This document shows positions 1 to 64,000 of a stretch of 64,000 bases of DNA, piece by piece. Origin of the DNA: a virus; the IMG/VR virus record IMGVR_UViG_3300032605_000009, positions 13,526 to 77,525 of that record; one strand, given 5' to 3'. The position numbers and the translations under genes were made by a program. The first letter of the stretch is position 1; every line of letters starts with the position of its first letter. The notes below the pieces were generated by a model. The model was not told the origin of the DNA, made no database searches, and saw nothing but the letters and a program-made list of their open reading frames with translations.

Positions 1-1
1 T

Positions 2-799
2 CACTTCGAGTGGGACTGGCGAGATGTTGCTAAGTGCAACCCTAACTACGCTAAGTTCATTAAGCGTGAGATGCTTCGTATCGGCGAAGACTCTGACGAG
101 TTCCAGATGTCGTACTGCGGCAAGTGGCTCCTAGAACGAGGCATGTTCGTTACCTCTACAGTTATGGACGAGCTTGGCGACACCTCTCAAGAGGTAGTTA
201 AAGCCTGGCACCGTTCTCCTGTTGTAGTGGGCATTGACCCAGCCCGTAAGATGGACTCCACAGTAGTCACAGTTGTTTGGGTTGACTGGGATCGCCCTGA
301 TGAGTTCGGCCTCTACGACCACCGTATTCTTAACTGGCTTGAGATCCAAGGCGATGACTGGGAAGACCAGTACTTCCAGATCGTTAACTTCCTTTCTAAC
401 TACGACGTCCTAGCAGTAGGTGTAGATGCGAACGGTGTAGGCGATGCCGTAGCCCAGCGTCTAAAGATCCTACTTCCTAGAGCTGAGGTACATCCAGTAG
501 GCAGCTCCCAGCAGGAGCAATCCAAGCGTTGGAAGCACCTAAAGCAGCTTATAGATAGACGCTTAGTAGGTTGGCCTTCTCACGCAAAGACTCGTCGTCT
601 ACGTACCTGGAAGCGCTTTTACCAGCAGATGACAGACCTAGAGGTTAAGTTCAATGGCCCTAACTTCTCTGCCGCTGCCCCAGATGAGGCTCACGCCCAT
701 GACGACTTTGCTGACTCTTTGGCTATTGCCTGCTCTCTAACTATGGAATTAGCTATGCCTTCAGTAGAGGTAAGCTCGAATCTATTTTTTAGTAGATAA
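2..799 (+). CDS. terL: Terminase large subunit, C-terminal nuclease domain (5'-truncated by window edge)
   Basis: Frame is open from position 2 (HFEWDWRD...). Motifs VVVGIDPAR, VGVDANGVG and HDDFADSLAIA are typical of the TerL RNase H-like domain. Lies upstream of the portal. Confidence 0.9.
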   Translation, partial: HFEWDWRDVAKCNPNYAKFIKREMLRIGEDSDEFQMSYCGKWLLERGMFVTSTVMDELGDTSQEVVKAWHRSPVVVGIDPARKMDSTVVTVVWVDWDRPDEFGLYDHRILNWLEIQGDDWEDQYFQIVNFLSNYDVLAVGVDANGVGDAVAQRLKILLPRAEVHPVGSSQQEQSKRWKHLKQLIDRRLVGWPSHAKTRRLRTWKRFYQQMTDLEVKFNGPNFSAAAPDEAHAHDDFADSLAIACSLTMELAMPSVEVSSNLFFSR

Positions 800-802
800 G
801 CC

Positions 803-838
803 GTTTAGCCTTACTTACACCTCTTTCTGTAGCACACT
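803..838 (+). promoter_or_regulatory. Putative phage promoter GTTTAG-N24-CACACT
   Basis: The same two-part motif and spacing recur at 3629, 6717, 17701, 40323, 49425, 49768 and 51548, always just upstream of a gene. Confidence 0.55.
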
Positions 839-878
839 TTAACTGAGGTCCTCAAACCCATATTTCAAGGAGTCATAT

Positions 879-1277
879 ATGACAATCGCACCAGATCCAA
901 AGTTCCCAGAGAACTCTCCAATCGTTTACGATCGTAAAGTTTCTCCAGCTCTTCCAGGTCAACGCGGCCCACTTCGCTTCGAAGAAGGCCTAGCTACAGA
1001 CACCGATATCCCTAACGAATTCTCAAAGGGTGCTGCCCAGGGTTACACAGCTGCTCCAGGTCGCCCAAACCGCAACGTCAACGTATTTGAGAAGTTCCCA
1101 GAAGAGACAATGCGTGAGCGTGCTCACGTTGGCTCAGCTGCATGGGTTGAAGCTCCTAACACACTTCAGGAGTTCTCAAACGGTGCTTTCGCTGATCATG
1201 GCGATAACCGCATCGAAGAGGTTATGCGTAACGGTTCACATCAGCAACGCCTTAACCCTGCTGTAGTTAACGACTAA
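879..1277 (+). CDS. Hypothetical protein (head module)
   Basis: 132-aa ORF, AAGGAG SD, codon usage like the major structural genes. Confidence 0.75.
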   Translation: MTIAPDPKFPENSPIVYDRKVSPALPGQRGPLRFEEGLATDTDIPNEFSKGAAQGYTAAPGRPNRNVNVFEKFPEETMRERAHVGSAAWVEAPNTLQEFSNGAFADHGDNRIEEVMRNGSHQQRLNPAVVND

Positions 1278-1287
1278 TCAAATAAGT

Positions 1288-1332
1288 TTCTTGCCCTCCG
1301 TATTCAGGTGACATGGCTGGCGGGGGCAAGAA
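1288..1332 (+). promoter_or_regulatory. Intergenic stem-loop
   Basis: TTCTTGCCC(T)CCG pairs with CGGGGGCAAGAA around a 20-nt interior. Confidence 0.4.
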
Positions 1333-1349
1333 CCTATTAAAGGACAAAC

Positions 1350-1658
1350 ATGGCTCTGATTCAAGGACAAGAAGCTAAGGAAGCACCTAAGCAATACCCT
1401 GCTAATCCTAAGCTCTGGAACATGCTTACAACTCAAGCACGCTCCAAGTTCCGCGCCTACCCATCTCCAGCTGCAGCGCACTGGGTTCACAGTCGTTATC
1501 AGCAACTTGGCGGCAAGTTCGTCGATTCCAAGAAGCAGGTCGATCCAAAGATGCGCGACTACGCTCAAGAGCGTAAAGATAAGATCGAAGAGAAGCAAAA
1601 GAAGAAAGTAACTAAGCCTGTGGGTAAGAACCTTATCTATGGCGAGCGATATAGATAA
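1350..1658 (+). CDS. Hypothetical basic protein
   Basis: 102-aa ORF with AAGGA SD; PSPAAAHWVHSRYQQLGGKF motif. Confidence 0.75.
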   Translation: MALIQGQEAKEAPKQYPANPKLWNMLTTQARSKFRAYPSPAAAHWVHSRYQQLGGKFVDSKKQVDPKMRDYAQERKDKIEEKQKKKVTKPVGKNLIYGERYR

Positions 1659-1716
1659 TAACTAGCTTAGTGTGTTACCATATGTCGACAAATAGATTTA
1701 TTGAGAGGAAGTGTAA

Positions 1717-1908
1717 GTGCCAGCACTAAGTAGCAAGCGCACAGCTCCTCTCCTAGTGGACGCTGGCCTTGTGTTTGGCCGACTCACAGCCACCGCAGCT
1801 CTTTACCCATTTACTGAAGACATGAAAAGCATGGTTGCTACCGCCGTACGAGCACCACGTACAGCCCAGGCTCTGCCTGTTACGGACGGAAAGGAGGTGA
1901 GCGCATAA
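1717..1908 (+). CDS. Small hypothetical protein
   Basis: GTG start after GAGAGGA; its TAA overlaps the ATG at 1908 (TAATG coupling). Confidence 0.45.
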   Translation: MPALSSKRTAPLLVDAGLVFGRLTATAALYPFTEDMKSMVATAVRAPRTAQALPVTDGKEVSA

Positions 1909-2063
1909 TGTCAATTGATTTTTCACCACCATCCTACCGCGCAGCATCGTCGGATTTAACAATATCAATCAGCCCCCTAGGCCTAGTAGAACTCGCAGAC
2001 GAAGAGTTCGAGGTGCACGGGCCACGCTTGAATAGATACTCGTTAAATTGGGCGATGTATTAG
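1908..2063 (+). CDS. Portal protein, N-terminal segment (51 aa, MSIDFSPPSY...NWAMY*), not in ORF track
   Basis: Perfect SD AAGGAGGTGA at 1891-1900, 7 nt before ATG 1908. Ends TAT TAG at 2058-2063, directly before the portal reading frame. Confidence 0.75.
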   Translation: MSIDFSPPSYRAASSDLTISISPLGLVELADEEFEVHGPRLNRYSLNWAMY

Positions 2064-2064
2064 T

Positions 2065-3624
2065 TACCTAGGTCATCACTGGTCGTACCGCCGTCAAACA
2101 GGCGAAGCCCAAATGGCACTCAACTATTTTCGTGCCTTCTCAGATTTCATCATTAACTTCACCTTTGGCAAGGGCGTTAACTTCCGCTCACCTAAGGAAA
2201 CAGAAGCTATTGTCCCAGACCTTCTAGAGCGTGTATGGGAAGTAGATAACAACAAAGCTACAGTTCTTTGGGAAATCGGCCAACAAGGCGGAGTATCTGG
2301 AGACTGCTTTATCAAGGTAGCTTACGAAGAAGCATTCGTGGATACCGCAGGCCGCGCTCACCCAGGCCGTGTACGTATCCTGCCACTTAACGCATCATTC
2401 TCTTTCCCAGAGTTCCACCCACATGATCGCGAGCGCCTCATCCGTTTCAAGTTGAAGTACCGCTTCTGGGGCACATCACTTGAAGGCACACGTCAAGTAT
2501 TCACTTACACTGAAATCTTGACAGACGACACGATTGAGGAATACATCAATGACGAGCTCATTGACTCGCGCCCAAACCCACTGGGCACTATACCCGTTAT
2601 ACATATTCCTAACATTCGTATTTCTGGTTCTCCTTGGGGTCTCTCAGACTGTGATCAGATTATCAGCATTAACCGTACGTATAACGAAACGGCGACAGAC
2701 ATTGCGGACATCGTTAACTACCACGCAGCGCCAGTTACAGTTATTATCGGCGCTAAGGCGGCGCAGCTAGAAAAAGGCGCCAACAAGGTATGGGGTGGCT
2801 TGCCTAAGGATGCTCGTGTAGAAAACCTTGAAGGCGGCGGCTCTGGCCTAAAGCTTGGTCTTGAGTTCCTTGAGCTAATGAAGAAGGCCATGCACGAAAT
2901 GGTCGGCGTACCTGAGACTGCTCTTGGTCAGGCTATGCCAGTATCTAACACATCAGGTGTTGCTCTTAGCATTATGTTCCAGCCTCTTATGGCTCGTTAC
3001 CACCAAAAGATTATTCAATACGCTCACGGCCTAGAGCGCGTCAATGAGCTTATCCTTCTTAACCTTGCTGTTAAGGAGCCTGAGGTATTTACCTGGGATC
3101 CTAACTCAAGCACAACGCCTCTAAAGCCTGGTCAGCTTTCACAGCTAGATCCTAATGACCCTATTACTTTCCGCTCTTATGTTCACTTCCCACCTCCGCT
3201 ACCACTAGACAAGCTCATCGTTCTGAACGAGATTCAGACCAAGATGTCCCTTGGCTTGGAGTCAAAGGAAGGCGCTTTGCGCCTATTGGGCGAAGAGTTC
3301 CCTGCTGAGAAGCTCACCGAGATCCGTCAAGAACTCATGGATGACGCTAAGGCTGATGGTGCTCTTAAGCTCCTACAGACCGAAATCAACAATGAAATTG
3401 CTTCCCTTACAGGAATGCTCCCTGCAGAAGGTGGTATGGCTGAGCCTCTACCTACTGGTCCAGAAGGAGAACCTGCAGTCCCTCAAGGCGGACCAACTCC
3501 GATCCTTGATGAGGCAACCATGCTGAACACAGCAGGTGAGGCGGCTCTACGTAACCGCCTAGTTACAGAAGCTTACGGCACCCAGATCCCACAGAGAAGG
3601 ACGCCGCAAGACTACGAGAAGTAA
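2065..3624 (+). CDS. Portal protein, main segment (ORF track 2113..3624; frame reads from TAC 2065: YLGHHWSYRRQTGEAQMALNY...)
   Basis: SPP1 gp6-like portal features (PNPLGTIPVIHIPN, GLSD, NTSGVAL) and position between terminase and scaffold. ATG 2113 lacks a clear SD. Confidence 0.88.
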   Translation, partial: YLGHHWSYRRQTGEAQMALNYFRAFSDFIINFTFGKGVNFRSPKETEAIVPDLLERVWEVDNNKATVLWEIGQQGGVSGDCFIKVAYEEAFVDTAGRAHPGRVRILPLNASFSFPEFHPHDRERLIRFKLKYRFWGTSLEGTRQVFTYTEILTDDTIEEYINDELIDSRPNPLGTIPVIHIPNIRISGSPWGLSDCDQIISINRTYNETATDIADIVNYHAAPVTVIIGAKAAQLEKGANKVWGGLPKDARVENLEGGGSGLKLGLEFLELMKKAMHEMVGVPETALGQAMPVSNTSGVALSIMFQPLMARYHQKIIQYAHGLERVNELILLNLAVKEPEVFTWDPNSSTTPLKPGQLSQLDPNDPITFRSYVHFPPPLPLDKLIVLNEIQTKMSLGLESKEGALRLLGEEFPAEKLTEIRQELMDDAKADGALKLLQTEINNEIASLTGMLPAEGGMAEPLPTGPEGEPAVPQGGPTPILDEATMLNTAGEAALRNRLVTEAYGTQIPQRRTPQDYEK

Positions 3625-3628
3625 TGCA

Positions 3629-3663
3629 GTTTAGCCTGTATTTCTTTCTATGTAGGGCAAAAT
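3629..3663 (+). promoter_or_regulatory. Putative promoter GTTTAG-N23-CAAAAT for the scaffold/capsid operon
   Basis: Member of the recurring motif family. Confidence 0.5.
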
Positions 3664-3744
3664 TAAATATACAACTAACGGTAGGTCATACGTGATACGG
3701 GCTTCGGCTCATTTGGAAAACGACCCAGAGGATAAGGACATATT

Positions 3745-4542
3745 ATGTCAGAAACAGCAGAAGTTATGGCGGATGCCTTCGCGGCTGAAGCTAACACAGT
3801 TCCAGTAGTAAATGTGTCTGGCGTTGATGCGCAGACTGCTACGGAATCTCCTGAAGCACGTCCTGGTAAGACTCAGAAGTTTTATACTGAAGATGATCTA
3901 GCCAAGGTTCGAGCCCAGGAAAAGAACAAGCTCTATCCTGAACTTGAGAGCCTACGAGGAGAAGTCCTTGAGCTCAAAAAAGAGAAGGAAGCTAAGGATG
4001 CTGCTAAAGCTCAGCAACGCGCTGAAGAGGAAGCAGCTCTACGAGCTAAGCAAGAAGACGAGCTATCAGCTAAAGATCTTCTTAAGCTTAAAGAGCAAGA
4101 ATGGAAAGAGCAGCTTGAGCATGAGCGTCAAGAACGCGAACGCGCTATCGCTCTTCTGGAACAAGAAAAGGCTTTTGCCGATCTACAGCAATACCGCCAA
4201 CAGCGTTTAGAGCAAGAACGAGACAACATCGTCCCTGAACTGCTCGACCTGGTACACGGCAACTCTCGTGAAGAGTTGGATGCAAGTCTTAATGATTTGC
4301 AACAACGCTCTGCGAAGATCCTAGAGTCTGCTCAGCAGGCACTAGTTAACGCTCGTAAAGAAATGCCAGGAACAAGGGCAACCTTGCCTCCTGCTGGACC
4401 ACTGGAAACTAATTCGGAACAACGTCAGTTTACGGCAGATGAGATCGCTTCTATGCCAATGAACGAATACGCTAAATACAGAAGTCGCCTATTGAGTGAT
4501 AGAGCTCAGGGTAAGACATCGGGAATGTTCGGCTCAAAGTAA
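3745..4542 (+). CDS. Capsid scaffolding protein
   Basis: E/K/Q/R-rich coiled coil, FYTEDDLAKVR motif, directly upstream of the capsid gene. Confidence 0.8.
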   Translation: MSETAEVMADAFAAEANTVPVVNVSGVDAQTATESPEARPGKTQKFYTEDDLAKVRAQEKNKLYPELESLRGEVLELKKEKEAKDAAKAQQRAEEEAALRAKQEDELSAKDLLKLKEQEWKEQLEHERQERERAIALLEQEKAFADLQQYRQQRLEQERDNIVPELLDLVHGNSREELDASLNDLQQRSAKILESAQQALVNARKEMPGTRATLPPAGPLETNSEQRQFTADEIASMPMNEYAKYRSRLLSDRAQGKTSGMFGSK

Positions 4543-4578
4543 CCCTAACCTCAACTCTATAGAAAAGGAACCATCTAA

Positions 4579-5652
4579 ATGGCTTCAGGTATCACAGGTA
4601 CCGGCAATCTAGCCGCGTCACCAACAGCCTACTCAGGCACAAACACCCAGCTCACACAGGCAATCCAACAGATCTGGTCTAAGGAAATCCTATTCCAGGC
4701 TATGCCAATCCTTCGTTTTGAACAATTCGCTGTTAAGAAGACTGAACTAGGTGTTGCACCTGGTCTCCAGATCAACTTCATGCGTTACAACAACCTCGGC
4801 TTTGCTTCACCATTGGTCGAAGGTGTACGTATGCAGACAAACGCTCTTACAGCTCAACAGTTCTCAATCACAGTAACAGAGCATGGTTATGCTCTTGCTG
4901 TTTCAGAACTTCTTCTTAACGCTTCATTCGATGACGTAATGGCTTCTGCTTCACGTCTTCTCGGTCGCAACATGGCTCTCTACCTTGATGGCCTTTCACG
5001 CGATACTCTCTATGCAGCTTCTTCAACACTTTACGGTGAAGATCGCTCATCAGTCTCATCTGCTGTCAACAACTGGTACGGATACGGCACATTCGCTACA
5101 TCTCGTGCTTCAATGACAGGTTCTTCATACTTGACACCACACGTTGTCAAGGACACAGTAGAGACCTTGGCTACAAAGAACATCCCTCGTTTGGGCGAGA
5201 CCTACGTCTGCTTCGTTCACCCTCACCAATCACGTACACTTCGCGACAACCCAGAGTTCATCGAAGTAACAAAGTACGCTGCTCCAGGCAACTTCATGCT
5301 CGGTGAAATCGGACGTTTGTACGATGTAGTCTTCATCGAAACAACACAGGTTCTCCACGTTCCTGGTGGTGCTGGTGCTAACTACACAGCTGACTCAACA
5401 GTCGCTAACCCAGTAGTTGTACCTGGCGGAGGATACACAACTCCTAACACCCTCACAGGTAACGGTTCATCTGACCGCTACAGCGCTATCTTCATCGGAG
5501 ACAACGCTTTCGGTCACGCTATCTCTCTTCCAGTCGAGCTCCGCGATGGCGGTATCTTGGACTTTGGTCGTGAGCATGCGCTTGCTTGGTACTCAATCTT
5601 CGGACTTGGCCTAATCACAGACCAAAGCGTAGTAATTGCGGAGACCAATTAG
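4579..5652 (+). CDS. Major capsid protein (N4-gp56-like, HK97 fold)
   Basis: 357 aa; YVCFVHPHQ, GEIGRLYDVVFIET, DFGREHALAWY motifs; strongly biased codon usage. Confidence 0.9.
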   Translation: MASGITGTGNLAASPTAYSGTNTQLTQAIQQIWSKEILFQAMPILRFEQFAVKKTELGVAPGLQINFMRYNNLGFASPLVEGVRMQTNALTAQQFSITVTEHGYALAVSELLLNASFDDVMASASRLLGRNMALYLDGLSRDTLYAASSTLYGEDRSSVSSAVNNWYGYGTFATSRASMTGSSYLTPHVVKDTVETLATKNIPRLGETYVCFVHPHQSRTLRDNPEFIEVTKYAAPGNFMLGEIGRLYDVVFIETTQVLHVPGGAGANYTADSTVANPVVVPGGGYTTPNTLTGNGSSDRYSAIFIGDNAFGHAISLPVELRDGGILDFGREHALAWYSIFGLGLITDQSVVIAETN

Positions 5653-5671
5653 CCTAAACAGTGATAAGATT

Positions 5672-5700
5672 CTCCTAGTAGGCAACTAGCCTGCTAGGAG
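5672..5700 (+). promoter_or_regulatory. Hairpin sequestering the SD of the homing endonuclease
   Basis: CTCCTAGTAGGC-AACTA-GCCTGCTAGGAG: 12-bp stem (one G-U) whose 3' arm contains AGGAG. Confidence 0.7.
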
Positions 5701-5711
5701 GTCTTTTACAC

Positions 5712-6275
5712 ATGGCAGTAAAAGAAGGATGTCCGCAAGGACATAAATATACAGAAGAAAACTCTTACATAGATAAGAACGGTTATACCCACTGCAGAAC
5801 TTGTCGCTTAGAGCGAATGAGAGAGCGCAGAAAGGATAACTTAAGGGTTGGACGTGGCGTTAATAACGCCTCTAAGACTGAGTGCCCTAAAGGTCACCCC
5901 TATGATGAAGAGAACACAATTACATATGTAAAGCCTAACGGTAGAACTAGAAGATGTTGCCGTGAGTGTGCCAGAGTAAACATGATTACCCAGAACGTTA
6001 AACGTTATGGAATAACCAAACCAGACTTCGAAGCACTAGTAGCATCACAAGATTCTAGATGTGCCATATGCAAAGGAAAGTTCTGGGATGAGGTCTCCTC
6101 TCCCCATATAGACCACGACCACACCTGCTGTAATGAGCAAATGAGGTCATGTGGCAAATGTATAAGAGGACTCCTATGCAGAGGCTGTAACCAAGTTCTT
6201 GGCTGTGCCAAGGACGACATCGAGACCTTAAAGGCCGCGATAAAGTACTTACGGTCAGGAACTCTGACTTTTTAA
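5712..6275 (+). CDS. Free-standing EndoVII-family (HNH) homing endonuclease
   Basis: Two N-terminal CPxGHxYxEEN..CRxC repeats plus CAIC...HIDHDH...RGLLCRGCN EndoVII core; AGA/ATA-rich codons unlike neighbouring genes. Confidence 0.85.
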   Translation: MAVKEGCPQGHKYTEENSYIDKNGYTHCRTCRLERMRERRKDNLRVGRGVNNASKTECPKGHPYDEENTITYVKPNGRTRRCCRECARVNMITQNVKRYGITKPDFEALVASQDSRCAICKGKFWDEVSSPHIDHDHTCCNEQMRSCGKCIRGLLCRGCNQVLGCAKDDIETLKAAIKYLRSGTLTF

Positions 6276-6301
6276 CCGAGACAATACATTGGAGAATTAT
6301 C

Positions 6302-6670
6302 ATGGCAACACAGAAAGCAAAACCAACCGACGTTACTGGTCGTGCGCGAGAAGCTCTCGCTGAACAGTTCGCCGAAGACCAAGCGCAACGCGCTGGTGAG
6401 ATGTCCCTAGCTACAGCTAAGGCAAGTGCACAGCTTGATGAAGTAATTGATGCAACAACCCCTAACCGTCAGACAGTCATTGTTGATGCTGTAACCACAG
6501 TAGGAAACGATGAAGGCGACATGGTTGAGATCCGCACAACTGACAACATTGAGAATATGACCCTTGGTAAGGGCAACACCTATAACTTCAAGGCAGGACA
6601 GAAGTACAAGGTTACTCGTCACGTTGCTACTCACCTTAAGGAAAAAGGCTACCTGGCTGGCGTCATCTAA
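6302..6670 (+). CDS. Hypothetical head-associated protein
   Basis: GGAG SD, structural-gene codon bias, follows the capsid gene. Confidence 0.7.
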   Translation: MATQKAKPTDVTGRAREALAEQFAEDQAQRAGEMSLATAKASAQLDEVIDATTPNRQTVIVDAVTTVGNDEGDMVEIRTTDNIENMTLGKGNTYNFKAGQKYKVTRHVATHLKEKGYLAGVI

Positions 6671-6687
6671 GGCGTAACTTTACGACT

Positions 6688-6715
6688 GAGCGGACTCTCG
6701 TCGGGTCCGCTTTTT
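6688..6715 (+). terminator. Rho-independent terminator
   Basis: GAGCGGACTC/GGGTCCGCTT stem followed by a T run. Confidence 0.75.
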
Positions 6716-6782
6716 CGTTTGTGCAGATTTTTAGGCTAATACACGCCATCATAGTACAGGCGTCTTTATGTAGGGAGTTTAT

Positions 6783-7850
6783 GTGGCTACGATCTCTGAT
6801 CTACTCTCTCGAGTCCGTCTAGAGCTTGGCGATCAGCAAAAGGCGTTTACCTTTAACGCAACAGGCGACGGCTCCACTAAAGTCTTTGCAACTGGCATTA
6901 AGCCAATGGAAGTTGAAAACTTATCGGTCAAGGTAGCTGGAAGCAGCATTGCGTACCCTACTGGCTACACTGTTGAGCAGAGCACAGGTATTGTCACCTT
7001 TGCTACAGCTCCAGCTAATAACGCGGCTATTGTCATTCAAGGCAATGTAGATCGCTACTTCCTAGATTCAGAGCTCACGGAGTTCATCAACGATGCTGTG
7101 AACCAGCACACATATAACCGCGTAGATTCCTACGGCAGCCAAGTTACTCTTGCTACTATCTCTGCAGTTGAGGAATACCCAGTAGCTATCCTCGCCTCTA
7201 TCGAAGGGCTATGGGCTCTCGCTACAGACGCAGCTTTTGATATCAACATCACGGCCCCAGACGGCGTAATGATTCCACGTTCTGAGCGTTACCGTCAGCT
7301 TACAGAGATTATCTCTGAGCGTTGGAACCAGTACCGACTCCTCTGCTCACAGCTCAACATTGGTCTCTGGAAGATCGAGATGGGTACCCTCATCCGTACT
7401 TCCCGCACTACCAACAAATATGTTCCTATCTATGTTGGTCAAGAGATCGACGACTCTCGTATGCCAGAGCGCGTCTGGATCCAGAACAACCTTACTGGCC
7501 GCAACCCATTCCCTTCATATGCTCAGACTTACGATATTGTCCTTTACCAAGGAAACAGCTACCAATCTACATTTGATTTTCCATTTGATATTACGGGCAT
7601 GGACTTTGAGGCGCAGATTCGCACCTACCCAAACTCTCCATCACTCTATGCAACGTTTGAAGTTACAGTCGTATCAACCTCTACAAGCTTAAGCACACTA
7701 CAGCTTAACCTTGAGGTTAGCGATACTGAGTACCTTCCTCCACGTGCTTTTTGGGATCTAAGAGCTACCTCATCATCAGACTCTAACTGGGCTCAGACTT
7801 ACATTAAGGGGCAGGTGTTTACCACTGAGGCGGTAACCCTTGACTACTAG
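6783..7850 (+). CDS. Head-tail adaptor / neck-like structural protein
   Basis: Starts DLLSRVRLELGD; YFLDSELTEFI motif typical of adaptors; Ig-like insertions. Confidence 0.6.
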   Translation: MATISDLLSRVRLELGDQQKAFTFNATGDGSTKVFATGIKPMEVENLSVKVAGSSIAYPTGYTVEQSTGIVTFATAPANNAAIVIQGNVDRYFLDSELTEFINDAVNQHTYNRVDSYGSQVTLATISAVEEYPVAILASIEGLWALATDAAFDINITAPDGVMIPRSERYRQLTEIISERWNQYRLLCSQLNIGLWKIEMGTLIRTSRTTNKYVPIYVGQEIDDSRMPERVWIQNNLTGRNPFPSYAQTYDIVLYQGNSYQSTFDFPFDITGMDFEAQIRTYPNSPSLYATFEVTVVSTSTSLSTLQLNLEVSDTEYLPPRAFWDLRATSSSDSNWAQTYIKGQVFTTEAVTLDY

Positions 7851-8262
7851 TTGTAATAGATGTGGTAGTTGGCCGTGTAACTGTGGAGCCATTACTGTAA
7901 CCCCTTCTGCGCCTATCGTTATCCAGGTCTCAACACCTACCCAGTACACCCAGTCTCAAACCACCCTTCAGGTCCTGCCTGGGCAAGGTGGGGCTAGAGG
8001 TATACAAGGTACGCAGGGCCTTCAGGGCTCTTATGGTGTACAGGGAGCTACTGGAACCAGTCTTCATAACATCTCTTATACCTATACCCAGGCTACCCCT
8101 TCGGCTACTTGGACTATTAATCATAATTTGGGCTATAACCCTAACCTTACAGTTCAAGATTCCGCTGGTACCATTGTTGAAGGCGAAATATCGTACACCA
8201 ATTCGAACTCACTTACGGTCACATTCTCAGCAGCTTTTAGCGGATACGCGTACCTATCTTAA
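7840..8262 (+). CDS. Small structural protein with short collagen-like stretch
   Basis: GxQ triplets plus C-terminal WTINHNLGYNP domain. Confidence 0.65.
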   Translation: MTTSCNRCGSWPCNCGAITVTPSAPIVIQVSTPTQYTQSQTTLQVLPGQGGARGIQGTQGLQGSYGVQGATGTSLHNISYTYTQATPSATWTINHNLGYNPNLTVQDSAGTIVEGEISYTNSNSLTVTFSAAFSGYAYLS

Positions 8263-8274
8263 GGAGATAGTTCC

Positions 8275-9537
8275 ATGGCACGTAAGTTTTTAACACCTAT
8301 CAACCTCTCTCAACTAGAGCTGCAGAATGCCGCTATTCAAAACCTGGCAACTGCTCCATCAAGCCCAGTAACAGGTCAAATCTATTTTGATACAACACTT
8401 GGTTACCTCAGAACATGGAATGGCACAGCATGGCTTAACGCCAGCATTGGTGCTAACGGTGCTCAAGGAACACAGGGCATCCAAGGTGTGCAGGGCACAC
8501 AAGGTATTCAGGGTACGCAAGGTATCCAAGGAGTTCAAGGTACCCAAGGCACTCAGGGAACACAAGGTACCCAAGGCACGCAAGGCATCCAAGGCCTAAC
8601 TGGTTCTCAAGGTACACAAGGTACCCAGGGCATCCAAGGAATCACAGGTTCACAAGGAACTCAAGGCATCCAGGGAATTACTGGAGCGCAAGGTACTCAA
8701 GGTATTCAAGGCGTACAAGGAACCCAGGGTACTCAAGGTACACAGGGTGTTCAAGGCCTACAAGGTATCCAGGGAACTAACGCTGGAATCCTTTCAACTG
8801 ATAGCAGCCTTAATATTAACGGCTCTGGTGTTCTTTCTGTCAACACCTCCGTTATAGCTACTAAGGCGTATGTTGATGCAACAGCAGAGGGACTTTCAGT
8901 ACTTGAGTCTGTTCGCACAGATACCAACACTAACCTTAACTTAGCCTCTACTCTTACAACTCTTAACGGCGTAACCCTTGCTAACAACGACCGCGTGTTG
9001 GTTAAGAACCAGACTACCGCTACTCAAAACGGTATCTATATCTATAACTCTACATCTAGCTTACTTGTTGCGTCTACTAACGCAGAAGACACGAACCTTA
9101 AAGAAGGCTCGTTCGTATTCGTAGAAGAAGGTACCAACGCCGCACAAGGTTGGGTTATCACCGCTTACTCAGGTGGAGCTTCTACCTGGACACAGTTCTC
9201 TGCTGCTGGAGAGTACACAGCTGGTAACGGAATCACCATCTCTGGTGGCGCAATCTCAGCTAACTACGGTTCTGGCCTTACAGTTTCTGGCTCACAACTT
9301 GTAGTAGACACCAGCAAGGTTGTTGAAAAATACACAACTCTTATCGGTGATGGTTCAAGCACTAGCTACACAGTTACCCACAACCTAGGCACACAGAGCG
9401 CGATTGCAATCGTTTACGACGCATCAACAAATGCCGAAGTTGTTACTGATGTGGCTTACTCAACATCTAACACCGTAACAATTGGGTTTGCTGTTGCACC
9501 ATCTTCAAACGCTTATCGCGTAGTAGTACACGCTTAA
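8275..9537 (+). CDS. Collagen-like fibre/whisker protein
   Basis: Long (G-x-Q)n tract, DRVLVKNQT..QNGIY domain, C-terminal VTHNLG domain. Confidence 0.75.
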   Translation: MARKFLTPINLSQLELQNAAIQNLATAPSSPVTGQIYFDTTLGYLRTWNGTAWLNASIGANGAQGTQGIQGVQGTQGIQGTQGIQGVQGTQGTQGTQGTQGTQGIQGLTGSQGTQGTQGIQGITGSQGTQGIQGITGAQGTQGIQGVQGTQGTQGTQGVQGLQGIQGTNAGILSTDSSLNINGSGVLSVNTSVIATKAYVDATAEGLSVLESVRTDTNTNLNLASTLTTLNGVTLANNDRVLVKNQTTATQNGIYIYNSTSSLLVASTNAEDTNLKEGSFVFVEEGTNAAQGWVITAYSGGASTWTQFSAAGEYTAGNGITISGGAISANYGSGLTVSGSQLVVDTSKVVEKYTTLIGDGSSTSYTVTHNLGTQSAIAIVYDASTNAEVVTDVAYSTSNTVTIGFAVAPSSNAYRVVVHA

Positions 9538-9551
9538 TCTAGGAGCGCTTA

Positions 9552-9782
9552 ATGTCCCGTAAGTTTGTTGTACCTATAGGGTTGCTAGCGTTAGCTAGTG
9601 ACCCTGTTGGTCATGAAGCTGGGGACGCTTACTACAGCACGACATTAAATGCTATTAAGACATTTGATGGAACTAACTGGACTGCACAATCAAGCACTAC
9701 TTTGGCTGATCTTGATGGGGGAAGTGCTACTTCTAACTACGGCGGCATTACTTCCATTAATGCTGGCACAGCGACAGGATGA
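9552..9782 (+). CDS. Small fibre-associated protein
   Basis: AGGAG SD; N-terminus MSRKFVVPI resembles MARKFLTPI of the 8275 gene. Confidence 0.65.
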   Translation: MSRKFVVPIGLLALASDPVGHEAGDAYYSTTLNAIKTFDGTNWTAQSSTTLADLDGGSATSNYGGITSINAGTATG

Positions 9783-9797
9783 GGATAAAATAACCTA

Positions 9798-12700
9798 ATG
9801 GCTATTCAAATTCAACTTCGCCGCGACACAGCTGCCAACTGGACGTCTGCAAACCCAACTCTAGCTAGCGGTGAACTTGGCTTAGAGACAGACACAGGCA
9901 AGTTTAAAGTCGGTAACGGCTCTACTTCTTGGACATCTCTTTCTTACTCTTCAGGTATTCAAGGCGTTCAAGGCGTTCAAGGAACCATGGGTTACACAGG
10001 TTCTCAAGGCGATATTGGTCCAGAAGGTGCTCAAGGCACACAGGGCGTGCAAGGCACTCAGGGTATTCAAGGAAACCAGGGAACTACTGGTATTCAGGGT
10101 GCTCAGGGAACACAAGGCGTTCAAGGTACTCAAGGCTTGCAGGGACTTCAAGGGGTCCAAGGTACTCAGGGCATCCAAGGAATTTCGGTTCAAGGTACTG
10201 CAGGTACCTCTGTAACAATTCTTGGTTCATATAATACTTACGCAGCTTTAGTAGCCGCACATCCAACAGGTAATAACGGAGACGGCTATATCATTGACCC
10301 TAACCTTTGGGTATGGGAAGGTACACAGTGGGTTAACGTTGGAATTATCCAAGGACCACAAGGAACAAATGGTACGCAAGGAACTCAAGGAGTTCAAGGT
10401 GTTCAAGGACCTCAGGGTCTACAAGGCACCCAAGGCATTCAAGGAACCCAGGGTGTTCAGGGAGTTCAAGGTCTTTTAGGTATTCAAGGATTTGTTGGCC
10501 TTCAAGGATTAACTGGTGCCCAAGGAACCCAGGGTGTTCTAGGTACACAAGGGGCGCAAGGTACACAAGGAGTTCAGGGAACCCAAGGTGTGCAGGGTAC
10601 CCAGGGTACTCAAGGCATCACTGGAGCTCAAGGAGCAACTGGTACACAAGGTGCAACAGGACAAACTGGAACCCAAGGAACTCAAGGAGTTCAGGGGGCC
10701 CAGGGTACTCAAGGCATCCAGGGTATCCAAGGAGTAACAGGTGCTCAAGGCACTACAGGAGATCAAGGCACCCAAGGCACCCAAGGCACCCAAGGCACCC
10801 AAGGCACTCAGGGTATTCAAGGACTCCAGGGAGTTCAGGGGCCTCAAGGTACTCAAGGTACTCAAGGTACTCAAGGTACTCAAGGTATCCAAGGAAACCA
10901 AGGTCTACAAGGAATTCAAGGCATCACAGGTTCGCAGGGAACTACTGGTCAAACAGGAGCTCAGGGAACCCAGGGAATTCAAGGTGTTCAAGGTCTTCTA
11001 GGTATTCAAGGCTTACAGGGAAACCAAGGAACCGTTGGTATTCAAGGAGCAACTGGTACTCAAGGAACGCAAGGTATTCAAGGTGTTCAGGGCACTCAAG
11101 GTGTTCAAGGAACCCAGGGAATTCAGGGCACTCAAGGAACACAGGGCACACAGGGAATTACAGGTTCTCAAGGAACTACTGGCACAACAGGCGCACAGGG
11201 AATTACAGGTACTACTGGTATCCAAGGTGTACAGGGTACACAAGGCCTACAAGGACTGCAAGGTGTTCAGGGCACTCAAGGTATTCAAGGCCTTATGGGT
11301 GCTACAAGTACCGCTAACGCTCACCAATCTGTAAACCTAGCAACTGCCTCCGCAGTGCTTCCTAACTCTCCAACGTATACAAACGGAACTTCCGACCTTA
11401 ACGGCGGAACAGGTATTGGTGCTAACCTTACTGCCACTACATTTGGCGCTTTAGTAGTTGACAGCGTAACTGTTACCTCAGGACAAAGAATCCTCGTTAA
11501 GGATCAAGCAAACGCAATTCAAAATGGTATCTACACAGTTACCACTGTTGGATCTGGTTCTGCGTACTGGGTTCTTACCCGTTCATCAGATTACAGCAAC
11601 TCAGTGTCAGCAGAAGATGTTGAGCCTGGTGACTACGTTACCGTTCTTGCTGGAACCGTAAACGCGATTACTACGTGGATTCAGTACGACGTGGGTTCAA
11701 ATTCTGATGAATCTATTAAACTTGGCACAGACGCAATCAACTGGACTAAGACCTCTGGTGTAGGTTTACAAGGCCCTACAGGCCCTACTGGCGCTGGTGG
11801 AACAATTGCTTACTATGGTTCATTCTTTGACACCACAACTCAGTCTAATGCAGGCTACCCTTCAGCGGCTAACGTTGTTGCTATCAACAGCACTGGCGTA
11901 AGCAATGGCGTATCTGTTGTGTCTGGCAATCAACTTACCTTTACTTACGCTGGCACTTACCTTATTAACTTTATTGGCCAGTTCATTACTAGCGGCGGTG
12001 GAAGCAATTACCAAGTAACAGTTTGGTACACCAAGAATGGCTCACCAGTAACAGGTGCTGCATACACATTCACCACTGCTGGAGTCAACGAGCAAGTATC
12101 TGCAAACGTAGAAAACACTTTGACTTTGGCTGCTGGAGATTACATCCAGTTCTACTGGTACTCAAACAATCAGTACATGCAGTTGGTACCGACTTCGGCT
12201 GGAACATCACCAACCCGACCATCTGCACCTAGCCTTGTAGTCAATGCGATGCAGGTTACATATACACAGGCTGGACCGACAGGAGCCACTGGTGCTCAAG
12301 GCATTACTGGTACACAAGGCATCACGGGTTCTCAGGGAGCAGTTGGTTCTCAAGGAACAACGGGAACACAGGGCACCACTGGGGTCACAGGTGCACAAGG
12401 TACTCAAGGAATCCAAGGAATCCAAGGAAACCAAGGCACACAAGGTATCCAAGGAATAACTGGTTCTCAGGGACTTACTGGGGCTCAGGGAATCACTGGT
12501 TCTCAAGGCGCTACTGGGGCTCAAGGAACGCAAGGCGTTCAAGGAAACCAGGGAGCTACTGGTATTCAAGGAAACCAAGGAACTCAAGGAGTTCAGGGTG
12601 TCCAAGGAACCCAAGGTATCCAGGGCAACCAAGGTACTAATGGCATCCAAGGAACTACTGGAGCTCAAGGACTTACAGGATCTCAAGGAACTATTGGAAC

Positions 12701-13676
12701 CCAGGGTGCAACAGGTTTTCAGGGAACTCAAGGAGTTCAAGGAACAATTGGTGTCCAAGGCTTCACAGGTATTCAAGGCTTAACTGGTCTACAAGGACTT
12801 ATCGGTTCACAGGGAACTACTGGTTCTCAGGGAACTGCTGGATTTGTTGGCTCAAATGGTTCTCAAGGTACAACTGGTGCTCAGGGAACCGTGGGTGCTC
12901 AAGGTGCCACAGGAACTCAAGGCCTAACAGGTTCACAAGGAGCAACAGGTACCCAGGGTCTACAAGGTACTCAGGGCGGTTCAGGAATTGTTACTGTTGG
13001 CAATGGCCTTCAGTACACCTCTGGAACTTTATCGCTACAGGCTGTTACAGGTACTGGATATACAACTGTACTATCTACAAGTCCAACTCTTACTACTCCA
13101 GTTATTGGTGCTGCAACAGGTACATCCCTAGCGCTTCAGTACACAGCTAATACAACTACTAACGCAGGAGCTCTTGCTGTTGGTGGCAATACAACGACGT
13201 CTACTGGACAGCTAGCTACCTTCGTAGGCGCTGATACCCAGTACGCAAACGTAATTCTTCAGAACTCAAACAGTGCCAATACTGCATATGCAGCGTTTGT
13301 TACAGCTAACGATCAATATGCTTCTAGCGGCTCTTATATGGAGATGGGTACTAACAGCAGTACCTACGCATCCTCTAACGGTCTTGGATATCCAGCTAAC
13401 TCGTTTACCTTACAGGGGGTTAACTTCCTTGAGGCTAACAACGGTGATTTCACCATTGGTACCTGGACAAACAACGCTATACACTTCGTTGTAAACGGCC
13501 AGACCAACACAGCTGATGCGCTTACGATTGCAACCTCTGGAGCTATCACAGCATCCAGCACCATCACCTCTACAGCATTTAAGACATCTGGTGGAACAGC
13601 TAATCAGATTGTTAAGGGTGACGGTTCGCTATCTCAGGACTTTACAGCTCTAACCCTGTGCTTTGGTGGGCTCTAA
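9798..13676 (+). CDS. Large collagen-like tail fibre protein with Mtd_N-like N-terminus
   Basis: IQLRRDTAANW...GELGLETDTGKFKVGNG N-terminus; three long GxQ tracts separated by globular domains. Confidence 0.8.
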   Translation: MAIQIQLRRDTAANWTSANPTLASGELGLETDTGKFKVGNGSTSWTSLSYSSGIQGVQGVQGTMGYTGSQGDIGPEGAQGTQGVQGTQGIQGNQGTTGIQGAQGTQGVQGTQGLQGLQGVQGTQGIQGISVQGTAGTSVTILGSYNTYAALVAAHPTGNNGDGYIIDPNLWVWEGTQWVNVGIIQGPQGTNGTQGTQGVQGVQGPQGLQGTQGIQGTQGVQGVQGLLGIQGFVGLQGLTGAQGTQGVLGTQGAQGTQGVQGTQGVQGTQGTQGITGAQGATGTQGATGQTGTQGTQGVQGAQGTQGIQGIQGVTGAQGTTGDQGTQGTQGTQGTQGTQGIQGLQGVQGPQGTQGTQGTQGTQGIQGNQGLQGIQGITGSQGTTGQTGAQGTQGIQGVQGLLGIQGLQGNQGTVGIQGATGTQGTQGIQGVQGTQGVQGTQGIQGTQGTQGTQGITGSQGTTGTTGAQGITGTTGIQGVQGTQGLQGLQGVQGTQGIQGLMGATSTANAHQSVNLATASAVLPNSPTYTNGTSDLNGGTGIGANLTATTFGALVVDSVTVTSGQRILVKDQANAIQNGIYTVTTVGSGSAYWVLTRSSDYSNSVSAEDVEPGDYVTVLAGTVNAITTWIQYDVGSNSDESIKLGTDAINWTKTSGVGLQGPTGPTGAGGTIAYYGSFFDTTTQSNAGYPSAANVVAINSTGVSNGVSVVSGNQLTFTYAGTYLINFIGQFITSGGGSNYQVTVWYTKNGSPVTGAAYTFTTAGVNEQVSANVENTLTLAAGDYIQFYWYSNNQYMQLVPTSAGTSPTRPSAPSLVVNAMQVTYTQAGPTGATGAQGITGTQGITGSQGAVGSQGTTGTQGTTGVTGAQGTQGIQGIQGNQGTQGIQGITGSQGLTGAQGITGSQGATGAQGTQGVQGNQGATGIQGNQGTQGVQGVQGTQGIQGNQGTNGIQGTTGAQGLTGSQGTIGTQGATGFQGTQGVQGTIGVQGFTGIQGLTGLQGLIGSQGTTGSQGTAGFVGSNGSQGTTGAQGTVGAQGATGTQGLTGSQGATGTQGLQGTQGGSGIVTVGNGLQYTSGTLSLQAVTGTGYTTVLSTSPTLTTPVIGAATGTSLALQYTANTTTNAGALAVGGNTTTSTGQLATFVGADTQYANVILQNSNSANTAYAAFVTANDQYASSGSYMEMGTNSSTYASSNGLGYPANSFTLQGVNFLEANNGDFTIGTWTNNAIHFVVNGQTNTADALTIATSGAITASSTITSTAFKTSGGTANQIVKGDGSLSQDFTALTLCFGGL
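10764..10880 (+). repeat. Perfect 9-bp tandem repeats (CAAGGCACC x4; CAAGGTACT x4) within the collagen tract
   Basis: Seen at 10764-10799 and 10845-10880. Confidence 0.8.
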
Positions 13677-14344
13677 CGTAGCCAAATCATTCCGACATCA
13701 GCTGTCGGTCTTAGATTAGCTTCTTTCCAGCCGCCTGAGGTCCAGGCTTCTTCATGCTTGGATACCCACTCTACTAGGGCAAACGTGTTGTCTTCTTGTA
13801 GTGGGAACCACTCTTCAGGTTGATCTAAATGGTTAACAATGAATTGAGGTGCGTACTCTCGGTATCCAAGGTTGTAAAGGTAGTCCAGTTGTAGCTCATG
13901 CTCTGTAAGGGTAGCGTCAGTCCACTCAAAGGTAAGCATCCCATACTTCTGAGCCATGCCCTTAAAAACCAGCCACTCAGCACCTTCTACGTCAACCTTA
14001 ATGAGCTCAGGTGTACCGTAAGCTCTTACTAAAGAATCTATGGTAGTGGTATTAACAACTACCTCTCTATAAGGCTTACCTGCATACGGCATAGTCTCAT
14101 CAGTAAGCCAGTCCTTATTAAGTGTAGACAGGCCATCCTCATCAGCTTCATAGAAGGTAACAGTCTCGTTATCCACATTAGAAACTGCATATTTAAGAGG
14201 CACAACATTAGAGTTGTAGATAAAGTTACTGACCAACTGCTTATAAACGCGAGGGGCGGCTTCTACAGCTATAACTCTAGCTCCCATACTTAGGGCCACT
14301 AGGGTGGCATCTCCGCGGTTAGCTCCAATATCAAAGACCAGCAT
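13673..14344 (-). CDS. FkbM-family SAM methyltransferase
   Basis: VFDIGANRG and LIKVDVEGAE motifs. Confidence 0.88.
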   Translation of the reverse strand: MLVFDIGANRGDATLVALSMGARVIAVEAAPRVYKQLVSNFIYNSNVVPLKYAVSNVDNETVTFYEADEDGLSTLNKDWLTDETMPYAGKPYREVVVNTTTIDSLVRAYGTPELIKVDVEGAEWLVFKGMAQKYGMLTFEWTDATLTEHELQLDYLYNLGYREYAPQFIVNHLDQPEEWFPLQEDNTFALVEWVSKHEEAWTSGGWKEANLRPTADVGMIWLR

Positions 14345-14909
14345 TAGGATCTATCCTTTTCAAATTGTCGACAATTGCTGAACGGTAGTTATCTTTAATG
14401 TTCATAAGTAGCATGGTGTGAAAGAGGTCTTTAGCCTCTTCTACGCGACCTACCCACCAACCACATACAGCACGCTCAAACATTAGTGAGTAATCGCCCT
14501 CATAGTCTAAAAAAGGATTTGAGTAGCTTCTGTCTTCCATACCGTCAACAAGGTCAAGCCCGATACCAGACCAAGTATACGCCTCTTGCCATTCGCCGTT
14601 GCGCTCATGGAACCTAGACATCAAGAAATAACCCTCTACCTCATTTGGGCAAAGCTCAACTGCCTGCAAGATACAGTTACTAACTGTATATTTACGATCG
14701 TTTTGGTTTTCAAAGCAAATAGATGTACGCAATAAAGATTGGTACGCCAGCTTACGGTGCGTCTCATATCCATACTCTGCCGTGCGAAGATAGAAAGAAA
14801 CAGCCGAGGCGGTCTGCCCTAGGCGGTCGTACTCTTGTGCGCAGGCAAAGTTAAGCTCAGGATTAAACGGATCCTTAGAAAGTTCAACTACTAGTTCTTC
14901 AATTTGCAT
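14331..14909 (-). CDS. TPR-like helical repeat protein
   Basis: Helical repeats with AVSFYLR and AVELCPNEVEGYFLMSRF patterns. Confidence 0.65.
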   Translation of the reverse strand: MQIEELVVELSKDPFNPELNFACAQEYDRLGQTASAVSFYLRTAEYGYETHRKLAYQSLLRTSICFENQNDRKYTVSNCILQAVELCPNEVEGYFLMSRFHERNGEWQEAYTWSGIGLDLVDGMEDRSYSNPFLDYEGDYSLMFERAVCGWWVGRVEEAKDLFHTMLLMNIKDNYRSAIVDNLKRIDPNAGL

Positions 14910-15897
14910 AGTTAAGAGCCTCCATGATCAAGTCTTCCACCACAAGCTTTGGGGTACGAAGTACGAATGCTGCGTTATCTTGGAATCCAAACGAGATAAG
15001 CAGATCTTCTCCCTGGATGGCGGCGCCTACAGCAAACTCAATTCGAGCATCTAGGAACGAGAAGGTGTTGGAGTAACCGATTAGATTAAGCTCGTTATCC
15101 CAAAGGACTAGGCGGTGGCGATAGATACCGTCCTTCTGGTTAAGGTAATTCTTGAAAAGGTTGACCTCATGGGTAATCGCAATGTACATGTTGCCCCACT
15201 TGACTACCTGTGAACCACCCCGTTGGTCGGATGGTGGAGTAGGGGCTTGCTTTACAAATACCTGTTCGACCTTAGGCTCATTAGGATCAGCCAAAACTAG
15301 CTCAGTAGGAGATGTCCACTTAATGAAGTGGAACGGTGCGTCTAAGATGCCATACCAGTTCTTCTCACAGTATGAGTTGTCCTCACCAGGAGCTGGTATG
15401 CGTGTGCGCTGAACTTCCTTAACTGTCCAGTTAGCTTTATCAATCTCAATCTTGCTGTATTCCATGCGGCCTTCGCCATGGGCGGTAGTGTCGCGGCGAA
15501 CGCCTACTAAGTAGTACTCGCCCTCCCACTGATACATGCGAGCGTCCTCTAAGCCTACAAACTCCCAGATTGGAGTATGCAGTTCAAGCATTTCTACCTT
15601 GGCGTAGTCAGTCATCTCTAAGTTTGGGTTGAGACGGCATACGTAGTTTTCGGTGCGCAGGTGCTGATCCTTTTCAGGATGAAGGTAGGAGAGCGGGCCC
15701 CAGCGGCTAGGGAAGAGCTGCTCGTTCTCAGAGTGGTAGAGCGTGTAGTTGACGTGGCGCAGATTGACCAGAATATCCCCGTCGTCGTCTATAAAGACCG
15801 AGGGGTTCATTAGTCCAGTACCTGCTTTCAGGCCCTTTTCTATTAAGAGAGGAGCTAGTTTTCCACCTTGAGCCACGGCCCGTTGCACCAAATTCAT
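14899..15897 (-). CDS. Five-bladed beta-propeller, glycoside hydrolase-like (GH43/GH130-like) protein
   Basis: NPSV, GLEDAR, CEKNW, RGGS and IEFAVG motifs; leaderless ATG at 15897. Confidence 0.65.
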   Translation of the reverse strand: MNLVQRAVAQGGKLAPLLIEKGLKAGTGLMNPSVFIDDDGDILVNLRHVNYTLYHSENEQLFPSRWGPLSYLHPEKDQHLRTENYVCRLNPNLEMTDYAKVEMLELHTPIWEFVGLEDARMYQWEGEYYLVGVRRDTTAHGEGRMEYSKIEIDKANWTVKEVQRTRIPAPGEDNSYCEKNWYGILDAPFHFIKWTSPTELVLADPNEPKVEQVFVKQAPTPPSDQRGGSQVVKWGNMYIAITHEVNLFKNYLNQKDGIYRHRLVLWDNELNLIGYSNTFSFLDARIEFAVGAAIQGEDLLISFGFQDNAAFVLRTPKLVVEDLIMEALNYAN

Positions 15898-15937
15898 ATG
15901 CACAGTGTATCAGGTTCAAATGCCGTACCCTATAAGG
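15898..15937. promoter_or_regulatory. Back-to-back divergent leaderless promoters
   Basis: Minus strand: TGaTACACT-N6-ATG(15897). Plus strand: TACCCT(15926)-N6-ATG(15938). Confidence 0.55.
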
Positions 15938-16477
15938 ATGCGTGGAATCCAGCCTGGCGGTCGTTTTGACATCGCCTACGAGACTAGTTCACTGCTTGAT
16001 GGCATCGACTCCGAGGTTACCAAGACGGTAGGAACTGTTGTTCAGTGGTGGGTTTATAACGCGGCAGGTACTACTGTAGATCCAATCTACGATGTAGGCT
16101 CCATCGGCGGCGGTCGTCTATGGCACGGCCCATTTGACCTACCTGTTATCAAGGCAATTGTTAAGCAGGGTGTTGTGCAGGAAGACGTTCGAGGCTTCTA
16201 CAACACTGAATCTATCCACCTGCTTATTGACGCCAATGACGCTGAGGCCATCTACCCTAACGTCTTTATGAACCCAGAGCTGCAGGACCGCAGCCGTATT
16301 GTCTGGAACGGTAGCGTTTACCGCCCTAATAATGTCCAGCCTCGTGCCATTATTGCCAACCAATATACCCTTCTATTTGTCGAATGCCTTCAGGTCATGC
16401 CTGAAGAAATGGTTAATGACACCCAGTTTGTCCAGTATGCCAGCCCTGTCCCAGATACATTTGAGGAGCTTAGCTGA
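15938..16477 (+). CDS. Head-to-tail stopper / closure-like protein
   Basis: DRSRIVWNGSVYRP beta-barrel motif; start reassigned from 15905 to leaderless ATG 15938. Confidence 0.55.
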   Translation: MRGIQPGGRFDIAYETSSLLDGIDSEVTKTVGTVVQWWVYNAAGTTVDPIYDVGSIGGGRLWHGPFDLPVIKAIVKQGVVQEDVRGFYNTESIHLLIDANDAEAIYPNVFMNPELQDRSRIVWNGSVYRPNNVQPRAIIANQYTLLFVECLQVMPEEMVNDTQFVQYASPVPDTFEELS

Positions 16478-16608
16478 TGCCATTTAAGTCAAAAGCTCAA
16501 GAGGCTTACATGTTTATCCATCACCCTCAGATGGCCAAGCAGTGGGCCAAGATCACTCCTAACCCTCAGTCTCTACCAGAGAAGGTAAGTAAGAATGCCA
16601 ACAAGTAA
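16477..16608 (+). CDS. Basic microprotein (43 aa, MPFKSKAQEAYMF...)
   Basis: GAGGAG SD, TGATG coupling; not in ORF track. Confidence 0.65.
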   Translation: MPFKSKAQEAYMFIHHPQMAKQWAKITPNPQSLPEKVSKNANK

Positions 16609-16822
16609 AAGCCCTAAGAAAATAGTCGCTAAGAAGACTGTCAAGGTAGCTGGCCAAAAGCACGTTGTCGAGAAGAAGGCTAACGGCGAGATTGATGTTG
16701 CACATCCAAATGGCGGAAAGACCTACAACCTTTCTAAGCTGGCTGGAGCCAAGACCATCAAACAAGGAACCGCTTCAGTCAAGAAGTGGCACAGTACCCA
16801 CCCTAAGAAAGGCGGCAAATAA
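16595..16822 (+). CDS. Lys-rich small protein
   Basis: 75-aa ORF in coupled operon. Confidence 0.65.
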   Translation: MPTSKSPKKIVAKKTVKVAGQKHVVEKKANGEIDVAHPNGGKTYNLSKLAGAKTIKQGTASVKKWHSTHPKKGGK

Positions 16823-17130
16823 TGGCGCTAACACACTCAGTTGTAACCCTTAACGCTTCAACAGCTGTATCCCTTAATACGGATCCTGCAGTAACTACCT
16901 CTATTGAGGCTCGTAACAAGTGGCAGTACGGCACAATCTCTATCCAAAATACTGACGCAACAATTACAGTCTACCTAGGCGGGTCTACCGTCAGCTCTTC
17001 TTCTTATGGCGTTCAGCTTATTGCTGGAGCTTCAGTAACCCTAGACAGCCTTGGACCTGAAGACGTCATCTACGCAATTGCAGCCTCAGGAACTCCTAAA
17101 GTTGCGACCTTGATGGTCACCACTGCATGA
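16822..17130 (+). CDS. Small beta-rich structural (decoration-like) protein
   Basis: ISIQN...VYLGG..V....G..L motif; TAATG coupling. Confidence 0.6.
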   Translation: MALTHSVVTLNASTAVSLNTDPAVTTSIEARNKWQYGTISIQNTDATITVYLGGSTVSSSSYGVQLIAGASVTLDSLGPEDVIYAIAASGTPKVATLMVTTA

Positions 17131-17216
17131 GCATCCGCATAACTAAAAAGGGCGAGAGAATCAGCGTAGCTACCGCATCTCAGTCCAAGAACACCATTAA
17201 GATCAAGAAACCCTAA
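17127..17216 (+). CDS. Basic microprotein (29 aa, MSIRITKKG...)
   Basis: ATGA overlap with the previous gene; fills the gap. Confidence 0.5.
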   Translation: MSIRITKKGERISVATASQSKNTIKIKKP

Positions 17217-17226
17217 GGAGTAGGAC

Positions 17227-17418
17227 ATGGATAAGAAGAAAAAGAAGCCACTAGGCGAGGGCTCTCGCTTTGAAGATATTGAAAAGAAGGCAGCTAAGTC
17301 TGGCGCCAAGAACCCAGCGGCTGTTGCTGCTGCAGCAGGCGACAAGAAGTACGGAATTGCTAAGATGGAGAAGCTTGCTCAAAAGGGCAAGAAAGACGCT
17401 AAGAAAGGTAAGAAATAA
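17227..17418 (+). CDS. Lys/Ala-rich small protein
   Basis: AAGGAG SD; LGEGSRF...KNPAAVAA..G.KKYG motif. Confidence 0.7.
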   Translation: MDKKKKKPLGEGSRFEDIEKKAAKSGAKNPAAVAAAAGDKKYGIAKMEKLAQKGKKDAKKGKK

Positions 17419-17543
17419 TGTGCATGTCATGTGGATGCGGTAAGAAGAAAGGCGAAGCTGGATACGGCAAGGGCAAGATGGCTGCTAAGAAGGCCGCTGC
17501 TAAGCCAATGGCTTCTATGAAGAAGATGGGCAAGAAGAAGTAA
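17418..17543 (+). CDS. Lys-rich microprotein (41 aa, MCMSCGCGKKK...)
   Basis: TAATG coupling; not in ORF track. Confidence 0.6.
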   Translation: MCMSCGCGKKKGEAGYGKGKMAAKKAAAKPMASMKKMGKKK

Positions 17544-17699
17544 GTGGCCCACAAAGATTCAAAATGGGAGAAGGGGATGACCCCGGCCCAGAAGGAAAAG
17601 TTTGAAAAGAAGGACGCTAAGAACGACAAGGCGCTAGCCGAGGAGATCAAGAAGTCCGTCAAGCCAAAGAAGGCCACGAAGACCAAGAAGTCTAAGTAA
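17544..17699 (+). CDS. Lys-rich microprotein (51 aa, MAHKDSKWEKG...)
   Basis: GTG immediately after the previous stop; ends before the terminator. Confidence 0.6.
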   Translation: MAHKDSKWEKGMTPAQKEKFEKKDAKNDKALAEEIKKSVKPKKATKTKKSK

Positions 17700-17704
17700 T
17701 GCTT

Positions 17705-17724
17705 AGCCCCCGAAAGGGGGCTTT
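17705..17724 (+). terminator. Rho-independent terminator
   Basis: AGCCCCC-GAAA-GGGGGCT followed by TT. Confidence 0.7.
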
Positions 17725-17803
17725 GTCATTTATCCTTAAATAGTAGTCCTGTGCGGGACTGCGGCTATACCTTGCGAACACCCTGCTTCCATTAGGAGTT
17801 ACG

Positions 17804-17938
17804 ATGGCTAATATCATCTTTGGCGATAAAGATGGCTTCGAAGAGTCAATCTTTCAAAACCTGCCAGGCGCAAGAGATAACCGTAACAATCTACTAATGG
17901 TCACAGCGGCGTTGTTGCTGGGTAAGAAGATTAAGTGA
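17804..17938 (+). CDS. Microprotein (44 aa, MANIIFGDKD...)
   Basis: AGGAG SD; GTGA overlap with the next gene. Confidence 0.6.
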   Translation: MANIIFGDKDGFEESIFQNLPGARDNRNNLLMVTAALLLGKKIK

Positions 17939-18258
17939 ACCTCCAGGACGATCCCGAGGTAACCCGAAAGATAAACAGCCTGTTAACAGGCGCCTTTCGC
18001 ACGCACGCAGTAAAGACTGGGTGGACAAAAGACCTAGCAGATGCGGTAACCGTACGCTTTGACGGCGATAACTTTGAGTATGTGATCAACCCTGCCTATA
18101 AGGAGAAGGTTGATAATGCTGAGTATGGCGACGGATCAAGCGGCCCTAAGCGAGCCATGTTTACCTTTACCCATGAAGCCAGCGAGATCATTGCTGATGT
18201 AGCTGACGAAGCAATTATGGATTACATCTTTGGTGAGCAGCAGGGGGAGATCGCCTAA
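17935..18258 (+). CDS. Putative neck/tail completion protein
   Basis: Contains AEYGDG motif; lies before the tail terminator. Confidence 0.5.
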   Translation: MNLQDDPEVTRKINSLLTGAFRTHAVKTGWTKDLADAVTVRFDGDNFEYVINPAYKEKVDNAEYGDGSSGPKRAMFTFTHEASEIIADVADEAIMDYIFGEQQGEIA

Positions 18259-18905
18259 TGTTTATCCTACGAGAAGACTTAGCCCTAAAGAACTGGCTAT
18301 CAGGTATCAAAGTATCTGACGGCGTTAGCTCTATGCGCCCTGTTCAGGTTTGGTTTACCCTGCCTGAAGTTGAAGTTCGTTCTCAATCCTACCCTTACAT
18401 CACCATAGACCTTATTGATATTCGTCAGTCAAATGAGCGCCAAGCGTCTGGCACAATCTATGACGCAGACTTTGGCGGAACAGTAGCCCCAGAAGATGGA
18501 GTGGTCTACTCATACGAGTACCCAGTTACATATGACCTTTACTACCAGATCACCACATACTCTCGTAACCCACGTCATGATCGAGCCCTGCTTAATGTTT
18601 TTATGAAGTACGCAACCCCAGGCAAGTATGGTCATCTTCCACTTCCAAATGACTATGGAACTGACGATACCAACACTACCTATGAGTGGCGCCACATGTT
18701 TGTGGAAGGCTTTGTAAAACGCGACGTTATCGAAGATAACCGTCGCCTATTTAGAAACACAATAACTGTTCGCGTGCTTACTGAGCTAACTCAGGAAGCC
18801 GCAAGCAACGCTCTCTACGAAGTAGAGAACGTAGACATCACGACGAATATATCGAGCATACCAACTGGATACACCCCGGTCCAAGATACGGTCACTTCCG
18901 ACTAA
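18258..18905 (+). CDS. Putative tail terminator / sheath stabiliser
   Basis: YPYITIDL..., PVTYDLYYQITTY motifs; directly before the sheath. Confidence 0.55.
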   Translation: MFILREDLALKNWLSGIKVSDGVSSMRPVQVWFTLPEVEVRSQSYPYITIDLIDIRQSNERQASGTIYDADFGGTVAPEDGVVYSYEYPVTYDLYYQITTYSRNPRHDRALLNVFMKYATPGKYGHLPLPNDYGTDDTNTTYEWRHMFVEGFVKRDVIEDNRRLFRNTITVRVLTELTQEAASNALYEVENVDITTNISSIPTGYTPVQDTVTSD

Positions 18906-18923
18906 CCAATCAAGGAGATATAA

Positions 18924-20453
18924 ATGGCAGTTTATCAACAGCCAGGCGTATACGTTCAAGAAGTCTTGAGCGCAGTACCGCCTACAGTTGGAGCCTCGAC
19001 AGCCGCTATAGGAGCATTCCTAGGAGCTATCAACCAGGGTCCTCTAACACCTACAGTAGTAACCAAGTGGTCTGATTTCGTTAACCTCTACGGAGGATTT
19101 GTTGGCGATGCTACAGACAACCTACGTCTTGCAGTCAAGTCTTTCCTAGTAGACAACAATGGTGGAGCTTGTGCAGTCCAGCGTGTACTAGGTACTGGAA
19201 CAGCTACATCTACCCAGTCTTTCTATGACAGCTCAGGAACTGGCGGAACAGCTGGTTCAGCAATCTCTATCGTTATCTCTGCAGCCAACCCAGGCGCATG
19301 GGGCAACAAGATCTATGTAGACATCGTAAAGACAACAGCTACAGCTGCAACCTTTACTCTTGTTGTTCACGTAGGCGATGGCACATCCTCAACAATCGTT
19401 GAGACATGGCCTAACCTATCTATGTCATCAACAGACCCACGCTACGTAGTTAACTTTGTTAACAGCAACTCAAAGTATGTAGTCGTTTCTCTTCCTTTGT
19501 CAAATGGTACAACAGCTTCTTCACCAGCTAACGTCCCTGTGTCACAAACCGCACAGCCATTGGCTTCTGGTGTAGACGCTACAGGTGGACAAACAGCTAC
19601 TTCTGTTGCTGGAGCTGTAAACAGCTTTGACACCATCACTCAGACCTTGGTGCTTAACGCCCCAGGAATTACTGATGCTACAAACGTAAATACAATCTTG
19701 GCATACGCAGCTACACGTGGAGACGTGTTCGTAGTCATCGACCCTATCGCTGACACAGTAGCTAACCAACTAACCTTGGCTGCTTCTTACACCTCAACCT
19801 CTTACGGCGCTGTGTACTACCCACAGATCACAGTTGCTGATCCAACATCTTCTGCCCCAGGCGTAGTGCGCACGATCAACCCTGGTGGAGCTGTTGTAGC
19901 TCAGTACCTTGTAACAGACCACGTAACTGGGCCATTCAAGGCTCCAGCTGGTATCAAGACACGTATTGGTGGAGCTGTATCAGTTGCAGCTTTGACCAAC
20001 ACTAACTTGGCTTCAATGAACAGCGCTGCTGCCCCTGTTAACGCAATTCGTTTCGTTCCAGGCTCAGGCATCGTAATCATGGGCGCTCGTACCCTACAAC
20101 CAGGGTACTCAACAATGTACGTGCCCGTCCGTCGTTCTCTTCAATACATTGAAAAGGCGCTTACAAACCTTACACAGTTTGCAATCTTTGAGCCAAACGA
20201 TCAACGTCTATGGCGTCAACTATCAGCAACTGTAGGTAACTTCCTCACAGACTACTGGCGTCAAGGTGGTTTGAGCGGTTCAACACCAGCTCAAGCTTTC
20301 TACGCTGTCTGCGATAGCACAAACAACACATCAGTAACCATCAACAATGGTGAGCTTCACATTGATGTGGGTGTTGCCCTAGAACGTCCAGCAGAGTTCG
20401 TCGTAATTCGTATTTCACAATACGACGGCGGCACAACAGTAACCACAGCATAA
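18924..20453 (+). CDS. Tail sheath protein
   Basis: PGVYVQE, ANPGAWGN, KAPAG, GARTL, YVPVRR, FEPND, PAEFVVIRI motifs. Confidence 0.95.
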   Translation: MAVYQQPGVYVQEVLSAVPPTVGASTAAIGAFLGAINQGPLTPTVVTKWSDFVNLYGGFVGDATDNLRLAVKSFLVDNNGGACAVQRVLGTGTATSTQSFYDSSGTGGTAGSAISIVISAANPGAWGNKIYVDIVKTTATAATFTLVVHVGDGTSSTIVETWPNLSMSSTDPRYVVNFVNSNSKYVVVSLPLSNGTTASSPANVPVSQTAQPLASGVDATGGQTATSVAGAVNSFDTITQTLVLNAPGITDATNVNTILAYAATRGDVFVVIDPIADTVANQLTLAASYTSTSYGAVYYPQITVADPTSSAPGVVRTINPGGAVVAQYLVTDHVTGPFKAPAGIKTRIGGAVSVAALTNTNLASMNSAAAPVNAIRFVPGSGIVIMGARTLQPGYSTMYVPVRRSLQYIEKALTNLTQFAIFEPNDQRLWRQLSATVGNFLTDYWRQGGLSGSTPAQAFYAVCDSTNNTSVTINNGELHIDVGVALERPAEFVVIRISQYDGGTTVTTA

Positions 20454-20467
20454 GGAGATAAATAAAC

Positions 20468-21112
20468 ATGCCAACTAATGACGTTTCACGTTGGGGTTCG
20501 GTTGCGACTGATCCGCTACGTAATTTCCGATTCCAGGTTGAGTTCTTGCCTCCTTCAAACGGTGGTACCTACTTTAACCCTGCGTCAACAGCAGCAACAA
20601 CAGGCTTCTCTGGTGGATTCACCAGCGTATCTGGCCTAACCATCAACACACAGGCTATTGCCTACCGTGAAGGTGGATACAACACTACTGTTCACCAGAT
20701 CCCTGGAATGACAACATTCAACCCTATCGTGCTCAGCCGCGGTATGGTCTATGGTCAAGATCAAGCTATCACATGGATGCGTGCCCTATTTGCAGCAGCA
20801 GCTGGCGATGGAATCGCACTAGGTTCTTCAGACTTCCGTTTAGACCTTAACATCTATGTAAACGATCACCCATCAACAACAAGTGCACCGAACTCAGCTT
20901 CTGGCGCAGCAGGATCAAACACACCTCTTGTTCTCTTCCGCGTCCACAACGCTTGGATCAGCACCTTGTCATACAACGATCTAAACGGTACAGACAACAA
21001 TATCTTGTTTGAGGGTATCACCCTTGTCCACGAAGGCTTGTCAGTTGAGTTCGTTGATAGCACAGGAGCACCATACACAGGAAAGAGTGGAGTGGCTCCA
21101 GCCGCTTACTAA
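20468..21112 (+). CDS. Tail tube protein (T4 gp19-like)
   Basis: DPLRNFRFQVE, YREGG, IVLSRG, NAW, LVHEG motifs. Confidence 0.9.
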   Translation: MPTNDVSRWGSVATDPLRNFRFQVEFLPPSNGGTYFNPASTAATTGFSGGFTSVSGLTINTQAIAYREGGYNTTVHQIPGMTTFNPIVLSRGMVYGQDQAITWMRALFAAAAGDGIALGSSDFRLDLNIYVNDHPSTTSAPNSASGAAGSNTPLVLFRVHNAWISTLSYNDLNGTDNNILFEGITLVHEGLSVEFVDSTGAPYTGKSGVAPAAY

Positions 21113-21134
21113 TACTTAACAAGGAGAACAATTC

Positions 21135-21932
21135 GTGTCACAAATTACCGATGCAGCCACAATTAATAAACTATCCGAACAGATGTCTCTATCCAGCGGA
21201 GAGCCAAACGTCGAAGTTACGACTGAGGCTCCCGCTGATAGCAGAGTCCATCTACCTGGAGGTTATATTAAGCCTGATGGCACTGTAGTCAAATATGTAG
21301 AAGTCCGAGAGCTTAACGGAATCGATGAAGAAGCTATCGCTAAGTCTGGTACACCAGCCAAAGCGCTTCTGACAATTCTTGCCCGTGGGCTTGTTGACGT
21401 CGACGGAGATCGACCATCCAAAGATGTCTTGGATGCCCTTCTTTCAGGAGACAGAGACGCAATCATGCTGGGTATCCGAAAGGTTACGTTTGGCAAAGAA
21501 GCCAAGCTTGAGTCTTTTTGCCCAACATGCGAGAAGGTTCATATCTTCGACATTGACCTAGACAAGGACGTCAAGGTTACTGAACTAGATAACCCGATCG
21601 ACGACCGCAGTTGGACAGCAAAGATCAAGAAGGGCGAGGTCACTTTAGTACTTCCTAACGGCATTACCCAGCGTAAGGTCATGGAAGCATCAGATAAGAC
21701 TACCGCCGAGATCAACACCATGATCCTGTCTGGATGCGTTCTAGCTGTTAATGGCTCACCTGCACGTCCGAACACCGTACTAGAACTTGGCATACAAGAC
21801 CGTGAAACTCTCATCTTAGAGATTATGGACCGCAACCCTGGTCCCCGCCTCATGGGGGTGACAAAGGCCTGCGAGGCATGTGGAACAGAAGTTGCTGTAC
21901 CGCTCAGCCTGGCTGCTTTGTTTCGCCTATAA
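21135..21932 (+). CDS. Tail assembly chaperone / T4 gp26-like baseplate hub assembly protein
   Basis: VRELNGIDEE, LLSGDRDAIMLGIR, two CxxC; lies between tube and tape measure. Confidence 0.7.
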   Translation: MSQITDAATINKLSEQMSLSSGEPNVEVTTEAPADSRVHLPGGYIKPDGTVVKYVEVRELNGIDEEAIAKSGTPAKALLTILARGLVDVDGDRPSKDVLDALLSGDRDAIMLGIRKVTFGKEAKLESFCPTCEKVHIFDIDLDKDVKVTELDNPIDDRSWTAKIKKGEVTLVLPNGITQRKVMEASDKTTAEINTMILSGCVLAVNGSPARPNTVLELGIQDRETLILEIMDRNPGPRLMGVTKACEACGTEVAVPLSLAALFRL

Positions 21933-22065
21933 GGAAAAAGATTATGAGGCCTTGCTTGACCAGTACGAATGGTTAACAAGGGCGTTTACTGGATGGACGT
22001 TAGCCGATATTCGCAACATGTCCTTCAGAGAACGTAAAAACTGGATTGAACGTTCACGTAGATAA
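21922..22065 (+). CDS. Probable frameshift extension of the tail chaperone (+1 frame)
   Basis: YEALLDQYEWLTRAFTGWTLADIRNMSFRER resembles chaperone GT-type extensions; no convincing own start. Confidence 0.55.
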   Translation, partial: FAYKEKDYEALLDQYEWLTRAFTGWTLADIRNMSFRERKNWIERSRR

Positions 22066-22079
22066 GTAAGGAGGTTAGT

Positions 22080-24347
22080 ATGGCTGGTTCAGGTATGGAC
22101 AATCTTAACTCAAGCATTGGTCAGTTTAATTCAACCCTTGAGAGAACTAAGAACTCCATTTCTGGCATTGTCCAGGAGATTACTACCTTTGCCGACGCCA
22201 TGCGTGGCGGAGTCTCATCTACTAGCGGTGGAAGCAGCGCTGTACCTCAAGGCTCCAGCGCAGCTACTCCTCGCTTCTCTGCACCTTCTTCTGCCTCTGG
22301 TATCGGCAGCGGAATCACTAACTTCCTGGCTTCTATCCCAGCAGTTATGGGTGCAGCGCTTGGAAGTCCAGCTTCTATCGCCTCATACCAGCTTGGTACA
22401 TCTCGCTCAGCGTTCTTTGCTAATCAATCTTACGGAGCTAACGCTGCCAGCCAGATGCAGATGTCTCTTAGCGGAACAGCTAATAGCTCTACTGATGCCT
22501 TAGCAGCTCAGGCAGCCCTGCAATCAGCAGGTATCTTTAATATTCAGCAGTTTGGTAAAGGCGTATCCTCCCTTTCAAACTATGCTCCAGGACTAGGCCT
22601 TGCTGGAACAGCTATGGCTACAGCTTCCTTGAACTCAGCTCAGACTGTAAACAAACTTAACATGCTTGGTATTAGCGAGCGAGGTTCTAACGGACTTGCT
22701 CTCGACCCAAACACAATCATCAATGAGTTCGTAGACATGATCTTCGCTAAGACTCCTCAGCTACAGCAGGGATCAGCCGCAGCCTACTCATACTTGATGG
22801 GCGCCTTGGAATCAGGCAATCAGCTTAACATTATGTTAAGTACGTACTTTACAGACCCTAATCTTATCAACCTTGTTATTACTAAGTTGTTTGCTAAGGC
22901 TAAGGGTCTTCCAGACAACGCAACTAAGTCTCAGTTAACAGCAGCTGGCATTACCACTAAGACCACAAACTTAATGAGTAACTACAACGCTGCTCAACTT
23001 AACCTTACTCAAGCCACTACTAACGGAATCCTTCAGGGATCTGACGCGGCGCTCTCACAATTAACTAGTGCTACAAATGATTTTGCTGGTGCAGCCAAGA
23101 ACCTTAATGGTCTTCTAAAAGCATACGGATACGGCGAGACAATGCTTGGTGGCTTTAATGGAGCTGTCACGTTACTAGCTACCTCTATTGCAGGAAATCT
23201 ACTTGGGCCTCTTCTTTCACTCCTTAGCGGAGGCAAAGGCGGCCTTGGTGGACTTCTTTCTACAGGAAAAGGCCTTCTAGGTGTAGCAGCTAGCGCACTT
23301 GCTGGATACGGCGTTGGAGATGTTGTTGCACAGGGCGGTAAAGCACTAGGTAACGCACTAGGTACTTCATCTACAGTTACAAGAGCAGGTTCAGCAGCTG
23401 CTGCTGCAGGAGCGGGAGCCTTAGCTGGTGCCGCTATTCCAATTCTTGGTGAGACAGGTATTAGCGAAGTAATCGGAGCTATTGCTGGCGGTATTAGCGG
23501 ATGGCTTCACTCTAAGCCAGCAACTACTACAGGCGCTGGATCTGGAAGTGGTCGTGGAGCTACAGTATCTCCTTCTAATACCATGGGTGGAGGAAGTACT
23601 GCACCTGTATCTGCACTTCTTACTACAGCCGCATCTCAAATTGGAGTTCCATACTCTTGGGGTGGCGGTGGCGTAAACGGACCAAGTTCTGGTTTTGCTC
23701 AAGGCGCTGGAACCGTAGGCTTTGACTGCTCTAGCTTTGTCCAGTATGTATTTTCTAAGCAAGGTGTTTCACTTCCTAGAACAACTTATGCTCAGGTTAA
23801 CTGCGGAACTGCAGTTCCTCCGTTGCAGGCTCAGCCAGGAGACCTTCTTTTCTTTGGTAGCGCAACCGCACCAGACCACGTTGCTATCTACCTAGGTGGA
23901 GGCCGCATTATTCAAGCCCCTCATACTGGTGGTGTAGTAAGTATTGCTGGTGTAGACCTAAGTACCGTATCTGCTTGTCGCCGAGTTCTAAACGGCTCAG
24001 GCAACGGTGTTCAAATGTCTACCCTGTTTAACTCTCAAGTTATGTCGTCTATTGGCATGGGCAGCTCACCTATGCCTAATACTGTTGGCGGCTTTAGTGC
24101 TGCTGGTGGAATGGGCGGTGCTCTATCGGCTCTCTCAGGAACTGCTACAGCTGCACCTTCAACAGTTGCTGGGTATAGCAGTGCAGTTTCTTCTGGGTCA
24201 GGAGTTGCCACAACATCAGGTAGCGGCATCACTATTAACGTAACAGTACCAGCCTCTACAAGCCCTAATGCTATAGCGCAGACTACCAAGGCTGTAGCAA
24301 CCGCTGTACAGCAGGGCATAGCAAGAGCTAACGCAAGGAGCAACTAA
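22080..24347 (+). CDS. Tape measure protein with C-terminal NlpC/P60 peptidase
   Basis: A/G/S-rich helical body; GVPYSWGG...FDCSSFV...PGDLLFF...HVAIY...IQAPH. Confidence 0.85.
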   Translation: MAGSGMDNLNSSIGQFNSTLERTKNSISGIVQEITTFADAMRGGVSSTSGGSSAVPQGSSAATPRFSAPSSASGIGSGITNFLASIPAVMGAALGSPASIASYQLGTSRSAFFANQSYGANAASQMQMSLSGTANSSTDALAAQAALQSAGIFNIQQFGKGVSSLSNYAPGLGLAGTAMATASLNSAQTVNKLNMLGISERGSNGLALDPNTIINEFVDMIFAKTPQLQQGSAAAYSYLMGALESGNQLNIMLSTYFTDPNLINLVITKLFAKAKGLPDNATKSQLTAAGITTKTTNLMSNYNAAQLNLTQATTNGILQGSDAALSQLTSATNDFAGAAKNLNGLLKAYGYGETMLGGFNGAVTLLATSIAGNLLGPLLSLLSGGKGGLGGLLSTGKGLLGVAASALAGYGVGDVVAQGGKALGNALGTSSTVTRAGSAAAAAGAGALAGAAIPILGETGISEVIGAIAGGISGWLHSKPATTTGAGSGSGRGATVSPSNTMGGGSTAPVSALLTTAASQIGVPYSWGGGGVNGPSSGFAQGAGTVGFDCSSFVQYVFSKQGVSLPRTTYAQVNCGTAVPPLQAQPGDLLFFGSATAPDHVAIYLGGGRIIQAPHTGGVVSIAGVDLSTVSACRRVLNGSGNGVQMSTLFNSQVMSSIGMGSSPMPNTVGGFSAAGGMGGALSALSGTATAAPSTVAGYSSAVSSGSGVATTSGSGITINVTVPASTSPNAIAQTTKAVATAVQQGIARANARSN

Positions 24348-25999
24348 TGGCATCTCGTAACTCATCTGTAAAAACTAATGCTCAGTGGGTCGCCTACGCG
24401 TCGTCCTACATCAACGACAGCACCAACACACTATCTATCAGAAGTAAGCTATCAACTTTGCAAACCGCCTATACAATCAACATGGCTAATGCTCAAGCCT
24501 CTCTTGACAACCAAAACGGCGTTTTCAATGGAACTCTTCCTGAGGACGTTATTGGTGGCAGAAACTATAACTTCAGTGCTATTCAAAAAGCTATTGAGGA
24601 CAGCTCTGTTGTTATCAATAACGTTGAGTTCTCTAACAGCCTTGCATACGGAGACCAATCTAACCTGCAAGCTTACTTAAATTATAAGTATTCAGCTGAT
24701 ATCGGGGCGTACGCTAACAGCCACGGCGAGTGGGTCCTCAACCTACACGATGCTGTGGACTTCTATACTAAAGAGCCTTTGCTTAGCGAAATGAACAGTT
24801 ATGTTCCTAGACTTACTGGAGCCAATCAAACAGCTGCGCTAAACTTTATTGCCGATCTACCCCAACTAACTAAAACAGTTGTGGACAAGATGGCCAAGGT
24901 TACTGCCAGCATTAAAACGATTACTGCCTCGCTAGATATTGAAAAAGGTAGCATTACTACTAGCTACGTTAATCAAGTTAAAGCCTTAATCGGTGGAGGA
25001 AAGCCCCAAAGCCCTACAGTTGTTGGTTCAGGTGGGGCTAACGGCGGTACTGGCGGCGGAGGTAAGCCAGCAAAGACTAACCTCAATGGGTCTGATCCAA
25101 GCTCTACTGACACGCCTCCATCTAAGTATCCTCCTACAGCTGAGTTCAATCTTCCTCCACATCAATGGAGTCTTCCACTAAGCGCTAAGACCATGGAGCC
25201 TGCTTTATCTTCAGCAGCATCCCAGTCTGGTGACGTGAACCGCAGAGGTCGTTTTTGGTTCTATGCAGACAGCGCTACTCAATACACGGCTAAAGCCAAT
25301 GCCGCAAGAGACTACGGATTCCAATTCATTTGGAACCCTACAGACTACTCAGTAAGCGTAGCTTTGAACCCAGACGTCACTCCTTCATCATCTATGTACT
25401 GGGGAACAGCCCTTCCTGTGTTCCCAAGCGGTGAAAATCTATCTGTATCGATCATCTTGGACCGTACAAATGACTTTGCTTGCTTTGGCCCATACGCCAG
25501 CACAATTGGAGCAGCAACTATCGTCGGACAAGCTACTGCCGCGAACCCTGCAAACCAGGACCTACTAAATGCCCTTACAAATCTAGAGCAAGCTCTTACA
25601 GACACCGCCAGCAACGTGACTGCAGCACAATTTACTCCGTACTACGCAAACGCGGGAACCAACGTAGAAACTCAAATTGCTGATCTTATGCGCCGAGGAA
25701 CTCTGGCTGACCTTGAGTACCTATACAAGTGCATTAACGGTGATGGCTGGGTGCGGTTAGATCAGGCAACCTCAGATATCGGATTCTTGGCTATGACACT
25801 AGTAGAGATCGAGCTGGGGCCTATGCGCTACCTTGGGTATCTAAATAACCTAAATATTAGTCATCAAAAGTTTACGGAAGAGATGATTCCGCTTACAAGC
25901 CAGGTAGACCTGCAGTTTGTACTTATGGCATCTGCTTCTGTTGCACAGTCTTCCTCACTTTCTAGAACTGGAACAGGAGCGGCGGTGGCTACATCATGA
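24347..25999 (+). CDS. Tail tube initiator / baseplate-associated protein
   Basis: C-terminal FQFIWNP...LDR domain; position after the tape measure. Confidence 0.55.
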   Translation: MASRNSSVKTNAQWVAYASSYINDSTNTLSIRSKLSTLQTAYTINMANAQASLDNQNGVFNGTLPEDVIGGRNYNFSAIQKAIEDSSVVINNVEFSNSLAYGDQSNLQAYLNYKYSADIGAYANSHGEWVLNLHDAVDFYTKEPLLSEMNSYVPRLTGANQTAALNFIADLPQLTKTVVDKMAKVTASIKTITASLDIEKGSITTSYVNQVKALIGGGKPQSPTVVGSGGANGGTGGGGKPAKTNLNGSDPSSTDTPPSKYPPTAEFNLPPHQWSLPLSAKTMEPALSSAASQSGDVNRRGRFWFYADSATQYTAKANAARDYGFQFIWNPTDYSVSVALNPDVTPSSSMYWGTALPVFPSGENLSVSIILDRTNDFACFGPYASTIGAATIVGQATAANPANQDLLNALTNLEQALTDTASNVTAAQFTPYYANAGTNVETQIADLMRRGTLADLEYLYKCINGDGWVRLDQATSDIGFLAMTLVEIELGPMRYLGYLNNLNISHQKFTEEMIPLTSQVDLQFVLMASASVAQSSSLSRTGTGAAVATS

Positions 26000-26280
26000 G
26001 TATTGATATTAACTCTCGTTACTACTACTCAACTATTGATTACATCCAACTTGTGGAGGACAGCGATAACAAAGCTATTGTCTTTTATGAGTTCGACACC
26101 ATCGGAACGATCACCTATACAAAGCATATATACGTAGAAGGCGAACGCTTAGACTCAATCGCCTACAAGTACTGGGGACGATCAAACCTCTGGTGGGTAA
26201 TCCCTGAGTACAACCCATCTATAACCGACTTTACTAATATCGCACCTGGAACAGAATTGATCATCCCTACAAATGTTTAA
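25996..26280 (+). CDS. LysM-like baseplate protein (gp53/tail X-like)
   Basis: EGERLDSIAYKYWG...LWWVI..YNP....PGTELIIP. Confidence 0.8.
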   Translation: MSIDINSRYYYSTIDYIQLVEDSDNKAIVFYEFDTIGTITYTKHIYVEGERLDSIAYKYWGRSNLWWVIPEYNPSITDFTNIAPGTELIIPTNV

Positions 26281-27607
26281 TTTCATAGACATTGAGTTTC
26301 CTAATTCAGGGCTGCCTTTAGTTCTTTCCTACAGAACTACCTTCCATCAAGCTAGATATGAGCATGAAGAAGTAACCATGTACATAAAGAACTGGGGCGT
26401 TCAGTATGCCCGAATTCAAAACGGAACCCCTATTCAAGCTACCTTTAAGTCCCCTACTGGGTCTAGGACCTTTCAAGGGTACGTCCACAGCGTAACTCCA
26501 GACCTATCTCCAGGAAAAAACTTCGCTCAGGTAGTCGCTTACGGCGCGTCGTACGTTATGAAGCAAGCCTCTCAAAAGATCTGGACTAACGTAACTGCGG
26601 ATACCGTGGTGGCTGAAATTGCTAAGAAGTATGGTTTTTCTTATAACGCTATGCCGCACCCACGTGTCTACGACCACTTAATTCAAGCGGGAGAGTCTGA
26701 TTGGGCTTTTCTAGTAAAGCTAGCAAAACAATGCGGTTACTCTCTAAGAGCTGAGAACACAGCACTTTACTTTAACGAAATTACAAATGACTACAAGCAG
26801 AACTTTCAAAGCGCTAAATATGCCATTATGCGTGAAGCTAACAGCTCTCTTGGTAGCAGCATGTTTAAGTTTACTCCAGAGGTATCTGAAGCAAATGACA
26901 TTGATGCTGGAGTCATGAAGGCTGCTACAGCTGTAGGCGGAGTCAACCTAGATACAGCTACTGCAATAGTCACCACTAATCAAAGCAGACCTACGACCAC
27001 AAAGACCGTCTCTAAGTCTGAAATGTTCGACAGATTCTCTCCTACTGTTGTGATATCTAATGGAAACGTAGCTTCTTCTGAGGCTAAAGCCGCAGATGAG
27101 CGAGCTAGATACCCATATCGTGGAAGCGTTCAACTGCTGGGCGATGCCACACTAAAGCCAGATCTTCCAATTTACTTAGACGGCCTAGGCACTGAGTACT
27201 CTGGGTACTGGACAATTCTAAGCGCTGACCACATATTTGAAGAACACATGTATACAACTGAACTGCATGTGGGTTCTGATTCTTTAGGCAAAGCTTCTCC
27301 TGGATTTACAGGTAGCCCAGACCTAATACCTTCAACGGTACCAAAAAGGCAGATTACGCCAAATGTTGCTCAGACAAATAAGAAGGTAACTTCAAGCTTA
27401 TCTCAAAACTCTCGTGCTGTTAACGGGGCAACCAAATCGACTAGCCTTGTTGCCACTAACAACAGAAAGCAGCCTAAGGTAGGAAGAACCGATTCTTCTA
27501 GCTCCGCTAAGTGGTCTGGGCCAGTAACTAATTTACTAAGTGCGCCTAAGAAAACTAACTTATCATCAGCAGCTGTAGCTAAGTTAAGGAGTACAGGTGT
27601 CCGATAA
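26273..27607 (+). CDS. Baseplate hub (gpD/gp27-like)
   Basis: QAGESDWAFLVKLA and SGYW motifs. Confidence 0.8.
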   Translation: MFNFIDIEFPNSGLPLVLSYRTTFHQARYEHEEVTMYIKNWGVQYARIQNGTPIQATFKSPTGSRTFQGYVHSVTPDLSPGKNFAQVVAYGASYVMKQASQKIWTNVTADTVVAEIAKKYGFSYNAMPHPRVYDHLIQAGESDWAFLVKLAKQCGYSLRAENTALYFNEITNDYKQNFQSAKYAIMREANSSLGSSMFKFTPEVSEANDIDAGVMKAATAVGGVNLDTATAIVTTNQSRPTTTKTVSKSEMFDRFSPTVVISNGNVASSEAKAADERARYPYRGSVQLLGDATLKPDLPIYLDGLGTEYSGYWTILSADHIFEEHMYTTELHVGSDSLGKASPGFTGSPDLIPSTVPKRQITPNVAQTNKKVTSSLSQNSRAVNGATKSTSLVATNNRKQPKVGRTDSSSSAKWSGPVTNLLSAPKKTNLSSAAVAKLRSTGVR

Positions 27608-27965
27608 ATATTATGGTTTGTACAGAGCTATCTGTACCGATAACAACGATCCCGCAGGAACGAACAAAATCCGCGTCCAAATACCTTCAATAGTAGGCAC
27701 AACCGATGACAGTGGTGACTTGTTTCAGACTGGGTGGATACCTGGATGTTTACCTGCTGTTGATAACGGAACGCATCTTAACCACACAGATGAGTATACA
27801 ACTACATCGACTTCGATTGGGCCTTACGGTTCACACACTCACAACGTAACCCTGAACGCAGAGCACTCTTCGCATTTAACGGTACCTAACGTAGGGCAGC
27901 CTGTGTGGATCATGTTTGAGCAAGGCGACGTTAACTTTCCAGTATGGATGGGAGTATACCTATGA
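27597..27965 (+). CDS. Baseplate spike OB-fold protein (gp5/gpV-like)
   Basis: GLYRAIC.DN.DP....IRVQIP ... PNVGQPVWIMFEQGD.NFPVWMG; His-rich insertion. Confidence 0.85.
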   Translation: MSDKYYGLYRAICTDNNDPAGTNKIRVQIPSIVGTTDDSGDLFQTGWIPGCLPAVDNGTHLNHTDEYTTTSTSIGPYGSHTHNVTLNAEHSSHLTVPNVGQPVWIMFEQGDVNFPVWMGVYL

Positions 27966-28363
27966 CCGAGAGAGCTATAGCTTTCCCGTTTTCAATTGAC
28001 TCAACTGGGTCGATCTTGACAACCACAAATGAGGAGAAGATCTGGCAAGACAGAGTTGCCTTTGTCCTGCTTACCAATGAAGGCGAAAGAGTTATGCGCC
28101 CTACATTTGGCTCCCAGATAAACGCCCTTATCTTTGAGAACAACTTCTCTAGCACTACTGCCGCCGAACGTGTGGTGGCTGGTGCGTTCTCACGCTGGCT
28201 ACCCACGCTAAAACTGAACAACGTAGTCGCTCTTCCAGACACAGTTAGCGGAGGATTGGTAGTCCAAATTACTTATACTTTACCTAGCGGCCAGCCAGGT
28301 ACGGTCACCACCTATACCAACACAGCAAACATTAACCGCTACGGCGATATCGTAACGAACTAA
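27962..28363 (+). CDS. Baseplate wedge gp25-like protein
   Basis: LLTNEGERVMRPTFGS motif. Confidence 0.9.
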   Translation: MTERAIAFPFSIDSTGSILTTTNEEKIWQDRVAFVLLTNEGERVMRPTFGSQINALIFENNFSSTTAAERVVAGAFSRWLPTLKLNNVVALPDTVSGGLVVQITYTLPSGQPGTVTTYTNTANINRYGDIVTN

Positions 28364-28375
28364 GTAGGAGACCAA

Positions 28376-30052
28376 ATGGCAACCAGCAGTAACTATGTCC
28401 CACAGGTGGATTACACCTCCCGTGACTATGCGGCTATCAGCGCTGATCTTCAGAACCTGATTCCTAACTTCCTGCCCGACTGGACCAACCGTGACCCAGC
28501 TGACTTTGGTATTACCCTGATTGAGCTATTCGCTTATATGGGTGACCTCATGTCCTACTACATTGACCGCTCTGCTAACGAGGCATTCTTAACCACAGCC
28601 AGCCAGCGTCAAAGCGTTCTTCAGATCGCCAATTTGCTCAATTACACCCCTAGTGGCTTGATTGACGCGACAACCACCTTAGAGTTTACAAACTCTACAA
28701 CCTCAGCTATCACAGTACCAGCGGGTACTCAGGTAGCTACAACTGCCGTAGTAAACGGCACTAACCCACAGGTTATCTTTGAAACCCAGCTCGATGTCGT
28801 AGTACCAGCAACCAGCACAACTGCTGTTGGAACAGCGTCTTCTACATCAGTGGTAACTTTGTCTGCGGCTAACACCAACATCTCTGTAGGAATGACAGTA
28901 GCTGGAACAGGCGTCGACTCTGGCACCATAGTAACGGCAGTAAACAGTGACGTCTCTATTACCCTAAGCGAATCTGTTACTTTGTCAGCAGTCACTCTTA
29001 CCTTTACTTCTCCAAGCCCAACAGCTTCAGTTCAGGCTCAAGAAGGTCAGACAATCACCTCTGATCCTATTCAGGTATCTGATGGACTGGCCTCTCAGAT
29101 TTACCAGCTTGTACAAAGTCCAGTAATCCAAAACAGCGTGGCTGTAACTGTAGACAACAACATCTACACCCAGGTAAGCAATCTTCTTGACTCAGGTCCA
29201 AATGATGCCGTCTTTGCAGTAACAATAGACGCAAACAACAACAGTTACGTTCAGTTTGGCGACAACATCAGTGGCCGTATCCCGCCAATCAACTCTCTTA
29301 TTAGCTTCACCTATCGTATTGGCGTAGGCGCGGCAGGAAACGTTTCTGCTGGCTCATTAACCAAGATCTTGAACCTTAACGCTGCTGGACTTTCCGTAAC
29401 CCAAGCTAACCCAGCTATCGGTGGCGCAGACATCGAATCCACTGACTCTATCCGTGTAAATGCGCAGGCCCCTGTGTCAAACAGTGGTCGCGTTGTATCT
29501 TTACAGGACTATCAAACCGCAGTTACAGGCGGAGTACAAAATGCTAGTAAAGCTAACGCGATCTCTAGTGTCTACACGGCAGTTACTCTTTATGTAGCTC
29601 AAAAAGGTGACCCAGGAATCGATCCACTAACAAGTGATTACACCACTGCGTTCGTTACCTTGTCTTCTTCAGTTCAAAGCTTCTTGACAGGTAAGACAGC
29701 CCCTAACGTAACGGTCAGCGTGCTTCCTCCGACTTATGTACCTATCAACGTTACATTGGCAATCGTTGCCCCTAAGAACGTGCGAAACAGCACCGTTCAG
29801 ACCGCTGCAACAGCAGCTATCGCTGGCCTACTTACCTTTGACGCCACATCTTTCGGTGAAACTGTTAAAGTTGATGATATAAGGAACGCCCTGTACGCAC
29901 TAAATAGTCAAAACACTCAGGTGTCAAGCATTACGTTCACGACCGTGGCCCGTTCAAACGGTTCAGGTTACGCGGACGTTGTTTGCGCCCCGAATGAGAT
30001 ACCCGAAGCTGGAACAATAACTGTAACCGTAACTGGCGGAATCTCGAGCTAA
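28376..30052 (+). CDS. Baseplate J / gp6-like wedge protein
   Basis: DYTSRDY, DFGITLIELFAY, FGDNISGRIP, GGADIES, VSLQDY motifs. Confidence 0.9.
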   Translation: MATSSNYVPQVDYTSRDYAAISADLQNLIPNFLPDWTNRDPADFGITLIELFAYMGDLMSYYIDRSANEAFLTTASQRQSVLQIANLLNYTPSGLIDATTTLEFTNSTTSAITVPAGTQVATTAVVNGTNPQVIFETQLDVVVPATSTTAVGTASSTSVVTLSAANTNISVGMTVAGTGVDSGTIVTAVNSDVSITLSESVTLSAVTLTFTSPSPTASVQAQEGQTITSDPIQVSDGLASQIYQLVQSPVIQNSVAVTVDNNIYTQVSNLLDSGPNDAVFAVTIDANNNSYVQFGDNISGRIPPINSLISFTYRIGVGAAGNVSAGSLTKILNLNAAGLSVTQANPAIGGADIESTDSIRVNAQAPVSNSGRVVSLQDYQTAVTGGVQNASKANAISSVYTAVTLYVAQKGDPGIDPLTSDYTTAFVTLSSSVQSFLTGKTAPNVTVSVLPPTYVPINVTLAIVAPKNVRNSTVQTAATAAIAGLLTFDATSFGETVKVDDIRNALYALNSQNTQVSSITFTTVARSNGSGYADVVCAPNEIPEAGTITVTVTGGISS

Positions 30053-30061
30053 GGACAGAGA

Positions 30062-30421
30062 ATGACTACTTACTATCCAAATGGGATAACCCCTTTTACT
30101 ACTCACGTAGACATCACTGAGATCATTGATGCGTCTCATGTCAACAAGCTTCAGACTGAAGTAACCTCTATCGAAACAATCGTAGGTGTTACCCCATCTA
30201 CTGTACCTACAGGCGGCTTTGCTACCGACCTTACGGCAGCTTCCAGCACGAGCAATCCAACGCCTACGTCAAATTTGTACTTGACGGCTGGGACTCAATT
30301 TAACAGCATCTCTGATCGTATTACAAACGTTGAAAACATTGCTATCACGGCTTACACCTCAGGAGCAGCTGCAGCACAGGTAGGAAATGTACTAGCGGTA
30401 GAAGTACTCGGCGGATTCTAA
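30062..30421 (+). CDS. Baseplate/fibre-associated protein
   Basis: IIDASHVNKLQTEV..IE motif; AAGGA SD. Confidence 0.6.
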   Translation: MTTYYPNGITPFTTHVDITEIIDASHVNKLQTEVTSIETIVGVTPSTVPTGGFATDLTAASSTSNPTPTSNLYLTAGTQFNSISDRITNVENIAITAYTSGAAAAQVGNVLAVEVLGGF

Positions 30422-30435
30422 CTTAAGGACTACAC

Positions 30436-32730
30436 GTGGCAACATACGGAATTGATTACTACGGCCGCGGCTACTACGGAAACGTAAGCCTAGCTAACTT
30501 TGACGCAAACCCTTTTACAGCCGCGCCTCTTGACTATGGCAAGATCTATCTTCAATGGAACACGCCTACAGGTAACTATTCAGGCATCCGCCTTGTTCGT
30601 AACGGTAGCGGTTTTCCTCAAACTGCCGATGATGGAGACGTTCTAGTAGACGGCAGCTATGGAACAGTAGCAAACGACTTTTACGACCCATCACCTTACG
30701 GCTACGACGGAACCTTGCCTATGGGCAAGTTCTTCTACTACTCAATCTTTGTTTCAGACACTGATACAGGCCAATGGGTGCGTGCTGCAAATGCTGCTGG
30801 CCTATCTGTCAAAAATTACGGTACGCCAGACGCTATGTACGATTACCTTCCTGGTATCTATAAGACAACAGACATTACAGCTCCAGTAGACACCTCTGAT
30901 AACCCAATTCTCTCTGGGTTTTTAAAGATCTTTGGCTTTTACTACGACATGATGCGCACAGAGATCGACAACATCACATCACGCTATGACGTAGCTAACC
31001 TTTCTGGAAATCTAATTCCTGGCTTGATGCAGCAGTTCGGCATCCAGTACGAACCTGAGCTAGGTCTTGCTCGTGGACGATCGTTCCTCTCTAACGTAGT
31101 ACATATTAACAAAACCAAGGGAAGCCTTGCGGGAGTTCAAGATTACGTTAAATCCTTTACAGGTAACGCTGGAATTGTGACATTGGGTAAGAACTTGATG
31201 CTTGACATCAATGACTCTTCTGCGGAGCAGAGTATTGGTAGTTGGACAGTCACTAATGCCACGATCACTCAGCATGTTCCTCAATTTATTACCTCGTGGT
31301 CGGTAAGCGCTAGCACCTCATCTAGCACTCTCACGGTCACAGTGCCAAGTACAGCAGAGTTTTCTACGGGCAATACCATTGAGATCTACGGAACTACGCT
31401 TATTAACGGCACCTATACGCTTACAGGAACAACCACGTCTACAGTTTCAATGGTGACCGCGACTCCGTTTCCTACTGCTCAAAGCGGCACTGGTGGCCAG
31501 ATTTCTAAGCATGCTCCGTACAACGAGACGGCTAATCCTTACGGTGTCCAAAATGGCCGTAACGGTGAATTTAAGATTACTGCTACAGGTACCTCAGCCA
31601 TTACTGGCACATGCTTAAACACATCAGTAGCTATTGCAGTAGGAAACGACACTACAACAACCTACTACCAGAGCCCTACCTCTCACAGCATTGGTGTATC
31701 CGCTTCTACCGAGTACACCCTCAGCTATAGAGCTTGGTCATACGCAACAGCACGTAGCTTTAAGGCTGGAATTAACTGGTACGACCGCACAGGAACAATC
31801 ATCGGCAGCACCGCACTCGGTTCAGCAACAACATCAACTACAACTTCTTGGACGACTATCAGCGTAACAGCTACCTCTCCAAGCAATGCTGTATTTGCTA
31901 TTCCAGTATTTACTATCGCTAGCCCGACTGCCAACGAAGTCCACTTCCTAGATGCGTTTCAGTTTGAGGCAGGTGGATCAGTTACCTACTTCCAAGAGTC
32001 TCGCTTAGTGCAGATAGCAGTCGCCGCAAACCGAGTCAACCTCTTTGTTAATCCTAACTTTGAGTACAGCACGAATGCTCCTTGGACTGCTACTAACGGA
32101 ACACTGATTACGCAGTCGGACACTGTAGTACCTAACTCATCACCTAACATTGCTATCAGCTCAAGCGCTTTAGAGCTTCATAACTCAAGCACCTCAGCAG
32201 TTACCTTAAGCTCAGCAGCTACTTCAGCTGACTACATGCCAGTGCTTAGCAATGAGACCTACACCTTTAGCGGTTACTTCTTTATGTCACCAGATGATGG
32301 AGCACCTGCTCCGCAAGGAATTTACTTCAAGACAATCTGGTATGACTCAAGTAACACACTCATCTCGTCTAGCTTTAGCCAGACGTTTACAGTAAGTACT
32401 ACTGAGTGGAACAGATTCTCGTTTACAACGGCTTCTCCTAATAATGCTGCTAGCTGTAAGTTTCAGGTCGTATGGCCAGCACCTACTACCACAGGCATTG
32501 CGATATTGATGGATGCCTTCCTATTTGAGGCCTCTGCTTATGTGGACAGCTTCTTTGACGGAAGCTTTGGTTACGCTGATCTAGGCGATGTAACTTGGAA
32601 GGGCACACCTAATCAGAGCCCTAGTTACTACTACCGTAACCGCTTTGCTACGCAGAACCGCGTCAACGAGACACTGCCTAACTACCTGATGATAGGAACT
32701 AACTTTGCAACTTATTACGCGCAAGCGTAG
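30436..32730 (+). CDS. Baseplate wedge/tail protein (P2 gpI-like) with carbohydrate-binding-like domains
   Basis: YDYLPGIY...FLKIFG...KTKGSL core; NPNFE CBM-like repeats. Confidence 0.7.
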   Translation: MATYGIDYYGRGYYGNVSLANFDANPFTAAPLDYGKIYLQWNTPTGNYSGIRLVRNGSGFPQTADDGDVLVDGSYGTVANDFYDPSPYGYDGTLPMGKFFYYSIFVSDTDTGQWVRAANAAGLSVKNYGTPDAMYDYLPGIYKTTDITAPVDTSDNPILSGFLKIFGFYYDMMRTEIDNITSRYDVANLSGNLIPGLMQQFGIQYEPELGLARGRSFLSNVVHINKTKGSLAGVQDYVKSFTGNAGIVTLGKNLMLDINDSSAEQSIGSWTVTNATITQHVPQFITSWSVSASTSSSTLTVTVPSTAEFSTGNTIEIYGTTLINGTYTLTGTTTSTVSMVTATPFPTAQSGTGGQISKHAPYNETANPYGVQNGRNGEFKITATGTSAITGTCLNTSVAIAVGNDTTTTYYQSPTSHSIGVSASTEYTLSYRAWSYATARSFKAGINWYDRTGTIIGSTALGSATTSTTTSWTTISVTATSPSNAVFAIPVFTIASPTANEVHFLDAFQFEAGGSVTYFQESRLVQIAVAANRVNLFVNPNFEYSTNAPWTATNGTLITQSDTVVPNSSPNIAISSSALELHNSSTSAVTLSSAATSADYMPVLSNETYTFSGYFFMSPDDGAPAPQGIYFKTIWYDSSNTLISSSFSQTFTVSTTEWNRFSFTTASPNNAASCKFQVVWPAPTTTGIAILMDAFLFEASAYVDSFFDGSFGYADLGDVTWKGTPNQSPSYYYRNRFATQNRVNETLPNYLMIGTNFATYYAQA

Positions 32731-32739
32731 TATGGAGCT

Positions 32740-32994
32740 ATGACCACCTTATTTTTAGTTTCAGGCTTTGTAGCCTTCTTCATAGCTGTCGTCGAACAGC
32801 TTGTTGATCTACGAGCCTTCAAGGCGCTTCTCTGCCTAATTCTATCTGCGGGGGCTGTGGCAATCGTAGGCGGGCTTACTACGCGCCAAGAAATCCTTTA
32901 CACAGTTGGCGGTGCCTTCTTTGGTCCCATGCTTGCTTTAGCCACTGACAAGATGTCGACATTTACCCAGGCGGTAGTGCGAACTCGCGAGTAG
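32740..32994 (+). CDS. Small membrane protein (holin-like)
   Basis: About three hydrophobic segments; leaderless TAGTAT-N6-ATG. Confidence 0.55.
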   Translation: MTTLFLVSGFVAFFIAVVEQLVDLRAFKALLCLILSAGAVAIVGGLTTRQEILYTVGGAFFGPMLALATDKMSTFTQAVVRTRE

Positions 32995-33027
32995 GTGTAT
33001 CATGGTCAACCTCTGAAAGGGAGAACC

Positions 33028-33630
33028 ATGAACTCATATATCGTAATTGCTGGAAACGGCGAGACAAGCCGTAACAATCTAGAAGCTTTGGTTTCTGATT
33101 ATGTAATCATGCTAAAGCAAAAGAAGAAGACGCCAATGCTGGCCTTCTTAGCTAACGACAAGCCTTCACTGGCCCAGACTTGGGCTTGGCAGTATGCCAA
33201 GGACAAGGGAATTGAGTGCACACTCTTTGCTGTCAAGGAATCGGCCGCTGGCAAACTAAGCCACATCTCATTTAACCAGTCCGACAACCCCGCCAAGTTA
33301 GCTATTGACGTCTTTGGAACAGAGGAGACTAATGTCTTCTTGCTTTGGGATGCCGATGACCCTGAAACCGTAGAGATCGCCTCTGAGTTCGCCTCAGCAG
33401 GCGTAGTTTGCTACGACCTGACAAATGGGCTCCTACCTATCGAACCAGTAGGCCCTAAATCGGCCCCAGAATCGCCTATGAAGCCCTTAGAGGCCGAAAT
33501 GGTACTCAAGCCTGTCGTCTTGCCTGTCGAGGCCCCTAGCGTAACTACAGAGCCCTCTGACAAGGCACAGGCAATCCGTCAGGCAGCCCTAGATTTTGCT
33601 GAAGCGATTATCAAAGCGATCAATGCTTAG
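33028..33630 (+). CDS. Hypothetical protein (Rossmann/SLOG-like N-terminus)
   Basis: YIVIAGNG start; AAGGGAG SD supports ATG 33028. Confidence 0.55.
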   Translation: MNSYIVIAGNGETSRNNLEALVSDYVIMLKQKKKTPMLAFLANDKPSLAQTWAWQYAKDKGIECTLFAVKESAAGKLSHISFNQSDNPAKLAIDVFGTEETNVFLLWDADDPETVEIASEFASAGVVCYDLTNGLLPIEPVGPKSAPESPMKPLEAEMVLKPVVLPVEAPSVTTEPSDKAQAIRQAALDFAEAIIKAINA

Positions 33631-34516
33631 CCTTCGCGCCACTGGGCTATATGCCTATATTTGCCAGAACCCTGACGAGTCTCTTTCGGCGATCTCAATC
33701 GCCAAGAAGTTTCAAGAGGGCGAGAAGGCTGTTCGCGCTGCCCTTAACGAACTCCGTGAGGCTGGTTTGATCATAACCAGGACAATACGGACATCCAAAG
33801 GCCAGCTAATCAAGGTGACCGAGCTAGTAGCGGACTCCCAAAACCGAGCGGCGGAAACCGGCGGATACATACAGCTGAATGAGCTCTATAGCCAGAACAG
33901 CCTATTAACCCAAATAGCTAGTTCTTCTAATAGAGATATAAGCTTTGCTAATAGTAAAACGGAGTTTTACGAGGAAGAGAAGTTTGAGATAGGAGAAGAG
34001 ATGGGCTACGAGTTCTTCGGCAAGACCTCCTCTGGAGATGATGAAGTGGCCGTAGAGCGTAAGAAGTTCGAAGACCAGAAGAAGGCCGAGTACCAAGAGG
34101 CCAAGCTAAAGAAGCATGAGGAGACGTTCCGTGCTCGTAAGGATGTGGCTCCAGAACTCTGGACCTCATCAGATACGGCCCGCCAGTTCTCATCCATGAT
34201 CCACGACCGCTGGGATATTCCGCCTTGGAAGGTTTCCGACACGCCGCTATCGGCCGCTATCTATCAGGCACGCCAGAAGCACGACACCAATGGCGCTATA
34301 GAGCTGGTTATGCTTAAGATGTTCTTTGCTCAGGATAACGTCAAGGCTATGAAGGATCCGAACATCATGTGGCGTCACTTCATCTCTTCATTTGGCTCCT
34401 TGTCAGATCGTGCTAAGCTGGAGATGCCAGACCCTGAGAAGAGAGCAAGATCAGAAGAGCGAGCTGCTAAGGTTAACGCCTTCCTATTCGAGTTAGATGA
34501 GGATTCAGATGTATAA
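33623..34516 (+). CDS. Replication initiator (HTH) protein
   Basis: LSLRATGLYAYI...GEKAVRAALNELREAGLI winged HTH; adjacent to the DnaC-like gene. Confidence 0.7.
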   Translation: MLSLRATGLYAYICQNPDESLSAISIAKKFQEGEKAVRAALNELREAGLIITRTIRTSKGQLIKVTELVADSQNRAAETGGYIQLNELYSQNSLLTQIASSSNRDISFANSKTEFYEEEKFEIGEEMGYEFFGKTSSGDDEVAVERKKFEDQKKAEYQEAKLKKHEETFRARKDVAPELWTSSDTARQFSSMIHDRWDIPPWKVSDTPLSAAIYQARQKHDTNGAIELVMLKMFFAQDNVKAMKDPNIMWRHFISSFGSLSDRAKLEMPDPEKRARSEERAAKVNAFLFELDEDSDV

Positions 34517-35204
34517 GCCAGAGGCACTAAAGGTAAAACGCAAAGCTTGGCTAAAGCTTTCAGGCGTTCCTGCATCTTCTACAGGTTGGCGCTTAGAGGA
34601 TTGCACAGACCTTGATGCCGATGATGCAAAGAAGATCGCTGCATGGGTGGCACATGCTAAGAACGGTCGCATCATCCGAGCATTAGGTCAGAAAGGTTGT
34701 GGCAGAGGTCTACTGCTACATGGCGACCCAGGGTTCGGTAAGTCAACAGTTGCTTCAGCGATCCTGCAGGAGATGATCACGAAGTTCATGCTCGTGTCAT
34801 TTGACGCAGAAGCTCAAGTGGTCGTTCGCCCTTGCTACTTCTCTAGCTACAACGCTATTGTTGCGCTGAAGGGCAGCACGATGAACGATGAGGTTTCAGA
34901 TGCTGACCTTAAGCTGATGTCAGGAATTATGGGCGAGTGTAAGGACGATGCTTACAACGTACGTGTTCTTGTCATTGACGACATTGGTAAAGAGCATATG
35001 AGCCAAAGCGGTTGGCAACGTAACCTACTACATGACATTCTTCGTACTCGTTACTCAAAAGGTTTACCTACTATCGTTACAACTAACTTAGAGGTAGATG
35101 ATTGGGCACAAGTTTACGGAGAGGCTACAGGTAGCTTTATCAACGAAGCTTTTGGCATTATCGCCGTTAAAAGTAAGGCAGGTGATTTAAGATTAAAGGC
35201 ATGA
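34509..35204 (+). CDS. DnaC/IstB-like AAA+ helicase loader
   Basis: GDPGFGKS Walker A, VLVIDDIGKE Walker B, PTIVTTN. Confidence 0.85.
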   Translation: MYKPEALKVKRKAWLKLSGVPASSTGWRLEDCTDLDADDAKKIAAWVAHAKNGRIIRALGQKGCGRGLLLHGDPGFGKSTVASAILQEMITKFMLVSFDAEAQVVVRPCYFSSYNAIVALKGSTMNDEVSDADLKLMSGIMGECKDDAYNVRVLVIDDIGKEHMSQSGWQRNLLHDILRTRYSKGLPTIVTTNLEVDDWAQVYGEATGSFINEAFGIIAVKSKAGDLRLKA

Positions 35205-35497
35205 CGCAAAAGAAGTTGTTACAGGTATTTCTCAGCAAGACGCAGACTCCAGGACCTGGCGTCTACGAAGTATCTATAGATGACTACGACAATCTGTCCT
35301 GTACATGCTCTGGATGGACTGCTAAGGCAACCTGTAAGCACACTCGTTTTGTTAACGCACGCATCGAGAGTAACGGTGGTACTTACCCGCTAGAGATCTC
35401 TGATAGAGCCAGCACTGAAGATGCTGATCTGGCTCAACGATCAGACGAAGCTTTTAGAAGTTTTATTATCAGATTCGGGAAAATAGAGGTTTACTAA
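35201..35497 (+). CDS. SWIM zinc-finger protein
   Basis: CTC.......CKH motif. Confidence 0.75.
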   Translation: MTQKKLLQVFLSKTQTPGPGVYEVSIDDYDNLSCTCSGWTAKATCKHTRFVNARIESNGGTYPLEISDRASTEDADLAQRSDEAFRSFIIRFGKIEVY

Positions 35498-35500
35498 CAA

Positions 35501-35926
35501 ATGCTAAAAGGGGACATCAGTAACGCTTTACCAAGACGCTTCTTGGTTAACATTGATGTGGTACGTTCTTCCAAGCCGCAGATTAAAAAGCGTCTGGGTA
35601 TCATTCCAACTGTTCAATACACGCATGAATACAACATGCAGATGCTTAGCCGTTTCTACATCCATACGGTTAAGGTAGGCGAAACGCTAGAGCTCTTCTC
35701 TGTAGAGAACTCTCAAGAAGAGCTTGACGAAATGATGGAGTACCTAGATCGTATTGGGACTAATCCATTTCGCTACTTCACTTCTTACTCATCGCTGGCT
35801 CACGTAGTCGCAGAGCTTCCTTACCGACCAGAGCTTGTCGGAGTTGTAGATACCTCAGAACGTTTGCTACGTTACGGTCATTGGGGCATAACCCCAGAAG
35901 AATTTTTTGGAGGAAAGCGTGACTAA
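35501..35926 (+). CDS. Hypothetical protein (HAD-like fold, degenerate)
   Basis: MLKGDISN start; alpha/beta pattern. Confidence 0.5.
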   Translation: MLKGDISNALPRRFLVNIDVVRSSKPQIKKRLGIIPTVQYTHEYNMQMLSRFYIHTVKVGETLELFSVENSQEELDEMMEYLDRIGTNPFRYFTSYSSLAHVVAELPYRPELVGVVDTSERLLRYGHWGITPEEFFGGKRD

Positions 35927-37166
35927 TGAAACTCGTATGCTGCATAAGGCAATCATTGACCGCAACCTCACGCCAGTATTCTCTCGTGGAGTAACTGACG
36001 ACTGGTTCCGAGATGAGGGTGATCGACGACTTTTCTTGTTTATGCGTAAGCACTATGCTAACTACAGCGAGGTGCCTTCGCTCAACGCTATCAAAGATAA
36101 CTTTCCTAACTTTGAGCTAGATACTGAGGTCTCTGACAGTATTGAGTACCTAGTTGATAACGTCATTACCTCTCGTCGCAAAGAGGCGACTGAGAAGATC
36201 ATTGATCGTGCTATCCGCACTATTGAGAAGGATAAAGACCATGAGGCTGCTCTTATTGAGATGCAGGGCGGTATCGCCGCTCTTGACCAAGAGGGATTTA
36301 GCTTCAAGTCAGACTACGACCTTACAGAAGATCCAGAGGCTCGTTTTCAAGAGTACTTGTCTCGTAAAGATCGTCCCGACTCTTTGCTTGGTTATGCCAC
36401 AGGCTTTCCAACCATTGACTCAACACTAAGCGGTATCCAACGCGGCCAGCTCATTGTTATCGCTGCTTTGCCTAAGACAGGTAAGTCAACGCTACTAATG
36501 CAAATGGCTCTGAATATGCACAACGACGGCAAGTCAATTATGTTCGTTACCTTTGAGATGACTGCTTTTGAGCAAGCGCTTCGTTATGATGCTATGCGCT
36601 CTAAGCTTTCATACCAGCGCTTGTCTACAGGTACTATGACACCTGATGAAGAGGCGCGATATAGCACCAACCTCAAAAACCTAAAGAGTTACGATGCTGG
36701 GTTCCACCTTGTAGGTTACGACACAGGGCCTTCTCTAACTGTTACAGGTATTGCTAACAAGATTCAAACGCTACAGCCAGACGTAGTAATCATTGATGGT
36801 ACTTACCTTATGATCGATGAGAACGGCGAAAAGGTTGGTTCATCACAAGCAATCACCAACATCACACGTGGTACAAAGAAGCTAGCTATGCGAGCAAACC
36901 TACCTGTAATTATGTCTACTCAGTTCCTTGAGAGCAAGACTCGTGGTGGTAAGGCTGACATGTACTCAATCGGTTACTCATCTTCTTTTGGTCAAGACGC
37001 CGACGTAGTTTTTGGCCTTGAGAAGCAAGATGAGAACGTTGACGAGATGCGCACTCTTAAGATTATGGCCAGCCGTAACTCTGGTCCTGCTGAGATCGAA
37101 CTTACATGGGACTGGGATGGTAGTACGTTCCGAGAAGTCGACGAATCAGATTTGAATATTGACTGA
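35919..37166 (+). CDS. dnaB: DnaB-like replicative helicase
   Basis: TGFPTID, ALPKTGKS, TFEM, VIIDG, QDADVV motifs; GGAGG SD before GTG 35919. Confidence 0.9.
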   Translation: MTNETRMLHKAIIDRNLTPVFSRGVTDDWFRDEGDRRLFLFMRKHYANYSEVPSLNAIKDNFPNFELDTEVSDSIEYLVDNVITSRRKEATEKIIDRAIRTIEKDKDHEAALIEMQGGIAALDQEGFSFKSDYDLTEDPEARFQEYLSRKDRPDSLLGYATGFPTIDSTLSGIQRGQLIVIAALPKTGKSTLLMQMALNMHNDGKSIMFVTFEMTAFEQALRYDAMRSKLSYQRLSTGTMTPDEEARYSTNLKNLKSYDAGFHLVGYDTGPSLTVTGIANKIQTLQPDVVIIDGTYLMIDENGEKVGSSQAITNITRGTKKLAMRANLPVIMSTQFLESKTRGGKADMYSIGYSSSFGQDADVVFGLEKQDENVDEMRTLKIMASRNSGPAEIELTWDWDGSTFREVDESDLNID

Positions 37167-38098
37167 TGACTACGGGGGAGATGGAAGACTTTCTTGCTCG
37201 TCTGGGCATTGAGGTAACTGGCGTACGTGGCGATGAGGTTCAGGCTAAATGCCCTGGGCACCTCTTCAACACGGGTAAAGAAGACCGCAACCCTTCTTGG
37301 TCAATAAATGCTGAGACAGGTGCGCATATCTGCTTCTCCTGTGGGTTTAAGGGCGGTGTTAACTACCTAGTTAGCTTTATGGGTGGCTCAGAAGACACAG
37401 AGAAGTGGCTAGAAGAAAACACCAAGCATCTGAGCATGGCGTTTGACGCGATGAAGCGCTCGCTTAACCCAGAAAAAGAAAAGATCGAGTATCTAGATGA
37501 GTCGATGCTTGCTATCTACACAGAGCCTCCAGCTGACGCACTGAAGTCTCGAGGCCTAAGCCCTATGGCTGCTCACCTCTACAACTTGCTGTGGGATCCT
37601 CGTACAGAGTGCTGGATTATTCCTATACGCGACCCTAAGAACAATAAGCTCCTAGGTTGGCAGGAGAAGGGGCATACAAGCCGTTACTTTAAGAACCAAC
37701 CTGCTGGTATTAAGAAGAGCCGAGCACTTTATGGGTACAACGAGTACTCAAGCGGAGACATGATCCTTGTAGAGTCGCCATTAGACGTAGTACGCCTTGC
37801 CTCTGTAGGAATACTTGGGGGCGTTGCTGCGTATGGAGCCCTAGTGTCTAAGGATCAACTAGAGCTACTTAAAAGCGCTGAACGCTTAGTCATAGCTTTA
37901 GACAACGACGACGCAGGTAGAAAGTCGACCGAACAGTTGTTTGATTGGGCAAAGTCTATTAGTCTAGGCATCTGGTTCTTCAACTACAGCGGCATCGACG
38001 TTAAGGACGTCGGCGGTATGAGCAAAGCTGAGATCGAATCAGGCCTAGCTAGTGCTAGACATAGTTTGAGAGGACGCTCCGCTGTCTACAGAAGATAA
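37166..38098 (+). CDS. dnaG: DNA primase (Zn-finger + TOPRIM)
   Basis: CPGH...CFSC; LVESPLD; LDNDDAG; KD motifs. Confidence 0.9.
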   Translation: MTTGEMEDFLARLGIEVTGVRGDEVQAKCPGHLFNTGKEDRNPSWSINAETGAHICFSCGFKGGVNYLVSFMGGSEDTEKWLEENTKHLSMAFDAMKRSLNPEKEKIEYLDESMLAIYTEPPADALKSRGLSPMAAHLYNLLWDPRTECWIIPIRDPKNNKLLGWQEKGHTSRYFKNQPAGIKKSRALYGYNEYSSGDMILVESPLDVVRLASVGILGGVAAYGALVSKDQLELLKSAERLVIALDNDDAGRKSTEQLFDWAKSISLGIWFFNYSGIDVKDVGGMSKAEIESGLASARHSLRGRSAVYRR

Positions 38099-38231
38099 GA
38101 TACGACGCCTTTCAATAGTGCTTCGTATGATGAGCGGTCAATGTGCCCACACAAGTAACTTCAGATTAAGAGCCGATTGCATAACTTGTATGGCTGAGGA
38201 AATATTAGAGGAGGTAGAAACATGGCAATGA
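38082..38231 (+). CDS. Small hypothetical protein (49 aa, C-x-H...CxxC), possible CTG start
   Basis: Fills the primase-kinase gap; GAGAGGA lies 7 nt before CTG 38082. Confidence 0.4.
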   Translation: MSTEDKIRRLSIVLRMMSGQCAHTSNFRLRADCITCMAEEILEEVETWQ

Positions 38232-38761
38232 TCATCGGACTAACAGGGTACGCCCAATCTGGCAAGGACTCAGTTGCTTCAGTGTTAATAGAGAAATACG
38301 GCTTTGAGCGGGTGGCTTTTGCTGACCCGATTAAATCATTTCTAATGGAGCTTAACCCAGTACTAGAGACAGGCTATCGTCTTCGTGAAACTGTTAGTGA
38401 TTATGGCTGGGAGCTAGCCAAGGCAAAGACAGAGGTTCGCCGTCTACTTCAAGCTACAGGTATGGCAGCTCGCACAGCGCTTGGTCAGGATATCTGGGTA
38501 CTATGCGCTCTTCGTGCTATCTCTGACAATAACCAGTCTTACGTTATTACAGACGTCCGCTTTGACAACGAGGCGAGAATGATCAAGAACCTAAATGGTC
38601 AACTATGGCGTGTAGAGCGCCCAGGGGTTGGCCCAGTAAACGATCACGTCTCTGAGACCACAATCCAGGAGTTTGAGGTTTCACAGACCTTCCTGAACTC
38701 TGGTACCTTAGAGGACCTAGAGGCACAGGTAACTACGCGTATGAAGGGCTTACTGGTTTGA
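38222..38761 (+). CDS. Deoxynucleoside monophosphate kinase
   Basis: IIGLTGYAQSGKD, FADPIK, RRLLQ, ITDVRF.NE, HVSE motifs. Confidence 0.9.
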   Translation: MAMIIGLTGYAQSGKDSVASVLIEKYGFERVAFADPIKSFLMELNPVLETGYRLRETVSDYGWELAKAKTEVRRLLQATGMAARTALGQDIWVLCALRAISDNNQSYVITDVRFDNEARMIKNLNGQLWRVERPGVGPVNDHVSETTIQEFEVSQTFLNSGTLEDLEAQVTTRMKGLLV

Positions 38762-40347
38762 CCTTTACAGGTACTTTACTTCCTTATCAGCCAGAGGCTG
38801 TGGATCGTATGTGCGAGCGTAAGAAGATGCTCGTGGCGTACGACCTTGGTTTGGGCAAAACCGTTCTAACTATTGCTGCTTTAGAACGTTTGATGGATGA
38901 AGGAAAAATTACCGAGCCAGGCATTATCATTTGTTTATCCTCACTTAAATACCAGTGGGCTAATCAGATTGAGAAATTTACCAGTGGGACTTCACGCGCT
39001 TTGGTCATTGACGGCACACCAACGAAGAGAAGGGCACAGTACGAAGAAGCTTACGACTGGGGCCACACCCTCGTTGATTACGTCATTCTTAACTATGAGC
39101 AAGTTGTTAACGACTGGGACTACGTTGCCAAGCTCCCACGAGGATTCGTCGTCCTCGATGAAGCCACAGCAATCAAGTCCTTTAAGTCAAAGCGATCTAA
39201 AACAGTAAAGCGTCTAGGTAACGCTGAGTACAAGTTTGCGCTTACTGGAACTCCTATTGAGAACGGTAAGCCAGAAGAGCTTTACAGCATCATGCAGTTT
39301 GTAGACAACAACGTCTTAGGCCGCTTCGATATCTTTGATCAAGCTTTCATCGTCCGCAATAACTGGGGCGGGGTTGACCGATACCGCAACCTTCCAGTAC
39401 TCCATGAGAAGCTAAAGACAGCGGCTGTTAGAAAATCACAGAGCGACGCAGATGTCGCCCCATTCCTTCCAGAGTCAATCCATAAGGAACCTCTAGAGGT
39501 CTTCTTTGATCGCAAGGCCTCTAAACTTTACGGACGTATTACAGATGACCTGTTAGCAGACCTAGAAGAGGCTCAGACGCTCTTTGGTAGCTCCTTCAAT
39601 GTCTTGGCCCACTACGGACATGAAAGCCAGTACGGCGGTCCTGCAGACGAATTACGCGGTCGTTTGATGTCTAAGATCGGGGCGCTAAAGATGCTTTGCT
39701 CCCATCCTGACCTAGTTAAGGACAGCGGTCTTAAGTTTCATAAGATGGAGGGCGATGGGTCAGCCTACGCTGCTGAACTACTAGATGAGGGGCACTTAGA
39801 AGGCATTACGCACTCCCCAAAGCTTGAGACCTTGAAGGAGTATGTAAACGCTCACCTAGACCTTAATCCAGCTAACAAGGTTGTGATCTTTGCCTCATAC
39901 GTAGGTATGCTTGATATTATTGCTGAGGCCTTAGGGCCAGACCAATGCCGACTATACTCAGGGAAACTAGATGCTAAGACTAAGGAAGACAACAAGATCT
40001 CGTTCAACACGCAAGCGGAAGTTCGCGTTCTCATTTCTTCTGATGCTGGTGGGTATGGTGTTGATCTGCCTGCTGCTAATCTACTGGTCAATTATGATCT
40101 ACCCTGGTCATCAGGAGGAGCAATTCAACGTAATGGACGAATAAAGCGGGCCTCATCGACTTGGCCTACTATCGTCATTCAAGATATGATTATGAAGAAC
40201 TCAATAGAAGAGCGTCAACATCAGGCCCTAATGCAGAAGACCTCTATTGCTAATGCAGTAGTTGACGGCATAGGAATCGATGATGAAGGCGGCGTACCTA
40301 TCACTTTGACCAGTTTGCGCCAGTTTCTGCAATCAGCCAGCGTATAG
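38758..40347 (+). CDS. SNF2-family helicase
   Basis: DLGLGKT, LDEA, LTGTPIEN, GVDL, QRNGRIKR motifs. Confidence 0.9.
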   Translation: MTFTGTLLPYQPEAVDRMCERKKMLVAYDLGLGKTVLTIAALERLMDEGKITEPGIIICLSSLKYQWANQIEKFTSGTSRALVIDGTPTKRRAQYEEAYDWGHTLVDYVILNYEQVVNDWDYVAKLPRGFVVLDEATAIKSFKSKRSKTVKRLGNAEYKFALTGTPIENGKPEELYSIMQFVDNNVLGRFDIFDQAFIVRNNWGGVDRYRNLPVLHEKLKTAAVRKSQSDADVAPFLPESIHKEPLEVFFDRKASKLYGRITDDLLADLEEAQTLFGSSFNVLAHYGHESQYGGPADELRGRLMSKIGALKMLCSHPDLVKDSGLKFHKMEGDGSAYAAELLDEGHLEGITHSPKLETLKEYVNAHLDLNPANKVVIFASYVGMLDIIAEALGPDQCRLYSGKLDAKTKEDNKISFNTQAEVRVLISSDAGGYGVDLPAANLLVNYDLPWSSGGAIQRNGRIKRASSTWPTIVIQDMIMKNSIEERQHQALMQKTSIANAVVDGIGIDDEGGVPITLTSLRQFLQSASV

Positions 40348-40365
40348 AAAGGGTATAATTATAAA

Positions 40366-40521
40366 ATGCCTAATGCACCTAAGACCCCAACACGTACCAT
40401 CCGCGTCTCTGACGAGATCTGGAAGCCTGTACAGGCTAAGGCCCTAAAAGAGGGGGTCACTGTTACGAGCGTCATTATCAAGGCTCTTGAGGCTTACTTA
40501 GCGGAAGTTGACAATGCCTAG
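40366..40521 (+). CDS. Ribbon-helix-helix DNA-binding protein (51 aa), not in ORF track
   Basis: TPTRTIRVSDEIW..VQAKA..EGVTVTSVIIKALEAYL; leaderless TATAAT-N6-ATG. Confidence 0.8.
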   Translation: MPNAPKTPTRTIRVSDEIWKPVQAKALKEGVTVTSVIIKALEAYLAEVDNA

Positions 40522-40535
40522 TCAAGTGGTAATGT
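40508..40535 (+). promoter_or_regulatory. Sigma70-type promoter with overlapping inverted repeat
   Basis: TTGACA-N16-TAATGT with TGn extension; TTGAC-N8-GTCAA palindrome. Confidence 0.6.
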
Positions 40536-40560
40536 AATCCATATAACCGAGGGGGTTACT

Positions 40561-40968
40561 ATGGATCTAACTCAGATCAAAGACTTAGTTCGTCAAGCTG
40601 CATCTCTTAAAGATCAATCAGATCTTCTTAATAAGCGCCACTCTGAAATCAAAGGCCGTCTTACAGAAGCTATTGATGAGCTAGGTGAGACAGATGGCCG
40701 TGGCCACATAACACTAGAAGTCGATGACACTGTTAGTGGCATCAAATCTATTTCTAAGCAACGCCGCGTAAGCCAATCAATCGACATCGAAGTTGCCGAA
40801 GCGCTTCTTGCTGCTAAAGGCCTAACAGAAGATTGCGTTAAGCAAGTCCCTGTTCTAGATGAAGATGCGATTATGTCTGCTTACTACCAGAACAAGTTGT
40901 CAGAAGAAGATATTGACAAGATGTTCCCAAAGAAGATTTCCTACGCATTTATTATGAATAAGGGATGA
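40561..40968 (+). CDS. Hypothetical protein (coiled-coil N-terminus)
   Basis: 135-aa ORF with GAGGGGG SD. Confidence 0.7.
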   Translation: MDLTQIKDLVRQAASLKDQSDLLNKRHSEIKGRLTEAIDELGETDGRGHITLEVDDTVSGIKSISKQRRVSQSIDIEVAEALLAAKGLTEDCVKQVPVLDEDAIMSAYYQNKLSEEDIDKMFPKKISYAFIMNKG

Positions 40969-41423
40969 GTATGGACGACGATCTAATTGACGCTACGTTT
41001 GCTGACTTGGATGTTTACTATCCAGGCAGTAAGCGCAAACGCCGTGAGGTCGTAAAGCCTGAACCAAAAGGTGAAGGTGCGTGGGACTCGAAGCCCTACA
41101 TCAAAACACTTCCCAGTGGTAAAGACATTGAGATGTTTGCTGTAGGATCATTGGCAACAGCCTTAGGGCGCCCGCTTATAACCATACGTGCGTGGTTCAA
41201 GTGGGGTTACTTACCAGAGTCGCCTTATCGTCTTCCTACCAAGAAAGACAAGACTGGTGTAGAGCGTAAAGGTAGACGCCTTTACACAAGACCTATGATA
41301 GAGTCTGCAATTGAAATCTTTACGAAGAATGGACTTATGTTCAAACCTCGTATAGACTGGTCGCAACATCCTACGATCGCTAAGGAGATCGCAGATGCTT
41401 GGGACAAACTTCTAGAAAACTAA
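40965..41423 (+). CDS. MerR-like HTH DNA-binding protein
   Basis: VGSLATALGR...TIRAW..WG.LP ... GRRLYT pattern. Confidence 0.7.
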   Translation: MSMDDDLIDATFADLDVYYPGSKRKRREVVKPEPKGEGAWDSKPYIKTLPSGKDIEMFAVGSLATALGRPLITIRAWFKWGYLPESPYRLPTKKDKTGVERKGRRLYTRPMIESAIEIFTKNGLMFKPRIDWSQHPTIAKEIADAWDKLLEN

Positions 41424-41445
41424 ACCATAAGAAAAGGACTGCCAA

Positions 41446-42102
41446 ATGGCCACAGATACAGATAACTACCTAGTGGATCTAGACGATTCATTGGATGCTC
41501 GTCCAGAGCAAATCACATCAGCAGCTAGTAGCGTTGCTTCTGGCTGGGATGCAGCTACAACAAATGCCGCTCCAGCTGATGGTTACCCAGTAGACTTTAA
41601 GCAATCTGAGGATCCTCAGATCATTAAGTTTATTGATCCAGACGGCCCGTTCGCTGTCTACAAGCTTCACTTCCTACAGAACAAGGCTGGTAAGAAGTCT
41701 TACATCTGTATCGGAGAGAAATGCCCACTCTGCACAGTGCTACGTCACCGCCCAGAGGATAAGAAGGCATTCACTATCATTAACTTCAGCGCACCTGAAG
41801 GTGCACAGCGTCAGCAACTTGTAGCGACTCCACGTCTTTACAAGACTATCCACGCTGCTCACTTCTCACCTCAAGGACCATTGACCAAGAACTACTGGGC
41901 AATGAGCCGCACAGGTAAGATGCAAACAACTGTTTACCACATGAATTCAGTCAAGGCTCGTGATCTCAATGAAGATTGGGGTCTAAACGAAGCTGAGGTT
42001 GAAGCCGCAGTTGGTACGTTCAAGCCATACGATCGCTCTGTAATCAAAGAGAACTCTTACCAAGAGCTTCTTGAGATCGCTCAGGATCTACTTAACGACT
42101 AA
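41446..42102 (+). CDS. Single-stranded DNA-binding protein (gp32-like)
   Basis: IIKFID, H...CIGEKCPLC zinc site; directly upstream of polA. Confidence 0.7.
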   Translation: MATDTDNYLVDLDDSLDARPEQITSAASSVASGWDAATTNAAPADGYPVDFKQSEDPQIIKFIDPDGPFAVYKLHFLQNKAGKKSYICIGEKCPLCTVLRHRPEDKKAFTIINFSAPEGAQRQQLVATPRLYKTIHAAHFSPQGPLTKNYWAMSRTGKMQTTVYHMNSVKARDLNEDWGLNEAEVEAAVGTFKPYDRSVIKENSYQELLEIAQDLLND

Positions 42103-42114
42103 CGCACACTAGAC

Positions 42115-42168
42115 GTCCAGAGGCATAGGTTTCCCCCTTTCTCTATGCCTCTGGGCCTTTTTAAGGGG
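42115..42168 (+). terminator. Hairpin/terminator with anti-SD loop upstream of polA
   Basis: 14-15 bp stem, loop TTTCCCCCTTTC, then TTTTT and SD AAGGGG. Confidence 0.65.
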
Positions 42169-42173
42169 TAAAT

Positions 42174-44150
42174 ATGGGGTTAATTCTTACTAAAGAAGAA
42201 CTAGATGAGATGGTTGCTTACTATCTAACACAAGACGCTTTTGCTTACGATGTGGAAACAATGGGAGATCGCCGAGGCGATACTCCAGTAAACGATGTAG
42301 TGTGGATTAGCTTTGCCACATATGGCCGTGTAGATGTTATTCCTATGGGTCATCCTAATGGAGAGTTTATAGGCTTAGACCGCCCGTTAACTGGTCAGGG
42401 CCAAAAGCGTGTAGACGCTGGACATGCTCCTCGTGAAAGCGATTACTCTCGCAGTGATAAGCGAGCAACAAAACTATTCTCACCTGCTCCAGAACAACTG
42501 TTCCCAGCAGAGGTATTCAAGGCGCTAGAGCCTTTAATGTTTAACGATAAGATTCTTAAGGTCGGGCATAACCTAGCCTTCGACCTTACTTCAGTTGCTA
42601 AGTACCTAGGTAAGCGTGTGCCTGTAGGCCCTTACTTTGACACTATGATTGCCTCGTTCCTGTACAACACACAGAATAAAGGTAAGTGCGGACTTGCTGA
42701 TTGCTTGAAGCGTGAGATCGGCTACGAGATGGTCAAGGGCGTCGGTAAAGAGATTGAAGCCCACTCATTCCTAGAGACATATAAGTACGCTGCTTTGGAT
42801 GCTAAGTACACCTTCTTGCTATGGAAAGCTTTAATCCCTAAGCTAGAAGAGTCAGGCGTCGAGAAGGTAATGAACCTAGAGATGGATGTACTGGCAGTTC
42901 TTTGCGATATGAAGCTTACTGGTGCTCCGATTGATATGGACAGCCTTACAAAGCTTCAGATCACACTAGAAGCTGAACTAGAGATCAAGCGTGCTTCTAT
43001 CTACAAGCAAGCTGGTCGTCAGTTCAACATCAACTCTATTCCAGAACGTCAAGAGCTTTTATACAAGCCTAAGATTGAGGGCGGTCGTGGTCTTAAGACC
43101 AAGGTACTCACTACAAAGGGCCAAGAAAAGAGCGATGAGGGTAAGGAACTACTTTACACAGACTACTCCACCTCCTCAGAAGCACTGGCTGAGAACAAGG
43201 AGAAGGACGAGCTTTGTAAATTGCTCGTAGAGTACGCAGATCTTAACAAGTTGCTTACTACTTATGTGATTCCATACCTAGGTGGGGACGTAACCAAGAC
43301 CACTGGCGGTAAGTCTAAGACCGAGTACCGTGACAGCCTGTTAATCAATGGCCGTATTCATTGCGACTTTGTGCAGAACGGTGCGGAGACTGGTCGTTTC
43401 TCCAGCCGTAATCCAAACCTACAGAACGTCCCTAGTCCTGCTACTGCTCACGGTAAGGCGATTCGTAATCTCTTTATCCCACCAGTGGGGCAAAAGCTAG
43501 TAGTCGCCGATTACTCTCAGATTGAACCTCGTATCATTGCTGACTTCTCTCATGACCCAATCATGGTTAAGTCATACCTAGATAAAGAGGATATCTACAT
43601 GACTGTAGCGGCTACCATGGGCGTTAACCGTGCTGCTGGTAAGACCCTAGTCTTATCCATGGCCTACGGCGTAGGTCCTGACAAGATAGCCCGCAGTATT
43701 GGCTGTACCAACACAGAGGCTAAAAAGCTTCTTAACGACTTCGCTGAAAAATTCTCCGCCGTTGGCCTGTATAAGTTAAGAGTCATCGGGGTAGCCCGTA
43801 AGCGTAAGTATGTAGTCACTGCCACAGGGCGCCGTCGCTACCTTCCAGATATCGTATCCAGTAACCGTGAGAAGAAGGCGGGTGCTGAGCGCCAGGCCTT
43901 CAATACTGTGATCCAAGGCACAGCTGCCGACATCATGAAGATAGCCATGGTCCGTGCTCATAAGATGATTCCAGAAGGTGCTAAGATACTCCTCACAGTG
44001 CACGATGAACTTGTGACTTCCTGCCCAGAGCACTTAGCTGAACAGACTGCCGAGGCCATTCGTGAAGCAATGGAAGGCGTAAAGATGCTCAAGACTATTC
44101 CGCTTATCGCGGATGTGAAGATAGTGGATAAGTGGGGTATGGCTAAGTAA
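42174..44150 (+). CDS. polA: DNA polymerase I family A (3'-5' exonuclease + polymerase)
   Basis: YDVET, GHNLAFD, YAALDA, TGRFSSRNPNLQN, DYSQIEPR, IQGTAAD, VHDE motifs. Confidence 0.95.
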   Translation: MGLILTKEELDEMVAYYLTQDAFAYDVETMGDRRGDTPVNDVVWISFATYGRVDVIPMGHPNGEFIGLDRPLTGQGQKRVDAGHAPRESDYSRSDKRATKLFSPAPEQLFPAEVFKALEPLMFNDKILKVGHNLAFDLTSVAKYLGKRVPVGPYFDTMIASFLYNTQNKGKCGLADCLKREIGYEMVKGVGKEIEAHSFLETYKYAALDAKYTFLLWKALIPKLEESGVEKVMNLEMDVLAVLCDMKLTGAPIDMDSLTKLQITLEAELEIKRASIYKQAGRQFNINSIPERQELLYKPKIEGGRGLKTKVLTTKGQEKSDEGKELLYTDYSTSSEALAENKEKDELCKLLVEYADLNKLLTTYVIPYLGGDVTKTTGGKSKTEYRDSLLINGRIHCDFVQNGAETGRFSSRNPNLQNVPSPATAHGKAIRNLFIPPVGQKLVVADYSQIEPRIIADFSHDPIMVKSYLDKEDIYMTVAATMGVNRAAGKTLVLSMAYGVGPDKIARSIGCTNTEAKKLLNDFAEKFSAVGLYKLRVIGVARKRKYVVTATGRRRYLPDIVSSNREKKAGAERQAFNTVIQGTAADIMKIAMVRAHKMIPEGAKILLTVHDELVTSCPEHLAEQTAEAIREAMEGVKMLKTIPLIADVKIVDKWGMAK

Positions 44151-44641
44151 TGGGCTTCTTCGATAAGTTTAAGCGCGATAGAGACCAAGAGGTAACTCTT
44201 GAGTCTATTGAGATCCCTATGTCAACACTCGCACGCTGGTACTTGTATGACATGCAGATTGAAAACCCAGAGGTTATTGCTTCTGACTTAGGTCTTGTTA
44301 ACATCAGTGAAGAGGGTTCAGAAAAGGAACGTCAAGATAGCGATGACCGCATTGCTATGTTGTCTGGTGTTTCGGAGTTCGCAGAGATGATGGCGGAGAT
44401 AAACGCCTCAGTAATCGGCGCAGTTAAGTCACGCATTGTGGAAGAGTGCATCAGCAACGGTACATTAGAACTAGATGAGGAAGAGTTAGAGCTCCTCTAC
44501 GATCAAATGGAACTGACAGATGACCTTTCACACAGTATTGGGCTTAGTGCTATTATGGCTACATTATCAATAGGAATTAACACAGGGCTGCTCCAACTAG
44601 GACCAGCATGGGCAACTGAAGGGCACAAACATGAGCACTGA
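44150..44641 (+). CDS. Hypothetical acidic protein
   Basis: Coupled ORF (TAATG). Confidence 0.65.
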   Translation: MGFFDKFKRDRDQEVTLESIEIPMSTLARWYLYDMQIENPEVIASDLGLVNISEEGSEKERQDSDDRIAMLSGVSEFAEMMAEINASVIGAVKSRIVEECISNGTLELDEEELELLYDQMELTDDLSHSIGLSAIMATLSIGINTGLLQLGPAWATEGHKHEH

Positions 44642-45038
44642 CTGGTGGTCAAAAAAGATGGGCGCACCTGCTGCCCCACGTCAACCTCTACCTCCTGCAC
44701 TTCCCCCGCAGCAATATCAAGCACCTGCGCCCACTAACCCTGGTTACGCAGTAGTCAACCCTACTGTTGAAATAACTCCACAGGTTCTTCCTAAGAGCGC
44801 ACTTAACCCTGTGCGATGTCCTGCATGTAATGGTGGTAACTATCCAAAGGTAGGTATGGGTACCTCACAGAATGGTAGCTTTGACGTTCACCGCTGCTAC
44901 GATTGCGGTTACCCAAAGGTGCAAGCTGGCTCAGGCGTTGGTACTGTAGGCGGTAGTTCCTCAGGAGGTCCAGCAACACCTGCAAAACAAGTTGCTACAG
45001 GCGGATTTAACCCTACGACTATCATTGGACATATTTAA
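44631..45038 (+). CDS. Pro-rich zinc-ribbon protein
   Basis: CPAC...RCYDCGYP motif. Confidence 0.65.
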   Translation: MSTDWWSKKMGAPAAPRQPLPPALPPQQYQAPAPTNPGYAVVNPTVEITPQVLPKSALNPVRCPACNGGNYPKVGMGTSQNGSFDVHRCYDCGYPKVQAGSGVGTVGGSSSGGPATPAKQVATGGFNPTTIIGHI

Positions 45039-46099
45039 TGGCTACAGCAGAACTAGACAAGTTTGTACTAAAGATCAATAAGAAGCTTGGCCCAGGAACT
45101 ATCGTTCGTGGCTCAGAGATTCGTGACAACCTACTAGAGCGATTCCCTAGCGGTTCATTGTCCCTAGACGTAGCGCTGGGTGGCGGTTGGACTGTTAACC
45201 AATGGCACGAAATCGTTGGAGAAGCTTCCAATGGCAAGACTGCTATTGCGCTAAAGACCATCGCTGCTAACCAAAAGCGTGACCCTGAATTCACTACTGT
45301 ATGGATTGCTGCAGAGCAGTGGGTTCCTCAGTACGCTGAGATGTGCGGAGTAGATACCTCACGTGTGTATGTAATCTCTACCAACATCATGGAAGATGCC
45401 ATGGACGCCGTCATCGAGTTGGCTGAGAGCCGCAACGTAGACTGCATCGTTATTGACTCACTTCCAGCCCTAGTACCTAGTGCTGAGGATGATCGTGAGA
45501 TGGGAGAGTCAACTGTTGGTCGTGGCGCTATCGCCTCTAACAAGTTCTTCCGCAAGGTTGGTAAGGCGTCTAAGCGCAGCCTAATAGACGAGTCTGACCG
45601 CCCATTTATCGGAATTATGATCAACCAGTACCGCCAGAAGATCGGCGTTATGTATGGAGATCCTCGCACTACCCCAGGCGGACTAGGTAAGGACTACTCG
45701 TTCTTTACCCGTATTGAGGTAAAGCGCGATGACTGGATCGAGGTCGGCACAGGCGATAGCAAGCGCCGTGTAGGTCAGACCATCAAGATCCGTACCCTTA
45801 AGAACAAGTCTTCAGCCATCAATCCACCAGCATTTATAGACTTCTATTTTGCTGAGGGTGGAGAACTACTTCCAGGTGATTTTGATATCGGCAAGGAGAT
45901 TGTAGCCTTGGGTATCCTAAACAAGATCATCACCCGTGCTGGTGCGTACTACAGCTATGGAGATAGAAAGTGGATGGGTGGAGATGCTATCCTTAAGTCA
46001 CTGAGAGAAGAAATAGATCTACGCGAAACACTTGAGAAGGACGTCCTAAGAAGCGTCTTGGAGAGCTCAAAGTTTGTCGCCTCACTCGATGAAGAGTAA
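45038..46099 (+). CDS. recA: RecA-like recombinase
   Basis: SGSLSLDVALGGG, GEASNGKT, VIDSLPAL, INQ, TTPGG motifs. Confidence 0.93.
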   Translation: MATAELDKFVLKINKKLGPGTIVRGSEIRDNLLERFPSGSLSLDVALGGGWTVNQWHEIVGEASNGKTAIALKTIAANQKRDPEFTTVWIAAEQWVPQYAEMCGVDTSRVYVISTNIMEDAMDAVIELAESRNVDCIVIDSLPALVPSAEDDREMGESTVGRGAIASNKFFRKVGKASKRSLIDESDRPFIGIMINQYRQKIGVMYGDPRTTPGGLGKDYSFFTRIEVKRDDWIEVGTGDSKRRVGQTIKIRTLKNKSSAINPPAFIDFYFAEGGELLPGDFDIGKEIVALGILNKIITRAGAYYSYGDRKWMGGDAILKSLREEIDLRETLEKDVLRSVLESSKFVASLDEE

Positions 46100-46427
46100 G
46101 GGACAACGAGAGTCAAGGAAACACGAGGACCGACTCGCTAAAAAGTTTGACGGGAAGCGCAACGCTGGGAGCGGTGCTTTTTGGAGTCGTAAGGGTGATG
46201 TCAGAACTGATGAGCTTTTAATCGAGCACAAGTGGACTGGCAAAACTCAGTTCACCGTCAAAGCGGTGGAGCTGGAAAAGATTGTCACAGAAGCAATTCT
46301 TGATAGTCGAACGCCTGTCCTTGGATTTCATCTGAACGGCAATAACTACGTTATGCTGACAGAAGATGACTATATGGAGCTCCGCCATTACCTCCAGGAG
46401 TGTACGTGTACAAGGGAGACCCCCTAG
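46089..46427 (+). CDS. PD-(D/E)xK Holliday junction resolvase-like nuclease
   Basis: HE.RLA...G...GSGA....KGDV.....IEHK. Confidence 0.75.
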   Translation: MKSKGQRESRKHEDRLAKKFDGKRNAGSGAFWSRKGDVRTDELLIEHKWTGKTQFTVKAVELEKIVTEAILDSRTPVLGFHLNGNNYVMLTEDDYMELRHYLQECTCTRETP

Positions 46428-46714
46428 ATCGTTGGTACTACCACGCTAAGTGCTTCAATGAAGACACTGAGATATTCTTTCCTCCTAGAGACAAAGCGTT
46501 GTATAAGCCTATTGCTGATAAGGCAAAGGCCATTTGCTTTGGTAAGGACGGAAGACCAGAGTGCTCAGTACGAAGAGAATGTCTGCTGTCTGCTATAAAG
46601 TTAGATGAGCAACACGGAATCTTTGGCGGCATGAGCCACAGAGAAAGAAACGCTTTACAACGTAAGGCGGCTCGTAATAATATGACCATTGAAGAGTGGT
46701 TAGATAAAAACTAG
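46400..46714 (+). CDS. whiB: WhiB-family transcription factor
   Basis: AKC...FFP...AKAIC...C.VRRECL...GIFGG...ER. Confidence 0.88.
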   Translation: MYVYKGDPLDRWYYHAKCFNEDTEIFFPPRDKALYKPIADKAKAICFGKDGRPECSVRRECLLSAIKLDEQHGIFGGMSHRERNALQRKAARNNMTIEEWLDKN

Positions 46715-46724
46715 GGGAGACTAA

Positions 46725-47582
46725 ATGGCACAGAAGCCAAAGGGCGCACTAAAGCAGTTCTTAGATACTACTAAGAAGGAATCTAGAGTACTAGGGAAGC
46801 TAGAGCGTCACTTCCTAGCCACACCCCGCATCAAGGATCGTCGCACCGACGTCTTGCACCCATCTGAGATGGCTAAGGACAGCTGGTGTTATCGAGCCTC
46901 CTATTTTCATCTTATGGGCTTTGAGCCAGCATCAGCTAAGCGCAAGCTATCTATGCAGACTGATGGCGTATTTGAAGAAGGCCATGCCATCCACCATAAG
47001 TGGCAGAAGCGCTTTAAGAACATGAACGCTATATATGGTCTCTGGGAGTGCCGAGAGTGTGATGAGTCCTTCTGGGGCATGCCAGGAGACCATAACGGCA
47101 ATCCTGACGGCGTTGTCTATAAAGAGGTCCCACTAGATTACCCACAGATGCGTATTGCTGGCCACGCTGATGGCTGGCTGACAGAGTTCGGTGATCCACT
47201 ACTACTTGAGATTAAGTCAGTTGGAGAAGGAACCATCCGCTGGGAAGATCCATCCATGCTTTACAAGTACGATGGCGATTTCAAGAAGGTATGGGCTAAC
47301 TTAGAGTCCCCATTCCAAAGCCACATTATGCAAGCTCAGATCTACATGAAGTTGATTGAGCTAATTGGTTTCGACCAACCAGCACCTCAGGAGGCTTGTT
47401 TCATCTACGAGTCAAAGCCTACACAGGAGTACAAAGAGTTCATTATTCCTAAGAGCGACTTCGGCATAACAGAGAAGTTCGACGCAGCGCAAATGATTGT
47501 TGATGCAGTTGGCAAAGGTACCCCACCTATGTGTAATATAGGCGGTCCAGAACTATGCAGCAGTTGTAAGGAGTACAAGTGA
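46725..47582 (+). CDS. Cas4-like PD-(D/E)xK exonuclease
   Basis: HPSE...C.R, G.AIH, GHADG, EIKS, QAQIYM, C-terminal Cys cluster. Confidence 0.8.
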   Translation: MAQKPKGALKQFLDTTKKESRVLGKLERHFLATPRIKDRRTDVLHPSEMAKDSWCYRASYFHLMGFEPASAKRKLSMQTDGVFEEGHAIHHKWQKRFKNMNAIYGLWECRECDESFWGMPGDHNGNPDGVVYKEVPLDYPQMRIAGHADGWLTEFGDPLLLEIKSVGEGTIRWEDPSMLYKYDGDFKKVWANLESPFQSHIMQAQIYMKLIELIGFDQPAPQEACFIYESKPTQEYKEFIIPKSDFGITEKFDAAQMIVDAVGKGTPPMCNIGGPELCSSCKEYK

Positions 47583-48055
47583 TTACCCTCAACACAGGTG
47601 AAGCAAGTGCAGAGGCAGTTGCTAAGCTAACTATTCAAGGATACGGAGCGGCTACTACCTACAACGATAGTATTCCTAGCATCCCTGATGACCTTACAGA
47701 TATTGACGACCAAGAACTAATGAAGTTATTCCAGCACTTTGTTGAGTACAACAACTTTCTACTGCTACAGATCTCATGTGCTCGCATTGATGAAGAGGCT
47801 GCAACTAAAGTATTAGAGCGCTTCGAAGCATCGAAAATGATTGATGCAGTTAAGGGTGAAACCGTTGCTCGTACTAAAGCTAAGACAGCTTCTGACCCTG
47901 TAGGGCAAAAGCTTGATGATGAGCTAGCAGTACGCCGTAACTACCACACCCTGCTTAAGAGCATCCAAGATGGCGTAAATGAAAGCACCAAGGTAATCAG
48001 CCGTGAACTGTCACGCCGTACAGCGAACCCTGGGTTTACGAGCCGTAAATTCTAA
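47579..48055 (+). CDS. Hypothetical helical protein (recombination-mediator-like)
   Basis: C-terminal ISRELSRR; lies in the recombination block. Confidence 0.55.
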   Translation: MITLNTGEASAEAVAKLTIQGYGAATTYNDSIPSIPDDLTDIDDQELMKLFQHFVEYNNFLLLQISCARIDEEAATKVLERFEASKMIDAVKGETVARTKAKTASDPVGQKLDDELAVRRNYHTLLKSIQDGVNESTKVISRELSRRTANPGFTSRKF

Positions 48056-48591
48056 TGAAGGTATTTGACGGAGGTATAGATCTGTCTGAGCCTTTATATG
48101 TTGGTATAGACCAGTCGTATAGCGGGTTTGCAATAACCATGCTAAATGGCACTGGGCACAGAACAACAGTGTTTAAGGCAGGTAAAGGTGGGATTAACCG
48201 CCTGTATGACCTTCGCCATCATCTAGTAAGTACTTTAGAGCATAAAGATATATTGGACGTAGCCATAGAAGGCTATGCCTTTGGCTCACAGATGGCTAAT
48301 ATGCTTGGTGAACTAGGCGGAATGGTAAAGCTGGCCTTGTTAGACCTAGGTCCTTATTACCCACTCATAGTTCCACCAACTAGCCTTAAGAAGTATGTAA
48401 CAGGCAAGGGCACAGGCGTTCCTAAGAGCCAAATGCTATTACAGGTTTACAAGGTCTGGGGGCAAGAGTTCACAGATGACAACGCGGCTGATTCGTATTC
48501 CTTAGCAAAGTTAGTGTCGGGTGAGGCTAAGTTTGCCTATCAAAAAGAGGTGTATGCTAAGCTTCAGGATCCAAAGTTTAGGGAGAGATAA
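48055..48591 (+). CDS. ruvC: RuvC-like Holliday junction resolvase
   Basis: VGIDQS, AIEGY, P.SLKK.VTGKG, DN.ADS motifs. Confidence 0.85.
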   Translation: MKVFDGGIDLSEPLYVGIDQSYSGFAITMLNGTGHRTTVFKAGKGGINRLYDLRHHLVSTLEHKDILDVAIEGYAFGSQMANMLGELGGMVKLALLDLGPYYPLIVPPTSLKKYVTGKGTGVPKSQMLLQVYKVWGQEFTDDNAADSYSLAKLVSGEAKFAYQKEVYAKLQDPKFRER

Positions 48592-48879
48592 ATGGCCTCA
48601 AAGAAGAATTTAAAGAAGAAGATCAGTGAGCTAGAAGCTGAAGTTTATATGGCTAGACAAATGCGTGATTCTTGGCATAGAGCAGCAGAGTTTAATAAAC
48701 AGGAGATGCAAGAGTGGCGTAAGAAGTACGAGCTCTCACAGCTAACCCCAGAAGTTAAAGCAGATACTGAAGCCGCCTTTAAGCGCGGAGGCGCGTTCGT
48801 TAAACAGCAGATGATGACTGGCCTACGTTCTATGGTAGAGGCGCTAGAGATCAACCCTCCTACAGGTCAAAGCCGTTGA
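48592..48879 (+). CDS. Hypothetical protein
   Basis: ORF with GGGAG SD. Confidence 0.6.
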   Translation: MASKKNLKKKISELEAEVYMARQMRDSWHRAAEFNKQEMQEWRKKYELSQLTPEVKADTEAAFKRGGAFVKQQMMTGLRSMVEALEINPPTGQSR

Positions 48880-49067
48880 ATGAGTTAGACCTACCACGGC
48901 CCGAAGACGTTAACTTCGGAGGCATGAGGCGCAAAGAGCAGACAGCCTACTACCATGAGCGAGTCAGAGAATTACTAAGCCTGGTTTTAGAGTCAGATGA
49001 TTTGCCCGAGAAATTTCGCCACGCATTAGAAATAATTAATGACTACACCTTCTACCTAGGAGACTGA
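48876..49067 (+). CDS. Hypothetical protein
   Basis: TTGA overlap coupling. Confidence 0.55.
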   Translation: MNELDLPRPEDVNFGGMRRKEQTAYYHERVRELLSLVLESDDLPEKFRHALEIINDYTFYLGD

Positions 49068-49068
49068 T

Positions 49069-49218
49069 ATGCCAGAAGAGTTTGAAGAGGACCTATTCGA
49101 TGAAGACCTCTCTGAAGAGGGCATTGATTGGGAAGATGACTGGGAAGATATGGAGCCTCTAGACGAGAGCTTATTCGAGGATGAGCTCGAGGACGAAGAG
49201 GACGATGAGGTCGATTAG
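49069..49218 (+). CDS. Extremely acidic microprotein (49 aa)
   Basis: AGGAG SD; 30 of 49 residues are D/E, no K/R; not in ORF track. Confidence 0.65.
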   Translation: MPEEFEEDLFDEDLSEEGIDWEDDWEDMEPLDESLFEDELEDEEDDEVD

Positions 49219-49423
49219 AGAGTTAAAGCCAGACTACACGGGCACCATGGACTACGCAGAGGTCATCTGCCATGAGTGCCCTAAGTGTGAGTCTAACCTC
49301 TGGAACCTCAAGGTATCCTTTGAGGACTACAAGATAGCCACATACCTTTTGGAGATGGAATGTGCCATTTGTGGATCGTATGCCACGGCTCCAACCTTGG
49401 TGGATAAACCTAACACTCTGTGA
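49205..49423 (+). CDS. Zinc-ribbon protein
   Basis: CPKC...CAICGS..TAPT motif. Confidence 0.65.
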   Translation: MRSIRELKPDYTGTMDYAEVICHECPKCESNLWNLKVSFEDYKIATYLLEMECAICGSYATAPTLVDKPNTL

Positions 49424-49460
49424 GGTTTAGGCTGAAAAACCTCACATAAAACCTCACACT
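49419..49460 (+). promoter_or_regulatory. spoVS promoter with three AAACCTCACA boxes
   Basis: Inverted box at 49419-28, direct boxes at 49437-46 and 49449-58; overlaps GTTTAG-N24-CACACT. Confidence 0.6.
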
Positions 49461-49503
49461 TATTAGACCGTAGTACTAATCGTCTAATATATAAGAGGTC
49501 TAA

Positions 49504-49791
49504 ATGTCTGAAGTAACCCCTGCTCCAGAGGAGCAATTCCTGCGTGTTTCAGCAGGTTCTAATCCACAGGCTGTAGCATCGGCTATCGCCCACTCAATCT
49601 ATGAGACTCGCACCTGTAAAATTCGTGCGGTTGGCGCTGGTGCCGTTAATCAGGCTACTAAGGCTATTGCCATTGCCCGAGGATATACGGCCCCTAGAGG
49701 TATTGATATCGCCTATGTTCCAGGCTTTACAACCATCCAAAGCCATGACGGCGAGATTTCAGCGATAGTTTTAACCGTTATTGTCCTGTAA
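49504..49791 (+). CDS. spoVS: SpoVS-family (Alba-fold) protein
   Basis: LRVSAGSNP..VA.AIA, AVGAGAVNQA.KAIAIARG..AP.GID, P.F, SAI: near-canonical SpoVS. Confidence 0.9.
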   Translation: MSEVTPAPEEQFLRVSAGSNPQAVASAIAHSIYETRTCKIRAVGAGAVNQATKAIAIARGYTAPRGIDIAYVPGFTTIQSHDGEISAIVLTVIVL

Positions 49792-49832
49792 GGCTGATAC
49801 AGTTATTTAACCCCCTTTGCAAAGGAAATCAT

Positions 49833-50159
49833 ATGTCAGAGAAAGAACCAAAGAGCGCGTTTTCAACCATGGGAACTAGCGCCTCATCAGGATTCAAGGA
49901 CGCCTCAGCTGAGACCTCTAAGAACACCAAGCTAGTTAAGAAGGGCAACGCTGCAGCAGGAGACCCATCCCGCGAAGCTAAGCCAGCACGTAAGGAAAGC
50001 CTTCGTGAGAAGCAAGGTGCACGTTACGCAATTCGCGTAAAGCTACCTGGTGGCACATCTCCAGAAGCAGGACAGACACAGGCTAATGGACGGATCATTC
50101 CTCCAGCAGTCAACCGTACAAAGCCTAACTTCTCAGATGGAATGGCTGATCACAACTAA
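49833..50159 (+). CDS. Hypothetical basic, low-complexity protein
   Basis: AAGGA SD; own promoter GTTT(49768)-TACAGT(49798). Confidence 0.65.
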   Translation: MSEKEPKSAFSTMGTSASSGFKDASAETSKNTKLVKKGNAAAGDPSREAKPARKESLREKQGARYAIRVKLPGGTSPEAGQTQANGRIIPPAVNRTKPNFSDGMADHN

Positions 50160-50174
50160 CATCTAGTTTTACCT

Positions 50175-50204
50175 AAGGCCCCTAGCTAACGCTGGGGGCC
50201 TTTT
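50175..50204 (+). terminator. Rho-independent terminator
   Basis: AAGGCCCCTAGC-TAAC-GCTGGGGGCCTT followed by TT. Confidence 0.8.
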
Positions 50205-50240
50205 GCATGCCATGCAAGATTAAAAAACAGTTTCGTGTTG

Positions 50241-50270
50241 TTGTCCAAACGTTTCAATATGTGTTATGAT
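50241..50270 (+). promoter_or_regulatory. Sigma70-type promoter
   Basis: TTGTCC-N18-TATGAT in an AT-rich intergenic region. Confidence 0.45.
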
Positions 50271-50304
50271 TAACATGCAACTGTCCACTAGATGAGGGAA
50301 ACAC

Positions 50305-50559
50305 ATGGATACAGCATTAAAAGCCGAATTCGCATCAATCCTAGCAGGGGCCAAGCGCTGTCCTGTAGGTCAGTGGTTAGACACACTAGACAAGGAAGAG
50401 CGCGAGTTCTTTGATAAAGACATTCTGCCCACTCAGACACGACGCCAAGCACTGCTGGAAAAGTTACAGGAAGTCTACAAAGTTGACTTCAGCGTATCTG
50501 CACTACGCAGCCATGGCCTCAAGATCTGTTCCTGCCATAAGACTAAGGATAAAAAATAA
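50305..50559 (+). CDS. Small putative DNA-binding protein
   Basis: C.VG.WL..L ... S.SALRSH...CSC; coupled to the phosphoesterase. Confidence 0.6.
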   Translation: MDTALKAEFASILAGAKRCPVGQWLDTLDKEEREFFDKDILPTQTRRQALLEKLQEVYKVDFSVSALRSHGLKICSCHKTKDKK

Positions 50560-51566
50560 TGCCAATAACCTCTGACGTCCGTATGGAGTTTCTTAAGCTC
50601 CTAACTTCGGATGTAGAACGACCTATTGACTTTCAACAAGTAGTGCCAAGTAGCCTAACTGTTAAGTCAGTGTCATATAAGAAAAAGACCACCGACATGA
50701 AAGTGGCTTTACTAGTCCCCGATACCCAATTTGGTTTTCGCATTGACGAAAACGGCGTGGCTGACCCATTCCACGACGAGCGTGCCCTTGACGTATACAG
50801 CCAGATCATGGCCTATGTCCAAGAGACCTACGGCATTGACAAGATTGTAAACCTCGGCGACACAATTGATATGCCGTCAGTAAGCAAGCACCTACAAGAA
50901 ACCGCGTTTCAGAATGCGTTCCAAGCATCCTTGCAGGCTGGCTACTTATTTCTTGCAGAACAGCGTGCAGCAGCCCCTCAGGCTGAGATCGTATTCCTAG
51001 AAGGTAACCACGACTGCCGTCTTTATAAGTACTTACTTAACAATGCGCCACAGGCAGCAATGCTGAAGCGTGCTGGTGGTATTGATCGCTGGCCTGTTAA
51101 TAGCCTGCCTCACCTACTACGCATGGATGAGCTTGACGTCATCTATGCAAGTGGCTACCCAGCAGGTGAATACCGCATTGTTGGAGATCTTATTGCAAAG
51201 CACGGTGATATTGCCAAGAGCAACGGGTCTACCGCAAGCCAGCACCTTAATAAGAACCATACTATTTCTACCGTTTTCGGACATACGCATCGTATGGAAA
51301 TCGCCTACCACACTAGCCACCATCCAGATGGAGCCAAGCGCAGCGTAGCGTTTAGCCCAGGTTGCCTATGCCGTGTAGATGGCGCAGTCCCATCAGTAAA
51401 GGGCGGAACAACCCCTAATGAAAAGGCTGTCCAATACTGGGAGAACTGGCAGCAGGGTCTAGGCGTCTGTTTCTATACAGAAGACGGCCGTTTTGACATC
51501 AAGCCTATCCACATCCTAGATGGCTGGGCCTTCTTCGAGGGTATTGAGTTTAGAGCCTCGAACTAA
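50559..51566 (+). CDS. Calcineurin-like metallophosphoesterase
   Basis: PDTQ, LGD.ID, GNHD, HGD, GHTHR motifs. Confidence 0.88.
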   Translation: MPITSDVRMEFLKLLTSDVERPIDFQQVVPSSLTVKSVSYKKKTTDMKVALLVPDTQFGFRIDENGVADPFHDERALDVYSQIMAYVQETYGIDKIVNLGDTIDMPSVSKHLQETAFQNAFQASLQAGYLFLAEQRAAAPQAEIVFLEGNHDCRLYKYLLNNAPQAAMLKRAGGIDRWPVNSLPHLLRMDELDVIYASGYPAGEYRIVGDLIAKHGDIAKSNGSTASQHLNKNHTISTVFGHTHRMEIAYHTSHHPDGAKRSVAFSPGCLCRVDGAVPSVKGGTTPNEKAVQYWENWQQGLGVCFYTEDGRFDIKPIHILDGWAFFEGIEFRASN

Positions 51567-51590
51567 CAAAAGGCCACGTATCATAGATAC

Positions 51591-52124
51591 ATGGCCAGTG
51601 CACACCAAAATATCCAGTCGCTCGGCGCGAACGGCATGTATGGCACCAACACCGTTTATGGTGGTGGAGGTCAAGCAGTCGCTCGCTCCGAGCTTGACTA
51701 TTTACGCATTGGCATTGGTCAAGAACCAAGTGCTCAATATCCAGATGGCTACCTAGGCACAATCCGTTCACGTCGTGATGATCGTGGCCGTCCAGCAAGC
51801 GCGTCAGACAAAATGCTTGACAGTCTTAAGACACGCACTGGGCAGCGTTCATACCAACGCGGCGTTCACAAAGGTGAGCGAGTAGATCCAGGCGATTACT
51901 ACTACCCATCTCGTTTAGAACCTGACCGCGGTATCAAGCGTCAGATGAAGAGCGTTCGTCAAGGCAACGTTATGATGTCTAAGAAGAACACACAGGATGT
52001 GCGTCTAACACCTGCGCCACATCTAGTTAATGATGGTAAAGCAAATATGCGCAGCACATCTCCAGGTGAAATCAATCAGCGTCGTGTAGATCAGTTCGCA
52101 CGTATGCGTCCAGGTTGGAAGTAA
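51591..52124 (+). CDS. Hypothetical Arg-rich protein
   Basis: YPDGYLGTIRSRRDDR, SYQRGVHKGER; leaderless TATCAT-N6-ATG. Confidence 0.7.
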   Translation: MASAHQNIQSLGANGMYGTNTVYGGGGQAVARSELDYLRIGIGQEPSAQYPDGYLGTIRSRRDDRGRPASASDKMLDSLKTRTGQRSYQRGVHKGERVDPGDYYYPSRLEPDRGIKRQMKSVRQGNVMMSKKNTQDVRLTPAPHLVNDGKANMRSTSPGEINQRRVDQFARMRPGWK

Positions 52125-52127
52125 GAC

Positions 52128-52319
52128 ATGGGCCTTTTTAGCAAACCTAGCAAACCACAGGGTCAAAGTCTGTTCAGTAGTAACCAGAACGATGAGCCTA
52201 TTCGTACCCGTTTTGATGAGTTCCACGGAACACTTGCAGACATAAAAGCAACACCAAAGACAGATAAGTTTGCTCCAGACCCACGTCTAGAGTCACTCAA
52301 TAGCAGGGTATTTTTCTAA
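52128..52319 (+). CDS. Hypothetical protein
   Basis: ORF in tightly packed operon. Confidence 0.55.
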   Translation: MGLFSKPSKPQGQSLFSSNQNDEPIRTRFDEFHGTLADIKATPKTDKFAPDPRLESLNSRVFF

Positions 52320-52678
52320 TGCCAGACATGGCAGACGGCGTATACAGCCGTAAACCATGGGTTTCGCCTCCTACGGCAGCCTACCCACCTCAACAATATT
52401 TAGGGCCATTTCCTAGCAATCAAGAACGCTTACTAAGCCAAGCACTAGCCTCACAGACAATGTTGGGGCCAGAGTTGCAGCAATTTGTACGTCCACCACT
52501 ACCTCAGGTTGAGTTATTTCCGCCTAAATACGGGTATACCACCACAGAAATCGGTATCAGAGACATAATTGAGTTACCTGGTAGAGCCCAGAACCCTCAG
52601 CGTGTGGAGTCAGACTTCAGTCAGACACCTAACACAACTGAGTCTACAAGTCGTAACGATCTCGGAGGTAGCATCTAA
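52319..52678 (+). CDS. Hypothetical Pro-rich protein
   Basis: TAATG coupling. Confidence 0.65.
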   Translation: MPDMADGVYSRKPWVSPPTAAYPPQQYLGPFPSNQERLLSQALASQTMLGPELQQFVRPPLPQVELFPPKYGYTTTEIGIRDIIELPGRAQNPQRVESDFSQTPNTTESTSRNDLGGSI

Positions 52679-52944
52679 TGGCTAACGATAGAGCAAATGA
52701 CCCACGCAGAGTGTACACCTCCCCAGGCGGAACTATGGAAGACGAGAACGCACAGCGTAAGTTTTCTGCACACGGCTTCAACAAAGGTAAAGCTTCCGAC
52801 ATGGCTAAAAATGTAGTGGACAACGCAGTTACGGCATTTAAGAGTACTAGTGGTTTTGCCCGCAGTAACCGACGCCAACACAAGAGCAATCTACTTCAGC
52901 GTGGAGCTACCACAGCAGCTCAAAAGAACCAAGGTGTTGTGTAA
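52678..52944 (+). CDS. Hypothetical protein
   Basis: GGAGG SD, TAATG coupling. Confidence 0.65.
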   Translation: MANDRANDPRRVYTSPGGTMEDENAQRKFSAHGFNKGKASDMAKNVVDNAVTAFKSTSGFARSNRRQHKSNLLQRGATTAAQKNQGVV

Positions 52945-53174
52945 TGGTTAAAGACCCAGGTCTAATGACTGACTCAACAGGTGATGGCATCTACGGCAAC
53001 ACAGATGTTAAGTATTCAACACAGCAAGCGATGAAGAACACAGTTTATAACGGCTCAGGTAGCTGTAAGGACTGCGGTTACCAGATTCAACCACAAGACG
53101 CACTATACACACAGCTTTGCCCGTCTTGCACTAAGGCGAAGGCAATGAAACAGATGAAAGGACGAATGGTATGA
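52944..53174 (+). CDS. Small zinc-ribbon protein
   Basis: CKDCG...CPSC motif. Confidence 0.65.
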   Translation: MVKDPGLMTDSTGDGIYGNTDVKYSTQQAMKNTVYNGSGSCKDCGYQIQPQDALYTQLCPSCTKAKAMKQMKGRMV

Positions 53175-53380
53175 CTGTTCGTAAAGCTATGTCAGAGAAC
53201 GCTGCACTCGAAGAGGGTGCCACAGACGGCAAATACCGTAAGCGTCGTCCTAACACAACTGTTGCACCAGCAATGGGCGATCAATTGGTTGTAAAGAACC
53301 GCGATGGTTTGCATCCTTATTGGAACTATGGTTTTTCTAACAGCGAAGAGCCTAACAAAGTAAACCCAGGAGCTAACTAA
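53171..53380 (+). CDS. Hypothetical protein
   Basis: ATGA coupling; EGATDGKYRKRRPNT motif. Confidence 0.65.
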   Translation: MTVRKAMSENAALEEGATDGKYRKRRPNTTVAPAMGDQLVVKNRDGLHPYWNYGFSNSEEPNKVNPGAN

Positions 53381-53381
53381 C

Positions 53382-54464
53382 ATGGCTAAGAAGAGTATTA
53401 CTAAAGGCTCACAACCTAACTTCGTTACTGAGAAGCTAGCTAAGAAAGAAGCAGCACGTCCTAAGGGCGATGCTAAAGTTGGCGTTACTAAGATGTCACC
53501 TGCTCTAGGTGAGGTCTATCTAGATAAGGAAAAGCTAGCAAAGCCAATGAAGGCAGTAAAGCCTTCTGGTTCAGCAGCCTCAGCAGAAGCATTTACCAAG
53601 TCACGTTCAGGTGTTAGCACCGTACGTTCAATTGGCAAGGCCGTTAAGCAAGATGCAAACGTTATTGCAGAGCGTCGCATTGCTGGGTCATCTAACCCAG
53701 AAGCAACAGCCCGCACAATGGCTGCTCAGACTGATATTGACAAAGAAGCAACATCTGGTGCATGGGGCAAGGCTCCATCACGTGCAAAGCGTACAGATAA
53801 GACACCTCGTCCCCTAAGCACAAAGGCAGAACGCCGCGATTTCCCATCACTTGGTGACGCAAAGATCGGCGAAGTTGAGATTCCAAAAGGTGTTGCAAAC
53901 CCAACATCAGCATCAAAGACAGGCGCACGCTCTATCGGCGACATCACAATTAGCGGTGAGACACGCGGACTAGGTGGACGTAACGCCCGTGCAGGTAAGA
54001 AGGTCACCCGTACAGCACAACTTACTGATCCAGTAGAACGCGTACGCCGTAACCGTATTATCGCAACTGCTCACGCAGATACCCAAAAGTTTACAGAGCA
54101 CATGGCCAGCGACCACGGCCGCTCATTGTCACATGCAAACGCATTGAAAGAGAAGATCCACGGCTCACTTGCTGGCATGGAGGTCTCAGACCTACACGGC
54201 CTACAGGTTCCTTGCATTGGTTCAGATTGCCGTCGTACTGTGCCTGCAACATCAGAGTCACTAAAGTGTGAAGGCTCATGCTCTACACACCCAGCTTCAG
54301 CATCAGCTCGTGGTAACTTAGGACGCAGTTCTGAAAAGGATCTAGCTCGTAACGGGGCTGGTACCACACCAGTACCAGCGCCATCAGGCCGTTCAGCAGG
54401 TACAGGCATCCCATGGATGCACCTTCCTGCGTCAAAGCGTGAAATTCGTGAGGCTGGCGAGTAG
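53382..54464 (+). CDS. Basic, largely disordered hypothetical protein
   Basis: 360 aa, K/R/A/S-rich; AGGAG SD. Confidence 0.65.
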   Translation: MAKKSITKGSQPNFVTEKLAKKEAARPKGDAKVGVTKMSPALGEVYLDKEKLAKPMKAVKPSGSAASAEAFTKSRSGVSTVRSIGKAVKQDANVIAERRIAGSSNPEATARTMAAQTDIDKEATSGAWGKAPSRAKRTDKTPRPLSTKAERRDFPSLGDAKIGEVEIPKGVANPTSASKTGARSIGDITISGETRGLGGRNARAGKKVTRTAQLTDPVERVRRNRIIATAHADTQKFTEHMASDHGRSLSHANALKEKIHGSLAGMEVSDLHGLQVPCIGSDCRRTVPATSESLKCEGSCSTHPASASARGNLGRSSEKDLARNGAGTTPVPAPSGRSAGTGIPWMHLPASKREIREAGE

Positions 54465-54515
54465 TACTAAACTACTGATACACTTTACTAACTGACTACT
54501 TATTAGGAGCACAAA

Positions 54516-55049
54516 TTGGCGGTAGATCTTAAAGCGCTGGCTGAAAAGGAACGCAATGAACAGCAGATTCGTCTGCTTATTTGCCGTACCTGTAAGTCTA
54601 TTGACGAGTTGCCAGATTTCGATGGCCCAGCCGAGTACGATACAGTCCTTCAGGTAGCGGTAGAAAAGCATCAGAAGCCCGAACCTCATCTCGGGCTTCT
54701 TATGAAGTTCCCATTAAAGTACTGGGCTCGCCCAGACGTCAAAGCTGAAGTAATGAAGCAGATCAGCGAAGGTTCATCTGGTCTTGACGTATTTGGTACC
54801 AACTTCTATGACACTAAGTCCACCTTCCACGAAGATGCGATGAAGTGCTACAACCTACACCTACGCCCTACAACATCTTGTGGCGACTACAAATCAGATA
54901 GTAAAGAGCTAAAGCCTGGAACGGCTATGGAGCGCCGCAAGGAAGGTCTGTCAGAAGCCCGCGGCCCTAAGGTCTACCTATGTGATTTCTGCCCTTACAA
55001 GATGATGGTTCAGAAGAAGGCATTCGGAGAAAAAGGTCTATACAAATGA
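54516..55049 (+). CDS. Zinc-binding hypothetical protein
   Basis: CRTC, C...H..P...C, LCDFCP; AGGAG SD before TTG. Confidence 0.7.
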   Translation: MAVDLKALAEKERNEQQIRLLICRTCKSIDELPDFDGPAEYDTVLQVAVEKHQKPEPHLGLLMKFPLKYWARPDVKAEVMKQISEGSSGLDVFGTNFYDTKSTFHEDAMKCYNLHLRPTTSCGDYKSDSKELKPGTAMERRKEGLSEARGPKVYLCDFCPYKMMVQKKAFGEKGLYK

Positions 55050-55315
55050 GCAACGAAGTCGAAACCGCGTTCCTTATCATCCGTCACCCAGACGGCTCAT
55101 ACTCAGCTAAAACGGACATTACGGACACTCCTGAGATTACACGCAAGCCGAACATCTATGACATCAAGCATGGATGCGCGGAGATCCTAGATACCATCAA
55201 ACTGCAGGCTGTCCAGTCAGTAGTTGGCTCTGTAATGACAGAAGTTAGTTCAACTGAGGGCCAGAAGGTGGCCTCTGCTGTGAGACAATCGTTGGTAGAC
55301 AAAGGTCTATTGTAA
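55046..55315 (+). CDS. Hypothetical protein
   Basis: ATGA coupling; ETAFLII..PDGS motif. Confidence 0.65.
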   Translation: MSNEVETAFLIIRHPDGSYSAKTDITDTPEITRKPNIYDIKHGCAEILDTIKLQAVQSVVGSVMTEVSSTEGQKVASAVRQSLVDKGLL

Positions 55316-55329
55316 CGACAGGAGACACT

Positions 55330-55608
55330 ATGACGGCGCCTCGTAAGAAGCCAGCAGATAATAAAAAGTCTGTTGCTAAGAAGGTCGCTGCTCCTAGAAA
55401 ACCTCGAACAGTTAAAGACGAAGAGCTTACTGCTTTAGACATTCATGCAATTCAGTTGTACGAGTTCTACAAATCATTGCGACGTGCTGGGTTTGACCCG
55501 TCAACTGCTATGGGCTTAATTACAGATAAAGATTGCCACCCTCACTGGTTCTCAACCGCTACTGCGGAAGACGTGGACTTGTTAGAGGAAGAAGAGGAAG
55601 ATGAGTAG
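55330..55608 (+). CDS. Hypothetical protein (basic N-terminus, acidic C-terminus)
   Basis: LD.HAI.L.EFYKSLRRAGF motif; AGGAG SD. Confidence 0.7.
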   Translation: MTAPRKKPADNKKSVAKKVAAPRKPRTVKDEELTALDIHAIQLYEFYKSLRRAGFDPSTAMGLITDKDCHPHWFSTATAEDVDLLEEEEEDE

Positions 55609-55622
55609 TTTATACTAGTTAA

Positions 55623-56552
55623 ATGAACTTCTATGATGTAGTTGCGAGCAAAGCAAGCCCTATCGAGCTTGAGCCTGGCCCAGCATCATACTTCAGTGAA
55701 CCTAGTGGTATTTTAGATCCTCGCCTATTTAAGAGTAATAAGATCCGTTCTTCAGTACGCGATGCGATTCTCGCCTCCTTATTCGGGCATCTAGAGCAAA
55801 CATACTCAGATCCTCAATCATGGTGCAACGTATGGTTAGCAGGCTCAGGAGTTTCATATCAGTGGGCTGCGGAGCGTGAACCAGCAGACCTAGACTGCTT
55901 AGTAGGTATCGATTACATTCGATTCCGTCAGGCTAACGAGCGTTACGCAGGCCTTAGCGACCAAGAGATCGCAGCAACATTCAACGAAGGATTCAGCGAG
56001 CAATTAAATAAAGATACTGCTCACTTCCTAGATACATTTGAGTTGACGTTCTACGTTAACGTACGTAGCAACATTGTCGAGATTCGACCATACGCTGCTT
56101 ACAATCTAACATCTGATTCATGGACAGTCCAACCTGTTATCACATCACCGTTTCGTCCTGCGGACTGGGAAAGCAAGTCGGCACGTGACAAGATATTGGC
56201 TGAGGGTATTCTGTCTCGCTATCAAAAAGCCTTGAATGGTATTTCAGCAGCACAGAATGATGCAGCAAGAATTAATGCAGAGTCAGCACTTCACCTAGCA
56301 GTAATGCAAGGCGCTGCATTGTTTGATGACATACATGAAGGTCGTAAGTATGCGTTTAGTCCTGCAGGACAAGGTTACATAGACTACGCTAACTACCGCT
56401 GGCAAGCAGGTAAAGCATCTGGTATTGTTCCCGCACTTAAGAAGTTAAAAGAAGTATCAAAGCAATCAAAGCAAGAGTTTGCTGCTCAAACCTATGGTGT
56501 AGAGTTGCCTGACACGAACACATTGATTCGCCGCGCTATCACACGCAAGTAA
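55623..56552 (+). CDS. Pol-beta-superfamily nucleotidyltransferase
   Basis: LAGS-x12-DLDCLV signature plus a third acid (FELTFYV); leaderless TATACT-N6-ATG. Confidence 0.75.
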   Translation: MNFYDVVASKASPIELEPGPASYFSEPSGILDPRLFKSNKIRSSVRDAILASLFGHLEQTYSDPQSWCNVWLAGSGVSYQWAAEREPADLDCLVGIDYIRFRQANERYAGLSDQEIAATFNEGFSEQLNKDTAHFLDTFELTFYVNVRSNIVEIRPYAAYNLTSDSWTVQPVITSPFRPADWESKSARDKILAEGILSRYQKALNGISAAQNDAARINAESALHLAVMQGAALFDDIHEGRKYAFSPAGQGYIDYANYRWQAGKASGIVPALKKLKEVSKQSKQEFAAQTYGVELPDTNTLIRRAITRK

Positions 56553-56576
56553 CACCTAAGACCACACGGAGCACTA

Positions 56577-57035
56577 ATGGCAATACTAATGTCACTTGAC
56601 GGCGTTATCCGCAACCCTCGGGACGGAGCGCCTATTCGTGATGGCTTACATCTTTATAACCATCTAAATCAAACCAATAAGATTCTGATTCTGGCTGAGG
56701 ACAAAGAGAAGGCCGACCACTGGCTACGTCAGCAAAAGTTGCACAAGTATGACGACATTGTGGACTGGAAGTTGGTACCGCCTGGCGACAATGTTTGGGT
56801 TAGAATGGCTCAGTACATCCGTGCTCAAGGGCCTGTTGATGCCGTAGTTACCGCAGACCTTGACATAGTAAAGCAGTTGATTGAGGTAGGTATAACTTGC
56901 CTAGCCTTCTGCCATCCTACCTATCTAGATTACAAGTTCCGTCCAGACGGCAGAGAAGGTCGCCGTACCTGGGATGAGATCTCAGGAGAGATTGACCGCC
57001 AGCAAGAATTGCTTGCTGAGGACGACCGTCTATGA
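56577..57035 (+). CDS. HAD-fold protein (motif I degenerate)
   Basis: ILMSLDGVI in place of DxDGV; ...PI.DG..LY..L. Confidence 0.65.
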   Translation: MAILMSLDGVIRNPRDGAPIRDGLHLYNHLNQTNKILILAEDKEKADHWLRQQKLHKYDDIVDWKLVPPGDNVWVRMAQYIRAQGPVDAVVTADLDIVKQLIEVGITCLAFCHPTYLDYKFRPDGREGRRTWDEISGEIDRQQELLAEDDRL

Positions 57036-58510
57036 GGCTCATTATGCTGGGGGCTGAGGTACCTAGTAACAGGACAATCTTAGAGTCTGCTGGTTGTACT
57101 TACATGGGCGTTAGTTTCTACCGCCTTACCAAGCGTGGCCTTCCTAAGAAAACCACCTACCTATTAGACAACTATTTTAATTCTGAAACAAGCATTTTTG
57201 TTCATGCTGGACTGGCCCACGACACCCAGCTTACCGGAAGAGAGCTCGAGGAGTTTGCTGCCGACTACGAGGAGTTCGTGGTTAATAATATAGATCGCAT
57301 TACTATGTTTGCTGAGTTCGACCATCCAGCCCTGCCTGAGAGCTTCATAGAGGCTCAACGCCGTACAGTCTGGGCAGAGATGCCACCTAGCAAGTTCCTA
57401 CCTGTATGGCGCCCTTCTACGGGCTACACAGGTCTTGCAGAGTTAACTGATAAGTACCTTGATATTGCCATCACTGGGCAGGCTATCGAGGACGAGACCC
57501 AACTGGCTCAGGCTACTCGTAGATACAAGAACACCAAGGGCACACGCTTCCACGCCATCTCCTGCGCTCGCCCTGACAACCTACGTCAAGTGGCAGTCGA
57601 AACCGCCAGCACAATGTCGTGGCTAAGCCCGATGATGCGAGGCGAAACGATTGTGTGGAACGGAACAAGTCTGGTACGTTACCCCAAGCGTATGAAAGAT
57701 CAAGCACGACCACGCTACAAAGCAGCCTATGAAAAGGCTGGGCTTGACTATGAACTGATCATGGAAGATGACAACAAGGAAGTATCCAAGTTAGCCGTCT
57801 GGTCGTACAACCAATTAGAATCGCACCTCAATAACCTTGATGCGGGTAAGGACATATCATATATGAGCGATGAAAAGCAAGAGGATATTTCTGCGGAAAC
57901 CCTACCCGCCAATGCTAATACAAGGGGGGTAGAAGTGCGGAAAGTTTTGCCGCGAGATCCCGCCGAAATGACCAGTTTGCCAGTGTTCGGGTACAACATG
58001 AAGACTGTTGTAGAGACCGATGATGATGGTAACGAGATCATTAAGGATGTGCCTGTTGTGCATACAAAGGCATCCTCACTACGCGCCTGCGATACATGCT
58101 TTGTTGCTGCTAACTGCCCTGCTTTTAAGCCTCAGAGTGCCTGCCAGTTCAACCTCCCAGTAGAGGTAAAGACTAAGGATCAGATGAAGGCTTTGATCAA
58201 TGCAATCATCGAAATGCAGGGTCAAAGAGTCGCTTTTATGCGATTTACTGAAGAAATGAACGGCGGATACGCAGATCCAAATGTATCTCAGGAGATCGAT
58301 CGCCTGTTCAAATTACTCAAAACTACTAAAGAATTGGATGACTCCTCATCGTTTATTCGTATGACTGTTGAGGGGAAATCCGCTGGTGCTGGAGTGCTGT
58401 CTGCCATCTTTGGAGACAGGGCTCAGGCCTTAAGAGAGTTGCCTGAAGGCGGTCTCAACGAGGTACAAACCACCAGAATTATCCAGCAAGCGATCGAGTC
58501 TGATCAATAG
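57032..58510 (+). CDS. TIM-barrel (TGT/DpdA-like, degenerate) fused to a Cys-rich C-terminal domain
   Basis: TRFHAIS...ETASTMSWLS...G resembles the TGT-like H..G...DS.SW motif; CDTC.....CP......C cluster. Confidence 0.45.
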   Translation: MRLIMLGAEVPSNRTILESAGCTYMGVSFYRLTKRGLPKKTTYLLDNYFNSETSIFVHAGLAHDTQLTGRELEEFAADYEEFVVNNIDRITMFAEFDHPALPESFIEAQRRTVWAEMPPSKFLPVWRPSTGYTGLAELTDKYLDIAITGQAIEDETQLAQATRRYKNTKGTRFHAISCARPDNLRQVAVETASTMSWLSPMMRGETIVWNGTSLVRYPKRMKDQARPRYKAAYEKAGLDYELIMEDDNKEVSKLAVWSYNQLESHLNNLDAGKDISYMSDEKQEDISAETLPANANTRGVEVRKVLPRDPAEMTSLPVFGYNMKTVVETDDDGNEIIKDVPVVHTKASSLRACDTCFVAANCPAFKPQSACQFNLPVEVKTKDQMKALINAIIEMQGQRVAFMRFTEEMNGGYADPNVSQEIDRLFKLLKTTKELDDSSSFIRMTVEGKSAGAGVLSAIFGDRAQALRELPEGGLNEVQTTRIIQQAIESDQ

Positions 58511-58616
58511 TCTTATACATAATATAAGCATAGAAAAAGGGGTGAAGCAAGGCAGTCTAATATCGGTGTGTTTCAGTTATGCTATTCGTTCATTTAAGAG
58601 ATTGGGAAACTAGACA

Positions 58617-60650
58617 ATGGGATTGTCCTTTAAGTTGGCAGATGAGTTCGTTGATGCCTATCGCGGTAAGAAAGTACCTTGGGGCTACCAAGATGCAGCA
58701 GGTAACTCGGTGGGAGAGATCACTTTCCTTCGCACCTACTCACGCCTGAAGGAAGACGGCACAAAGGAGTCGTGGACAGAGGTCTGCGCTCGCGTCATCA
58801 ACGGCATGTATTCATTGCAAAAGGATTACTGCAAGGCTAATCGCTTGCCTTGGAATGACTCAAAGGCACAGGCCTCAGCCAAAGAAGCCTTCGAGCGTAT
58901 GTGGACACTGAAGTGGACACCTCCAGGCCGCGGATTGTGGATGATGGGTACGCCTCTAGTCAATGAGCATAAGAACTCAGCCGCTTTGCAGAACTGTTCG
59001 TTTGTATCTACAAACGAGATGACTAAGATCAACCCAGCCAAGCCATTCGCTTTCCTTATGGAAGCCTCGATGCTAGGCGTTGGAGTTGGCTTCGATGATA
59101 AAGGGGCAGATAAAAGTTTCACAATCTACGAACCACAAGAAGGAGAAAACTATGTCATCCCCGACACCCGAGAAGGCTGGGTGGAAAGCACAGCCGCCCT
59201 CATCAATGCCTACCTTAAGTCAGATACGAAGAGCCCAGTCTTTGATTACACTCAAATCCGACCAGCAGGCGAACTCATCAAAACGTTTGGTGGAACTGCT
59301 GCTGGACATGAACCACTAGAGAAACTGCACAAGCAGATTCGTAAGTTGTTCAAAGGCCGAGCTGGCGAGCTGCTTACTCGCGTAGATATTGCTGATATTG
59401 GCAATCTAATGGGAGTCTGCGTAGTATCTGGCAACGTGCGCCGTTCAGCAGAACTGCTAATGGGGCGCTTAGATGATGGGACATTCCTCAATCTAAAGAA
59501 CCCTAAGGTATTCCCAGAGCGTAACTCATACTCAGCCAAAGCCCCAGGTTGGGCTTGGATGTCCAACAACTCAGTTGAGGTATCAGTAGGCCAAGACCTA
59601 TCTGGCATCATTGACGGCATTTCCCGCAACGGAGAGCCAGGTGTTATCTGGATGGATACTACTAAGAAGTACGGACGTCTAGCCGACCCTGTTAATAACA
59701 AGGACTGGAGAGCGGCTGGTTATAACCCTTGCGCCGAGCAAAGCCTAGAGTCTTTCGAGTGCTGCACGCTGGTTGAAACCTACCTCAGCCGTCACGACAG
59801 CATCGAGGACTTCAAGCGCACCCTAAAGTTCGCTTACCTTTATGCCAAGACTGTTACTTTAGTGCCTACTCACTGGGAAGAAACGAACGCGATCATGCAA
59901 CGCAATCGCCGTATCGGTACATCTATCTCAGGTATCGCTAATTTCGCTGACATCCACGGACTTCCTAAGTTGCGTGAATGGATGGATCAAGGTTATGAAA
60001 CTGTCCAGCAGTACGACAAGGGCTACTCAGAGTGGCTTGGTATTCGTGAGTCAATTAAAACTACGACAGTTAAGCCTTCAGGAACAGTCTCTATCCTAGT
60101 AGGAGAGAGCCCAGGAGTTCACTGGTCAGTAGGCGGTCAATACTTCCTACGTGCTATCCGCTTCCGCAACTCTGATCCAATGCTACCTCTGTTCAAGATG
60201 GCTCAGTATCGTGTCGAACCTGCTTCAGAAGATCCAGACGGCACAAGTGTTGTGTTCTTCCCAGTTAAGTCGCAAGCGCTTCGCTCCGAGAAGGACGTCT
60301 CTATCTATGAGAAGATGGCTCTCGCTGCTACTGCTCAACGTTACTGGTCAGACAACTCTGTATCTGTAACTGTCTCTTTCAATCCTAAAACGGAGGCCCA
60401 AGCAGTAGGTACTGCTTTACATATGTATGACGGACAACTAAAAACTGTTTCGTTTCTACCTATGGACAATGGTACTTATCCGCAAATGCCTTACACGCAG
60501 ATCACTGCTGATGAATATGAGGAGTATCGCATGACTCTCTTTCCTATTGATCTTGCTGGTGTCTATGCCGGTATGGCTGCTGACGCTATCGGAGAAAGTT
60601 ACTGTACAACAGACGCATGTGAAGTAAAGTTGATCAAGGACAATCAGTGA
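58617..60650 (+). CDS. nrdJ: Class II (B12-dependent) ribonucleotide reductase, monomeric RTPR type
   Basis: RTYSR, PPGRGLW, LQNC, GNVRRSA, NPCAEQ, CTLVE, TTVKPSGTVS motifs. Confidence 0.95.
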   Translation: MGLSFKLADEFVDAYRGKKVPWGYQDAAGNSVGEITFLRTYSRLKEDGTKESWTEVCARVINGMYSLQKDYCKANRLPWNDSKAQASAKEAFERMWTLKWTPPGRGLWMMGTPLVNEHKNSAALQNCSFVSTNEMTKINPAKPFAFLMEASMLGVGVGFDDKGADKSFTIYEPQEGENYVIPDTREGWVESTAALINAYLKSDTKSPVFDYTQIRPAGELIKTFGGTAAGHEPLEKLHKQIRKLFKGRAGELLTRVDIADIGNLMGVCVVSGNVRRSAELLMGRLDDGTFLNLKNPKVFPERNSYSAKAPGWAWMSNNSVEVSVGQDLSGIIDGISRNGEPGVIWMDTTKKYGRLADPVNNKDWRAAGYNPCAEQSLESFECCTLVETYLSRHDSIEDFKRTLKFAYLYAKTVTLVPTHWEETNAIMQRNRRIGTSISGIANFADIHGLPKLREWMDQGYETVQQYDKGYSEWLGIRESIKTTTVKPSGTVSILVGESPGVHWSVGGQYFLRAIRFRNSDPMLPLFKMAQYRVEPASEDPDGTSVVFFPVKSQALRSEKDVSIYEKMALAATAQRYWSDNSVSVTVSFNPKTEAQAVGTALHMYDGQLKTVSFLPMDNGTYPQMPYTQITADEYEEYRMTLFPIDLAGVYAGMAADAIGESYCTTDACEVKLIKDNQ

Positions 60651-60742
60651 GAATCAAGTGTGTCGAGTGCTTGGAGGAGTTCGAGGATATTCCACGCGAC
60701 TCCTCTGAGTCTCTCTGTCCAATGTGCTTGGATAAGAAATAA
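60647..60742 (+). CDS. Zinc-ribbon microprotein (31 aa, MRIKCVECLEEF...CPMC)
   Basis: GTGA overlap with nrdJ, AAGGA SD, two CxxC. Confidence 0.55.
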   Translation: MRIKCVECLEEFEDIPRDSSESLCPMCLDKK

Positions 60743-60743
60743 G

Positions 60744-60786
60744 AAAAGCCCCCTCGCTATTACAGCAAGGGGGCTCTTCTCTCTTT
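60744..60786. terminator. Bidirectional terminator between convergent operons
   Basis: AGCCCCCT../..AGGGGGCT stem flanked by A and T/C tracts. Confidence 0.75.
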
Positions 60787-60790
60787 ATAT

Positions 60791-61006
60791 TTACTTTATA
60801 TCAAAGTTACTAGCAATAGCAAAGAACGCCTCTGCAAATGCAGAGATGTGCGCTCCCAAGTCCTCTGGGTGTACGCGGTTTGCTGGTCTAAACATTAAAT
60901 CTGTATAGTCTTTAAGTGCAGACTGAAACTTGCCTAACAACTCATCTATATTAGGCCATTCATCAGAACAGTTGGTAGAACCATTGCATTTACATTCACT
61001 AGCCAT
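60791..61006 (-). CDS. Hypothetical protein
   Basis: AGGAG SD before ATG 61006. Confidence 0.55.
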   Translation of the reverse strand: MASECKCNGSTNCSDEWPNIDELLGKFQSALKDYTDLMFRPANRVHPEDLGAHISAFAEAFFAIASNFDIK

Positions 61007-61115
61007 TGGTCTCTCTCCTTTTCTTTTCATTGTATTTAGCCACTAACTCCTGCAAACGTTGGTGCTCCTCAGGAGTTAGGGTATCGGTAGTAATCGCCTC
61101 ATCATCAGTCGTCAT
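60999..61115 (-). CDS. Microprotein (38 aa, MTTDDEAITT...)
   Basis: Fills the gap and overlaps both neighbours. Confidence 0.45.
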   Translation of the reverse strand: MTTDDEAITTDTLTPEEHQRLQELVAKYNEKKRRETNG

Positions 61116-61230
61116 CGTGGCTATCCCAACCTAGTTCGTCCTCATCTTCTTCAATGACCACATCGTCATCTTCATCGAGAGGGTTCTCTGTGCCCCATTC
61201 AGGTAGTCCAAATCCAAACTGACTAGGCAT
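61105..61230 (-). CDS. Acidic microprotein (41 aa, MPSQFGFG...DDD)
   Basis: TAATG coupling with the upstream gene; D/E-rich, no K/R. Confidence 0.55.
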   Translation of the reverse strand: MPSQFGFGLPEWGTENPLDEDDDVVIEEDEDELGWDSHDDD

Positions 61231-61517
61231 TACTCAACCTCTTTGTAGTTAATCTCTCCTACGAATTGGAGAGGCTTACCAGCATCATCGGTCTTTGTAG
61301 CCGTAAGTTTGCAGGACTTACGAGGAGTGTGCGCTTCTACTAAGGTCTTTACATAGCGCTTTGCTGCCGAAGGATTAGCCCAAGCAGTTGTGCTCTCATA
61401 CTTAAGTTGCGCTTCTCCTTCTAGTGTAATACGCACCCCTAGTAACCAAGCGCCACCGCGCTCTACTAGAGTGTTCTTAGTCAGCGTAACGCTGAATGTT
61501 TCTGTTTTTCTTGCCAT
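61230..61517 (-). CDS. Hypothetical protein
   Basis: AAGGAG SD; AW.NPSAAKR motif. Confidence 0.7.
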   Translation of the reverse strand: MARKTETFSVTLTKNTLVERGGAWLLGVRITLEGEAQLKYESTTAWANPSAAKRYVKTLVEAHTPRKSCKLTATKTDDAGKPLQFVGEINYKEVE

Positions 61518-61535
61518 TACTCTCTCCTTTGTTAG

Positions 61536-61790
61536 TTATGCTACTTTTCTACTTGTGCCTATCTCGATAGGCGATACGTAACCTGAGCCATCATACATCT
61601 TGCCACCCCACACGCCAAATAGCCCACCCATGCTTTCCGCGTAGTTATGGCAGGGTTCTAGTAGAGGGCAACGATTGCAAATACTAATAGCCTGCTTAAT
61701 ATCCTCCTTACGTCTAAAGTTCTGGACGGGGAAAAATACCTCTGGGTCTGTTTGGGCGCAGAGTTGTGAGCCGTCATAGAAGTTTTGCAT
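61536..61790 (-). CDS. whiB: Second WhiB-family transcription factor
   Basis: LCAQTDPEVFFP...A..IC.RCP....C...A.......GVWGG. Confidence 0.9.
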   Translation of the reverse strand: MQNFYDGSQLCAQTDPEVFFPVQNFRRKEDIKQAISICNRCPLLEPCHNYAESMGGLFGVWGGKMYDGSGYVSPIEIGTSRKVA

Positions 61791-62322
61791 ATGCTATACG
61801 TTCCTTTGATAAGTGTTCGAACGCTGGCTCAGCCGTAGTCTTGCTAATAAGTTCAGCGTTATCTTCTATGGTAAAAAATACAGAGGCATACCCTATCTTA
61901 GTAGGCCAGATATAAGGCAAGTCATCAGGTACATCAAACCAGTACCGATAGTGCTCAGGCAACTTGCGTAACAGATTAGATTGATGGGATTCAAGCACCT
62001 TGTCGCAGCCAACCCAACCGGGCTTGGGCTTAACGTAGCGCCCAATAGCAGTATAAACATTTGAGTAGTGGTGAAACTTTTCAGCAAGGTTATCTACGAA
62101 CCCACGATCCTCCCACTCTTGGCACATAGCCAGCCCGTAGTCGCAGAGCGATCTCTCATGGCCTAGCCACATAAGGACGGCAGGGTGGCGCCTCCAGCCC
62201 TTACTCTCTCCTGATAGGACTTTGAGTATCTGATAGGCTTCTACTCTTTGTTTCCCTAGCCTTTTATCATCAAGGACTTTGGCTACCTCTGAGTACTTAC
62301 TGAACGGCATAAAGGTTTGCAT
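61774..62322 (-). CDS. Pyrimidine dimer DNA glycosylase-like protein (MSMEG_6728 family)
   Basis: MQTFMP..., LD.KRLGKQRVEAYQI, W..HPAV.MW.G, SHQSNLLRK, PYIWP. Confidence 0.88.
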   Translation of the reverse strand: MQTFMPFSKYSEVAKVLDDKRLGKQRVEAYQILKVLSGESKGWRRHPAVLMWLGHERSLCDYGLAMCQEWEDRGFVDNLAEKFHHYSNVYTAIGRYVKPKPGWVGCDKVLESHQSNLLRKLPEHYRYWFDVPDDLPYIWPTKIGYASVFFTIEDNAELISKTTAEPAFEHLSKERIAYAKLL

Positions 62323-62513
62323 TAGATATTAACCCCGATCTTTCTTAGGTTACTACGTATTCTGTGTAAAGCCCGAACATCGCTAGGAGTTTGACTCGTA
62401 AAGATAAACTTACCACTAGGCGCAGTAATTCGGTAGTGGCCACCGCGACTGACCTCTATCGTACAACCACTCTCTCTAACCTTAGTAAGTAGTTGTCTAA
62501 AGTCTTTACTCAA
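62322..62513 (-). CDS. HicA-like dsRBD-fold small protein
   Basis: G..IE..RGGHYRI..P.G.....S.TPSD motif; probable TTG start at 62513. Confidence 0.6.
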   Translation of the reverse strand: MSKDFRQLLTKVRESGCTIEVSRGGHYRITAPSGKFIFTSQTPSDVRALHRIRSNLRKIGVNI

Positions 62514-62730
62514 TTTCGTGCTCACAACAGAAAAGTGGCTCAGCAATAATACGATCTACCACCTGCCACATATTTAACGTGTTAGCATATCGGTTTTGCA
62601 ACTTTAGTACGGCACTACTATTTGTATAGTTAATAGTGTTATGGGTATCGCAATGTCTTAGTACGCCAGTTATTACTGTATCGTCTAGGGTCTGAACCAT
62701 TACTCCACGATACTTAGATATAGTAACCAT
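62506..62730 (-). CDS. Hypothetical protein
   Basis: ORF in packed minus-strand operon. Confidence 0.5.
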   Translation of the reverse strand: MVTISKYRGVMVQTLDDTVITGVLRHCDTHNTINYTNSSAVLKLQNRYANTLNMWQVVDRIIAEPLFCCEHEIE

Positions 62731-63024
62731 TTAGTTATCCAAATCCTTTAACATCTCTCTAATCTTTTCAACTCTCTTGGGGTCAATACCCATAAACTCG
62801 GTCGCTTCACTAGCAAGTGCCTCGGCTTCACTCTCTCCGATTAGCGTCTTAGTGAACTCGCTCGCAGTAATCGCTATGGCTAGTGAGGCTACCGCCAAAC
62901 CTGTATCTCCGAACTCTGGGTAGATAACCTCTTTACATCTCTCCATTGTCGCTTCTAATATCGTAGCCATCTCGATAGCACTTATACTGTTGCTCATATT
63001 CTTTGCCCTTTCATAGTTGGTCAT
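62731..63024 (-). CDS. Hypothetical protein
   Basis: ORF in packed minus-strand operon. Confidence 0.55.
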   Translation of the reverse strand: MTNYERAKNMSNSISAIEMATILEATMERCKEVIYPEFGDTGLAVASLAIAITASEFTKTLIGESEAEALASEATEFMGIDPKRVEKIREMLKDLDN

Positions 63025-63181
63025 TCATGCTTTGCTCATGCCACGTCAGCATATCAACGTAAAAGTCGGTGTCCTCAAACTCAGACTCTACTATGCTTAC
63101 AACGTCCTCAGGTAACTCTCCTGCATAGGGCTGGTCGAAATCAACTTGACCATCAACAGTATCTAGATAGGTATTACTCAT
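63011..63181 (-). CDS. Acidic microprotein (56 aa, MSNTYLDTVDG...)
   Basis: Fills the gap; AAGGA SD; not in ORF track. Confidence 0.5.
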   Translation of the reverse strand: MSNTYLDTVDGQVDFDQPYAGELPEDVVSIVESEFEDTDFYVDMLTWHEQSMNDQL

Positions 63182-63470
63182 CTCCGTCCTTCCAATCTTG
63201 GTGTCGTGTGCATAGCCCTATGCTACCTAGCGCGTTACGACGACGGCACTTAACGCCAGTTCTCGTAGTAGTCGCGCGGCAGGACTTGTATTGGTTATAG
63301 TGGCAATATAGACAACCGATAATAAGCCAGTTATCTGTATTAGGGTTATGCTCTACCTGCTTGCACTTGCCTTTGCACTCAGAGTTTGGGTCGGTATCTG
63401 CGTAAAGATAACGAGGGAATTGCATGTTGGCGTACTGCATGATCTCTGCAGGTGTTAGTTGGCTAGTCAT
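63174..63470 (-). CDS. Cys-rich hypothetical protein
   Basis: C.ATT..G..C.R....G..C..H C-terminal motif. Confidence 0.55.
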   Translation of the reverse strand: MTSQLTPAEIMQYANMQFPRYLYADTDPNSECKGKCKQVEHNPNTDNWLIIGCLYCHYNQYKSCRATTTRTGVKCRRRNALGSIGLCTRHQDWKDGDE

Positions 63471-63630
63471 TAAGTATCTCTCTAGCCTCGTACTTAGCCA
63501 TTAGTAGCAGAGTACGATTAGTTTCATCAACCACGATTTCTTTAGAGTATTCGACGGCTTGCTCAGGGCTATCCGCTTCGATCTCATAGATAATGGACTT
63601 GGGAATAATTACTATCTCGTAACTAGCCAT
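63463..63630 (-). CDS. Microprotein (55 aa, MASYEIVIIP...IEADSPEQA)
   Basis: GGAGG SD; EA.S.E.A motif common in small phage proteins. Confidence 0.6.
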   Translation of the reverse strand: MASYEIVIIPKSIIYEIEADSPEQAVEYSKEIVVDETNRTLLLMAKYEAREILND

Positions 63631-63631
63631 T

Positions 63632-63787
63632 TTATACTTTAGCCTCCCAGTTCTTTCCTAGCATAAGTTCGCCTAGCACTTTGTTGCTGCGCTTTGTGCA
63701 GTTGAGGCATACACCGCCTATGTCTTGTAGTTCTTGGCTACGAGTAATGCTTGACCATACGTGCTTACCTAATAAACACCTAATCAT
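63632..63787 (-). CDS. Microprotein (51 aa, C..GKH.W...C..C)
   Basis: AAGGA SD; zinc-binding pattern. Confidence 0.55.
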   Translation of the reverse strand: MIRCLLGKHVWSSITRSQELQDIGGVCLNCTKRSNKVLGELMLGKNWEAKV

Positions 63788-63884
63788 TTCTATCCTTTTT
63801 GTAGTTGTGCATACCTGCTATGCACTTATGGCAGAAGGGCGTGTTAGTATCTGTGCCAGTAATTACTATTTCGTAACTAGCCAT
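63780..63884 (-). CDS. Microprotein (34 aa, MASYEIVITG...CHKC)
   Basis: Shares its first 8 codons with the 63630 gene. Confidence 0.45.
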   Translation of the reverse strand: MASYEIVITGTDTNTPFCHKCIAGMHNYKKDRND

Positions 63885-64000
63885 TTAGCAGATCTCAAAT
63901 CCACCGCAAGTTTCGAGAAAGTCGCAAAACTGCTGGACGTTCTCTACGCTAAACGGATAGTTACAATCAAACGGGCGCTTAGTCTTAGTGCCCTTACAGG

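Follow-up and report, generated by a model that had tools for sequence, protein, structure and literature searches.

The window analyzed here, a 64,000-nt stretch of DNA from an uncultured freshwater phage, contains an interrupted gene for the portal protein, which is essential. All features of the window described below are located on the plus strand. The portal gene is preceded by the Shine-Dalgarno sequence AAGGAGGTGA (1891 to 1900), which lies inside the 3' end of an upstream open reading frame (ORF; codons ...DGKEV), and begins with the ATG at 1908. Its first 51 codons (1908 to 2060; MSIDFSPP...RYSLNWAMY), whose residues show 92 to 100% conservation across all relatives, end with TGG GCG ATG TAT and run into the stop codon TAG (2061 to 2063), giving an ORF of 1908 to 2063. 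A 7-nt insert (2061 to 2067) consists of this stop codon, T 2064, and TAC (2065 to 2067); its boundaries are ambiguous, TATTAGT (2058 to 2064) being an equally valid drawing. T 2064, TAC 2065 to 2067, and CTA 2068 are in the same frame as ATG 2113 and the 503-amino-acid ORF that extends to 3624, and this portal frame, +1 relative to the 1908 ORF, is open from 2044 on. We refer to TAT (2058 to 2060) as the take-off codon and to TAC (2065 to 2067) as the landing codon; both encode tyrosine, and TAG is the A-site codon at take-off. Portal codons 52 to 569 and the stop codon span 2068 to 3624, decoding being predicted to restart at CTA 2068. A tandem duplication as the origin of the 7 nt was rejected by eye, TA(Y) alone being repeated.

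The 503-amino-acid ORF encodes an SPP1-type portal protein (PF05133), with a match that begins at profile position 44. When the two parts were joined across the break, the match reached back to profile position 16. The residues YLGHHWSYRRQTGEAQ that precede ATG 2113 are conserved, 16 residues separating the landing codon from this ATG, and the ATG lacks a clear Shine-Dalgarno sequence. As read from the sequence, ATG 2113 is thus an internal methionine codon and not the portal start. A preliminary description of this DNA had proposed the Shine-Dalgarno sequence, the 51 codons starting at 1908, the stop codon, the +1 continuation, and the poorly preceded ATG 2113, and all of these were confirmed in the sequence.

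More than 3,700 portal homologs were found, and those examined all read NWAMYLGHH without a gap; among the aligned homologs of ~571 amino acids, NWAM-YLGHH was ungapped in every one. The joined protein was collinear with the homologs through MY|LG. Since the homologs are ungapped at this point, the window carries exactly 7 extra nt. At the DNA level, the insert was absent in 80 of the 80 closest IMG/VR loci, and 78 of the 80 loci in a second set were uninterrupted; insert carriers thus amounted to 2 of 160 loci in samples not selected for inserts. One portal gene that is 99% identical to that of the window (P0002) does not contain the insert. These data verify the uninterrupted NWAMYLGHHW that the preliminary description had attributed to related actinophages. 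The closest cultured relatives are Streptomyces phages (portal identity of 56%), and a megablast search of positions 1 to 8000 of the window against cultured phages gave no match.

The initial observation rested on one metagenomic contig, which left room for a sequencing or assembly artifact. The evidence from sequencing runs consists of assembled Logan contigs, and those of the lake runs X1, X15, and X17, three independent assemblies, span 2061 to 2067 with 0 gaps; the X17 contig carries the insert along with a differing nearby single-nucleotide polymorphism. The presence of the insert in independent assemblies of three lake runs shows that it is not an assembly error. Furthermore, the 503-amino-acid ORF of the window is recorded on 13 contigs, and dozens of contigs in other samples contain the same or similar inserts. 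The artifact explanation is hence refuted at the assembly level, in line with the earlier view that such an insertion would be an unusual sequencing error, and we assign it practically no probability. Seventeen lake-water runs contained 50% or more of the words sampled from the stretch, and among public runs, no RNA run with the stretch was found.

In related IMG/VR phages, at least 18 distinct inserts of 4 to 10 nt interrupt the portal gene at one or the other of two hot spots, namely, EFE|V (site 1) and MY|LG (site 2). The lengths observed among the 18 designs were 4, 6, 7, 8, 9, and 10 nt, and their common layout comprises a take-off codon, a stop codon, 0 to 4 nt, and a matching landing triplet. 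The stop codon directly follows the take-off codon in 17 of the 18 designs, the exception having UUA. The landing triplet is fully cognate to the take-off tRNA in 12 designs and matches at two of three positions in the other 6; these near-cognate landing triplets are a point against ribosomal hopping. The layout XXX-TAG-N-XXX was observed at both sites. One locus (L123) carries an insert identical to that of the window, and the near-variants TAG G TAC and TAG TT TAC were detected at 12 other loci. Other designs include TAT TAA C TTA and TAT TGA C TTA (4 nt), TAC-T-TAC, whose A-site codon is UUA (L145), and, as an example of an in-frame design, GAA TAA TAA GTC. The search for relatives with the same or other inserts, suggested in the preliminary description, was therefore successful, and the layout is beyond chance because 18 designs at two sites repeat it.

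The take-off codon of the window is located in the 3' arm of a predicted RNA hairpin, GAUACUCGUU-AAAUUG-GGCGA(U)GUAUU (2035 to 2061). With -7.7 kcal/mol, this hairpin is modest; its z score is -2.8, and an equal fold was obtained in 2 of 200 shuffles. The 63-nt context around the site was no stabler than its shuffles (z = 0.26); the 5' hairpin is the only notable fold. In interrupted relatives, the 33-nt segment that ends with the take-off codon had a median minimum free energy of -10.7 kcal/mol, as opposed to -3.7 kcal/mol in those without an interruption (Mann-Whitney p = 2.6e-5, kinship being ignored). Similarly, Ala49 is encoded by GCG in 11/11 interrupted versus 27/98 uninterrupted genes, a count that also ignores kinship. 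The register of the hairpin varies between lineages. We consider this structure a candidate hop stimulator. An element-specific nascent peptide is absent, since the 51 amino acids before take-off are the native, conserved N terminus of the portal protein.

At almost every insert-bearing locus, an HNH endonuclease gene or its remnant was found directly before the portal start. Among the loci with at least 800 nt of upstream sequence, 19 contained both an insert and an HNH gene, 4 an insert without HNH gene, 138 neither, and 0 an HNH gene without insert (kinship ignored); the 4 loci correspond to this window and one other lineage. A search seeded with HNH proteins revealed an insert in 33 of the 33 portal genes that reach the sites. 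Class I HNH genes always occur with site 2, and class II genes always with site 1. Inserts were thus always accompanied by a present or decayed HNH cassette, bar one lineage that was not examined for a remnant.

The ORF upstream of the portal gene (1717 to 1908) is a decayed HNH homing-endonuclease gene, as revealed by a protein alignment that included 10 intact HNH genes from related phages. Its 63 amino acids correspond to the N-terminal 26 and the C-terminal 37 amino acids of a class I HNH protein of ~210 amino acids. The catalytic core is gone; the nucleotide alignment with L123 places a deletion of ~440 nt between about 1798 and 1810. The intact copies of relatives match PF01844/PF14279, and no domain match was obtained for the ORF of the window. 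The C-terminal motif D-G-x-E-V is conserved among HNH genes, and the stop codon TAA (1906 to 1908) overlaps the portal ATG. The 3' portion of the cassette, which is mobile (1885 to 2069), comprising the HNH 3' end, portal codons 1 to 51, and the insert, is ~96 to 100% identical to L123 at the DNA level. Outside of ~1885 to 2069, identity drops to ~65 to 70% in the upstream and ~83% in the downstream flank, which places the cassette boundary at the insert. In the comparison of L128, which has the HNH gene, and L207, which lacks it, divergent tracts surround the HNH gene within flanks that are 99% identical; this appears to be an analogous co-conversion tract.

Several observations concern the functionality of the interrupted gene. 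Among interrupted lineages, pN/pS was about 0.03 to 0.29 overall and about 0.06 to 0.29 in the 57 codons after landing, showing that both sides of the break are under purifying selection. An interrupted portal gene is also present in a complete genome with direct terminal repeats (DTR) (G004). In a whole-genome comparison of G000, G001, G002, and G004, only the portal gene was interrupted; one weak, low-identity candidate split gene was noted in G000 (43475 to 43715, minus strand). In two interrupted loci (L094 and L120), a run of 58 or more conserved codons that follows the landing site is free of ATG, GTG, and TTG. No tRNA genes were found in the window, G000, or G004, and a suppressor tRNA was rejected as an explanation on these grounds and because frame-shifting inserts are beyond suppression.

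We consider it probable that the 7 nt are an orphaned homing-endonuclease immunity insert and that ribosomes pass it by a 7-nt stop-hop, in the manner of T4 gene 60/mobA. A free-standing HNH cassette would once have inserted ahead of the portal start, behind a small upstream gene. Its endonuclease gene has since lost the catalytic core, leaving the ORF at 1717 to 1908, whereas the insert has stayed. By analogy to T4 gene 60/mobA, the insert may disrupt the nuclease target within an invariant portal stretch and thereby spare the genome from being cut by its own endonuclease or, now, by that of a relative. We infer this protection from the absence of HNH-bearing loci without an insert and from the specificity of the insert site for the HNH class. 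During translation, a ribosome with peptidyl-tRNA-Tyr on UAU 2058 would encounter UAG in its A site; the tRNA would un-pair, the mRNA would slide by 7 nt, probably aided by the hairpin refolding just behind the ribosome, and the tRNA would re-pair with UAC 2065. Decoding would then resume at CUA 2068 to produce a single wild-type chain (...NWAMY-LGHHW...), with YSLNWAMYLGHHWSYR as the junction peptide. Most likely, a short ribosomal hop alone restores the conserved protein for all insert designs; the occurrence of the hop, its efficiency, and the role of the hairpin are deduced from sequence comparisons. The hop proposed in the preliminary description is thus the one reading compatible with every related insert, but the purpose assigned to it is not supported.

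That purpose was to set the dose or timing of the portal protein. A phage capsid needs only 12 portal copies, the insert has been kept in the window despite the decay of the HNH gene, and the portal gene is the only one interrupted in the four genomes compared, all of which would agree with a hop that acts mainly as a throttle and has an incidental link to the nuclease. Nonetheless, nearly all family members make their portal protein without an insert (see the 2 carriers among 160 unselected loci), the inserts occur with a present or decayed cassette with the exception of the lineage mentioned above, and their site varies with the HNH class, which a role in dosage does not predict. We found no support for the throttle, the insert being tied to the HNH cassette instead, and regard it as improbable. 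A +1 frameshift at UAU-UAG, in which U 2061 is skipped, also appears unlikely. It would add two residues (...NWAMY-SY-LGHHW..., hence ...MYSYLG...), so that the junction peptide NWAMYSYLGHHW would be expected in place of NWAMYLGHHW. A stop codon in the A site is a classic +1 stimulator, a shift anywhere in 2044 to 2063 would yield a fusion as the frame is open from 2044, the window sequence by itself is compatible with MY-SY-LG, and the 4-nt designs can be read likewise with one residue added. However, tRNA-Tyr is unable to re-pair with AUU, the length of NWAMYLGHH is invariant in all homologs examined, and L117 has a TAG in the +1 frame inside its insert. Moreover, the inserts of relatives that measure 6, 8, 9, or 10 nt are beyond repair by a +1 shift, which also leaves the matched landing codons without explanation.

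The portal gene might alternatively be broken, in a defective phage that lives off the portal protein of co-infecting uninterrupted relatives. Such relatives occurred in these runs at a comparable depth, as seen from loose ends at 2065 and 2068, which makes complementation in trans conceivable, and the source record is linear and 81% complete. This scenario is at odds with the strong purifying selection that many interrupted lineages show before as well as after the break, with the complete DTR genome that carries an insert, and with the lack of damage to any other gene in the four genomes; in addition, the 33 HNH-bearing portal genes all have hop-competent designs and not random lesions. We judge it very unlikely. 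There is even less reason to expect two assembling polypeptides, namely, the 51-residue N-terminal peptide and a body re-initiated at ATG 2113 or nearby. This ATG is located 50 nt past the stop codon, but it lacks a clear Shine-Dalgarno sequence and the 16 residues between it and the landing codon are conserved. Re-initiation is equally difficult to reconcile with L094 and L120, which are devoid of start codons over the stretch given above, and with designs such as GAA TAA TAA GTC, which give no start codon; its probability is accordingly minimal.

Few cases of natural bypassing have been published, namely, T4 gene 60 and its homologs, yeast mitochondrial byps, and the candidate terminase of phiHau3, and the biological purpose of bypassing is still debated. 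According to the part of the literature available to us, the bypass of T4 gene 60 sits within the homing-endonuclease element of MobA, an HNH enzyme (Huang 1988; Bonocora 2011; via bioRxiv 10.1101/2022.08.31.505936). To the extent covered by these sources, T4 gene 60 and the window share matched take-off and landing codons and a stop codon right after take-off. Likewise, in T4 gene 60 and the portal family, the product is collinear with uninterrupted homologs, the insert travels with an HNH gene just upstream, and the element brings its own version of the flanking coding sequence, which extends to the landing codon or slightly past it. In both cases, the insertions have a sporadic distribution and a recent origin in many clades, and the endonuclease is often decayed with the bypass kept, as in T4 itself. 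The systems differ in the gap, which is 4 to 10 nt in the portal family (7 in the window) as compared to 50 nt in T4 gene 60, and in the target, a portal gene here and a topoisomerase gene in T4. Unlike in T4, the nuclease gene does not divide the host gene but precedes its start codon, an element-specific nascent peptide is lacking, and two insert sites, each paired with its own nuclease class, accommodate many alternative designs. What MobA and the HNH family of the window are shown to share is the HNH domain (PF01844/PF14279).

The large-terminase gene of the Streptomyces phage phiHau3 contains two 10-nt inserts, and a 10-nt bypass was confirmed by mass spectrometry in E. coli; a 7-nt terminase case was described in an S. 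catenulae prophage (PMC10732093). PhiHau3 and the window have in common a short (7 to 10 nt) noncoding block within an actinophage gene that is essential for packaging or structure, a nearby landing codon, proposed 5' structures, and an invariant junction region in homologs. The A-site codon is the rare UUA in phiHau3, whereas it is the stop codon UAG in the window, which rules out a phiHau3-type, UUA-triggered bypass for the latter; L145 is the only relative that resembles the phiHau3 layout. The role proposed for the phiHau3 bypass is sensing of the host growth phase, and no link to an endonuclease is reported in the available sections (PMC10732093). Our search of the literature revealed neither reports of portal-gene hops nor any of short stop-hops tied to homing endonucleases. 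Weiss et al. reportedly described, in 1987, short hops over stop codons in E. coli reporters at about a percent, a low level that counts against the hop proposed here. The geometry is the same as in the window, with the peptidyl-tRNA re-pairing a few nucleotides past the stop codon, but those hops concern laboratory constructs or errors, whereas the layout of the window is natural, recurrent, under selection, and associated with a hairpin. The byps of Magnusiomyces capitatus mitochondria are 27 to 55 nt long and occur in many mitochondrial genes without an endonuclease partner, which sets them apart from the portal inserts. As cited in PMC10732093, they resemble the latter in being numerous ribosome-skipped inserts that behave as if mobile.

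With respect to annotation, interrupted portal genes are called as a 51-amino-acid ORF and a truncated ORF of 503 amino acids (13 contigs), and the decayed nuclease is labeled a hypothetical protein. If the proposed reading is correct, the portal family comprises dozens of bypass sites that are independent, minimal, shaped by natural selection, and individually paired with a nuclease class, all within a single essential gene, and would permit testing the minimal ribosome requirements for hopping as well as the idea that bypass inserts confer immunity to homing endonucleases. A broader proposition, for which we see about even chances, is that short, hairpin-aided stop-hops of 4 to 10 nt are general and efficient in the hosts of freshwater actinophages and that homing-endonuclease cassettes repeatedly invent them, making invariant coding DNA uncuttable and leaving the protein unchanged. 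In that case, the designs at the two sites of the portal gene, at least 18 in number, would represent a mutagenesis series made by nature, one that sets out the minimal rules for bypassing, and the window would show a resistance insert that has outlived its nuclease, much as a gene drive can leave a resistant allele behind.

The portal gene of the window, a 64,000-nt segment (bases 13526-77525) of a linear, 77.5-kb IMG/VR virus record estimated as 81% complete, is interrupted near its start. On the plus strand, a strong Shine-Dalgarno sequence, AAGGAGGTGA (1891-1900), located within the 3' end of an HNH endonuclease remnant, precedes the ATG at 1908, which opens 51 codons ending in AAT TGG GCG ATG TAT TAG. 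The TAT (2058-2060) is the last codon before the stop TAG (2061-2063), followed by T 2064, TAC 2065-2067 and CTA 2068, both codons being in the same frame as ATG 2113 and a 503-aa ORF (end at 3624) encoding an SPP1-type portal (PF05133). This is the layout given in the preliminary description. The PF05133 match of the 503-aa ORF starts at profile position 44 and reaches back to position 16 when the break is read through with an X. More than 3,700 portal homologues were retrieved, the best being ~571 aa long, and the motif NWAM-YLGHH(W/Y) is gapless in every homologue aligned, as the preliminary description had suggested for related phages. Since the 80 closest IMG/VR loci also carry ATG TAY YTN GGN at the DNA level, the excess in the window is exactly 7 nt. 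Among cultured phages, the nearest relatives are the Streptomyces phages BRock, GiJojo and Alone3, with portals that are 56% identical.

The 7-nt insert is real. Seventeen lake-water metagenome runs each contain 50% or more of the words sampled from window positions 1200-4200, and Logan contigs from three of these (X1, a possible source run, X15 and X17) span 2061-2067 without gaps; the X17 contig has a nearby SNP and thus derives from a slightly different strain. The truncated 503-aa ORF is recorded on 13 contigs. A 569-aa portal without the insert, 99% identical to that of the window, is also on record, and contigs of uninterrupted relatives are present in the same runs as insert-bearing ones.

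The preliminary description had suggested looking for similar inserts in relatives, and these were found. A degenerate DNA pattern across the site retrieved another 23 IMG/VR portal loci in which a small insert occupies precisely this position; the portal bodies of these loci share only 64-90% identity with that of the window. Nucleotide alignment revealed a second hot spot at the residues EEFEV, ~55 nt further upstream, and two additional searches brought the number of designs tabulated to 18. At the downstream site, between MY and LG (site 2), these are TAT TAG T TAC (the window and the related locus L123), TAT TAG G TAC, TAT TAG TT TAC, TAT TAA C TTA, TAT TGA C TTA, TAC T TAC and GGT TGA ATA GGT. 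At the upstream site, between EFE and V (site 1), they are GAA TAG T GAA, GAA TAG C GAA, GAA TAG T GAG, GAA TAG T GTA, GAA T GAA, GAA TAA TAA, GAG TAA G TAG, TTC TGA CTC, TTC TGA CGA TTT, GAA TAG CCC GAA and GAA TAG CCCC GAA. Insert lengths are 4, 6, 7, 8, 9 and 10 nt. A stop immediately follows the take-off codon in 17 of the 18 designs, and the landing triplet is cognate to the take-off tRNA in 12, with two of three positions matching in the other 6. In the UGA designs (loci L117, L174, L160 and L225), the next base is C in 3 of 5 cases, a number too small for testing; in E. coli, termination at UGA C is weak. The GC-richer locus L145 (IMGVR_UViG_3300037045_000044) has TAC-T-TAC, with UUA and no stop in the A site, a layout similar to that of the UUA-triggered bypass suggested for Streptomyces phage phiHau3.

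Frameshifting or readthrough was considered as a common rule, and neither restores the invariant protein across all 18 designs, whereas a hop from take-off codon to landing triplet does so in every one. In the window, a peptidyl-tRNA-Tyr at UAU 2058 would stall before UAG, un-pair and, after the mRNA has moved by 7 nt, re-pair with UAC 2065, so that CUA 2068 would be the first codon decoded. Separate initiation of the portal body is argued against by loci L094 and L120, in which no ATG, GTG or TTG occurs across at least 58 conserved codons past the landing triplet. Between interrupted lineages, pN/pS is ~0.03-0.29, both in the portal part before the break and in the 57 codons that follow the landing triplet, and G004, a complete genome bounded by direct terminal repeats, has GGT TGA ATA GGT in its portal gene. 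The putative bypass is supported by comparative sequence evidence. Among four whole genomes, the portal gene was the only interrupted one; a weak split-ORF hint in genome G000 relative to G001 (C1:43475-43715, minus strand, corresponding to ~29950-30190 of the window; two tblastn pieces of low identity, 32-48%, separated by 20 nt and read in different frames) is probably noise. No tRNA genes were found in G000 or G004.

A candidate stimulator was noted upstream of the break. For the 33-nt stretch that has the take-off codon at its 3' end, the median folding energy is -10.7 kcal/mol in interrupted versus -3.7 kcal/mol in uninterrupted sequences (Mann-Whitney p = 2.6e-5, for unique sequences with shared ancestry ignored), and the 3' arm of the hairpin has GCG as its Ala codon in 11/11 interrupted as compared to 27/98 uninterrupted sequences. 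The window hairpin (2035-2061) has -7.7 kcal/mol (z = -2.8); the insert-free locus L001 has no corresponding hairpin. For gene 60 bypassing, one study proposes a role for pairing of the exiting mRNA (bioRxiv 10.1101/2024.12.09.627546), which we read as a hairpin re-forming behind the ribosome and pulling the mRNA forward; the portal hairpin may act in the same way.

ORF maps showed that, in interrupted loci, a 205-240-aa gene separates the portal start from a small gene upstream of it. This 205-240-aa gene is missing from uninterrupted loci and encodes an HNH endonuclease (PF01844, PF14279). For loci whose upstream sequence reached 800 nt or more, the HNH gene was present in 19 and absent from 4 of those with an insert, and present in 0 and absent from 138 of those without. 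The 4 exceptions comprise the window plus a second lineage (L089, L118, L166). With the HNH protein as query, which makes the search blind to inserts, 35 loci with this gene ahead of the portal were retrieved, and all 33 that extend to the sites carry an insert. Class I HNH proteins (GRLTAT-type N-terminus) are in every case accompanied by a site-2 insert, some of these loci having both inserts, and class II proteins, with a different N-terminal domain, by a site-1 insert only. The first ~60 portal residues (window 1908-2110 and all relatives), the putative target of both classes, are 92-100% conserved with synonymous sites free to vary, an unusually strong constraint on the N-terminus, in phages whose portal bodies are only ~65% identical. 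The L089/L118/L166 lineage has two inserts (GAA TAG CCCC GAA and GGT TGA ATA GGT) and no upstream HNH gene, but its spacing between small gene and portal exceeds that of HNH-less phages by ~50-100 nt, so that a short HNH remnant is possible; this lineage would be a second case of an orphan insert like that of the window. The window also harbors a second free-standing nuclease gene (5712-6275, plus strand; 187 aa, Endonuclease VII/HNH-like, PF02945, E = 3e-20), which follows the major capsid gene (4579-5652) and precedes the next one. This nuclease gene is found in the window, L082 and L174 and not in L094, L120, L002, L010, L020 or L064, a sporadic distribution like that of a homing endonuclease; no insert was seen in its neighboring genes.

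A 63-aa ORF of the window (1717-1908, plus strand) matches class I HNH proteins at both ends, over their N-terminal 26 and C-terminal 37 residues. According to a nucleotide alignment with L123, the catalytic core was removed by a ~440-nt deletion located between 1798 and 1810. Near-identity to L123 is confined to ~1885-2069, comprising the HNH 3' end, portal codons 1 to 51 and the insert; identity is ~83% directly after the insert and ~65-70% upstream of the shared tract. Loci L128 (with HNH gene) and L207 (without) have 99% identical flanks and diverge for ~130 nt before and ~300 nt after the HNH gene. The insert therefore marks the end of the cassette, which brings along a portal N-terminus of its own. 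A MobA element of the same organization has been described (bioRxiv 10.1101/2022.08.31.505936).

Judged by its sequence, the feature is a homing-endonuclease cassette with a putative bypass insert, a kind already known from T4 gene 60/mobA. That system and its homologues are among the closest published ones, with a gap of 50 nt as compared to 7 nt in the window (bioRxiv 10.1101/2022.08.31.505936). The other is the phiHau3 terminase, with a 10-nt bypass that was confirmed in E. coli by mass spectrometry and is triggered by UUA instead of the UAG of the window (PMC10732093). Literature searches for portal hops and for short stop-hops linked to homing endonucleases returned nothing. Of the earlier proposal, the stop-hop itself gained comparative evidence, but its suggested purpose, setting portal dose or timing, found no support: the inserts go with the HNH gene, and their site follows the HNH class. 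Considering the T4 precedent, the lack of HNH loci without an insert and the site specificity by HNH class, the insert may instead render the invariant portal target uncuttable while leaving the protein unchanged. The window contributes an orphaned insert next to a decayed endonuclease gene; its retention would reflect either a low cost or continued protection against relatives from this lake that bear the HNH gene.
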